Origin: Phoronis australis
Taxonomy: Eukaryota > Animalia > Phoronida
Assembly (NCBI GenBank): GCA_002633005.1
Contig: NMRA01000639.1
Location: 139,609-203,608 of the forward strand
Direction: 5' to 3'
Length of the DNA: 64,000 bases
Shown: piece after piece, positions 1 through 64,000 of the stretch
Position numbering within the stretch: the first letter of the stretch is position 1
Layout: each line of letters opens with the position of its first letter
Made by a program: the position numbers and the translations under genes
The notes under the pieces: model-generated
Databases searched by the model: none
Told to the model about the DNA's origin: nothing
The model's input: the letters and a program-made list of their open reading frames with translations, nothing else

Positions 1-295
1 TTCCCCTCCCCAGCAATGCTGACCTTCCAGTTACAAAACGAAAGCTTTCATGCTCAGTTTGACTGGCTCGCTTGTGCACTTTTAGTTCTTTGAGCAGTTT
101 GGTTTGGATTTTAGGGCATGTTTCATTTTCAAACAAGTTCCACAGCTCATTTGAGCAAGCTGTTGAAGGTCCATGCGAAGACAAGAACGCATTTGGAGAT
201 ACAAGTAACCTCACTTTCCCGCCACTGTAAAAAGGAGTGACGTTATTCCAGAAAATGTGACAGATTGTACCAACTTTTCTCCCCACGGCGGCCAT
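1..295 (-). CDS. 5' coding region of an unidentified gene, running off the left edge (98 or more codons, MAAVGRKVGTICHIFWNNVTPFYSGGKVRLL...)
   Basis: ATG at 295-293 in the context caaatatcATGGCCGCC. The frame is open with no stop down to base 1, probably why it is absent from the ORF track. It lies head-to-head with the PHD gene. Product not recognised. Confidence 0.55.
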   Translation of the reverse strand, partial: MAAVGRKVGTICHIFWNNVTPFYSGGKVRLLVSPNAFLSSHGPSTACSNELWNLFENETCPKIQTKLLKELKVHKRASQTEHESFRFVTGRSALLGRG

Positions 296-630
296 GATAT
301 TTGTTTTGATGAAAAGAGACCTCTGTTGAATAAAAAATGAACCAAGTTGTGTCAGTGATCTACTTATTTTTATCATTCTCCGATCGTTTTCAATGTTATT
401 TTCTAAGAATTTCACATAAGAAGAGAAACTTCGATGGCACGAAAGAATTAAATAGAGGAAAAGAGAAGACAAATATTGAAAACCCAGTTATAAAAATACT
501 CTGCCACCAGAGGGCATTGTATTCATTCACCAATTAGACTTGAGACTTCTATGTTTCAGTGTTGGCTGTTTTCTCGTTTTCTGACTCACAGAACGTCGAA
601 TCTCTCAACTGTTCCGTCTACTTATAGGTT
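296..630. promoter_or_regulatory. Putative bidirectional promoter between the left-edge gene and the PHD gene
   Basis: Lies between two divergent genes. Contains a CTCF-like motif CCACCAGAGGGCA (504-516) and a plausible + strand 5'UTR donor AG|GTTAG at 627/628. The TSS positions are inferred. Confidence 0.35.
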
Positions 631-799
631 AGCTCTATTTCACGTTTTGGAGTCGCCAAATGTTTGAGTATTTATACAGAATGTTGTTATGAAACTGTAT
701 GTTACACGTCTGTGACCGCAGGCTGCAGCAGACTATGACCAACGTCTAGTTGGCCAGGCAGTAGTACAGACGGTGAGGCTCTGGCTATAGAGCTTCAAA

Positions 800-1375
800 C
801 GCCGGAAGCTTTTCGGCGAATTATGCCACACACTGGTTAAATCATCAAAGTCACGTTATTATAAGTACCTTTTGCTCATAGAGGGACACCTTAGGAATCT
901 CTCCATATCTTTAATTCCTTCCAACTCAAACAAATACTCCCATCCCATGATCAGACTTTTTCTTCGAGCAGTTCTTCGTTCAGTTGCCCAAATCGGCAAC
1001 TGGCCATTTTTACCCTGTGCGTATGAACCTCGGCTATAGGAGCGTCATCATCTTTACCATCACTTGAGATGGCGGCACTGTCTACAGGCTTGCCAACCAG
1101 CTAGCTGTATGAAGACCATATCGTCAATTTATATTTAGTATACAATTTTGAACCAAGGCTAATTATAGACTCGTTAGCCACTCGTCTAGACAGTTTCACC
1201 ATCTTAACTGGCCCCAGTAGAGATGGTGGTCATCCCACAGGCCCTCCATATGCTGGTAGCTTTTCGGTGAATTATGCCTCACACTGACTAATCCACCAAA
1301 GTCATGTTGCTTTAAGTAGCTTTTGCACATAGAGGAACACCTTAGAAGTTAGAAGGCCGTTTATGTCTTTAATTA
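800..1375 (+). mobile_element. Two fragments (about 800-1022 and 1251-1375) of a non-autonomous DNA-transposon-like interspersed repeat
   Basis: gccggaagcttttcggcgaattatg...agagggacaccttagga...cttcgttcagttgcccaaatc recurs at about 1251 and at 42171-42480. Confidence 0.65.
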
Positions 1376-2060
1376 GTCAGTTGCAAAAGCACTAATAATA
1401 ATGTCAATGGTTGCAATGGTCAACTTTGCTGCCACTTTATGGGTTTTTCCATGAGCATATTTTGTAACCAGGCTTTTTGCTTCAAATAATACGCTTGGGT
1501 AGACGCCATTGTAATGCAATCAGTCTTTGCAGTGTTTACATGACAGTGTGCTTTGACAAACATGTATGTTTTGGTATAAAAACAATTCCAATGATGTAGA
1601 AACCGCAAATAATTGCAGACAAAAATTACCCCAATGTGGAGATGCTAATTGCGTTTTTTCACTGCTCTTCAAACCCATGTAGCATTATGAAATTGGATTT
1701 AAATAGCTACTTATTCAAATTAGAGGTAACTTCAGGTCTTTGAAGGAACTGCCAGTTGTGTACTATTAAGACCATGTGCTCTGCAAGTTGATTTGCGTAC
1801 GACGTGTTATTTTGTTCACTGAGCACGGTCTTAAGGAACAACAAAATGCCAGTCCTTTGCAAACCCATAATTCTTTTCTCATCTGAGTAAGAAGCAAGTT
1901 GAGATCAATTTTAAGGCAGTAAATAGTCTTTTTCAAAATGATGAAACTACAGCTGTTCTGTTCATCCATAGGGCAAGAGCACAACGAGTTGCATTCACCA
2001 GTAACTGCAGAAACACTGCAAAGCATGAAAGTCGAACAGTTACTGTAAGACTGCCGCAGG

Positions 2061-11119
<9,059 letters not shown>

Positions 11120-14100
11120 GGTTGTTATGGTTCATTGTATGCAAACATGTCATGTTATGCTATTGCTTTTATTCACTTCTTGCTCTGTGTCTTGATATGT
11201 GTCAGTTGTTTTCAATTATTCTATTGACCTCTTCCGCAACATTTTAAAGATTTATTAACTTTTATTGCTCATTTAACTTACTGTAATCATTCAGATATGT
11301 GAGTGACAGGTTTTAATTAGGACGTAATTATGTCAAGCCAAAATCTCAAACTTCAGATTCAAATAAATCAAGTTAACCTCTCAGTGAATCTTCCAGTGAA
11401 CTTAGTTCCGTCTTTGCTGTTCACTGCCTGTATTAAAAAAAGAAAACAAAGGGTTCCACCCAAAACATGAACCAGAACAGTGGTTTTCAAAGATGGTAGT
11501 GCTTAGGACTTCAAATTCCAAAATTCCAGAGTTCTAGATTAGAAATACTCTCAACTGACAAGTATGATTTGAATTTTCACTTTATTTGTGCGGTTGTGTT
11601 ACAAGAACGATGTTCTACTGAATGATGGCAGACAACTGCCTAAATTTTCCTGTCAGCCAGTCATGGTGACATAGCTTGCTCTAGTCTTAATATGTAGTCT
11701 TTATGTACACACGGGTCGTGCTTGTAAAAACACCCCTTACACTTTTCAGTCTTGGCAAGACGGTAAGATTCTTGTTTTTGTATGTTGCTGTAATTTTGAC
11801 TGAAATGTCGAGGGAAATTAACAATTGTGACACTGATGTTATACAAGTATAAAGTTATGGTTGATTTTGTATTTTTAAAGCGTTTTAACAATCATTGGAC
11901 ATGGAAGTAATCAAATGTCCAAATCCATATTTCTATTTTGAAACGTTTACTATAATTTTTTTAAGTGTACTCCCAATGTTTAACACTCAAAAATAGGAAT
12001 TGGGAAGCTGTGTATGTGAAGGACAAATCTTGCAATGACTAACAGGAATGGGTTCCATAAATAGATGCTGCTATTGAGTGGTCTCGTGGCATCATTCCTA
12101 GACAACCAACTTAAGGAGAGGTTCTGAGTCAAATACGTGTTTGTTGATCCAATTGTCTCAGTCAGTAATTCACTGTTGGGTGATGCTGACTATACTGTGG
12201 TAAATATTGTGTTGTCAGTCATAGAACTGACCTGATTTTTGTATGGAATGATATCAGCGGATTGCCCTGTTTTAGAATACAGAGATCATGATTTTGTGAA
12301 TGATAGGTATAATGCACTTCAACCCTATTGTATGTTTGTGAACACCTATAGTATAAAACTCGTGTCTGCTTAGAACTGTGTGAAATAGCAGTTTTTGCAT
12401 TACCATCTTTCTCCCTCAATTGCTCAAATGTGAAAATCATGAGAAACTGGCCAACAGCTTAAATTGCATGACAGCCCTCAGTGGCATTAAACATAGCTAT
12501 CCATCCACACAGTGAGTGGTGCTGGCTTATGTGTTCACATGCAATGCGTTTTATTCTTGAGATTTGAGATATTTTTGTTTAGTTCACAAGGTGTTAGCCT
12601 GCTAATGTGGTGCTTGTATTTATTTGATTGTTATTTTTATCACAAGGCACCGAGCTGTTTGCGTTGTTTGAATTTTGCTTTTTATTCATTTTGATGTTAA
12701 ATTTCTTAAAGGAGCATTTTCGTCATAGTCACCACTTAAAACCCAGGTTAGGGCAAAAAGCAGACTTGGTTCTGGTGTGCACCCGCACCAGTTTTAAATC
12801 CATGTATGGCTACCAGTATCAGTTGAATTTTTTTACAGAAAAGTCATTGGCACAGCACTTAAGCTGAGATCAGGTGAATGTATGCAAAGAAAAATGAATT
12901 GGCTCATCACTTTTAACAGATGTCAGATGAGCATTGCACCATTACATCAGCCATAAACTAGAACCAAAAAAGATGCTTTTTAGCCTTGCGTAACCAAACA
13001 AAATATGTCTCGGACATTTTCGTTTCGTGAGGAAAGAGGATTTCCATCCCAAATAAATCATCTTGGGCATTGGCAAATTGACGAAATTGTCCAATATTTC
13101 GTAGTTCATCTTCAAAATTAATTGATATTGCTGGTGATCGTCGGACTGTTTTTTGGTGGTAGAAACCAATCGCCATGTCAATGAACATTTTTAGGCGTGT
13201 TCATCTGTCATAGCTGAACAGCCCAATTCATGATTGTTATGTTTAGGCTGAGAGTAAAGACGAAATGTCTGTTATTATATTACCAAATGTTAATAGGTTA
13301 TGTGGAAATTGCCACAAGACAAGGATGTTCTGTGATTGGTGTTGAGCCAAGTGTAGTATGAGTGAGCTTTAATTGTGATGCAGGCAGCATATTTTATTTG
13401 TGATTGAAAATGTTCTTTGGTCGTTAGATTATGTTTGGTGGGTGTACTATGTTGGTAGTATTTATCCTGTAGTCTTGTTATACATCTTTTAGGTTATTAG
13501 TTTTGTTTTGTTTTGTCTCAATGACAAGTTAGTTAAACCACCATTGGTATATACATTTGAAAAATCAACTATTTTTTCAGCAAATCAATTATTTCTGAAT
13601 ATATTGATATATATTTATTTATGTATGTAAGGTGTCCCAAAATGTAAACATAACTACCCTGTAATATGAATGCCTGGAAATGGTTCCATTGGGAAATAAT
13701 GATGTCTTTTGTATTCCAAGGGAATCCCAAAATTTCTTTTGCAAAGCATAAAGATTAGGAAAAAATATATATAAATTTACTCAACTGTAGAGAAATAATG
13801 AATAGATGTTTTCAGATCCTGCTGGTTTGACAATGCTACAACCTTGGGTGCTTAACAGAATGTGCTTTTCTCTGTCAACTACAGCTTTAAGGGATCAAAT
13901 TTCCAATGTTGAAATCACTGTCTGAAACAGTTTTCTACTTCTGTTGAAATATCCTAGACATCTGCTCTTGTACTGTTGAATGTTTGCATTTGCTAGCAAA
14001 GATCGTGTTCTCAGCAATTAGGGGCAACTTGCTCTAACTTCTGTAGTCTCATGAAAGTGACTTATAAGTGACTTATAATTATGAGGGCATCACAGTCGAA

Positions 14101-17100
14101 AAATAATTGAAAGAAATTATCTCTTAAAAGTTAACTAGCAGTTATGTGTGATTTCTTGGAGTCTTGGGACTTTTGCTTAAGTGGGATTTACTGGTAATTA
14201 TTTTTCACAGATAATTGTGTGGAACGTAAGATTTAATTTCTAAATTAAGCATTGAGTAACTTATTTTAAAACAGACCTTTTGTAAAGTAAACTTTGAGAT
14301 TCCTGGGATATGAAAGACGCCATTAGCTCCAAGTAAAATAATTTCTGGAGATTTGCATTATAGAATATCTTTGTTTACATTTGTGGGACATTCTGTATAT
14401 TTTATGAAAATTAAAAATAGATAAAATAGTAGCCTAATGATAGCACTCTGTACAATTCTAGTGTTATCTTCGTATTCTATTTGCATACGGTGCTGAAGGA
14501 GGCTTGCTTGTATTCTAGGAATACCCTAGTATCTATCGGATTTTACATGCTGGGGATGCTTGCAAAAATACTGTTTTGGTGTTTCAGTTGTATTTAGGCA
14601 GATTTAGGGGTCCACACCTTATGGACACTACCAAAAGACATTTTACGTTGGTTTGGCTCCAGGCATCGTAAATCTGCCATTTTTAATTGCTGTTTGATCT
14701 GCACAAAATTGTTTGTATTTTAAGTAAAAATATACCGCTTGAATTTAAAACGTTTCCCTTTACTGAATGCTTCAGACGCGATCTGTTTTGCAGTCAGCCG
14801 TCTGTTGTAGGGCTTTGTTTTTCAGTTGTGGACTGAAGTCTAATTCCAGTAGCAAAATCAGTAAACATTCTATCCAGATTTGTTGGGGAGTGTCAGAACA
14901 AAACCGACGAATAAGCGATATTTTTGCGTTTTAACCACCTCTGGCTTTTGTCAAAATGAACTAGATTTGACATAGGGACGCTGAATTGTAGATTTTTGAT
15001 TATTTTTTGTCATCTGTATCTTTATTAACGTTTTTGTGAGGAAATGAAATTCTTTAAAACATTGCAAATTTGCGTCTAACACTGATCAGTACAAACACCA
15101 GGATAATGCATTAAGAAAAAATCCCACTGTCAGTAAGCTGTACATAAACAGATCATTAAAGTTAATCATTTTAAGGTATTTGAGGTAGACCTTAATCTTT
15201 GGTCATGGTGGCTTTTCCTCTGTATAATGGAACGTTAAGTGCACAGATTTTCGTGAAAATTGACCAAACGTAGCAGGTAGTGAATACAAAACTTCAAAAA
15301 CGTGTTCATCTAAGTTCATTTCTCGGTGGTGACAATACGTTTGAGTTGCAATATTTCCCAGTCATGTGTTCATCATTTTTATGAAATGACATAATTTGAA
15401 ATCTACTGAAACAAATGAAGTTTGTGCCAGGATTTTTATTTAATAGTTAACGATTAATTTGTTATTTATGATAAAGTGAAATTTTGACTAAATACTGTGT
15501 ATTTGCCAAATATCATAATCAATGAAAAACGTCAAGCTACAGTGATTGTTGAACTTGTGGATGTTTGTTGATGGCTGAACTTGACCATAGGAAGATTTTG
15601 AGAACAATGACAGGATTTTTGGGGAAATGGGTTTGGGAAAATGCCTTTTTGGAAAATCAAAAATGTTTTTATAAAAAGTGAATAACCGAAAAACATTTTT
15701 TGCTTTTGCTCAAGTTTTGAGTAGTATGAAAATATTTTACAGAATGAATAACATGGAAAAATGATCAATCTTTATACCTCAACTAACACACGTGGATATC
15801 ACGTGACTTCTTATTACAATACTGAGCATCTTAACCAGAGACACGTCGTCTTTATTAATTTTAACCTTGAACCTGTTTCGTGACCTGTAGTTTGCGCGTG
15901 ACGCGTCACGCTGATCAATAGGCTACTGTTGACATCTCGCCAAGTACCACAAGTTTCCATGGTAGTTTCATAGACCCAACCAATGAGCTATATTTATCCC
16001 ATTGTACTCAACAATCTCGCCAAGGACGCTACTGAATAATCACGAGCTGCGATTGTAATAAATGACGATATGTTGCGAACTCTTGCGTGCCGCTCTTGCG
16101 TTTACGCGAGATTCTCGCCTTTACTACAGAACGCGCGTCAGTTCACCGGCTTGTCATGCCAGTACAGGTAGCAGATCTTAGATTACACATGTGTGCGTGT
16201 CGTAGCCTCTGTAGGTCAAAGCTGCCATTAACCCGGCCACAAACCCGTCTCAGGTCGCCAAAGAAACTATAATTGTTCCTGACTCGGATGAGGAATGATT
16301 GAAGAACTGATAATTTGCCCAAGAGTCCTGCTCAACGCATAAAACAACCCTCTGTGGCAACTTATGAACTCTGGTTTGCAGCAATAACAAAATTTCTGTT
16401 CTGCCCAAACTCCTGAGTCATCATTAATCTAATTAAGGAACAATTTAAAAAAAAGACTTGGGGCCCGTTTTATGACTGTCGTAAGTCTGATCTGTTCTAA
16501 CGAAGACGGTCTGAGACACCTTATTGCAAATGCGGGGCCGCTTTTTGTAACTAAGAGCAACACGTTTCAGTTGACATTAAAAGGATGATTCGTTGGCCTC
16601 CCGCTTGACCGTCAGTGACTGACAAAGACAGGATTTAACTAAAAGCTTACAGTTTCTTAGTCACAGATAGGATATCACGGTTTTTGGTGAGTGGTGTTTC
16701 CCTTCAGTTGTGTAACTCGCCAAAGACGTAAGTCACGCTTGCCCGCTTAGAAGACTTAGTAAGGACATTTTTAAAATTTGTTCGAAACATCTGAGGGTTG
16801 TCGATAGTTACAGAGCATTATTTTATTTCAAAGAACTAGATGGGAACGTCGTTTTTAATATCTGTTAATAGACCAAAGCCGGGTTTGATATCATTTTAAG
16901 TAGATAATTTTTATGAGAGTTACGGCAGTCTCCACAAGTCACGTTGATGATCCGTGTGCAGTTTAAAATCGAAGTTACGATCAGTTTAGCGACCCGGCGA
17001 GTATACGACATTTGAAAACCGGCCTCAATGTTAAGTCGGGGATAATTTTAAGAATGCGACCGGCGTCATTAGCGGAAAAATAATTTCATTGACGCACTGT

Positions 17101-17666
17101 GATGGTTGCTTAACTTGATCCACAGGCTCATGTTGCATGATTCTCTCCTTCTTTATTACTAAAATTGCCAATTTTCAGCGCATCATTTGTCGTGCCAATT
17201 ATCACTGAGATTTCGCACTCACTGACAGGTTTTCTTGTCAACGAGTAAAAGCCGCGGACGACGGCGAAAAGAACGTCAGTTTTTGTGATCTATTTTTAAA
17301 TCAAAATACGTCACATGTCATACCTAGTCAGCTCGCTAAATGTCGCAAATGCGCAAAGTTACTGAGAGACTGGGACGCGCATACTAAAACCCCCACAGCA
17401 AAAAAATGAGTGAAAACTAAACTGATGTCAATGACAACTTTCCTTTTAAAAATAGAACGTTTTCGGTCATGAGACTGCACTAAATAGACAAAGTTTTAAA
17501 TGCTTAATTTTGGAAAAAGTGACTGAAAAGTTCCCTGCTCTAGACTCTGTTGCTGGCAAATCTTCCAAATGACAAAATCTGTAGAAGTACGCTCATTGAT
17601 CAGAAATTTGTTTAAAATTACTTCTAAAGAGTTGAACAAGAAGTTGGAACACATTGCTGGTGTATA

Positions 17667-17750
17667 TCATGAAGACCTTGATCACGGTCACCTCATCAAT
17701 GCGATCTCATGAAGACCTTGATCACGGTCTACCTCATCAATGCGATCTCA
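17667..17750 (+). repeat. 40-bp tandem duplication
   Basis: tcatgaagaccttgatcacggtc(t)acctcatcaatgcgatc x2. Confidence 0.9.
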
Positions 17751-19038
17751 AGCTCCTTGCTATAAGTGACAACTGCAATATTTTCTTTGGATCGCACAGC
17801 TAAATAATCATTAGACCAACTTACACATCATTCTTACAAAAATGTTAAAATTTCACTCCGAGTGTTTTCGTGTATAATGGTGACCAACTGTGTACGAGAA
17901 CGTTCATTTGCATGGCTGAAATTTGCGAAAACCAATTGAACTTTGTAGGATAATGTTGCCGACAGCGTAACTGGCCCTTCCTCGTGAGTATGGCAAATGA
18001 CATTCTCAACTCTGTTGATTTTGCGTCGCCAGTGCACAGCTCCTCTGAAAAGAATGTGTTTTATGATCACAGTATTTAAAAATGCTGTATAACAACTTAA
18101 GTTAACAGGCGCGCGTTCCGTATACATAAGAAACCATCAAAAAGGCAACATTACGCGACAACTCGCAAAATCCGCTAGTGAAAAGCGAGTCCGCGAGTTT
18201 GCCTACTTCACTTCGCTGCAAACTCGTCCGGAAGTAAAATCCAATCTACTGCGGGACTCCAATGTAGGGAACTTTCCAGAGATGTGGTCAAGAAAGTGAT
18301 TGGTTGAGGACGTTGGAATGATAAATTATGGGGTAGAAACCATTTTTCCGTTACATAAGCCAAGATTTCTCGTTGCAAGTGTCTTGGGTGTGTGGAGATA
18401 TTACAGTTCTTGTTTCGTTCATACTCTACCAAACTGAATGGTATTTCTTTGCTCAGTGAACTTGTGTGCTGAAAGGCACGCATCACGGTGTAGAACCATT
18501 TTCGATCCACTGTTGTAACGGCCTGCCTACCGATAAGTACACGTGTATGTTGTATTTGTACCTATTGGCATTTTATTAACGTTTCTATTGCAATCAGTAG
18601 TTCTGCTGGTGGGGGTGGGGGCCCCCAGTGACGCTGATAAGACGGTCCTCATTGGCTGCTGAGGGGTCTATATTTTCTAAGGAGTGTCTGCGGAAATCTA
18701 CGGTAAGCGCTACAGGATGCATTACCTTTGAACCACGTGGAGTTATTTTTACCAATAAGGTTACATTCTTGTATTGGTGTACGTTTTGGAGGATCAATAC
18801 ATATGCGGAAGTTTGAGAGCATAAACAAATAACACTATATAATGGCGCCTTTCAATTTTGCGTAGGCCTATACACGAGGAACTGCTTATAGACTATTCAA
18901 AACATACAGAGTACATGTAAAAGAAATAAAACCGATTGGCAATTTTGCTATGAACTGAAAATAAGACCCATTAAATAGCATTTTGCTAGAATGTTTTGGG
19001 AGTAAAAATTACTGTAGATATTTATTTCCAAATCGAAA

Positions 19039-19354
19039 TAGCCTGGGTAGAGTTCAGTAACACTAGGACGTCGCTAAAAGCAAGACTTCGCGAGATTACG
19101 TGAGATATTGAGATTGCCGTGTAATTCAAATGAGATCACGTGATTTTGGCTAGATTTTAGCGAAGTTGTAGCGGATTTAGAGGGGGCCAAGGGGGCCATG
19201 CCCCTCCTAAAATTCTCCCAGATTCCATAAGGCAATTAAGGGGCGCGAATGTCTGACGGGCAAAATCCTGGCTAATATTCCGCCCCCGTCCCCCTAACTC
19301 AAAAACCTGGATCCGCCCCTGAAGTTCTAGCGTTACTGAACTCTACCCTGGGCT
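19039..19354. mobile_element. MITE with terminal inverted repeats, carrying a second MITE (19168-19321) inserted into its right TIR
   Basis: Left end gggtagagttcagtaacactaggacgtcgctaaaa matches the reverse complement of ttttagcgaagtt|ctagcgttactgaactctaccc. The interrupting piece gtagcggatttag...ctggatccgcccct has its own inverted ends and is flanked by gaagtt on both sides. Confidence 0.75.
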
Positions 19355-19478
19355 TGATTCCGTCATGCTTTAGTTAGACCTTATGCGATGATGTAACCAC
19401 GAACTTTCTTTCCTGGGAGGGGGAGGGGGGGGGGTGCCGGCTCGGCTGCTGTGACCGAGAGGCCCTGATGGATATTCC

Positions 19479-19581
19479 GACCTCCCAGTCTCTTTTTTTA
19501 ATGTTTATTACGAAATCTTCAGAATACAATGAATATACATAACCCAGAAAGCGCCAAGAGGCATTAGACCTCCCAGTCTCT
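19479..19581 (-). mobile_element. 73-bp 5'-truncated non-LTR retro-insertion with 15-bp target-site duplication
   Basis: gacctcccagtctct at 19479-19493 and 19567-19581. On the minus strand the insert ends AATAAAcatt followed by an A-run. Confidence 0.8.
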
Positions 19582-20289
19582 CGTATCTACCCGGCAAAGG
19601 TGCCGCAACGAGGTCTCCATGCAGTTACCAAATTGGGTTTGCTGTGACAGGACGACAGAGGGACAACATGGTTTTGTTGTCTAGGGTACCCTTTGACCCC
19701 GATTGCTCAGGTACGTACTGACTGATCTAGATCCTGTATCCGCATCCGCGCGAGTACGATTGCGTTGGTCTGGATCTTATCGAATAGGCGAGACCCTGTA
19801 TCCTTATTTGGACATCCTGGGATAAAAGCGAATAACAAGTTACAGGTGACAGTTTACTCATCAAAAACAATTTCGCAGTGTCACACCTCCGGGCATGTAA
19901 ACTTAAAAGAAATGAAAAACGCCGGCAGCACACCCTTTAAGTGTCTTCTGCGACCCTTTGAAAGTTGTGATTGCTCTTCTCACCCCCTCGCTACACTCTA
20001 AATCTCACCAGACCCCCCCCCCCCTTCGCTACAATCTAAATCCGGCCCTCCAGAGTTCCTCGTCACAAAAACTACAGATAAAACACAATGGGGGCCAGTT
20101 ATGCTGCGACAGTGACTGTAGCACTGAAAAATATCTCCACTGACTATGTCCAAATAACCGAGTTCTTTGGTCAAAGATATTCTCAATGTAGACCCTGCAT
20201 GCCAAAACAAAAATTAAACAGGATATCATAGGATTCAAATCCAATCACAACTGAGACTAAAGTATTGGATTAATCTAACTACAGTAAAA

Positions 20290-21281
20290 TGCGGCACGTG
20301 TTTTGAGCCGGAGGTGGTGAACTATTTTAGAAACTGTTATCTATAGACTCCTATTTGATATCCATCCTTAAACTCCTACGTCACCGCTTTCATTATCAGT
20401 ACATCGCCAAACCTCTTTGTGTTCGTTCTTAGCCGTACACCTGCATGTTGGCTTACACCCGCCTGCCCCGCCCCGAGTCAGCCCCCTCTACTTTATTATG
20501 TAATATTTGTTCAAAAATTGCTCTACTGGCATAGGATGCGGTTGAAAATTATCGATTCAATTTTAATTTCAAAACAATAAATGATTTTTCTTGTAGAAAG
20601 TCGGACACGTCACTGCTCAAGAAATCACGGATCTTGATGGCAAGAGCCTGGGGTTTCACGATGGTTTATTCTTTATTTCTTTGTTTACATGTCAGTTTGT
20701 GCTATTATGTAAACTAACCAAAGATGGGCAACACAAAAGTCACGCACGCGAACACCAGTTGCCTGTTTCAATAGCGCATAAAAGAAACATTGTCTTGGGA
20801 GACCGCACGACATCACTTCCATCACCTGTCGTCTGGATCGAACCTCACTCAGAACCCTCCAATCACAATGCGAATTAAGATTACCGTCACAATTTGGATT
20901 ATTTTTTCATATTCTTTCGCTTCAAATGATAAACAGAAGTTCAATCATAAAAATCACGATATGTTTTCCATGAGCTAATGACGAATCAAACTGATATGCA
21001 TTATCCTGCGACACGGGAAATGGAAATTCAAGGAAATTCCCTTTCGCTGACGGGGATGATCGCTTGGTGGAACAGCGTAAATGTATTGTAAGGCAAATAT
21101 TAACGCGTGCACGGTAAACAGATAATCTTATACTTCGGCAGCTGGTTTGCTGTAACACTTGTTAGACCGTCGTATGTTTCACTGTCTCGAAGACTTCTAA
21201 AGGAACTACAGCAGAAATTGGTTAAACTTTACTACTCTACGACGTGGTAATCAGATCATAGATAGTGACTTTGCGTCGATG
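20290..21281 (+). promoter_or_regulatory. Putative promoter and non-coding first exon of the SERTAD4-like gene
   Basis: GC boxes (ccgcctgccccgcccc, about 20459-20474), CACGTG at about 20295, CCAAT at about 20859, and a consensus donor ATG|GTAAGT at 21281/21282 upstream of the coding exon. Confidence 0.45.
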
Positions 21282-22194
21282 GTAAGTGTTATTTTTGCCA
21301 CAATTTACTTGCTTTTGACACTTGAATAATTTGGCTACGCTCGTTTCCTTTGTTTGCAGAGGGGTGGAACTGAGCGATGTATTGATTGCTCAACGTATCA
21401 TTCGCTTGTTATAGATTAATAAAAATTAATGAACTCGTTGGCTTAATAGTGGCAAATCGGTAGCTGATTTAGACATTTGGACGTAGTTACGATTAGCTGG
21501 AGTACGTTTAACGCACAATTACGTGCTAATTAACCTCATGGTTCGTTTTATTAGATGCCATGAAACCTCGTTGAATCAAGGTTTGTATAGCTAATCAGAG
21601 ATTTCAAAAGCATTTATCTTGGTTGATTTTGAAAGCCGATGTTGATTCAACTTCGACAAAATAGCACTGCGATTTGTCTCGTCCCTCCTTTTGTCTTAGA
21701 CATTAGGAAGCCACTTCCAAGTAATTGAGAGTTTTCTGTACCGATTAAGTAGATGAGATCATGGATTTTAAGTACACGACAAGTTTAGGGAGGAAACTTG
21801 TTGGTTATATCTCACGCCAAATGCTCGGCCTGAGCGAGATAATGCAGTGGTTCATGTAACTAGACTGTGTGCTGCTGAATAGCACGATTGGAATTTGATT
21901 GTTCCCCTGTCCGACCAGTTACTGTTACCTCGCCGAGGTTTGTTTACATAACACTGTGTGTTAATCTAGTCTGATATGTGTTGGCTGGATTTCGTGGTTT
22001 ACAAATTAGTTTCTTCAACATGCGAAGTGCAGCGGGGATTTCACTACAACATTCACTCTTTGTTCGTGCTGTTCGGTATTTACTAATGTACTATTTTCCT
22101 GGTTTTTGTTTATCAGTATCAACAGAAATGTATGGTCGGCGATGTGATGTTTTGCAATCTGTACTTTCAGTGACGTGGTCTAAAAGAGTGTAAT

Positions 22195-25100
22195 ATGGCT
22201 ATAGTTCTACCCGTGGCTTGTGCAGCTTTTTACATGCCATCGCCAATCACGGATACTTACAATTATGTGCAGTGGGAACATTCGAGCTCGGAACCAGTCA
22301 GCTGCAGAGAAACAGAGGGTTATCGCAACAGGAAGCTGGTACACGAGACTATAAAATCACACGAAACAATCAGTGACAATAACTCACACCAGACAGCGAC
22401 CACTGGAAACGATCGCGAAAGTAAATCAGAAACAGGCGAGAATATGGGAAATGAAGGCTGCCTGTCAATGCTTGTCTGTGCGGACACGCGCGGAGGCGGG
22501 GAGACGTCGCACGATTCACCCACACCAGATCGTATTGGTAAGAACACTATTGCCAGCATTGTTTACGCTTTCTTTCTGTGTGAACTACGCATTGGATAGA
22601 TTACCCTGTCCTTCGAAATAAAAACTCTCTCTCCATTACACCGGCTATTACACATTTCTTTGACCTCGATCAGTCAGTCAGAGTGCTAGGGTTTCACAAA
22701 CAATTGTTGACATGTGTTTTGTTGGTTTTCTTTTGTTAATAATCCAGACTCGTAATATTAGTTTTCCAACTGTTTCGTTGTTATTGTGTATGGCTATCAT
22801 ATAGGGGTACTACCCAAGTAATTGGGGTCATTAATAACCATTGTGGCTATGGTGGTTAAAGGCGATGAACTCAGACCAGTGGAGATTTGGTGACGAGGAA
22901 ATTATCCGATGTTATCAACAATACGTCATTGGTGCACATAACCCCTGAAATAGCAATAATAACGCCACCTTAGATAACATGACCTGACATTAATGTTGTC
23001 AGAGCCCTTTAAAAAGAGACGTCATGTATATAAACTGGTTATGCTTCGTCACCCCTCGAGCTATGATTTTACTGTCATAGCTCTTCAGAAAAGGTTTAAA
23101 AATCAAAAAAGCTATCATTGATCCAATTGCTACATATTGACTACGAATGTGCGAATTAAGTTATGCACTTAAACTCACATTCACTTGTAACTTATGTTTA
23201 TTTTACCTTGTTTTAGAGTCATTAACTCTGGGCGGTGTCCCTTCAGCCCCTTAAGCACAATGAATGATTATTTAGGGCCAGATTACTTCCCCGTGTTCAC
23301 CGAGTCGTATTGATTGGACCATATGAGTTCATTTACTGCCATATCAGCCGTCGACCTGTTGTCGATTCAGCTTAATCAGCCAGTGTGATGAAGTGTTTAC
23401 ATTGATTCTGCATAATTCACCGGAGGCTACATATGTGTGTTAAATATTTTCTGAAGTGACCAAGACTAGAACGTTACTTCATATGCCAAATGTACTATTA
23501 GTCTCACGGGCGCTTGTTTACAAGTGCAGAACGAAAAGTACAGTTTTGAAAAATCGTCGAAAATGTAAAACACTGCGATGTAGTGGACAAAATAATTAAA
23601 TGGTCTGTCTACTGATTATTGTTAGGAGCATGAATAATGACCATAAAGAGCAGAGCTATCACTGCCTAAAGACCCCTAAAGTTGTTAAATGACATTACTG
23701 TGTCGTGATATCAAAGGATTTTATACGCTTTTGACGAGCCACATTATGACGGTTACCAAGTCATTGGGTCACTGATGGAGTTCATTTTGTCGATGAATTG
23801 CGATAACAGAGCGGCTGAGGGAGAGTGGACTGAAAGGACATCTTTCTTCACCTCTTCAGGGGAACATCCCAGGGGTCCAGGGCGGCTGAGCTCGACCACG
23901 CAAGAGAGAAACACAAAGTGTTCCCTACGTCTTTGGGTTCCCTCTGTCCATAATTCTGTGTCCGCACATGCTTGCTTTCCAGCATGCCTTTCGGTAGCTT
24001 TCTGCGAGGAAACACATAAAACAAATACTTATGTAGAGAAATCCCAAGGGTGATAATACCGAATATACCCCATACCAAGAATGGAGAGGTTAACGGTTTG
24101 TCCACGATTCGCAGAAGGTCAAGAACCGACAAATCGACGAACTGCCAATTGATTACTTACACAACTGTAAACAGCATACTCGAAAACATGACCTATGGTT
24201 ACCTGAGTAACCTGGGGATATATTTATGCTATAAATGATATTCATTAGGAACTTTTATTTCTTCAATATTTCTTTCCTTCAAAATTTTCTCGAAACTTTA
24301 ATTTTTTTCAGTATTTGTTTTTCTTTATATGAAAATTAGCAATGACCAGTGTTCTACCTACAAGCATGCGCTGTGCCATATTTGAAAATTCCCGAGATAT
24401 TTTTAAAAATCTTGTGTCATGTTTGAAAATCAGACTTCTGGTTTTCATTCTATGAATATCTTATTGCATTATCATTACTGCAATTTGTTGTTTTGCTTTA
24501 GAAATGGAAAAGCGGTACCCAGTTATGCTATGTGAGCACGTTACATCTCTTTGTTTCCGTCAGTTAGCCCGAGGGGAGATCTAAGCAAACACCTGCAGTT
24601 GGAGACATGTTTTGATTTTTGCCCAAGAAGTACTCGGAAGCACATACTAAATTACAAAATGATTTAACAGTGACAAACAAACATCAGATAAAGCCTATGC
24701 GTAGTTGCTGGTAAAAAAACGCCTTCGTTTCCACGGACGTGTTACTCAGCAACACGTGTTTTAGAATAGTTGGCTCATTTTCCAGTTATTGGGGAATGTA
24801 ATGGAGTCTGAGATCTTAAACTCACGTTGTTGTTCTACAATTACGAATAAATCGTTTGCTTTGAAAAAGTCATTTTAGTACATTTCAGGCATTCTGAATA
24901 GTATGCTCTCTTAATGAACAGTTCTCGACTTTTCGACGCATTAACCATTTTCTAACGAAAACAAGCCTGGTGTTGTCCTTGGTTTTGCCAGTGGTTAGAA
25001 GAACATATTCAGTCTCATTTGACCTGTTTGCGTTCGTGATAGCTGTATCGGGTCAAGAGAATACTTGTGATTAATCATAATGGTTTTTGTACCGACGCCA

Positions 25101-28100
25101 ATGTTTCAAAGAGACACACATTGAATTTGACACGTATTTAAATGATGCTGTTAGCTAGTTCTTACGATTTACTTGGGGTCGTGTTTTTACTTGTTTTACT
25201 CTTTCGTTTGGGACGAGAACTATTGAATAATTTACACTGTCAGAAGTATTTAACGGGGGAAAGGCAAGGCATTTGCTTTTGACAATGAACAGTTTGGTGT
25301 ACGTGGACCATGTGGTGCCAGCCTAAACCGGTGACACTTCACGAACTTTCTTAGTTCGCTAATATATACCAACCTGGCAATGCATTGTTAGGGTACTGAT
25401 ATGCTGAAATCATTTCTAGTTTGTTGACTTTAAGCGTCTCGCCGGCGGACGGGAGCGAATTGCCTTTCTCCAATCGTGCATGGCATGTTTACGTGCAATT
25501 ACATTGGGAGGGAATTGTTACTTTCATTAATTAGTACTTATTTTTCACTTTGTCTGTTGTTATATGACATGGCGTTTGTAACCTATTTCATCGGGTGAAA
25601 TTAGATATGTTGTTATGTATTCACAACTGATATGTAAAAACGTCTTTCTGAATGGGTGCGTAGGAAGGTCCAACCAGCTTGATACTACAGTATCTTGCCT
25701 GCGGCATATCTGTGGTTGAATTAGAATTTGACAAATTACAGGTAGCACAGCACACATGTCTCCTCTGTACATAGAAACACGACATGACATCCAAATTCAG
25801 TGATAGTTGCTTATAAATTATCCATTGCGCCACGGATGGGCTCTGGTGTGGACCACTGGAAGAGTTTGGAAAGACCTTGTCGATATTAAACCAACTATCA
25901 GCTACGTGTTAAAACTAAACCATATCATATGAACTCATGCCAATATGCAGGTACTTCGCCAAACCTCAGCCAAGACTTCATACCCGGTCGTGTTTTGACT
26001 GCAACCAATTATCTTCAGATCTAGGAACAGATGCTTTACCAGTATTCCTGACTGCGATTGGCGCGACCTTAACTACACGTTCATGATATGACTACGCTGA
26101 TTTTACTTGTGAGAAATCGAGCACTAAGCAGCCAAGTGGCGGGTTTGATCTTAGTTTCGGAATTTTCAGTTGGTGGCAAATTAAACAGCGATTGAGCTGC
26201 ACAATGTCTACGGTAGACCTATTAATGAGGTCTCTTGCATTCGCGTACAGCCCCACCTGTCACGATTGGTTTAACAGATTGCCACTGTTTTTTTTCTATA
26301 GAGAAGCAAAAATGAATTCCTAGAACGGTCCATTTACTACGTCAGCCAACATTAAATGTTATTGCGAAATGTTGCCTCTTGCATATGAATGTAGTAAGAC
26401 TGGATGGCAACTTGGTTGAAAGGGCAATAGGTCAAAGTTGAGGCAAGCAATACCCACAGCTATGTCCATGCCAGATACCGAGATGTTGATTAAAGAGGAC
26501 TTGTCGAATTGAGTTTGTATATTGCGCGTGGTAGTACCTGCCCATACTCGTGATGTCAGAGGCGCATGTACAATGCGCTCGCGTGGGCACGTCTTTGTCC
26601 AATTTCCCGATATCATAGTTCATCTAGCTAGCTTCCTGTGAATGTTTTTATAATTGATGTTATTGCTCTGTCTTGACCCTTCTACATGCTTGCAAAGCCC
26701 CTAAAATGTCATGGCCCCGTCATGGACCAAATTCTTTTTCATAGAATTTAGCGAACTAGTTTTTCTTGCACGTATTAGGCCCGGGAAAAGCACAGTATTT
26801 GAGATTTGAACTGCTATTGTTAAACGCGTGTAGGTCTATTTGTCTTCGCTCTTTTGTGATGATAAATGTCCCCGTTGTGTTTTCTCACTGGCAGGATTAA
26901 TGGGGATGGCCGGCCGCCAACTCAGTGAATATTTTGTCATCTTTGGTCGTTCCCTGTTAGCTTGGAGTAGTATTGAAAACACTGTAACTCGGGTGGTTGT
27001 TTCATGTTTCTGATGAATTTTCAAGTAAATGTTGTGTAGTTTGTGGCAGATTTGATATTCAATTTTGTCGTAACATTGGGCTTTACCTGTAACGAAGTGG
27101 AAATCATGCTACGGCCTTTGGATTACAGGAGTGTCGTTTTACTAATACTGTGCTAAGGCATTGATTAGGGGCATTGCTATCATTTTATATCATCTGGGGC
27201 ACATATTATTTTGGCATTGCGCCCAATATTAGCAGTTGAAAAGCATGAACTTGCCATTCTGAGAGAGACCCCCCAGGGTTTTTCCCCAAGTTTTTTATCT
27301 TGATCATTCATTGCTAGATGTCCTCAAGTTGAGTCATCGCTAACACGCGAGAAATTCGGATATCTTTCACAGTGAAGCGGAAATGACGGTTTCGATCATT
27401 GTGTTTCGTTGTTGAGGAAGCTATGCGTAGTTAATTCTATATTTGTCACTTGGAACTAGGAAGGAAGGGATAAATGTGATAGATAAGTCATGTTAGCAAT
27501 CTGTCTTACACACGTTTTAAGCTAAACATTGGATCATTTGACGTACGCCGTTTTATACGAGCCTGCCTGAAAAACGTTTATTTGCGCAGATGTACACGGG
27601 GAAAAATTATGAACTCAACCCTGCCTCTAACAACTTCCAGGCCATGCCTTATTTATTCATTCATGGATGCACGGAACGAAACTGGTGGCAGGTTGACCTG
27701 TTTTGAAGGGTGAACCGTAAGCGTGTTAACGTTATACCACCATGTTGTACAATGCAGATTTGTTGCTGATGTGCCGACATTTTGAACTCTCAAATATCTG
27801 CTATGTGCGAATTCAGCGTCAATAAACAATACAAGTTAACTGCATGGCGTTGTCAGAAGTAAAATTATCGTTGGACGTTGTCCACTTGAGAATAAAACCT
27901 AGGCCATCTGATGCTCAGATAAAGTGCCTCTACTACTTTTTACTCACAGTCGTCTTACCGGGAAGTTTGGTGATAAATCAATAAAACTAAATTATTAAAG
28001 GCTCGGTTTCAGTTTCCCCCGCAATCGCCCCCTCCAATCTGACAGCCATGAGCATGCGTGGATAATCGTACAATTACATTGTTATTACCAATTTTATTTC

Positions 28101-30500
28101 ATTAGTTCAATATAAGTTTCCATTTAACTTAGTCTCTACTAAAGACTAACATTTAAATATTACGATAACGAGCAAACCCGATTAATCGACTTTCAGTTGG
28201 AAGTATCGTGCCACGTCGCTGCTACTAACGTGACTACGCGTCTATTGCAAACCCACAGATTAATGACATGAAGAGAAATTATCAAAGAAAAATCGATGCT
28301 TAGACAGTTTTATACTTCACTGCGACCCTATGTCGGAGAGTTGTTGCTATATATTGGTCATAGTTTTCTCACGTGGGTAACTGTTACAGGATTATGTAAA
28401 AATTTCAAACCATTTTCTCTCGTAGAAATAGACGTCTCAAGTTCTGGTGTGACTGGACACATATTTTGATGTCAACTGCAATAGATTTATAATTACATAT
28501 TTTGTATCAGGATAACCATATTTGTTTTTTTCTAAACGGAAACCTAGGGACATGCCTGAGTTCGGTGTTCAGTGGGTTGTGGGCAATGACTAATTCGTGT
28601 AATTTGACTCGTGTATGCGATCTCTGCCTAGACTTTTGCGGCCTAACTTTAAGGAAAGGCTTTCAATCTTAAAGACAACTATTGGCGATATCGCAGCGAC
28701 ATCGCAGCGATATTATTCATGTCTTTAACCCATTAAACACGTTAACTCTGGATCAGCACGCCAATCTCAAGTAAGGCAGAGCCGAGGATTCCTGATATGC
28801 CCTATGAAGCATTTGTAAGACTACTATAAAAGTTATCGGTTGAAATAATCGAAAAAATACTAATCAGCTGTCACCTGGAAAACGTAAAATAATAGCCACT
28901 AATTTGGCGTTTCTGGTTCAATAATTCATGAAATAAAAACCCAACGTCATCGACGTCATTAAATAGAAGGCAGAAATTCTATCCTGCGTTGATCCTGATA
29001 ACTGCAAATCTCTCTAAGTGCAAACTCTCACAACAAACAAACAGCCACGAGAAATAGTGGCTTGATATCACCTACAGCACCGAATACATTCATGCTAAGT
29101 TGTCCTCACTTCGTAACTCAAATGCCTGACTGGACAGACATTACGGACTACGTATATAGGGTGCTGGTATGCCGTATTGAAGTGCTGCGAAAACAACTTT
29201 CCGTTGTTACCCCCTTACGTCACCATAAATCCATCAGTGCTGTGAACACTGCGACCAGTGGTCAGTTGTTCACGTGTGTTGCGTTTTGCACTGCGAGTTT
29301 GTTGCGAAAATGGCGAGATCGCTCAAATCTTCGCGATATCTTTGCACGCATTATAAGTCTACGAGATCCCACTAGCTATTTTCGCGCTTGTGTCGCATAT
29401 ACGAGGTGCATCCTTAATTTATTGTGATCCATGCTGTGGATTAGATGCCTGTTCATCCGGTGTTGTGAACCGGGAATGCGACTCCGCTCAGTTGATCAAG
29501 TTATTTTTGGTCCCGTCGCTGGGCATGGATTGTTTGTACACTCTATCACAGTGCTAAATGCAGTATAGGTGGCGCTGTGTCAGAGGGTAGGATTGTTGTT
29601 CCTCCTTGTTGTTGTAACTGTAACAACAATCGCCTCGACACATTCAGTATATTTTATTTCAAAAACAACACTTTGATCTTAACTTGCAAAGTTGCGTGTA
29701 ACAATTATTAAAACTCCTATCTGGGAAGTTGAAATATTTTAACAAAAATTTTGTAAAGTGTGCGAATGGGACTTCTACGCTTTTCAAAACTGAGGCTTTG
29801 AATTTCTTCTGTTCCTATTATTTTTATTCATTTTTGCAAATCTATACATGCTGCCGCGAGTCTCATTAAAGTGGTGCTACAATAACAGAACCATTTCCTT
29901 TTGTTTTCAGAACACCAGTCTACAAAGGTAACGGACGAACCCACGATGCTGAAGCATGTCTCCGTAGTGTCGCATAAACGGAAGTTGGACTTCGAGGAGT
30001 TGCGCATTCCTGACGAGCCACCGCGTAAAATTTCAATGCGCGATAATACTCCGAAACAACGTCGTGACGAAAAGAAACGCATCTTGAGAATGTCGGTGCA
30101 AAAACTGAAACGAATGGACGATCCGGAAGTAGCTTTACACCGTGCTGTGCTTATAAACAATACTGTGAAGAGAATGCAGAGAGAGATCAAAGAAGAGAAA
30201 AGGAAACAGCTGTATGGAGAAAGTGTAGAAAATACCACATTTCCTCGGCGAATCACGCGTGATTGTCAATTCGACAGAGACCTATTGTTTGATAGCCAAA
30301 ACACACCAACCTTACCTTTACATAGTCCCTGGCTAGAGTACAGCGACTACCGCCAGTACGCCGAGCGCCTTGCCGATGATGGATACTCTCTGCCCATTTT
30401 CCCAGGACTTCTCGTTGACACGGAGAAAAGTGACTCTTATAAGTCTCATTCTATAGACTGCACGTTAAATACATTAATAAGTGCATTTTCAGATTCCTAA
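22195..30500 (+). CDS. SERTAD4: SERTA domain-containing protein, SERTAD4-like, 310 aa; join(22195..22537,29911..30500)
   Basis: SERTA core EKKRILRMSVQKLKRMDDPEVALHRAVLINNTVKRMQREI resembles vertebrate SERTAD4 ([36 protein letters not shown]). Phase-1 donor G|GTAAG at 22537 matches the phase-1 acceptor ttttcag at 29910. AATAAA at 30845-30850. Confidence 0.82.
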
Positions 30501-33500
30501 CTTAAAATGGACCTATTTATTTAATAACCCTTTACTTCACGAGATCACGTGATTTCAGGATAGTCCTGCAAATAAGACTTCCATCCAGCTCATGTCTGAC
30601 AATTCACTCGTGGAAGACTATTTGAAGCCGTTTGAATAACGCATCAAATATAATCTCCAGGTTCGGTGTAATGCAATTTTTTGTAGACCCTTGAGCTCCA
30701 AATATCCTCGTGTTGGGCATTGATGTGTGTGTCTATGACACCTCTCGTGGCCGATTCTGGGGACCATCTCACAAAGGGGCGCTGAAGTCATGCATATTTC
30801 ACGAGATCATAATTATTTTGTTGATAATCATAAATTGTGTATTTAATAAATTATGTTTTGGTATGCACTGACTTTAAACACCAGCAACTGCGCACAGGAT
30901 GTTCCATTTAGGAGAATTGAAATGTACGCATGCAGCGGCATTTCGGGGTCAAATTTAAACTAAAATAGAACGACTGCTGGGGAGTAAAGCGATCGTAAAA
31001 ATATCATCTCGTTTCCGTTTTAGGCGACCAGATATTCCAAGAAAATCACAAAATTCACATTCTTTAATAGCCCCTCGTGCAAAAGGGGAACATTTTGAAA
31101 ATAATTCCCGACAGCATTTTGGAGAACAGTGCACACATCATACAGTAGTATATGAAAGTTTCCTATGAATCGGATCCGAAGTTAACCAAATTTGGCTATT
31201 TTTCTAAAGTCTTACATACCTTTAAACTCCATTTGTCCCCTAAAGCCATCAAGACATAAAATCTAGTCCCACAAACGTGCTGAAACAGCGCAAGATTACG
31301 TACACCGCTCACAGATGTGAATATCGGGTTATACAGAGTTCAGGTGAAAAGGATGCTGCAAGGGACTTATACAATATCCGAGGGTTGCTTGGGCAAACGT
31401 TAGACAAGGCTAGGTAGTAAAAAAAAACGTCAGTTACCGATATTTCACCCCACCGTCCACCATCAAATTTTCCGGAGTACCCCCGAAAAACAAAAATCAG
31501 TAAGGAACAGGAAACGTTTTAAATATAACATTTTGTGACAGGACTCATTCGAACGCTTTTAAAACAAATTGAAGGAAAAATTTACATTTCTATTATGTAA
31601 ACGCGTAACATTCTTTTCGTGGTTTAAACTTTGGAAGAACATTTGAGTAGAAATTGGAAAGGTCCAAAATAAATTCGATTTATTCATCGAAAAAGATAGT
31701 TTGGGAAAATGAAATCATTACGTCAAAACTCTTTACAAGGTAAATCTAATGATTTACTTTTACCTAGCTAATCTGTGCAATGAACAATTAACTCACTCAG
31801 CACGAGTGCTAGCGAGAACAATGGCTCCGCGATCTACGCTGATGACATTGATTACGTCTGGCGATGTTTAGTGACAAAGTTAATGTCTTTATTCTCGACC
31901 TGATGAATTATTCAGTAACAAATGAAGAGACGCCATTGTCTAGTCGCATCGGCTGCGGCCTGGTGCAGGCGCGTGCACGTCTTCAAGAGACAAAAGTCAC
32001 AGTTTGCCGACGTGAAAAAATACACCTGTAGCAAAAACTCGCCGGTGACGAGATAAGTGACGTGCGTGTACAGACACTAGTGATTATTACAACAATCTAT
32101 TTACATTAGTTGTACATCAGTTAATTTTTCTTGATGTGAAGCAGGGACACAAAACTGAGACACGATTAGGCAAAAAGCATTAGATTGTTGCGTCTGGTCT
32201 CTACACCGACCCATTTGAGACTCACCGCACCATGATTTCAGCCAAGATCTCATTTTTTTTTCTGAAAAACTGCACAAAGGCACGTAAGCAAGGTTTGAAA
32301 CGACGCGTTTTGCAACGCAAAAAAGTAAAAGATCTTACATAGTTTTTGCACATTTCAGATGGATTTTCGTTTTTGAGAAAGTGAATAGTGCACAGCCGAA
32401 TGGATTTTCAAAAAACACCGAATCAATTATGCTTTTTTGTCCTTAAAAGTTGTGGTCCAAGTCACACAGCGAGGCACTGCGAAAGCCTCAAGCAGATATC
32501 TTCAGTTACTTTTGAACGTCTGTATGCTCCCTGGTAGCAGAAATTACACGGATTTGTCATTTGCATCGACTTCTGCGTCCGCAAACAGGCGAGGCCAGAA
32601 TCCCCGGGCACTATAGTGCACAACGCTAAGCCAGTGAGTCACAAAATGTAATAAACAAATCAGTCAATCGAAGGTTTTTGAAAATCTACACATTTTCAAG
32701 AATGAGTGATTCCAGATATATGTAGGACACAAAAAGTAACCGAAATCGGTGTTCGAATCATAAAATTGGTACACTATATAACTGAGTTTACCCACATCAA
32801 AATTAAATCGACTTCAGCTACTTGACTGATAAGGAAAATAGTCCGCGCTCCATTATCTTCACCCGATTAAACGTGTGCTATAAGCAACACAAAAGATATG
32901 GAAATGAGCTATCTGGACTCGCTGAATAATGAGTCCATCCAAGCGGGTATATAATTCAATACAAAATTGCAAACCATTCTTCGAAATTTTCCGGTACGAA
33001 CGAGGCTAGGACTTAGCAGACATACCAAATACGGGCATTCGCATGTCAAATACGCGATTCGCACGGAAAATTTAAGTGGCTTGTCAAACAGTTAGGGAGT
33101 GGGCGGTTACGAAAGCGGAGGTTAGAATACGCCACCAGAGTGGAAAGAGGGTATTGACACGAGAAGCAAATTAGACGATTTTACAGCAAAAATTGTCTAC
33201 CAGGGGAAAAATGGGTATCGATTTACTTCGTTTTCGTACCTCTACACGTCACATAAGAATAGAAAGATTCCGATTTTCCATCTAAAGCTTACTCTACCTG
33301 TGAGAATGTACATTGTCAAACTGAGAGCACCAAGACAGGTTAAGATTTTGTTGGGCACCAAGAGACGGCTGGAATACTACAGGGTTAGACAGCATTCCAG
33401 ATTTGTAGAGTCTTGTGACCATTCGGGGAGAGGAAAGTTCCAGAAATTTCACAAACTGAACATAACTTTGTCATGAGATTACGTAAGGAAATCACGGAGT

Positions 33501-34045
33501 GGTGAATGTTCGCAATTTTGGATCTGACAGTAGAATCATTTTGAACCTCAGGGTATGTGACCAAAAGGTGAATACGGCTTGATGGAGTGAGGGTCATTGA
33601 AATGAAGATCTTTCTGTATTGCATTCTGTTTAATTACCCCTCAGTTTTCAACTATGTAATATTTAATTGAAGCAACACTTATCTTCAGTAATTCTAATGA
33701 AAATTGATACAAGATAAATTCTCACAAGTCATTTAAATATTGCTTCAATAGACATTCATAAAGAGGTCCTCCTATGAATCTTAAATAATTCAAGCTGGTC
33801 TCCAGGAGGGACTAAAACATTCACTCAATAAACAATTGAAGTACTGAAAAGACTTAATCAAGCGCAAACCTTGTCTAATGTGAATGATGATGGTAATGTC
33901 GATGATGTTAGTGATTAAAGGTTACAGACTAGGTGGTATTCCACAAAGAAAATTGCAACACTGCATTTTCCGTATTTTAAACTTTCCAATCCATTCATTA
34001 ATTTAAAACAATTATTTAGATTTTTAGTAAAACCATTGACTAAGG

Positions 34046-35332
34046 TCAAATAGTTGACTTCTCATCACTGTCATCAAAGTTCATGTGACTTTTTAACCTC
34101 ATTTTAATGGAAGACGGCAAACACAAAGAGTCAGCGCCATCTGATGAGCCAAGGAGACATGAAATGCGATGTACACAGCTATCTTGTAAAGAGTGTACTT
34201 TAAGTGGATGGGTCATTTCCATGTCAATGACCTCCCTATAAAACATTGCTCTCCATTCTCTGTAGTTAAGATACAGGGCATCGATGGACTTGGGTGAGAA
34301 TACAAACGAGGGTTGGGGTGTGCGTGTACCAGTACAGTTCCACATGTTCACGTAAGGATGGTTCAGAGCTTCTTCCACACTATATCGTTCACTGGCGTCA
34401 AGAACAAGCAAGCGCGACAGTAAATCCATTCCGCTATCTTCATTCCACGCGTCTGGATAATTGATGTCAGGAGATGGAAAGCAGTCCTCTGGAAAATTAT
34501 CCTTGAGCACTCCGAATTCGTCATCATCAAAAGAATCAAATACTTCCTTGAACTTCAGTGTTCGACTAAACTTTTTCACGAATGTCTCACCAGGCTTTTC
34601 GCAGATATCAAGCATTTGAGCAAACAGTACTGTTTGGTCTGTATTAATTGAGAATAAATTTGTTCTCAAGAGAAGCTCGCCAAAAAGACAGCCAACAGTC
34701 CAACTGTCAGTTTTGGGATCAAAACAGTAATTACTAAGCAGACACTCGGGAGAATTGTAGGCCGATACTTGTGGTATCAGAGGGTTGGCTATCAGTTTGA
34801 GGGAGACATCGTTGTCATAGCTCTGTACAAAATCCATCAGCACATTCCCACTGTTGAGCGTTCTTAGCACAATGCCATTGGCATGCAAGAATGACAATGC
34901 TGTCAGAATTTGATGCACAATTTGCGACAGCATACGGTGGGACGAAGCCATGTGCATACTGATGGAGATATACTGCAGGCAGCTGTCCATAGACTCGCAG
35001 ATCAAATAAAAGCTGGCAAACTGTGTAAAGCTCTCCTCAACTGTGTAACAATAGAGAAGACGTGCGATATTTGGATGGTTCAAATGTTTACGCAACTGCA
35101 TAAGTTTCCATGTCTGTTTCAACCAACGCACATCCTTAGCAATGGTGTATCGGTGGATAGCGACCTTCCGTCCACTCGTGGTGTCTATGGCGGACACGCC
35201 CACAACGCCATAGTCCAGACTGATAACATGCAGCTTCTTGTATCGCAACGGCACAGAAAAGGGGATACGCCTATCTACGCTAGAGCTGTACCCAGTCAGG
35301 AAGGTCGTATACAAAGTACCACTCTTCTCCAT
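34046..35332 (-). CDS. Intronless JNK (MAPK8/9/10 family)-derived pseudokinase, 428 aa
   Basis: JNK-type segments FSVPLRYKKL, HLNHPNI, FYLICESMD, FP..CFP, DLLSRLLVLDASERYSVEEALNHPYVNMW and EWRAMFYREVID. Catalytic motifs are lost (VAIK to VAIH, HRD to LRT, no DFG, no TPY). First ATG is at 35332, 4 nt after an acceptor-like ttttccag. The track start at 35350 is a TTG in the polypyrimidine tract. Confidence 0.85.
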   Translation of the reverse strand: MEKSGTLYTTFLTGYSSSVDRRIPFSVPLRYKKLHVISLDYGVVGVSAIDTTSGRKVAIHRYTIAKDVRWLKQTWKLMQLRKHLNHPNIARLLYCYTVEESFTQFASFYLICESMDSCLQYISISMHMASSHRMLSQIVHQILTALSFLHANGIVLRTLNSGNVLMDFVQSYDNDVSLKLIANPLIPQVSAYNSPECLLSNYCFDPKTDSWTVGCLFGELLLRTNLFSINTDQTVLFAQMLDICEKPGETFVKKFSRTLKFKEVFDSFDDDEFGVLKDNFPEDCFPSPDINYPDAWNEDSGMDLLSRLLVLDASERYSVEEALNHPYVNMWNCTGTRTPQPSFVFSPKSIDALYLNYREWRAMFYREVIDMEMTHPLKVHSLQDSCVHRISCLLGSSDGADSLCLPSSIKMRLKSHMNFDDSDEKSTI

Positions 35333-35902
35333 TTTTCTGGAAAATTTCAAAATGTAGGATTATGAAAAGGGCAAGTAGCCCCACTTTGACAATAGGTGGC
35401 GGGCCATGCAGGTCATGAATAACCTTTGGTAAATCAATAAATACGATACCAATTAGTTGAACCATCACCAATAAAATTTGTGCGTTTTCTTAGTACTAGA
35501 ATATTAGCTTATCTTTTTATAGCTATTGTGAAATTCATACAGTAAAATTAGAACTGCATGTAGTAATTGATATGTGTGTCCTTTATATAAACTGTTCGAT
35601 CTTTTATTACCAAATAAAAACTCTGTAAAAGGTATAATAATATTTCTCAACCATTCGTGTTTTAACAAACTATGGTAACTCTCCACTTAACTAACATTAT
35701 CATCTTTCTATTTTTCAAAAGCTGATTACTATACTTCAAATTAAGAAAAAATTATCAAACGTTGTTTTACTCAATACAAACTATACTAGCAATAGTCAGA
35801 CTAAAATCTTCTTACTTCTTGTTTTTATGGAGACATTTGACAAAACAGAATTTCACTTGTTGGCCATTTTATATGCTAAACAAAATAAAAAATGTAATGT
35901 AC

Positions 35903-37429
35903 CTTGACTATTTCTTGGGATTTTGATCAGCGCTCCAAACTAATTGATCGAACTTCTTTACGTGATCATATCCAGTCCTGTTAGCCAACCAGTAATACCC
36001 TGAAACATTAAAATAACTGTTTTTATTTTTATTTCAGCAATTCGCAATAGCTTTGTGACTTAATTATAGCTGACAATGTTGTGTATTTAAGACCAGCCTC
36101 ATGATGGATTCGAATTTTCGACCTCGGCGGACTATCGTAGTCTTGTCATTTTGTTGGTAGCGCCGAAAGCCAATGCGTCAAGTATCTGAACATTTAACAG
36201 ATAAAGTCATCACTTCAGTTTCAGTTAAATACACCAAATGACTGCAAGCCGGTATCGGGAATCCGCGATTTCTAATAACAACACAAAAACAGAATTTTGC
36301 TGTTTTACAGCTCTGGTCAAATCGAAGTCTATAGAACCAAACAATAATAAAATCTCAAAAAACATTTTTCATCCCAAAACCACAAGTGTCCCTTAAGTTA
36401 TCATGATCTTATAAAAATTTGTTGAAAGTGAAATAAGAAATTTAACAAATGAATTGAAAACTCACGCCGACAAGCATTCAACCATAACTTTTTATTCATT
36501 ATAAACAGGGCTCGATTTGGTGACCCGCAAGTCGCCAATGCGACCTCACACCTCAGATTTTGTTTGGCATCCTAGTAAAAATCCCAGGTGGCTAAGAAGC
36601 CATCGTGCTACATCTGAGCATGTATTCTAAATACTAAAGGAAGTGAACAGATGGAAATCGGAATCGTTCGGAAAAAATGTGAGGACCCGATCGCTTCGGA
36701 ATCCTCAGGTTGCAAGAGGCGAGCCTGTGCATGGAACATTGTGCCTGAGAGGAAGACATAGGTCGTTAACGAGCATACAAGACACTCTGAATATTCCATT
36801 TAAGTAAAAACAAAAAAAAAAACGCCAGATGATTTTGGGTACACCGGCGACATCTGCTGAGTTCACCAGTTCACTACTTTATCGTGTCAGTAACAATCAC
36901 CAAGCTAATTCAGTCAGTATAAACTGTAAAGAGCCTGTAAAGGAACATTAAAGAGTCATTGGCCATTCAGGACCAGCACGCTTCTGGTGCTCTGAATAAC
37001 ATGCAGAGCTCAGTGACCCTACAGCTATGGTGACGACCTATTTACTATTTCCTGTCATTGTTGCTACACTCATTTCACTTCATGGATGTAACTTGACTCG
37101 TATGTCGACACTTGATGTCTTATTGCTTATAACCTGATGATGTCTAATGAATACACGGAATGTCGAATCAATATGAACTTTTTCATTTGTGTTGCGATTG
37201 TCTGTTTTTTGATCCTATTATGGCCAAAAACTGATGTCATAAACAACTTATTTATTTCGTTTTCAGCTCCTGCCACCGAGATTTGGCGACCTCAGTTTTG
37301 GTTTGGCGACCTGGGAATTTTAACAGGTTGCATTTGGTGAGATGACATTAAGATAAGCGCTAAGCCCAGATAAAGCATTTTTACCTTCTAAAACTTTTGG
37401 ATGGTGGTGATGAAGGTATTTTCTGTGTT
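35903..37429 (-). other. Candidate upstream exons of the pseudokinase transcript: 37429-37385 and 35999-35903
   Basis: Each has a T-rich tract plus AG acceptor and an AAG|GTA donor. The phases join into one frame. No transcript evidence. Confidence 0.35.
36506..37369. mobile_element. Degenerate hAT-like MITE
   Basis: Ends cagggct... and ...agcccag (imperfect TIR), with subterminal gcgacc/gtcgcc motifs repeated near both ends. The TSD is not clean. Confidence 0.4.
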
Positions 37430-39369
37430 CTATAATAAAATAAAATAAAATAAAAATACCTCATAAACAAATCATCACAAGCAATAAAATTATCATGCTC
37501 AATATGTACATCAGTAAGGAAACAACAAAGAGATATAAATGCAAAAATAACATAATTAAATGAAACTGAATACATGGGTCATTTCCATGAGAACTCAACA
37601 AGAGGGTGTACATACACCCAAACAAAACAACGAGGGTGTGCATCTTCACTTAGGGTGAAAGTGTTTTTGATAGTTCACCTTGGGTTATTAAGAACACATC
37701 AAAAATTAGTTATCAGTTCTTCACTAGTTTGAAATATTGGCATGTAAAAATGGAGGGTCGTGCCTTTCCCTCCATGAATGTGATGGTAATTTTTGATTTT
37801 GACAATTTCACGTCTTCAATATTACTTAAAGCTGCATTCCCCTCATTTAGTTGAGATAAAATCAATCCCATAATATTCCATTATGATACAATTCCATTTA
37901 CGTTACCAGTAAGAACTTCTAGAGCGTCAATAAAGCAACCCGAGAAACCATAATGACTCAAGAAAATGCTTCATGGTTCGTTGGCCGACCCTGAATCGAA
38001 AATGGTGCATTTCCTAGGATCACATTGGCAACAGAAATGGAATCCTATCACGGTGAGGGATTATACGAGATAGATTGTATGGGAGTACAAGACCTGGTTC
38101 CATTTTTGTTTTTTAGCCAGCTAAATGGGACAAAATGCACCATTAATTCATCACACTAAAACTTTTAATATTAGGTAAGTGGATATTATTTTTTTCAATT
38201 GCGACATCAGAATCATCTTATCTCACAGCATGTACAAATACAGTGACTTCAAGATTATTTAATCACCAGATATATAACTTCCTTTTCTGTATGTTACACT
38301 GTGAGCTACATGAAGCATGGCTCCAAAAAGAGCTTCTACTGGGCAAAACAGGCTATGAGTGGGCAATTATCAAACCAACGTGATTTTATTCACACATTTG
38401 TGCATGTCTTACAAGGACAAAGTAAAATCTAGTTGTTTTGGATCTGCTTCAAAGAAAAGTTTAACTTTCATTATAAGGCAATTTGCCAAAAACATGATTT
38501 GTGCAGTTACATTGTGTTATTGTTTCTACTAACGCTATGTACTGCCACTTGATTCATGCCCGATGACAACAAATACCTTTCATTCTGTTGCATTTCAAGT
38601 CTATATCATAGCTGTATCAAGGATAGTTCTTCAACTCTTAGGAGCGCCACCTATTGGCTGAAGCCTAAACCTGCACAACTGCACCATTAGGGTATGATTC
38701 AACAGGATACTAGGACTTTCTTTTAAATACTTTGCATTAATGAGGCTAGTCTGGTCAATGCTTGCCAGGCTCTTTTGAAGTACATTTGACTTTCGCTAGT
38801 TGGAACTGGCTGCGGACAACAGGTGGCACTGATAAACATTAGTCAGTGACCAAATGTTGTCAATGGAAGTCGTCATAATCTTAGCAAAACACTGAAACAG
38901 CTGGTGACGAACAACGTCAAGTCAGTGCAAAAATTATGTTCTTTTGCCAACTGTATAATTTCTGAAGCTGAACTTTAGAAGCAAGCAGGTCCAAAAACAA
39001 ACAGATTTTTTAGTAGATTCTAATAAGGCATAAAAATGTGTGGACCTTATCTCAAAAAGTCTGACATGCTTTTCACTAAAAGTCATTTTCGCAGCTCTGT
39101 GATCCCAGCAGATTTTTTTTGAAGGCCTGGCTGAATTAGCTTCAAATCTGGCATCCACAGAATTGAAATGCACTATCTGAGTAATGTTGATCATAAAACC
39201 TCATAGTGAGGAACTACTTGACACATGTTCATACTATATATCCAGTATGAGCTTGAAAAAAATTAAACCAAATCTACGATGGCCACCCGAATTTTTTTCA
39301 ATTATGGTTGATTTCACATGGAATGATCCATATCAACATTTTTATCTACAATGACCTTATCAGGTTCAC

Positions 39370-39490
39370 GAGGAGGCAGTGTGGCCTGGTTGATCAGTGC
39401 CCGCTTTCTTTACTCGAGGTCGTGAGTTCAGTTCCCACCAGTTCACACTGCTAAACCCTTGAGCCAGGTTTCTAGCTCCTCAGCTCGGTT
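39370..39490 (+). mobile_element. tRNA-derived SINE head, copy with degraded B box
   Basis: Counterpart of 41227-41350 within the duplication. The B box reads gagttcagttcc. Confidence 0.55.
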
Positions 39491-41226
39491 TTAACCACAT
39501 ATTAATAAAGCATAAAAATATTTCCAGGTGATCAGTGCAATGGGCCCACATGCGAGGCCTGCGCATGTACCAGACCGCCTGCAATTATTTTTTTTATCAC
39601 ATTCACGGAAAGATAGCATTTGTTGACCTACCTTGTGACCTGTTGATCTTTCGCCAATAGAGATAGCCAAAGCCTGCAGCAGCAAGTTCTATAAGAAACA
39701 ATCCTTTCAACAAGTCACCACCGAGTGTTGATTTTTTGGGAAACTTTTGCAGCATTGTCCATCAGCGCTGTAACGATATTTAAATGAAAGTTCTCTGACA
39801 GAGCGACACTTGACAAATTTGACTGAACAAAGGAGTATAAGTGATCACAATGGAAGCGTCTCCTAAGACGACAACACTCATTTCACCNCAGAAATGGAAT
39901 CCTATCACGGTGAGGGATTATACGAGATAGATTGTATGGGAGTACAAGACCTGGTTCCATTTTTGTTTTTTAGCCAGCTAAATGGGACAAAATGCACCAT
40001 TAATTCATCACACTAAAACTTTTAATATTAGGTAAGTGGATATTATTTTTTTCAATTGCGACATCAGAATCATCTTATCTCACAGCATGTACAAATACAG
40101 TGACTTCAAGATTATTTAATCACCAGATATATAACTTCCTTTTCTGTATGTTACACTGTGAGCTACATGAAGCATGGCTCCAAAAAGAGCTTCTACTGGG
40201 CAAAACAGGCTATGAGTGGGCAATTATCAAACCAACGTGATTTTATTCACACATTTGTGCATGTCTTACAAGGACAAAGTAAAATCTAGTTGTTTTGGAT
40301 CTGCTTCAAAGAAAAGTTTAACTTTCATTATAAGGCAATTTGCCAAAAACATGATTTGTGCAGTTACATTGTGTTATTGTTTCTACTAACGCTATGTACT
40401 GCCACTTGATGCATGCCTGATGACAATAAATACCTTTCAATCTGTTGCATTTCAAGTCTATATCATAGCTGTATCAGGATAGTACTTCAACTCTTAGGAG
40501 CGCCACCTATTGGCTGAAGACTAAACCTGCACAACTGCACCATTAGGGTATGATTCAAGAGGATACTAGGACTTTCTTTGAAATACTTTGCACTACTGAG
40601 GCTAGTCTGGTCAATGCTTGTCAGGCTCTTTTGAAGTGCATTTGACTTTCGCTGGTTGGAACTGGCTGAGGACAACAGGTGGCACTGATAAACATTAGTC
40701 AATGATCAGGTGTTGCTAATGGAAGTCATCATAATCTTGGCAAAACACTGAAACAGCTGGTGACGAACAACGTCAAGTCAGTGCAAAAATTATGTTATTT
40801 TTTGCCAACTGTAGAATTTCTGAAGCTAAACTTTAGAAGCAATCGGGTCCAAAAACAAACTGATTTTTTAGTAGATTCTAATAAGGCATAAAAATGTGTG
40901 GACGTTATCTCAAAAAGTCATGCTTTTCACTAAAAGTCATTTTCGCAGCTCTGTGATCCCAGCAGATTTTTTTTTGAAGCCCTGAATTAGCATCAAATCT
41001 GGCATCAACAGAATTGAAATGCACTATCTGAGTAATGTTGATCTTAAAACCTCATAGTGAGGAACTACTTGACACATGTTCATACTATATGTCAAGTATG
41101 AGCTTAAAAAAAAAATTAAACCAAATCTAAGATGGCCACCCAAAATTTCTTTCAATTATTATGGTTAATTTCAAATGAAAGGATCCACATCAACATTTTT
41201 TTCTACAATGACCTTATCACATTCAC

Positions 41227-41350
41227 GAGGAGGCAGTGTGGCCCGGTTGATAAGTGCCCGCTTTCTTTACTCGAGGTCGTGGGTTCGAGTCCCACCAGGT
41301 CACACTGCTAAACCCTTGAGCCAGGTTTCTAGCTCCTAAGCTCGGTTTTA
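41227..41350 (+). mobile_element. tRNA-derived SINE head
   Basis: A-box-like tggcccggttga and B box ggttcgagtcc at tRNA spacing, followed by a cccttgagccagg core-like segment. No paired acceptor stem. Confidence 0.65.
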
Positions 41351-42038
41351 ACCATATATCAATAAAGCATAAAAATATTTCCAGGTGATCAGTGCAATGG
41401 GCCCACATGCGAGGCCTGCGCATGTCTGGTACAACGTGTATCAGACCCCCTGCAATTATTTTTTTATCATGTTCACGGAAAGATAGCATTTGTTGACCTA
41501 CCTTGTGACCTGTTGATCTTTCGCCAATAGAGATAGCCAAAGCCTGCAGCAGCAAGTTCTATAAGAAACAATCCTTTCAACAAGTCACCACCGAGTGTTG
41601 ATTTCTTGGGAAACTTTTGCAGCATTGTCCATCAGCGCTGTAACGATGTTTAAATGAAAGTTCTCTGACAGAGCGACACTTGACGAATTTGACTGAACAA
41701 AGGAGTATAAGTGATCACGAAGGAAGCTTCTACTAAGACAACAACGCTCATGTCACCATTGACGAGGCAGAGCCAGAGGATGACCTCAGAGATCATGACA
41801 TCACCACTGCCACTCAATAAGAGTGACAGTGCTGCAAGAAACACTGACAGCATAATCAATGAAGATGATGACGCTGACTTGAATACTGATGACAATACTG
41901 ATATACCCACAACAATTGATTATTCAAAACATGGCCACCACAGCACCATCTTGTATCTGATTTTGACCAAAAAATAGTCCTCAAGCTTTTCATGAGATAT
42001 AATTTAGTGCAAGTTTCATGTAGATTGAGCGAAAAATG

Positions 42039-42167
42039 TATACTGTATCCTGTATCTGATAGACCAACAAGAGAAATCAATCTATACTGTATCCTGTATC
42101 TGATAGACCAACAAGAGAAATCAATCTATACTGTATCCTGTATCTGATAGACCAACAAGAGAAATCA
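42039..42167 (+). repeat. 44-bp tandem repeat, about 3 copies
   Basis: tatactgtatcctgtatctgatagaccaacaagagaaatcaatc starting at 42039, 42083 and 42127. Confidence 0.95.
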
Positions 42168-42170
42168 TAT

Positions 42171-42480
42171 GCCGGAAGCTTTTCGGCGAATTATGTCTCA
42201 TACTGATTAACCAAAGTCGTATTGTTATATAAGTATCTTTTGCGCAAAGAGGGACATCTTAGGAGGCCGTCCATGTCTTTAATTCATTCCAACTTGAACA
42301 AAGTACTCTCATAATTAAACCTTTTCTTCGAGCAGCCCTTCGTTCAGTTGCTCAAATCTGCAACTTACCATTATTACACTACGCACGCTCCTATTTTTAC
42401 AGCGCCTGCCAGGGGCACACGCAGAGTTAAAAACGGCCAGTTGCTGATTTGGGCAACTGAACCAAGGCCTACCAGAAGAA
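42171..42480 (+). mobile_element. Foldback/long-TIR element, same family as 800-1375, cut by an N at 42481
   Basis: Matches the 800-1022 copy. Internal inverted repeat: ttcagttgctcaaatctgcaact versus agttgctgatttgggcaactgaa. Confidence 0.65.
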
Positions 42481-43462
42481 NTGACGAAATGTTCGTTTAG
42501 AACAAGTGTTTGAAATAGTTCATTAATGAACCCTTTAGTGCGGAATACAGTTCATTACATTCGCAAATTATTCTATATACCAATAAATTCAGCTCAAAGT
42601 TGAAGGTCGCGGGAACAGGCGACTTTTTCAACTTTTAAGTGCAGGAAAGTGAAAACTACCTACATAATCGTGTTCGCAAGGCTCCCTTTTGTTCTTTCAC
42701 GAAGTTTCACGTAAAAATTCGCGAGTTTAGTCTTCTCCTGGGTTGAAAACCAAATAGCACTCATTTTTACCGGCATCCATTTTGGTCTGAAAAATCGGTC
42801 ACGTCCCTGCAAAAAACTCGTACAAAGTATTATTAAACGAATTTTGCGACAAAAAAAGATTATCAGATAAGTAAAACAATATATTTTTTCATATTTTGCA
42901 ATAATTTTTATTCACTTTTATTACATTTTTGAGTTATTTTTTGCCGATTGTAGTGAGCGAATTTAACACGGTGACAGATACGCGAAGCGATTCGCTGAAG
43001 AATGCTGTCCTCGCTACCAAGGGCAAGGAAGGGCAATGTTTTGAAAAACGCAAAAGAAAATGACCCTGATACTGCCAACAATCCTAGAGTACAGGAGGCA
43101 ACAAAATGTAAGCTGTGACTTTGTTTAAAAAGTTAACCGAAGAGTGCCATCAACAGTAGCATGAATTTTCACAGAAAAATGCAACCAAATGTTTCATAAA
43201 TGTATCCCCATTCACCCCATTGTCTTACATCAGTTCATCAGCAAACCAGAGCTCTCCTTAAGAAGAAAACACAAATGAGAAGATGATGTACAACAAAATA
43301 CAGCAATTTCTATTGGTCAATAGATACAACTTAATATTTTTTAACCAATCGTGAAGTACATTGCAATTGAAGATATTTTAAAGATGGTGGTCGTGATAGA
43401 CAGTCGGTGAAAAAATTCCACGTTGCAATATTTTGCGTTTTCGTATGTTTTATCGCTAAAAT

Positions 43463-46400
43463 ATGGCAGCACATGGTAGTCAATTGCGATTTCAACCGGG
43501 ACAAACGGTACTAAATATCGGAGAACTCAATGAAGTTGATCTGAAGTCAGGTGAATATTGTTTAAGGACATCCATCCAATCTGCTGGACAAGCTTAGCCA
43601 CTGGTCGGATATAGCGATCCCTGCTTTTGTCTTGAGAACCAGTTTCATCCTCAGTTGCTAAGCTTTTAACTAATACAGCCTAAGACACTCTTAACTTGTT
43701 AACAGCCGCTTGACATGATACTATAATGAAGAGAAAGGATTACAACTGCTATCAATATGGTCGCCCACTAGGCACTTCCGAAACAACTCAAATCAGTCAA
43801 ATCACGCCAATCTGGGTGTAACGTACACATGTTATGTGCGACTTGCACATTCAATAGTTTATGGAATTCCAAGTCTGTCAGGTAACACGCACACGTAGAT
43901 TTTACACGTTTACAGGTTATGCCAACTTTTAAAATAGATGTGCCGATTCCTGAGCCAACGAATGTAGTTCATTCACAAGAGGATGTCAACGATCGCGTAA
44001 TTAATACCCCTCATGAAATTCAAACTTGTACACGAGAACGGCTGAAAGGTGGCGAATTGACGGAATTTTGAGAGAACTGCTGGTGCTTCAATCCTTCATA
44101 CAACTCCCAATGTGAAACAAGGACTGTCATTCAGCTAGCACTTCATGTCAGTCATATGACTTGGGGTCAAGTGCCTTTTGGGGTTGGACTGAAATGCGTT
44201 CAGCGGTTACGTTATTTTGTCATCGGAGCACATCAACCCATTACAAAATAGATTTTAATGGGTAAATGAGTCAACGCGAACGTGTTGATGTGTAAAACGT
44301 GTACGCGTTACCTAATGACACACTTGGAATTCCATACTAATTATATGGCTTTAAAAATTGACTTATTAGTCGGCAAGATTTTGACGTTTTTTGGCCGGGT
44401 AAATAGCAGGTTATTTTTTCGACAAGTTGACATGTTACACAAGTCGACCAAAGACAAGGGCATGCATTGTCTGGTGAATAGTAAAAGTAGGTTTTGTGGC
44501 CAATTTGTCAGATGAATGTTGGAAAATCTGTTTCTAGCCTAGTGATTTCAAGCTCGTCCTATGCAGTAAAATTCTAATATATTGGTGTGCATAGGGTCCA
44601 AGTAGGTTGTGGAGAACATTCTTCAACAACTGACATGACTTTGGTCAAACTGACAATTAAATTCTTAAGTACCATAATAGCTCACTTGCGAGTTTCTCGT
44701 TAGTCACTGTGGGGGCAAAACCTGCCATATTGCTCTTGTTTTGCCCTGAGTTTTTGCTACACACGCTAAAACTTACTGGAGTTCTTATGGTGAATTTTAC
44801 GCTTAAAATGTTAAAACAACTTAAGATATGGTAGATGGATCGTGGAATAACTGTGAATGGACGAAGAAAATGTGAACTTGTTATGTTGTGCGAAGCTGTG
44901 AACGGACTGAAATTGGAACTTAACCCGCTCTAGGCCTGAGTGCTGCAGGCATACAGGGGCGATAGTGTATCCCCATAAAAAGATATTCACTTCAAAATAC
45001 AGCAAATAAAATCAAATGAAACATGCATATGTGTACATGAAGTTATAATTAACACATACTCTGACTCTGGACACAATTTAGTCTACAAATAACTTGAGCA
45101 TATCCATGAAAACCTCGCGGTTCTCTCGAGTTTCTCTCACTGACCGCCANNNNNNNNNNNNNNNNNNNNNNNNNNNNNNNNNNNNNNNNNNNNNNNNNNN
45201 NNNNNNNNNNNNNNNNNNNNNNNNNNNNNNNNNNNNNNNNNNNNNNNNNNNNNNNNNNNNNNNNNNNNNNNNNNNNNNNNNNNNNNNNNNNNNNNNNNNN
45301 NNNNNNNNNNNNNNNNNNNNNNNNNNNNNNNNNNNNNNNNNNNNNNNNNNNNNNNNNNNNNNNNNNNNNNNNNNNNNNNNNNNNNNNNNNNNNNNNNNNN
45401 NNNNNNNNNNNNNNNNNNNNNNNNNNNNNNNNNNNNNNNNNNNNNNNNNNNNNNNNNNNNNNNNNNNNNNNNNNNNNNNNNNNNNNNNNNNNNNNNNNNN
45501 NNNNNNNNNNNNNNNNNNNNNNNNNNNNNNNNNNNNNNNNNNNNNNNNNNNNNNNNNNNNNNNNNNNNNNNNNNNNNNNNNNNNNNNNNNNNNNNNNNNN
45601 NNNNNNNNNNNNNNNNNNNNNNNNNNNNNNNNNNNNNNNNNNNNNNNNNNNNNNNNNNNNNNNNNNNNNNNNNNNNNNNNNNNNNNNNNNNNNNNNNNNN
45701 NNNNNNNNNNNNNNNNNNNNNNNNNNNNNNNNNNNNNNNNNNNNNNNNNNNNNNNNNNNNNNNNNNNNNNNNNNNNNNNNNNNNNNNNNNNNNNNNNNNN
45801 NNNNNNNNNNNNNNNNNNNNNNNNNNNNNNNNNNNNNNNNNNNNNNNNNNNNNNNNNNNNNNNNNNNNNNNNNNNNNNNNNNNNNNNNNNNNNNNNNACA
45901 CATTCAGCAACTGTTACACTCGTCGATTCAATAACCTGCTGTCTCTATAGCTGGCTCTCTATTGACTATCGCTGTAAGTGCTGATTCTCTTCACTGCAAC
46001 TCAACTGTAATTCTCCTGATTAACTTTCTTGAACTTCTGATGAACTGACTTGATCTCCTGATGAACTGACTTGATCTCATGACTTGATCTCATCTCTAAC
46101 ACTAACCCGTGCTTGTGTATTTATACCCTAATGCATTGTTCTGGAACTTTTTATTAATTCAAGCACATTCTAGAACTTTTCTGAATCTACCCAACCATTC
46201 TACAAACATGTACTAATCTCTAGAATATTCCAGACTGCACTAATCACTGTCATGCTAGAGTCTTCTAGAAAGTTCCTCACTATATTGTAGTAAACAAATG
46301 ACATCATCATTCTACTGACCTCAGTCTTCTAGAAATTCCATACTATTCTGTAGTAAACATCATCATTGTACTTAACTCAGGGGTCATGCCAATCAAACAG

Positions 46401-49400
46401 AATAACAAAACAAAACAATACAACTAAAAATACTGTCAGACTACGGTATATTCTGACAGATTACCTTCTCACAAAAATAATTGATATTTTACCAAATGTT
46501 GTTTTGTGACATCTACACAACTTAAACTAAGCAAATAACAGACTCTCAGAAACATTCTTAATCTTAAATTTGTTGAGAAAATTGACAATGTCACCTTTCA
46601 CTTGTCTGTCATTTGTGTGCTATAGTAGATGAAGCATTTCTTCTGTCAACCTGGATCCATAACAAAAGTCAATGCAATGTGCTGATTTACGACTGTGATC
46701 GTCCATTTCAGATCTCCGCCACAGAAATCAAGTTCTCCACAAAGAATACCTGGATGGCACCATTCACCCGTTCACCAATAATAAAAAATCGTTCATTTCT
46801 AGTGTATCCAAAGAGTTGGGAAGTATCATCACAGAGCCCCAGGTGAGTTGTAATACAAGTGGTGTCGGCCTATTTTTATGCAGGCACACTCACCACACAT
46901 ACACACATGGGTTTGGCAGAGGTTGGTGGGTATTTGCTCTTTCGGGTATTATCTTGATCGGTATTTTAACTTCAAATTGGTTTTATCTTAATTTGTATGT
47001 GTTTTTGTATTGGTAACATCCTATTGGTCAGAAAACAAAACTAGGGGATGGGGGGGATTGGGTTTGTTTCTTTGTAACTGGCTCAGTTGCCTAGGTAAGT
47101 GTTGGCGTCCCCTTCTAGTGGCGGTCAAAATCTCTTAGAACACTCTGTTACAATTAGCTTAATTAGCTTCGATTATGCAACTTAGCCCCTGTATTTATCT
47201 TTCTACTGAGGAGATTGAGTATAATGTGGCTACTTTTTGCAAAAATGTTAGTAATTAAAAATAACTGTCATTTGTCATTTTTAGGCCAAATCCACGGTGA
47301 TATTGATTGTTGTGAATCTCGTCTGTACAGTACTACTGTTCATGTGGTGTCACACCACAAATAGTATGGGTAAGTCTGTTGAAGGCCTTCCATAGTATAG
47401 GTAGGCCTTCCATAGTTTAGTTGTTACTGAACCTTCATCTATTTCTAGTATTGTTTTTTAAAGTTTATTTGATTCAATAGGTGAGATTACTGCCCAGAAA
47501 TCACCAAATGAAATCTGAAGCCGCCAAACCTTACGTCGAAGTCGTCGACTTAAAAAAGGGCCGTTCCGTACTCCACTCTCAGAAACTATACGCAAACCTC
47601 TTCAGTTTTTCCCAGTGGAAAAATATGCACCTTTCACAATTACTCAATTCCTCCTGCCAATGGAGATAGAACGCAGACGATCGCATGTACATTGGAGGCT
47701 TGTGTTCCACCCATGTTTATATTACTTTTATTAAAAATACAAATCCTTGTTATCTTGAAGAGGCATCATTCCATGGTAGTTCCCCAGGCGTGTATCTAAT
47801 ATCCATGTAGCAATGCAAACTTATGCAAAGAGACCAGCAAATGGCCCGCATCTTGTCTCTGTATTCATTTCAATAGAGCCAACCCGTCATAATCGCTAGT
47901 GAACATGGTCTGTGTCGGTCGCTGTGTCAATACAAGTGAATGCAGAAGTAAGACTGAGGCTTTTTGCTGAGTCATTCCCATCATGCTCTTCTATTCCTTG
48001 GATAACAAATGCTCACTAGAGGAATAATGATAATCATTGGGAACTGTATCTCAAAGATGACTAAGGTTCTGCATGTTTGTAAGTTATTACATTTACATTG
48101 AAAACGACTGTTCCATGTTAAGTATTGGAAATGACTCGATGTTTGGGATTCTTGAAACTGATTTGTTTAATTTATTTTCAGCTCTCACGGCCTTCACCTA
48201 CTTAACGATATTTGATATTCTTTGGTTAGTATATTTCATTGACTAGTATGTAAGAGCTTTGTTCATTGACGTTAAGACTAGAATTTCTTGGTCCTGTAAC
48301 AGTTGTGTTCTGTACAAAAGACAAGTCCTAGGTGGATTCTGTTTCTAGGGGGCGATACTTATAAGTCCATGAAAGAGAATTGTTGAAAATTTGTGTAAGG
48401 TTGTGTAGGACCTTATTAGTAAGTCTATGTATTTAGCCAGTAGTTATTTTCTGAAAGTATAAAGCCCGTTGTTTTTTTCTTTATGCAAATTTGCAAATCA
48501 TTAGGTCACATAGCTATGTGATTTTAGCAAAACTTAATAAAAGGAAAGGTACATTCATAGCACAACAATCGTATCAATAATACAACCAAATTTCATTTGT
48601 CTAAAATATGGGTTCGACATATGAGAGCGAGCGCTCGAAGGTACAAGTAGAATAAGTAAAATACGAGTAGAAAACTGACCACCCCTGTACTATTTGAATG
48701 GCGGAGGAATCGACTTTCAGTGTTTTTTTAGTCGCCACACCTGTGTCAAATACTTTAAATGTTGAAGATGAAATCTCAAAAGCGCTGTTATAATTTTCTA
48801 ATCCATTTCGTTTCGTGTAAATTTTGAGTTATCTCATAAAATATAAAATTCCTAAGTATTTTTGTTAGCTCCTCATGCAAAAGCGGAACATTTTAAAAAC
48901 AGTTCCTAAAAGAATTTTGAAGATCAGTGCATAAGGAATGCTATCTGAAAGTTTCGTATCAATCCGATCAGCCATTTCAGAAATATGACATTCAGAAGTT
49001 AGCCAAATTTGAGAATTTTTTGAAACTTTAATGTGTTGTGAGACTTTGTAATACATTTAGGTCCTGATGTGGCAGTTACCCTCCCTTGTTTCTAGTAAGG
49101 GTTTGAGTTGTTTTGAATCGCCCTCGTATCCGGTAAGTATGCATGATTTTGCAGTAAGACTAAAACCCCATGCTTGTTTTTGCCCACGCACAGGCACTCC
49201 TAAAAACACTGCAGGCCCATAAAGCTCTGTCTAACCTTGCATATATCTCAACGTTACATGCTGTGTGTTCCTTTCCAGTTTGTTAACCTGTCTGTTGACG
49301 CTGTGGGTCCAAACTCAAAAACCTGTTCCTGTCTTTTCATTTGGGTGAGTTTATTGTACTGTTGTGATGTACCACAGCACATTCTCCTTTACTTTAATAA

Positions 49401-52400
49401 ACTGAAATCTCATCACTTTATTGACAACTATGACTTAATCCTGCTGGAGCATATCCTTATTTATTATTAATGAAAAGTACATTTTTTTCATTAATGCCAA
49501 AAACTTGTGATTGTAATAACGATCTTTACTCAGCCCAAATTGAGCTTATTGTAAACAACAAGTTGTATTTCTGCATATGTAGTTAAGTTTCTTAAGAGAG
49601 TCATTCATGTGACATTTCAAACGCTTAAGAGCTAACTTGAGTGCTAACTTAAGTGTAAATTTTGTGTTGTTACAGGTACGAGAGGTTCGAAGTGTTGGCT
49701 GTGTTTTCTTGCACAATGTTAGCTCAGTTAGGTGCTTTATTTGTTACAAAAGAAAGGTGAGATATTTTCCGTGGTTCCTGTTGATTCTGTTTCACAAACT
49801 AAACACACCTGCATAGGCACAACTCTTTTATCATAAAAGACAAGAAATCTTGGACACGATTTTGAAGTTTAGTCTGCGTATCTTGAAATCACAGTCAATT
49901 TCGTCACGTCTTGAATAATTTTCATTCTATCTTGCCATGTTTCATACAAAAAACATTTCTGGAGTGTTTTGAACTTTAGTGAAACATTTTGTGTGGTCGC
50001 ATCACCTACTTGATTCTCTCTTCCAAACATTGCTTCATTTTGTTGTTTGTCTTTTGTAATATGACGATTGTTTGAATTGAATTTTTATGTGAAATAGATT
50101 TTCCTAATTATGTTAGTAATTACGTGGGTTTCATCCCAGTGTGTGAATTACGTAATTCTGCACCACAATATTGTATTAAAACTAAGTGCGTGTGACCCTG
50201 ACTACAAAGAGCACCCTACATTGTCCTTAAGTTCAGTAGCCATATATCAGTGCTGCAATCACTATTAACAGCAATGAAATAACAGTTAACGACAACATGT
50301 TTTATTTTCAGTGTTGAGAGGTTGCTTGAACCTGAAGAAATTCACTTGTAAGTAATCAGTGAAAAAATGCCGTTATGATCTGTTGTTGTTTTCGATTTTT
50401 AAAATTTTTTGTTCTGTCTTCAGTTTAGTGATTGACATGTTGCCAGATTTAGTGGTGTTCTCATAAACCATTCTTGAGGTGATTAAAAAGGTGTTGTGTT
50501 ACATTTCTGTGGCTTTATGTTATCTTTTCAATCTGCACAAAGTCTCTAGCATTGATTTTTCTACTTCATCGATAGTTTTATATTTTGTGACTACATTGAT
50601 CCTTCAGTTATTTCCAAAGGCCAACTACCTTGCAGTAAAACCTTCATAAGCTGGACATGCATAAGTCAGTCTTGCTCTCATCTCCGACAAAGTTCTGCAG
50701 TAAAATATTCTATTTCGAAATCAGATTTCGTCATTACTCAAATAAAGCCTCTTCACCCACCAACTTGTACGTTTTACTTTAATGGTCAAAATTATTCAAA
50801 ACGTTGTTGCACAGAAGCTGTACATTACAAACCATCCAATATTTCTTTCTGGTGGGAAATTTGACAAAATAAAGTGCTGTCACTGTTGACTTTATTTCAG
50901 AGGTCGCCTGTTGATGGGTGCCATGCTAGCCTTATGTATACACATTATCACAGTGTACAGCCTCAATAACAAAGCTATCACGCATGTTGTGGATGCCTCC
51001 AGCTCTAGTTGGTTACAAGAACATGTGGCTGACATGAGTGAAAGGTAACATAGGGGGCAGCAGTGGCTGACACGAGTGAAAGGTAACATAGGGGGCAGCA
51101 GTGGCTGACATGAGTGAAAGGTCACATAGGGGGCAGCAGTGACTAACATGAGTGAAAGGTCACATAGGGGGCAGCAGTGACTAACATGAGTGAAAGGTAA
51201 CATAGGTGGCAGCAGTGTCTGTAAATGATGCGTCTTGACAGTATATTCGGATATTTAGGCCCATGAGCCTGTATGTGATGTTGTGCCTATGTGCCAACCA
51301 TTTTAGGTTATGTAGGACCTTGCTGACAGGTCTGCATATTTAGCCAAATATCTACAAAATTATAGATTTTAATTCAGTAAATGTGTAATCTGAAGGCAGA
51401 CAGCCTGTAGAGTTTGATCTTTCACTTGTTACCAATCTGTCATTATTTGAGTGATGTGACCATAACTTTTTTGTAAAATTCAATATTGATGGTAAAACAA
51501 CGGTATCCATAACACGTCAATCAAATTTTAGTTGATATATATTTTCAAGGCGGGCTCTCAAAAAAGCTGTTAAAGCTTCTAAAACTTTGATGGCCCCTGC
51601 TTTAAAAAACAATTCTATTTTTACAAAACATGACTTCATCTGTATCTGAAACTAATAGCCACATGCGTTTGGACAAAAATGTCTTTAAAAACACATTATT
51701 TTGAAAAAAGGGGCAGAGGCCTAAATACACACATGTATGGATAAACAGTTGCTATGATATAATTCGCGTCAAATGAAGTTCATTCACTGCTTACGTAGTG
51801 AATAACGCATTTATTGTCAATTGAATTATTGAACGCCTGTACACTTCATCAGTGTTTTACTACTGGGTACCACTATATTTTTTGGTGGCGCTCATTCCAA
51901 GTCTGACAATAATCGGTAACTTTGTAGTCACCAGGTGGTGCTAGAGAACAGACTCCTTTTTAATACTTGAGTAGATTGAGAGCAGCGTACTGACTCCTGT
52001 GTGCTGACAGTCCCTCATGACTACCTGAATGAGTGCAGCATGCTGATTAGCAGTCTCACACCTGATTGCATGCATTTCTATAGGAAGGACTTTAGATGTA
52101 CTAGTACCATCTAGTGAATTTAAGTCTGCCATTTCACACTGAATGTGAAACCCTGCTGTAATTTGAGACTGGCGTGCTTGTTCAAACTGAGTTGGAGAAT
52201 TTGTTGTCAACTGTTGGAAGTCTTGATCTGCTTTACGTTGTTCAGTATATGACCTGTCTGACCTGTCATGTATTTGTGATGAATGTTTACATATTCTGTT
52301 CTCTGTTTCAGTGTCTGTCACTTCATTCCTGGCCTCAGTAAAGTCTTGTTGCCAAGAATCAATCCCTTCATTCTGGTCGGCTATTCTGGTGCTCTCGCCG

Positions 52401-55400
52401 TACTGGGTGTATATTTTGCAGTAGACCTAAGGTATGACCGCTGAAAATGCGTCTTAAGTACGTTTAATCATGATCTTTAATAAGAAATATTTCACTGTCA
52501 TCATAGTTCGGGGTTTGTACTGGATATTTTGTCCACACCATGGTACCATGGTGCACACTTGTGCAATTGCATCAGCTGATGAAACTCATAAAATGTCTGA
52601 TCACCAACTGGTAAGATGGCAGGATAAAGTTTTCCTGTGGATTGTGTAAAGGCGTGTTTATGTCAGGGATAGGAGTTTTCCGCTTTACGGTGGATTTCCG
52701 ATTTTTCTGAGTAAAAATCAACCTTTTTATAGTATACTTTTTCCGTTGAGAAATTTTCCAATTATGATAAGGGGGAGGGGTTTGTTGCTTCATGATGCTC
52801 AGGCATTATTCAGTCCTATGACAATCGTTCATGTTTACATTTTTGTCATCTTCAGTGTCGCTAAGTCTCGTGGTAGAATATATGTTATCTACAATGTAAT
52901 TGGCCTAAACATCTATGGCAAGAGCGTGATAGGCAATCACAACAATTCTTACAAAAAACCCACAACTTGCACATGTTCATTGGCTGCTCTTCATCAATGC
53001 GTTTCTCTTTCGTATCGACTTTTTAATACTCAAAATACCCCATAAAATTGACAAGTGAGACAAAGCGAATGTATTTGGAATTGATACTAATATTGTAAAC
53101 AAGCTTCGATGGGATTGGTTGGATTGTGATAATAACTGTAGTAGATGGCAAGCATTATCTCGTGGCTGTTAGCATCGGCGATTTTGTGGGAAAAGCATTG
53201 TGTACCGTTAGTGGTGGCGTGATTAACTACTGACTCTTGAATGTAGAGGGTGGTTTTATTTTGAATTCAACCAATACTCCTATTGATTTGATGCACATTT
53301 TCATATAAATATATGAATAAGACAAAAAAATATCTACTACAGCTCAGATTGTTGGAAAGGTGGTTTCTGAAGTCTTATTTTTAAAAATTTTTATGGGGAT
53401 GTCCCCCAGACCCCCCTTCATTGCCCTCAAGTTTCTTTCTATTTGATGAACACCCACTCTCGTCCTGTTAGGCCTAGACTGCGTTCTGTAGATGTAAGAC
53501 GTTCTGAAGGAAAGGCTGAGTGTGATCTTGGGCTTCACTTCTAGTGGCAGTGCGTTTTTTGCCAGTTTCTTGCGTTTGCTGAACTAAGCCCTCATGTGTA
53601 GAAAGACTTATGTAGTTTCATGGCCATTATCTTTGAGTGTGCTCGACGTGTTCCTTGTGAAACCATGGTTACCTGATTGTTAACACGCTGTGTGTCCTTG
53701 TTTGTATCTCAGGTCCTATCACAGTGCAGACACAGTGGCAGCAGTGTGCATTGCAGCTATGACGTGGGGTACCATGTTCCCTATGAGCATATATAGCGGA
53801 AAAATATTACTACAGGTACTTGACTTGGTGCTGAGGAAAACTGAAAAATAGTTGAGTTTATAACAGTTACTCAAGTTGATTTTTAGTACAGTTCAAGCCA
53901 AAAGTATATCAGACAAAATGACCCAAAATTGTTCGTCATGACGGGTAGTCGGAATCCGAATTCATTTTCAGAGCACAGTCTTCTGAACGAACGGTGCGAT
54001 AAAAATTCTCCAGTTTGTGAAAGTTAAGACTTAATTATTTTGTTCGAGGTCAGAACACGTTCCAAATTCTAGAAATCGACTATGTTGGCCATCCCAAATC
54101 CAAGAATTGCCGGAAAGACACCAAAATTGCCCATGTCTGTGTCCCAAATTTAGAGACTGTCCCGAATTGATGAATTTGTACTGTTATTAACAGGAACATT
54201 TGTAAGGTAGCTCAGCCATACTGCAATTAGAATTTCGCCTCCCTAATAGTTACTGCTTGCTCTCAATAGAATTAAGCAACATGACTTGAAAATGTTATTT
54301 TGTTCGATTACTTTTGTCTTGTTCCGTAGGTGTGCTCGTCTGACTTTCTCTCTACTGACGTAACAGTTTACGACAGTTTTTGGCGGCATCCCAGAGCCTG
54401 TTGCATTTAGATCAATGAATACATCATTTGAGCGCAAAATTGATACACTGCTGAACAAACCCTAATAAGTGGCGTCAAACAATCTTTTCTTAAGAAATGC
54501 TATGTTTGTTCGCAATAGCATTGCACAGGTTTACAAGTCCAAACTTTGGGGTCCCTAGCTCAAGTAGAAAAAACTGTTATCCAAAGTTTGAGGCCTGTTC
54601 GGGAGAATCACCCTAACTGTAAATTTGAATCCTGCTGTTCATGGCTGAATGCTGTGTGTCTTCTTTGACTTTTTTGTGTTATTTCCAGACTACTCCATCC
54701 CATGTTATTGGACAGCTTGACAAGTGCCTGAGAGAAGCTTCTACTCTAGACGGAGTACTGGAGTTCAGACACGAGCATTTCTGGACTCTCTCCTTCAATG
54801 TTTTGGTAGGTCACATTTCTGGACCCTCTCCTTCAATGTTTTGGTAGGTCACATTTCTGGACCCTCTCCTTCAATGTTTTGGTAGGTCACATTTCGTTGG
54901 TTCTACATTACGGCCTTTAAAATGTGCTTTCTCAGGCAGGTCTGTGAAAATGTACGAAGCTCCCACTGTTCATTTTTGGGCTCTCACTGTTCATTTTTGG
55001 GCTCCCACTGTTCATTTTTGGGCTCCCACTGTTCATTTTTGGGCTCCCACTGTTCAGTTTTGGAATGGGTCTTAGGGCTCTGTCAGAGGAAGGTAGTTTT
55101 CAATACAATGCCAACTGTTTAAGGCAATGGGCTGAAATTGAATGGAAATGGAATACACATTGGAAACGCTAATAAAATGTTGGGTCTCGAGTCACCCATT
55201 AAATTCATTTTGTTTAGACTTGAAATAGCTGTAATAAATACCTAGATCCTGGGAAGCCAAACATTTACTTACACTTGAAGAATTGTGATAGAATAAATGG
55301 AAATATTGATCCAATTTTTCTTCCCTTTGTGTCTCTGAGTAATTCAGCTGCAGCTCTTCTTGCAAACAGCCGGTTTATAGGCTTTTGCAATAATGTTAGG

Positions 55401-56442
55401 AAATATTGCTTGGAAATATTAATGGCAGGAAATGATTTAAACTGGGGCTAGCGGTGTTCTTCATATTCTTGGAACCCCAGGGCTTCTTCTGAATGGTAAA
55501 AAAGTTAGAAAAAAAGTACCAGTTGCAAATTAACGACACTTTTTTTTCATACTGTGCCTAGCTGACTGTCTCATAAACTTTTCATGTTCTGCAGAACGAG
55601 CATTTCTCGTGTAGCTGCTGTAGACTTTGTTCAGCACATAATATCCGCTGTTGGAGAAAACAACGAAACATTTCTGTTACGGTTAATTAATCTCCTCGAC
55701 ACATCGGCTTTGTTGAAAAATTTTCTTCAATATCTGATTTGGACCAGTGCACAACTGGATGGGTTTGGTACTAAAGCTCAAGAAATTTTATCATTTGCTA
55801 TAAGAATCAACTGTGGCCATTTGGAGTTGGTAGTGGTACTCTAGTGTTAAGAATATTTTTGATAAAATATTTTTAGGAACTGGTTTTGATACTTGGAAAC
55901 TGTTTGCTAAGACAACTGCGATATATCAAGTTTGGTGTGTATTTCAGGCTGGTTCAATGCATGTGAGAATAAGAAGAGATGCCAATGAACAACTGGTATT
56001 GGCCCACGTCAGCAACCGTTTGGCGAACTTAGTGAACAACTTGACCATTCAAATATTTAAAGATGATTGGTCGCGGGCATCAGCGTATCAAATCATTACC
56101 AACCCATCGTTGACACCACCTAGACTTTCCAGCCCAAATTCAACAGTTCCACCGTCATTGTTCAAAGCGGACTTCAGCAAAATTTCATCGGGTTCATTCT
56201 CTCAGCATGCATCGGAACAAAGTTTTAATTTGTCTAACCTCACCAACAGTTTTGCCCAAGCCAACGGAGGTTTTAACGCAACGGCTAACAACAGTCTAAA
56301 TACCACCAGCCGGTCTGGTTATACTCAAAATGTGGACTACTTACTAGCAAGGACACTTGCTGGTCATTCCTCACTGTCCCATGGTCATTCTCATGACCAC
56401 AGTGATGGTCACTCGCATGGTGACCACGGCCATTCACACTAA
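43463..56442 (+). CDS. SLC30A6: Zinc transporter 6 (ZnT6, CDF family), 502 aa; join(43463..43550,46712..46842,47285..47369,48182..48224,49279..49344,49676..49756,50312..50347,50901..51044,52312..52431,53713..53815,54689..54805,55948..56442)
   Basis: ZnT6-specific stretches GTIHPF, MWCHTTNSMALTAFTYLTIFD, FSFGYERFEVLAVF, SSWLQEHVADMS, LLPRINPF, TMFPMSIYSGKILLQTTPSHVIGQLDK and AGSMHVRIRRDANEQLVLAHV. All introns GT-AG and in phase, 1509 nt in total. Exon 1 is chosen on ATG context, open frame and a phase-1 CAG|GTGAAT donor, so it is less certain. AATAAA at 56632-56637. Confidence 0.94.
45150..45897. other. Assembly gap (748 N) in SLC30A6 intron 1
   Basis: Continuous run of N. Confidence 1.
45898..46458 (-). 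mobile_element. LTR-like fragment abutting the gap
   Basis: Minus strand begins TGTCAG at 46458, followed by repeated ttctagaa/ttctggaa motifs, TATAAATA at 46125-46118 and short internal repeats. The other end is hidden by Ns. Confidence 0.4.
51025..51217 (+). repeat. 38-bp minisatellite x5 spanning the SLC30A6 exon 8 donor
   Basis: gtggctgacatgagtgaaag|gtaacatagggggcagca with minor variants. GT donors at 51045, 51083, 51121, 51159 and 51197. Confidence 0.95.
54776..54895 (+). repeat. 38-bp tandem repeat x3 spanning the SLC30A6 exon 11 donor
   Basis: catttctggac(t/c)ctctccttcaatgttttg|gtaggtca. GT donors at 54806, 54844 and 54882. Confidence 0.95.
54959..55063 (+). repeat. 21-bp minisatellite, about 5 copies
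   Basis: gctcccactgttcatttttgg repeated. Confidence 0.92.
55630..55819 (-). pseudogene. Possible decayed hAT transposase C-terminal dimerisation-domain fragment
   Basis: Minus-strand reading WPQLILIA...VPNPSSCA...RKFFNKAD...RNRNVSLFSP, with stops, loosely follows the P-x-L-x-x-x-A...P-x-S-S-x-x-x-E-R-x-F-S...R-x-x-L pattern. Confidence 0.25.
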
Positions 56443-58896
56443 TGAATCGGGTATTTGTTGTTATGCAATCAGTTACAGTAAAACTCACAAAAGTCAGATA
56501 TAAGTAATCTTCGTCTTCCAAGGTAAGGGAGGTATGTCCCAGTTATGGGATTTGACTTGTGTGAGTTTTGCTGCATACTATGGTTGTGAGGAACTTATGT
56601 TGATGTCTTAGATTTATACAAAATGTTCAACAATAAACCATGTGAAATGAATTTGTTTGTAAACTTATTTTAGTCATAATAATGCTCGAAACCAATTTGT
56701 AATGGAAGCCCAGGTGTCAATCCAAAACAAAATTAATTGCAACTAAAAAGATTTTTTCATTTCCAGTTTTCATTCTATGGACCATCGCATCAAGTTTAGT
56801 TTATAATCTGTCTGGGCACCGTTGTTCAGAATGACTTCATAGCAGCTGTGTCTTCATGTTCATTAACAAAACGCCCTCTATTACTGGCACGATGGGCAAG
56901 GTCACCAGTGGATTTGTGCAACACAAGAATCGCGAGTATACTCTAGACTGATTTATTAATGTACAACATTAATTTCTCCAGTTCATGTGACTATGTTTTA
57001 AGCATGATTAAACAAAACAAAAGATAAATGACGATGGCATTTTGTCCACGCATGATTTAACTCCTGCACTGTTAAAAAAATGCCAAGAAAGCTAGTTGGT
57101 TCTAACTTGCAGGTTCTTAAACATCATTTTAGAGGTCTGTTTTACCAACAATAAAATCTTCAATTTGGAAAAAAATTAATGGCTGAAATTGGTAATTTGT
57201 TTAGCTTTCAAAGTCTTCCTACACCCTGTAAATGCTTAACATTCTATCAAATATTGCTCGTTGACAAAAAAACCGCATAAACCAATTTTCCCAACTTAAA
57301 TTGAAAATCTAATCCTCTATATTGTGTCCCAAATGGAATTTTACCGTAGTCCAGAAATGTTGCATGCAGTGTGGTTCACAAACTGGCGCCTGGAAAATGG
57401 GTCAGCCAGCCACCCCAAGAAGCGAACGACACATCAGCTGTACGGAGCCATCCTGCAATGGTCCTTTAAACATCCAGGTGTCACCCGTTGACAAAAGAAT
57501 TGTTAAGTGTTTTGCATAAGACATCTTCAGTCCTTCAAGCAGAGTGTTATCAAGTGGGATTTTTTCGCTTATCGCCTTTGAACCAAGTGACTAAACAACC
57601 TAAGAGCTGGGTTCCATGAGCCCAGGGCAATCATGAAGCACTTTTAGGGAGAAATTGTATGGAACGAAAAAAATTCTATCCCATAATTCAACATTCCAAC
57701 CTCACTGACCAATCACCACTGTCATTTATCTAGAGTATGCCAATAATGTTCCGACCACACACGCAAAAAACTAGGTCTTGTTTTATGCGAGTTTTTGACA
57801 ACTTTGGAATACGCCCCAGAATAATGTACTTAAAAGTGTTTTTTGAAATGCTGACATCAGTCCAAAATAGTGTTATTTCAAGCAGTTTACTGAAAATAAA
57901 GGATGCAGACATTTCCTCCCTACAGCTAACTGCACCATCACAGCCTGCAATAGCTTGCAACAATATTTTCAAATTTGGAAATACAATGAACTTAAAGCTT
58001 GAGAAGTCGCACTGTTATGAAAAGCCATAACTAGAACCAACAACGCTTTCTTTGGGTAACGCTGGGGCAAGCAGGAGCAAATTTGCCAAAAATATTCTTT
58101 GACCAGTTTTTAAGAAGTCATGGTCTAAGAGAAAAGCCTAGAGCGCTCAATAATGCTATAACTTACAGTAAGATAGATTAAGTACTGCACCCAGAGAGTT
58201 TACAACAGAACGAGCAAGAGATGATGGTGTGGAGAAAACAGATCCTTTGATGACACAAAATAAATGAACTTGGAGACTAGATTCTTCACACTTTCAAAAA
58301 GAGATTATAGACCATCAAAACTAGATAATCATGCTACAACTCTCCACCTAAACTAATTTTAATTCCAGAGATTTCTCAGTACAACTATTGTGGCAACTGC
58401 TGGTACTCTACTGTATACAAAAGCTCAAATTGTTACGAGTACAAAACGGTGAATGGGGAGTTGATGCTTTTAGAAATCAATCAATAAGTTAATTATGTTA
58501 ATGAGGAAATAACGACAAACCACGTCACGATAAGTCGTCTAAAAATACGTACACATGGTACTAATAAAAAAAAATACGAGTTACGTGGTGGCGTATACTA
58601 ATATGAAAAGGTAAAACTAAGCCTAATGACTTTGAAGTGATGCAAAAATACAATACTGCTGGAAATAAGACAATCCTTTCCTATTAACAAACTAGCACCA
58701 TACACTTACAATAGTGATGTGAAAACGGTGGCTAGTAGTCAAAACAAACCATTATGAAGCTTGTTGTAACTGCCAAATGCCAATACATAGTATGTATAAA
58801 TAACCAGACTGGAACAGAAAACAATTATAAATAAAAATAAATAAAATATCAACGAGGATTAAAATACTACCGACTGGCATCACCAGGAATGCATGC

Positions 58897-61800
58897 TTAT
58901 GATGGGTTTTTTAGAATACGTTTTTGTCTGAAGTCGTAGACAGATCGACAGAGAAATACTGTCTCGTCATCGACCTCGGCTGGCGGGAGTCGACTTGAGC
59001 GGGGATACGGTGTCTGTGACAGGGGTACTACGCATGGTCTACAAGGCTGGGACTGTTCCAATCTTCTTTGCTCACTCTTGTACCTGTAAGCAGACAGTGA
59101 AGACAATACTATAAATGAAAGATGTCTAAAAGAAAATTTTAAATCTATCGACCATATTGAAAATAAGTTCGATAGCTTCAATGGTTAAAGGTGGAACTAA
59201 AGATGAAAAACATGGCTCATAAAGAATAGATGCAGGCTTATCCCGAGGGGGGTCCACTATAGGGGCCCACAAAACAACTGATGTAGGCTTATCACAAGGG
59301 GGTCCACTAAATGGGCCCACAAAACAACTGATGCAGGCTTATCCCGAGGGCATCCACTATATGGGCTCACAAAACCTTCCAATGCACAAACAGTACAAGT
59401 AATCTGACAAAATACTCTTATCATAACAGCTCGTTCTGGTAATAGCAAAAATGAATGGTAATAAGTATAAAGACTGCAAAATTTTAATTACAGAATGGCT
59501 TAGCCAGCATACTTACTTCCCCTTCATTCTCGGTCATCAGGGGAGACTACTCTGGCAATGAATTTGGTTTCCGCCCAACTCTCATGCTGGGGAATTCCGG
59601 ATGATTTTCACTTGGCTTGTACTGCACACGCACAAAATGACCCGGCACATTACAGGATAAAAGTATTCAGACAAGTGTTTCCTGTCAAGATGGCTAATTC
59701 TGCTCAGAGCAAAATGACGGACGGCTATTACGATGGGGAATGCCACTCGCACACAATGACAGAGAATTCCAGGTTCGATTTTTTAAATTAATTTTGGTGT
59801 GCGCAACACAGACTCTTGTAAAACCAGATGAAATAGTGCAAGACGACTCAGTTACCTGGCAAACTCACAAGGTGTGAGTACATAGGCCTTGTCTTCGATA
59901 CACGCCACGCTCGTCTCGTCCCAGTGTTTGGAAGTGAACAGCTCCTGGTGCACATGGTAAGCTAATCGCCCGGCGTCCGTGTGTTCAGGTCGGTAGTACC
60001 ATAACACGCTCATCATCTTCTCGTCTGCAGGTAGACAACACACCTGAGCTGAGAGGCCAGGATGACAGACAAAGGTTACGTTTACAGCTAAGGACTTTTA
60101 CCACCCTTTTAATCGTGTTTCCTGGCTATTTTACATAGATTCTACAGGACACTAAGATTCATTTTCTGAATGTGATTATTCTTTGTAAATGTTCAATAAA
60201 AACCAGATGAAAGTTTTAATAGTCATTTTCTTCACTACCCTATCAAGTCAAAACACTTTCTTGCTGGTTAAAAGATAACTACGAGAGCAAAAGTATTCCA
60301 CATCACCTGAGTTCGGTGGAGTATGCATCGGCTCATCAGATAGTCCAGGATTATATAAGGCAAGAAAATTCAATTCTTAGCGGGTAACAAAATGACACAT
60401 AGAGTTAAATTTCAAATGGTAAATTGCAGTGACGATTAAAGTAGAAAAAGAGATAACGATTATGACATCTATAAAAATTAATTATTTTACTCAAGGCAGC
60501 TTGTACCAAATTTTAGAACTGGGGAATATTGGCCAGCCCAAGTTCAAGAATTATGATCAACCACAAACATCATTCTCCCCCATGTTACACGCAATGGGCT
60601 TTTTTGACAAATGTTTGAACTACCCAGTTTATTTTCAGACTCTGTTGATCCAAAATGCAGTGTTTGATATTTGAGAAATATGAACACCAAAACCACTCAG
60701 GTCTCAATCTTCAGAAAACAAGTAAATTCAATTCCAGCTTGAATTTCCGTGTCTCAAATTTAGAGACTGCGCAAACTGGAGGAATTTTTACTGTACAAGG
60801 AAGTTATTTTCCATTTTCACACTTACTGTCTTGTGGATTCTCCCAGAGAGCTGCAACCTTTGCAACGTATGGCACATCCGACTTGCGAGGCCCAGAACAG
60901 ATAAGTACGCAGTCTCGCACACTGACGGTATCACCGTTCTTATGTCGCATACAAGGATAGCACCGTCGCTCAACGACTTGTTCGTCTGCCTATAAATGGA
61001 GACAATGTGCTTTTAATGTTTACAAACCAAATACAGTAATGATGTCTTTTCAACTGAGAATTCTACTAAGCTGTACATTATAGTAACTAAAACTTTAAGC
61101 AAATTAAACCAGTCAGTTATGTTGAAATAAACTTGAAAACAGAAGTTCTCTACCGGAAACTTTCATAGTAAATGTCGCCCGATGGGTGATTTATTTAAAG
61201 TGCGAAAGTATCCAACACTGAAAATATATTCTGGAAAGCATTGTAGTTTTTCACCCAATTATTTGCCAAGTGAAACAACCTGCCTCCCCCAATCTAGAAA
61301 TCGAACCTAAGATCTCCCATATACTAGCTCCAGACGTGTTTCCCCAGGGTTTCAAAAGGAACGCGGTGGTGAATCGTTGCAACAGATGCGGAGCGCCGTG
61401 ATATCAAGGTATGATGAGTTTTGAATCATTCTAACGTATTTCAATCACCATTTCAAGTTGCATTAGGAAGCGAACACGCCAGGACAGGACAATTTAATAA
61501 TCCATTCGATGCAGACAACTAGGCCTACTGAAATAACTAGACTGGTCCATGGTTTATCAAACTATTGACTATTTCGTGCAATATAATTCACATTGTTATA
61601 CGACCTCTTTTTATAAACGTGAACACAATAAAATGCCATAAACTGATTATGTTTAACAAGAGGAAAAGTTCAAAATTGGACTTTAATCACTCCTTCCCCG
61701 GTTCAAACCGCATTGATTGAAGGGCAAGATTACAAGTGGCGCGGCCAGAAAGAAGCGTGGCGGGCCACAAAGATATTTGCACCTATGGGAAACGCTACAC

Positions 61801-64000
61801 ACTGACCATTGAGCTGTCATGACCAGAAAGAGACAATACATTTCACATAATGCTAGTTACTGAGTCCATACACTCAGGAATGGCACCATAGTAAAATTCA
61901 CTTGATGAGAAATTTATTTACAGTGCGAAAGTATTTCTGGAAAGCATTGTTACTTAGTTCTTCATCTAATTACTTTTAGGCTTTATTTGCCTGTCTAAAA
62001 AACTCAGTAATTGAAGATCTGGAATTGTATTTGGGAGATCCTGGGTTGGGACAGATGTGTTTTTCACAATTACAAGAAGAGCCTATACAATTAGGTATAT
62101 CAGGACACATTATTGGAAAAATTGCCTATGTTCAGGAAAGTGTTTTTCCTTACTTGAATATGGTGTCAAACACTTTAAAAAGTGTTTGACACCATATTTA
62201 TGTAAGGAAATTTTAGATCCGATTTCAGTGTATCCAACTTTTAACTCAGTAGCCTGAGAAAACTTCTTCAGAGGGTTGCACAACTTTATCAAGCCAATGG
62301 TCTTTTTTGGGTAACTATGCAAACGTCTCCTTTCCAATAACAGCCCAAGAGGACCGTACACCAGAATTCATCCATGGCCCATTGATAACATATGAATATT
62401 ACATTAGTTAATATCACACATTTCTCGACACAAAAAAGAAATGTATCTCAATATCAACAATGGCACACAAATGGTCAAGACCTACCAAAGATGGAATTTT
62501 CTTCAGAACAGCCTCCCCCTGCCAGCTCCATGGAGTTCTGTTTCTCGGCCCTTTTTTCTTCGCTACAGGATTGGCTTCTTTAGTTGTCTCATTCTCTAAC
62601 CCTGTATCCTTCTTCTTGCTCCTCTCCTTTGACTTTAACACCTTCTGGTCTAAGCTCTTATCACCTTTCAATGTTGCACTCTTCTTTATAGACTTTTGGG
62701 AGGCTTTCGATTCAACGGACTCGCGTTCCTTGGATTGTTTACTGCAATGCTTTTTCACGTTCTTTGGCTCAATGGCAGTGTGGGATATTAGGTGTTTCTG
62801 TTCTGCACAATGGGCCGGTGGGAAAGGTCTAATGGCCACAGGGTGTTGGATTAGGCAAGCGTCGCGGCTAGCCTGAAGCATAGACCCCGCCTGATCAGGA
62901 AGAGCCTGAATCAGAGGTCCTGCTGGCTGGAAAAAACCTGAAATGATCACGTCACATTAACATGCAGCATTAGTGTGAACTGAACAGTGGACATTTCGAC
63001 AAAGCTAAGTTGCAAATCATTTGCAATTTGACGCGATTTTAGAGATACATCTCCAGGCTGTTTTATTGAATACAGGTATGTCCTTGTTACATATCAATAC
63101 ATCAAGAGTAGAAACAGAACATCAGCATGGCGGCATTTGTGTGATAAGGGACCAAGGTCCCAGTTGGGCAGATAATTATAAATAACATGGACATGCAATG
63201 ACCATTGATATCCTTAATCCAATAGATATAGTGCACTACAGTCATACCAGAGCTTAGAAATAACCTACATTAAAAGTGTAGGAAGGTTTTCCTTTTTGTG
63301 GAGCAAAGAAAAAGCGAGTGCACCCTGATTACCACCTGTTTGTGCCCAGGATGGAAATAGTTTCACCTCCCTCTACAGTCAGCACCTGTTTCACCTGCCT
63401 CTGCAGTCAGCACCTATTTTGCTCAACTATGGTTGCCACTACCTTTCATCGCCTCTTAAGCATCATCTAATACACCTTTAAGCCATTCAAGAAGCATTTC
63501 TCTTAAACAGTCTGTTCAGTGAGTGGGACGTGCTGTCCCCCCCTGGACGCCCACTTCTAATGCCTCCGAAAGTACTGCAGTGAGTAATTTCACAATATCA
63601 TAAAGAGGCAGACATAACTTCGTCGCAACAATACAATCACTACTTCACATACCTTGTTGGTAGACTGACGGATAACCTGGCACGGAGAATGCACTTCTGT
63701 AGCCTGGCATCATCGGCAGGTTGGTTATACTGCCAATTCCACTGACAGTGTATGACTGGAACTGCGAGCTGGGCACAATAGGGGGCACTGGTGTACACTG
63801 GTAGCTAGCCATGGTGATAGCAGGTTGTGGATGCATCGGTGGTGGCATTTGGGGTGTCGGTGGCAGTAGATCAGTCTTGACAGGACTAGGCCCCAGACTA
63901 GACGATTGCTGCAATAGGCTGAGGTTGGTCCAATGAATGGTGTTCTCCGATTGCATCATTGGTCGGTTATCACATAACATCATCATGTGTCCCGTGGCCA
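58897..64000 (-). CDS. BAHD1: BAH domain-containing protein 1-like, 5'-partial; complement(join(58897..59083,59856..60024,60827..60989,62486..62937,63653..>64000))
   Basis: C-terminal BAH domain [75 protein letters not shown] closely follows vertebrate BAHD1. Intron phases 1, 0, 1, 2 are consistent and all are GT-AG. Confidence 0.92.
59229..59375 (+). repeat. 50-51-bp tandem repeat x3 in the last BAHD1 intron
   Basis: gatgcaggcttatcccgagggg..tccacta...gggcccacaaaacaact starting at 59229, 59280 and 59330. Confidence 0.9.
63360..63417 (+). repeat. 28-bp tandem duplication
   Basis: tttcacct(c/g)cctct(a/g)cagtcagcacct x2. Confidence 0.85.

Follow-up and report, generated by a model that had tools for sequence, protein, structure and literature searches.

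Adaptors of ubiquitin ligases that are built on pseudokinases are known from two lineages, NRBP and Tribbles/STK40, the latter comprising CAMK-like pseudokinases. In NRBP1, a BC box comes after a WNK-related pseudokinase domain; the protein brings down Elongin B/C in co-precipitation and has been proposed to be an E3 receptor (PMC3365428, PMC12266122; a BRI2/BRI3 study is cited there); its cullin is disputed, with Cul5 put forward in PMC3365428 and Cul2/Cul4A in PMC12266122. Tribbles proteins bind their substrate through the pseudokinase domain and recruit the COP1 ligase through a C-terminal motif (PMC8141879). Receptors such as VHL, FEM1, ZYG11 and PRAME (CRL2) or SOCS4 (CRL5) combine a recognition domain with a C-terminal BC box as well as a cullin box; no dead MAP kinase appears as the recognition domain among the VHL-box and SOCS-box receptors described in the available text of PMC4878042 and PMC4812663. 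No pseudokinase of the JNK or other MAPK type that carries a BC, VHL or SOCS box emerged from the literature searched (supplementary pseudokinase catalogues could list some); the name JNK is absent from two pseudokinase reviews, and the worm kinome paper, in its available portion, names no such pseudokinase.

The stretch of the Phoronis australis genome analysed here (64,000 nucleotides; hereafter, the window) encodes a protein, P0001, that shares with JNK1/2/3 (MAPK8/9/10) the best sequence and fold matches, an INVW-type motif, the length of the segment before helix H, the beta4-beta5 insert and helix L16, but has no catalytic residues, no TPY, an activation segment shorter by 12 residues, an acid-free CD site, an intron-free coding sequence and an added box at the C-terminus. 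Like NRBP1 and NRBP2, P0001 consists of a pseudokinase domain followed by a BC box; whereas the NRBPs are WNK-related and end in a CCT-like domain, P0001 is related to MAPK/JNK and ends 15 residues after the box, with no further domain. Kinship with NRBP is ruled out by the MAPK-type fold, the L16 tail and the JNK best matches; by analogy, P0001 may work like NRBP1, with a separate origin of the architecture. The arrangement of its parts is that of the VHL-box and SOCS-box receptors, from which it differs in that the recognition domain would be a dead MAP kinase and LP-phi-P is absent; unlike Tribbles and STK40, which recruit COP1 by a short linear motif, P0001 has a box of the Elongin BC type. 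We propose, with a probability of about 0.6, that P0001 derives from JNK and serves an Elongin BC-Cullin RING ubiquitin ligase, probably of the Cul2 type, as its substrate receptor.

Gene structure and transcription

The sequence-only reading had described 428 uninterrupted codons, and the frame indeed comprises 428 codons and a stop (Table 1); no other stop-free frame without N in the window is as long, and an open run of this length has a chance of about 6e-13 per start at the local base composition. The same reading had named lack of expression as one of the observations that would speak against a functional gene. The gene is expressed: reads cover it in each of the three raw RNA runs examined (X6-X8; about 18-19% of every run). 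Over the frame, these reads have a single mate direction, opposite to that over the plus-strand SERTA-motif gene, which is convergent with the pseudokinase gene, lies about 3 kb away and served as a strand control; the depth of the two genes is similar (3-56 per bin for P0001 vs 10-18 for the SERTA gene). That the reads stem from contaminating DNA is ruled out by the single strand together with the empty second intron, inside which RNA depth is zero at 35393-35807. The apparent intronic depth at 35823-35873 is due to a short repeated element located there, with reads on both strands and many contigs. A 150-aa ORF on the opposite strand (34913-35365) was rejected as a gene, there being no reads in that direction over 34065-35392.

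Table 1 Features of the window (coordinates of the window; residues are those of P0001)
Feature	Position	Strand	Remarks
MYND-finger exon	2061-2657	+	Pfam
SERTA-motif gene	29946-30500	+	Pfam E 4.5e-12; transcribed
Exon 3, full coding sequence and 3' UTR	33500..35336	-	3' end approximate, ~33500 to ~33730
Coding sequence of P0001, 428 aa, JNK-like pseudokinase with predicted BC/cullin box	34046..35332	-	
Predicted cullin box, L405-L413	34094..34120	-	Cul2 consensus fit; helix 407-417
BC box, S381-I390, predicted Elongin C-binding helix	34163..34192	-	Consensus match, model helix 382-393
JNK-like fold, residues 24-375, L16 tail included	34208..35263	-	phmmer, AlphaFold2, Foldseek
VNMW motif (328-331), then CD site without its acidic residues	34328..34351	-	
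Acidic patch, residues 265-273, MAPK-insert region	34514..34540	-	Net charge -9 over 255-300
Shortened activation segment, A182-E196, DFG and TPY absent	34745..34789	-	
beta7-beta8 loop, 6-residue insertion, wall of docking groove	34808..34831	-	
Intron 2, GT..AG, 566 nt	35337..35902	-	Acceptor 4 nt before start codon
Exon 2, non-coding	35903..35999	-	In-frame stop upstream of ATG
Intron 1, GT..AG, 5' UTR	36000..37384	-	Loose read ends, GT donor placement
Exon 1, non-coding leader	37385..37595	-	3' edge firm; 5' edge inferred
His-rich exon	55957-56442	+	No Pfam match
BAH-domain exon	59855-60097	-	Pfam E 7.6e-9

The description of the locus as intronless holds for the coding sequence but not for the gene, which has two GT-AG introns in the 5' leader. 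The joint across intron 2 is carried by 12, 5 and 5 reads in X8, X6 and X7, respectively, and by contigs of X4 and X5; the joint to exon 1 is evidenced by loose read ends behind 36001 (17 reads in X8 and 7 in X7) that match 37387-37416 exactly. The 5' edge of exon 1 was taken from an X4 contig that extends 209 nt past 36001, and more exons are possible. One 2144-base X4 contig contains the frame together with the first joint and extends beyond 36001, and the segment 33650-35336 is covered gap-free by one X4 contig; neither joints nor indels inside the coding part are listed for the RNA reads and contigs. Run X4, which had been labelled DNA by guess, is most likely a transcriptome, its main contig carrying the spliced form; were it DNA, a processed copy of the P0001 mRNA would exist elsewhere. 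The start codon is fixed by the in-frame stop in exon 2, which also rules out an N-terminal coding exon.

Canonical JNK genes are multi-exon. Retrogenes lack introns in the coding sequence and have often acquired new exons at the 5' end (PMC5470649), and the combination of an intron-free coding sequence with 5' exons in P0001 fits this pattern. A likely origin of the gene is an old retrocopy of JNK to which 5' exons and the box were added.

Elsewhere in the window, a sequence of about 1.86 kb stands in two near-identical copies just upstream of exon 1 (38032-41757; the pieces found are 93-100% identical); the copies adjoin each other at a single N (39888) and likely represent an uncollapsed haplotype in the assembly. 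The MYND-finger exon resembles what we take to be the first exon of an EGLN/PHD prolyl hydroxylase, an enzyme that acts upstream of VHL; its location 31 kb from the pseudokinase is probably a coincidence. The His-rich exon resembles the end of an SLC30 zinc transporter.

The JNK-like domain and its relatives

Pfam Pkinase matches residues 41-328 of P0001 (E 2.2e-26), and a phmmer search against the PDB sequences gives JNK1/2/3 as the best matches (JNK1 on top, E 7.5e-39 over residues 24-375; JNKs occupy the first 47 rows), with the best p38 at E 5.7e-29. The comparison of an AlphaFold model with JNK1, which had been suggested as a check, agrees: the mean pLDDT is 84.7, the top Foldseek match is JNK1 (TM 0.72/0.87) and the first 26 rows are all JNK structures; the AlphaFold2 model was built on a 67-row alignment and leans on it, such that it speaks for compatibility with the fold and is not proof of it. 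A VIA search with the whole model covered residues 5-372 and listed ERK5 and p38-gamma as the top representatives, without any JNK row. The reported alignment along the whole JNK fold, C-terminal segments included, stands for residues 24-375 but not for the last ~55 residues, which are not JNK-like. The JNK-specific INVW motif is present as VNMW, helix L16 spans residues 357-374 and the segment before helix H is about 10 residues longer than that of p38. The INVW motif and an insert are given as JNK-specific in PMC4370755 (section 8), and we read the long segment before helix H as this insert. From its best matches and its JNK-type segments, P0001 appears to be JNK-derived, with a weak exact placement in the trees.

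The losses that had been read from the sequence were found again in the alignment (JNK residues first): the glycine loop (G33 to S38, G35 to D40), the beta3 Lys (K55 to H60), the alphaC Glu (E73 to L77), HRD (L156-R157-T158 instead, with the catalytic-loop K153 also changed, to N160), DFG (A182-N183-P184 instead), TPY along with 12 residues of the activation segment (15 residues from DFG to APE vs 27) and the acidic residues of the CD site (C333/T336 at the equivalents of D326/E329). The structural motifs are kept, as had also been stated: SPE (194-196), D209/W211/G214/C215 and R316. By the loss of the VAIK Lys, HRD Asp and DFG Asp in its sequence, P0001 is classified as a pseudokinase, a JNK derivative and not an active JNK. 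It is very unlikely that P0001 has kept ATP binding, or gained an unusual activity through a rearranged active site, and that this gates its function: for ULK4, ATP binding has been described in spite of missing canonical motifs (bioRxiv 10.1101/2020.06.18.159293) and R61, R157 and N163 are still present in P0001, but P0001 has lost the glycine loop, the beta3 Lys, the alphaC Glu, both Asp residues and 12 residues of the activation segment.

The claim that selection kept the frame finds weak support, pointing one way, in the pattern of retained columns and in a synonymous bias. Among 49 columns that are at least 85% conserved among 64 kinases, 25 of the 39 structural ones are kept, whereas 8 of the 10 catalytic ones are lost and 2 kept (P 0.015; the catalytic set is a textbook one, applied after the list was seen). 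Of the coding variants, at least seven in number, 4 of 7 are synonymous against 21% expected (P 0.04); two come from raw reads, both synonymous, and five from two low-depth X5 contigs, two of them synonymous. A transcribed but functionless, decaying copy would also be in line with the very long branch of P0001 (3.6 changes per site), with the failure to find a close orthologue and with the 9 upstream ATGs in the assumed leader, translation being only predicted; nevertheless, with a frame that is open at about 27% identity to JNK, no frame-breaking indel listed in the coding sequence, losses concentrated on catalytic columns and the excess of synonymous variants, such decay is highly improbable.

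A distant MAPK pseudokinase, P0016 (432/433 aa with its twin P0152, ENA), 26% identical to P0001 over residues 18-413 of the latter, was found among the best 150 of 8541 matches (E<=0.001) in 1.84 billion representatives; additional members of the family may rank lower than these 150. In P0016, the beta3 Lys is replaced by Tyr, HRD by HRN, and there is no TxY; the alphaC Glu, the DFG Asp and the acidic CD residues are kept. P0152 equals P0016 from its second Met and reads through the stop with Trp, which suggests a prokaryote-type gene caller on one uninterrupted frame and, hence, an intron-free coding sequence in P0016, too.

Trees were built from 35 and 22 rows of about 165 proteins, chosen such that fragments, fusions and most ERK/CDK-like rows were left out. 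The MAPK phylogeny, another proposed check, gave a divided answer: P0001 and P0016 fall on the JNK side (99/99, 35 rows), but AU tests for P0001 do not reject grouping with p38 (p-AU 0.276, compared with 0.387 inside crown JNK and 0.615 with P0016). In the 35-row tree, the two proteins join each other (90/73, with a warning of long branches); in the 22-row trees, each alone stays with JNK (89 for P0001 without P0016, 96 for P0016 without P0001). The 21 diagnostic columns of P0001 comprise 6 with the JNK state, 3 with the p38 state and 12 with others, and the kinase parts of the two proteins share 10 derived states, no excess over the 11 in a control pair. The putative common descent of P0001 and P0016 rests on the in-register tail described below, and the family consists of two distinct sequences.

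Within the limited range of protein lengths covered by the orthologue searches, none of 1630 candidates matches P0001 at E<=1e-20; a three-row profile yielded 10 of 2491 candidates, among which only P0016 is a relative, and a search with the C-terminal region of P0016 retained 1 of 33, P0016 itself. In viral contigs, 29 pattern matches were found and 0 confirmed. The JNK clade contains other divergent members. P0015 from the sea slug Elysia marginata, although named JNK, is without the beta3 Lys, the catalytic-loop Asn, the DFG Asp, TPY and the box; judging from such sequences, JNK-type pseudokinases without the box do exist unrecognised. P0002, P0007, P0009, P0013, P0018, P0020 and P0040, from springtail, rotifer-like and nematode sources, are divergent JNK-clade kinases in which TPY is changed or missing; P0002 has two tandem JNK-like domains.

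The C-terminal tail

Past helix L16, P0001 has about 55 residues that the sequence-only reading overlooked and that carry a candidate BC box, followed by a candidate cullin box. The BC box consensus is (S,T,P)LxxxC/S/Axxx-phi (PMC4878042, PMC3365428), the Cul2 box consensus, phi-P-xx-phi-xxx-phi, lies downstream of the BC box (PMC3365428, PMC4878042), and the Cul5 motif is LP-phi-P (PMC4812663). The P0001 tail agrees with both the BC box and the Cul2 box consensus, and the same succession is found in P0016, at VHL-like spacing in both proteins (381-413 in P0001, 391-422 in P0016). The Cul5 motif LP-phi-P is absent in both tails (LCLP in P0001, LELP in P0016, with the first Pro missing), and Cul2 is therefore favoured.

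In both proteins, the tail comes after helix L16 in the same register, with a single gap, and the P0001 tail alone ranks P0016 and P0152 first of 166 proteins. The motif appears in 93 (P0001) and 198 (P0016) of 200,000 tail shuffles; 164 other kinases (87,795 residues) contain it at one place in total and never within the last 70 residues, the spacer range and the hydrophobic set having been chosen after the tails were seen. In PDB searches, the P0001 tail by itself retrieves the SOCS4 box (E 0.37, 1 of 2 matches), the P0016 tail retrieves VHL in all 24 matches (best E 0.17), and a profile of the two tails has SOCS4 first (E 0.007) and VHL next, with 25 of 28 rows being SOCS4 or VHL aligned on the boxes; the VHL rows are constructs of one protein, so that these PDB matches amount to two distinct box proteins, each match weak singly. 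The assignment to Cul2 is tentative, because the best match of this profile is the Cul5-type SOCS4 while the Cul5 motif is missing. Against Pfam, P0016 matches VHL_C with E 0.0016 and 18.6 bits, below the cut-off of 22.4, and P0001 has no match to SOCS_box or VHL_C at E<=10, a short diverged motif being near the limit of sensitivity. AlphaFold2 places helices in the P0001 tail at 382-393, 400-402 and 407-417 (tail pLDDT 59-71); folded alone, the tail gave a weak model (pLDDT 59) with no Foldseek match and a best VIA Z of 2.1. Taken as a whole, the model predicts a stable MAPK fold with helices at both boxes.

Docking surface and proposed function

According to PMC4370755, the docking groove of MAPKs has four elements: the alphaD-alphaE linker, alphaE, the beta7-beta8 loop and the CD site. 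In P0001, all of them are altered relative to JNK. Besides the changes in the loop and the CD site, the alphaD-alphaE linker has a 3-residue insertion, and E126/R127/Y130 of alphaE are replaced by R133/M134/Q137; the groove residues D116, L119, H132 and W331 are kept. With all four elements changed, classical basic D-motifs should bind P0001 poorly. It is thus doubtful that classical JNK partners are substrates of P0001, and MKK4/7, JIP, Jun and the MKPs, suggested earlier as binding partners, are disfavoured since the groove through which they bind JNK is altered in all four elements. Possibly, the acidic patch is a new binding surface that might replace classical docking. Unlikely, too, is that P0001 is a plain JNK pseudokinase, acting as a decoy or scaffold for MKK4/7, JIP, Jun and MAPK phosphatases, and that the tail motif is due to chance. 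The kept groove residues and the lack of a Pfam match to the tail are what one would expect of such a protein; conversely, the chance of the motif in shuffles is about 5e-4 and it recurs in P0016, and the groove has lost the CD acids, has E126 reversed to R133 and has gained insertions of 3 and 6 residues.

A substrate receptor of an Elongin BC-Cullin RING ligase would act in three steps. Quite probably, helix 382-393 would sit on Elongin C, a protein that is nearly invariant across animals, while L405-L413 would contact the cullin. The dead kinase domain would hold the substrate on the remodelled docking groove or on the acidic insert, and the held substrate would be ubiquitylated and degraded rather than phosphorylated. 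An ancestral partner of the JNK pathway is only a tentative candidate for this substrate, the odds being low because the acidic CD residues are gone. P0016 keeps these acids, so that specificity within the family may differ from that of P0001.

A non-catalytic scaffold or allosteric role had been put forward from the sequence alone. The intact JNK-like pseudokinase agrees with the non-catalytic part of this proposal, which, however, overlooks the BC/cullin box and, with it, the hint at an adaptor of a ubiquitin ligase. A role of a BC box in stabilisation, with no degradation of clients, is possible. Conceivably, then, P0001 binds Elongin BC but is mainly a scaffold or allosteric partner of active kinases, its box setting its own stability or location, as might be argued from the intact fold and L16 tail, and from NRBP1, which activates the WNK pathway even though it carries a BC box and is constitutively bound to Elongin B/C (PMC12266122). 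We consider this rather unlikely, given that, in both P0001 and P0016, the BC box is succeeded by a cullin box, spaced as in VHL, with no domain beyond.

Genes of this kind get missed: an exact look-up in a collection of 15 billion proteins found neither P0001 nor the neighbour protein, and P0016 carries no name. More speculatively, P0001 and P0016 could be the first two representatives of an unannotated animal family, old and fast-evolving, whose founding JNK was retroposed and converted into an E3 receptor, a docking platform feeding stress-pathway proteins to Elongin BC-Cul2; a phosphorylation address code would then have been turned into a degradation code. If P0001 is a substrate receptor, the MAPK docking fold would be reusable as a degradation receptor, no receptor with a MAPK fold having been met in the literature searched. 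The JNK branch of the MAP kinases would then be a third lineage of pseudokinase ubiquitin-ligase adaptors, and the switch from kinase to E3 receptor would be a recurrent one.
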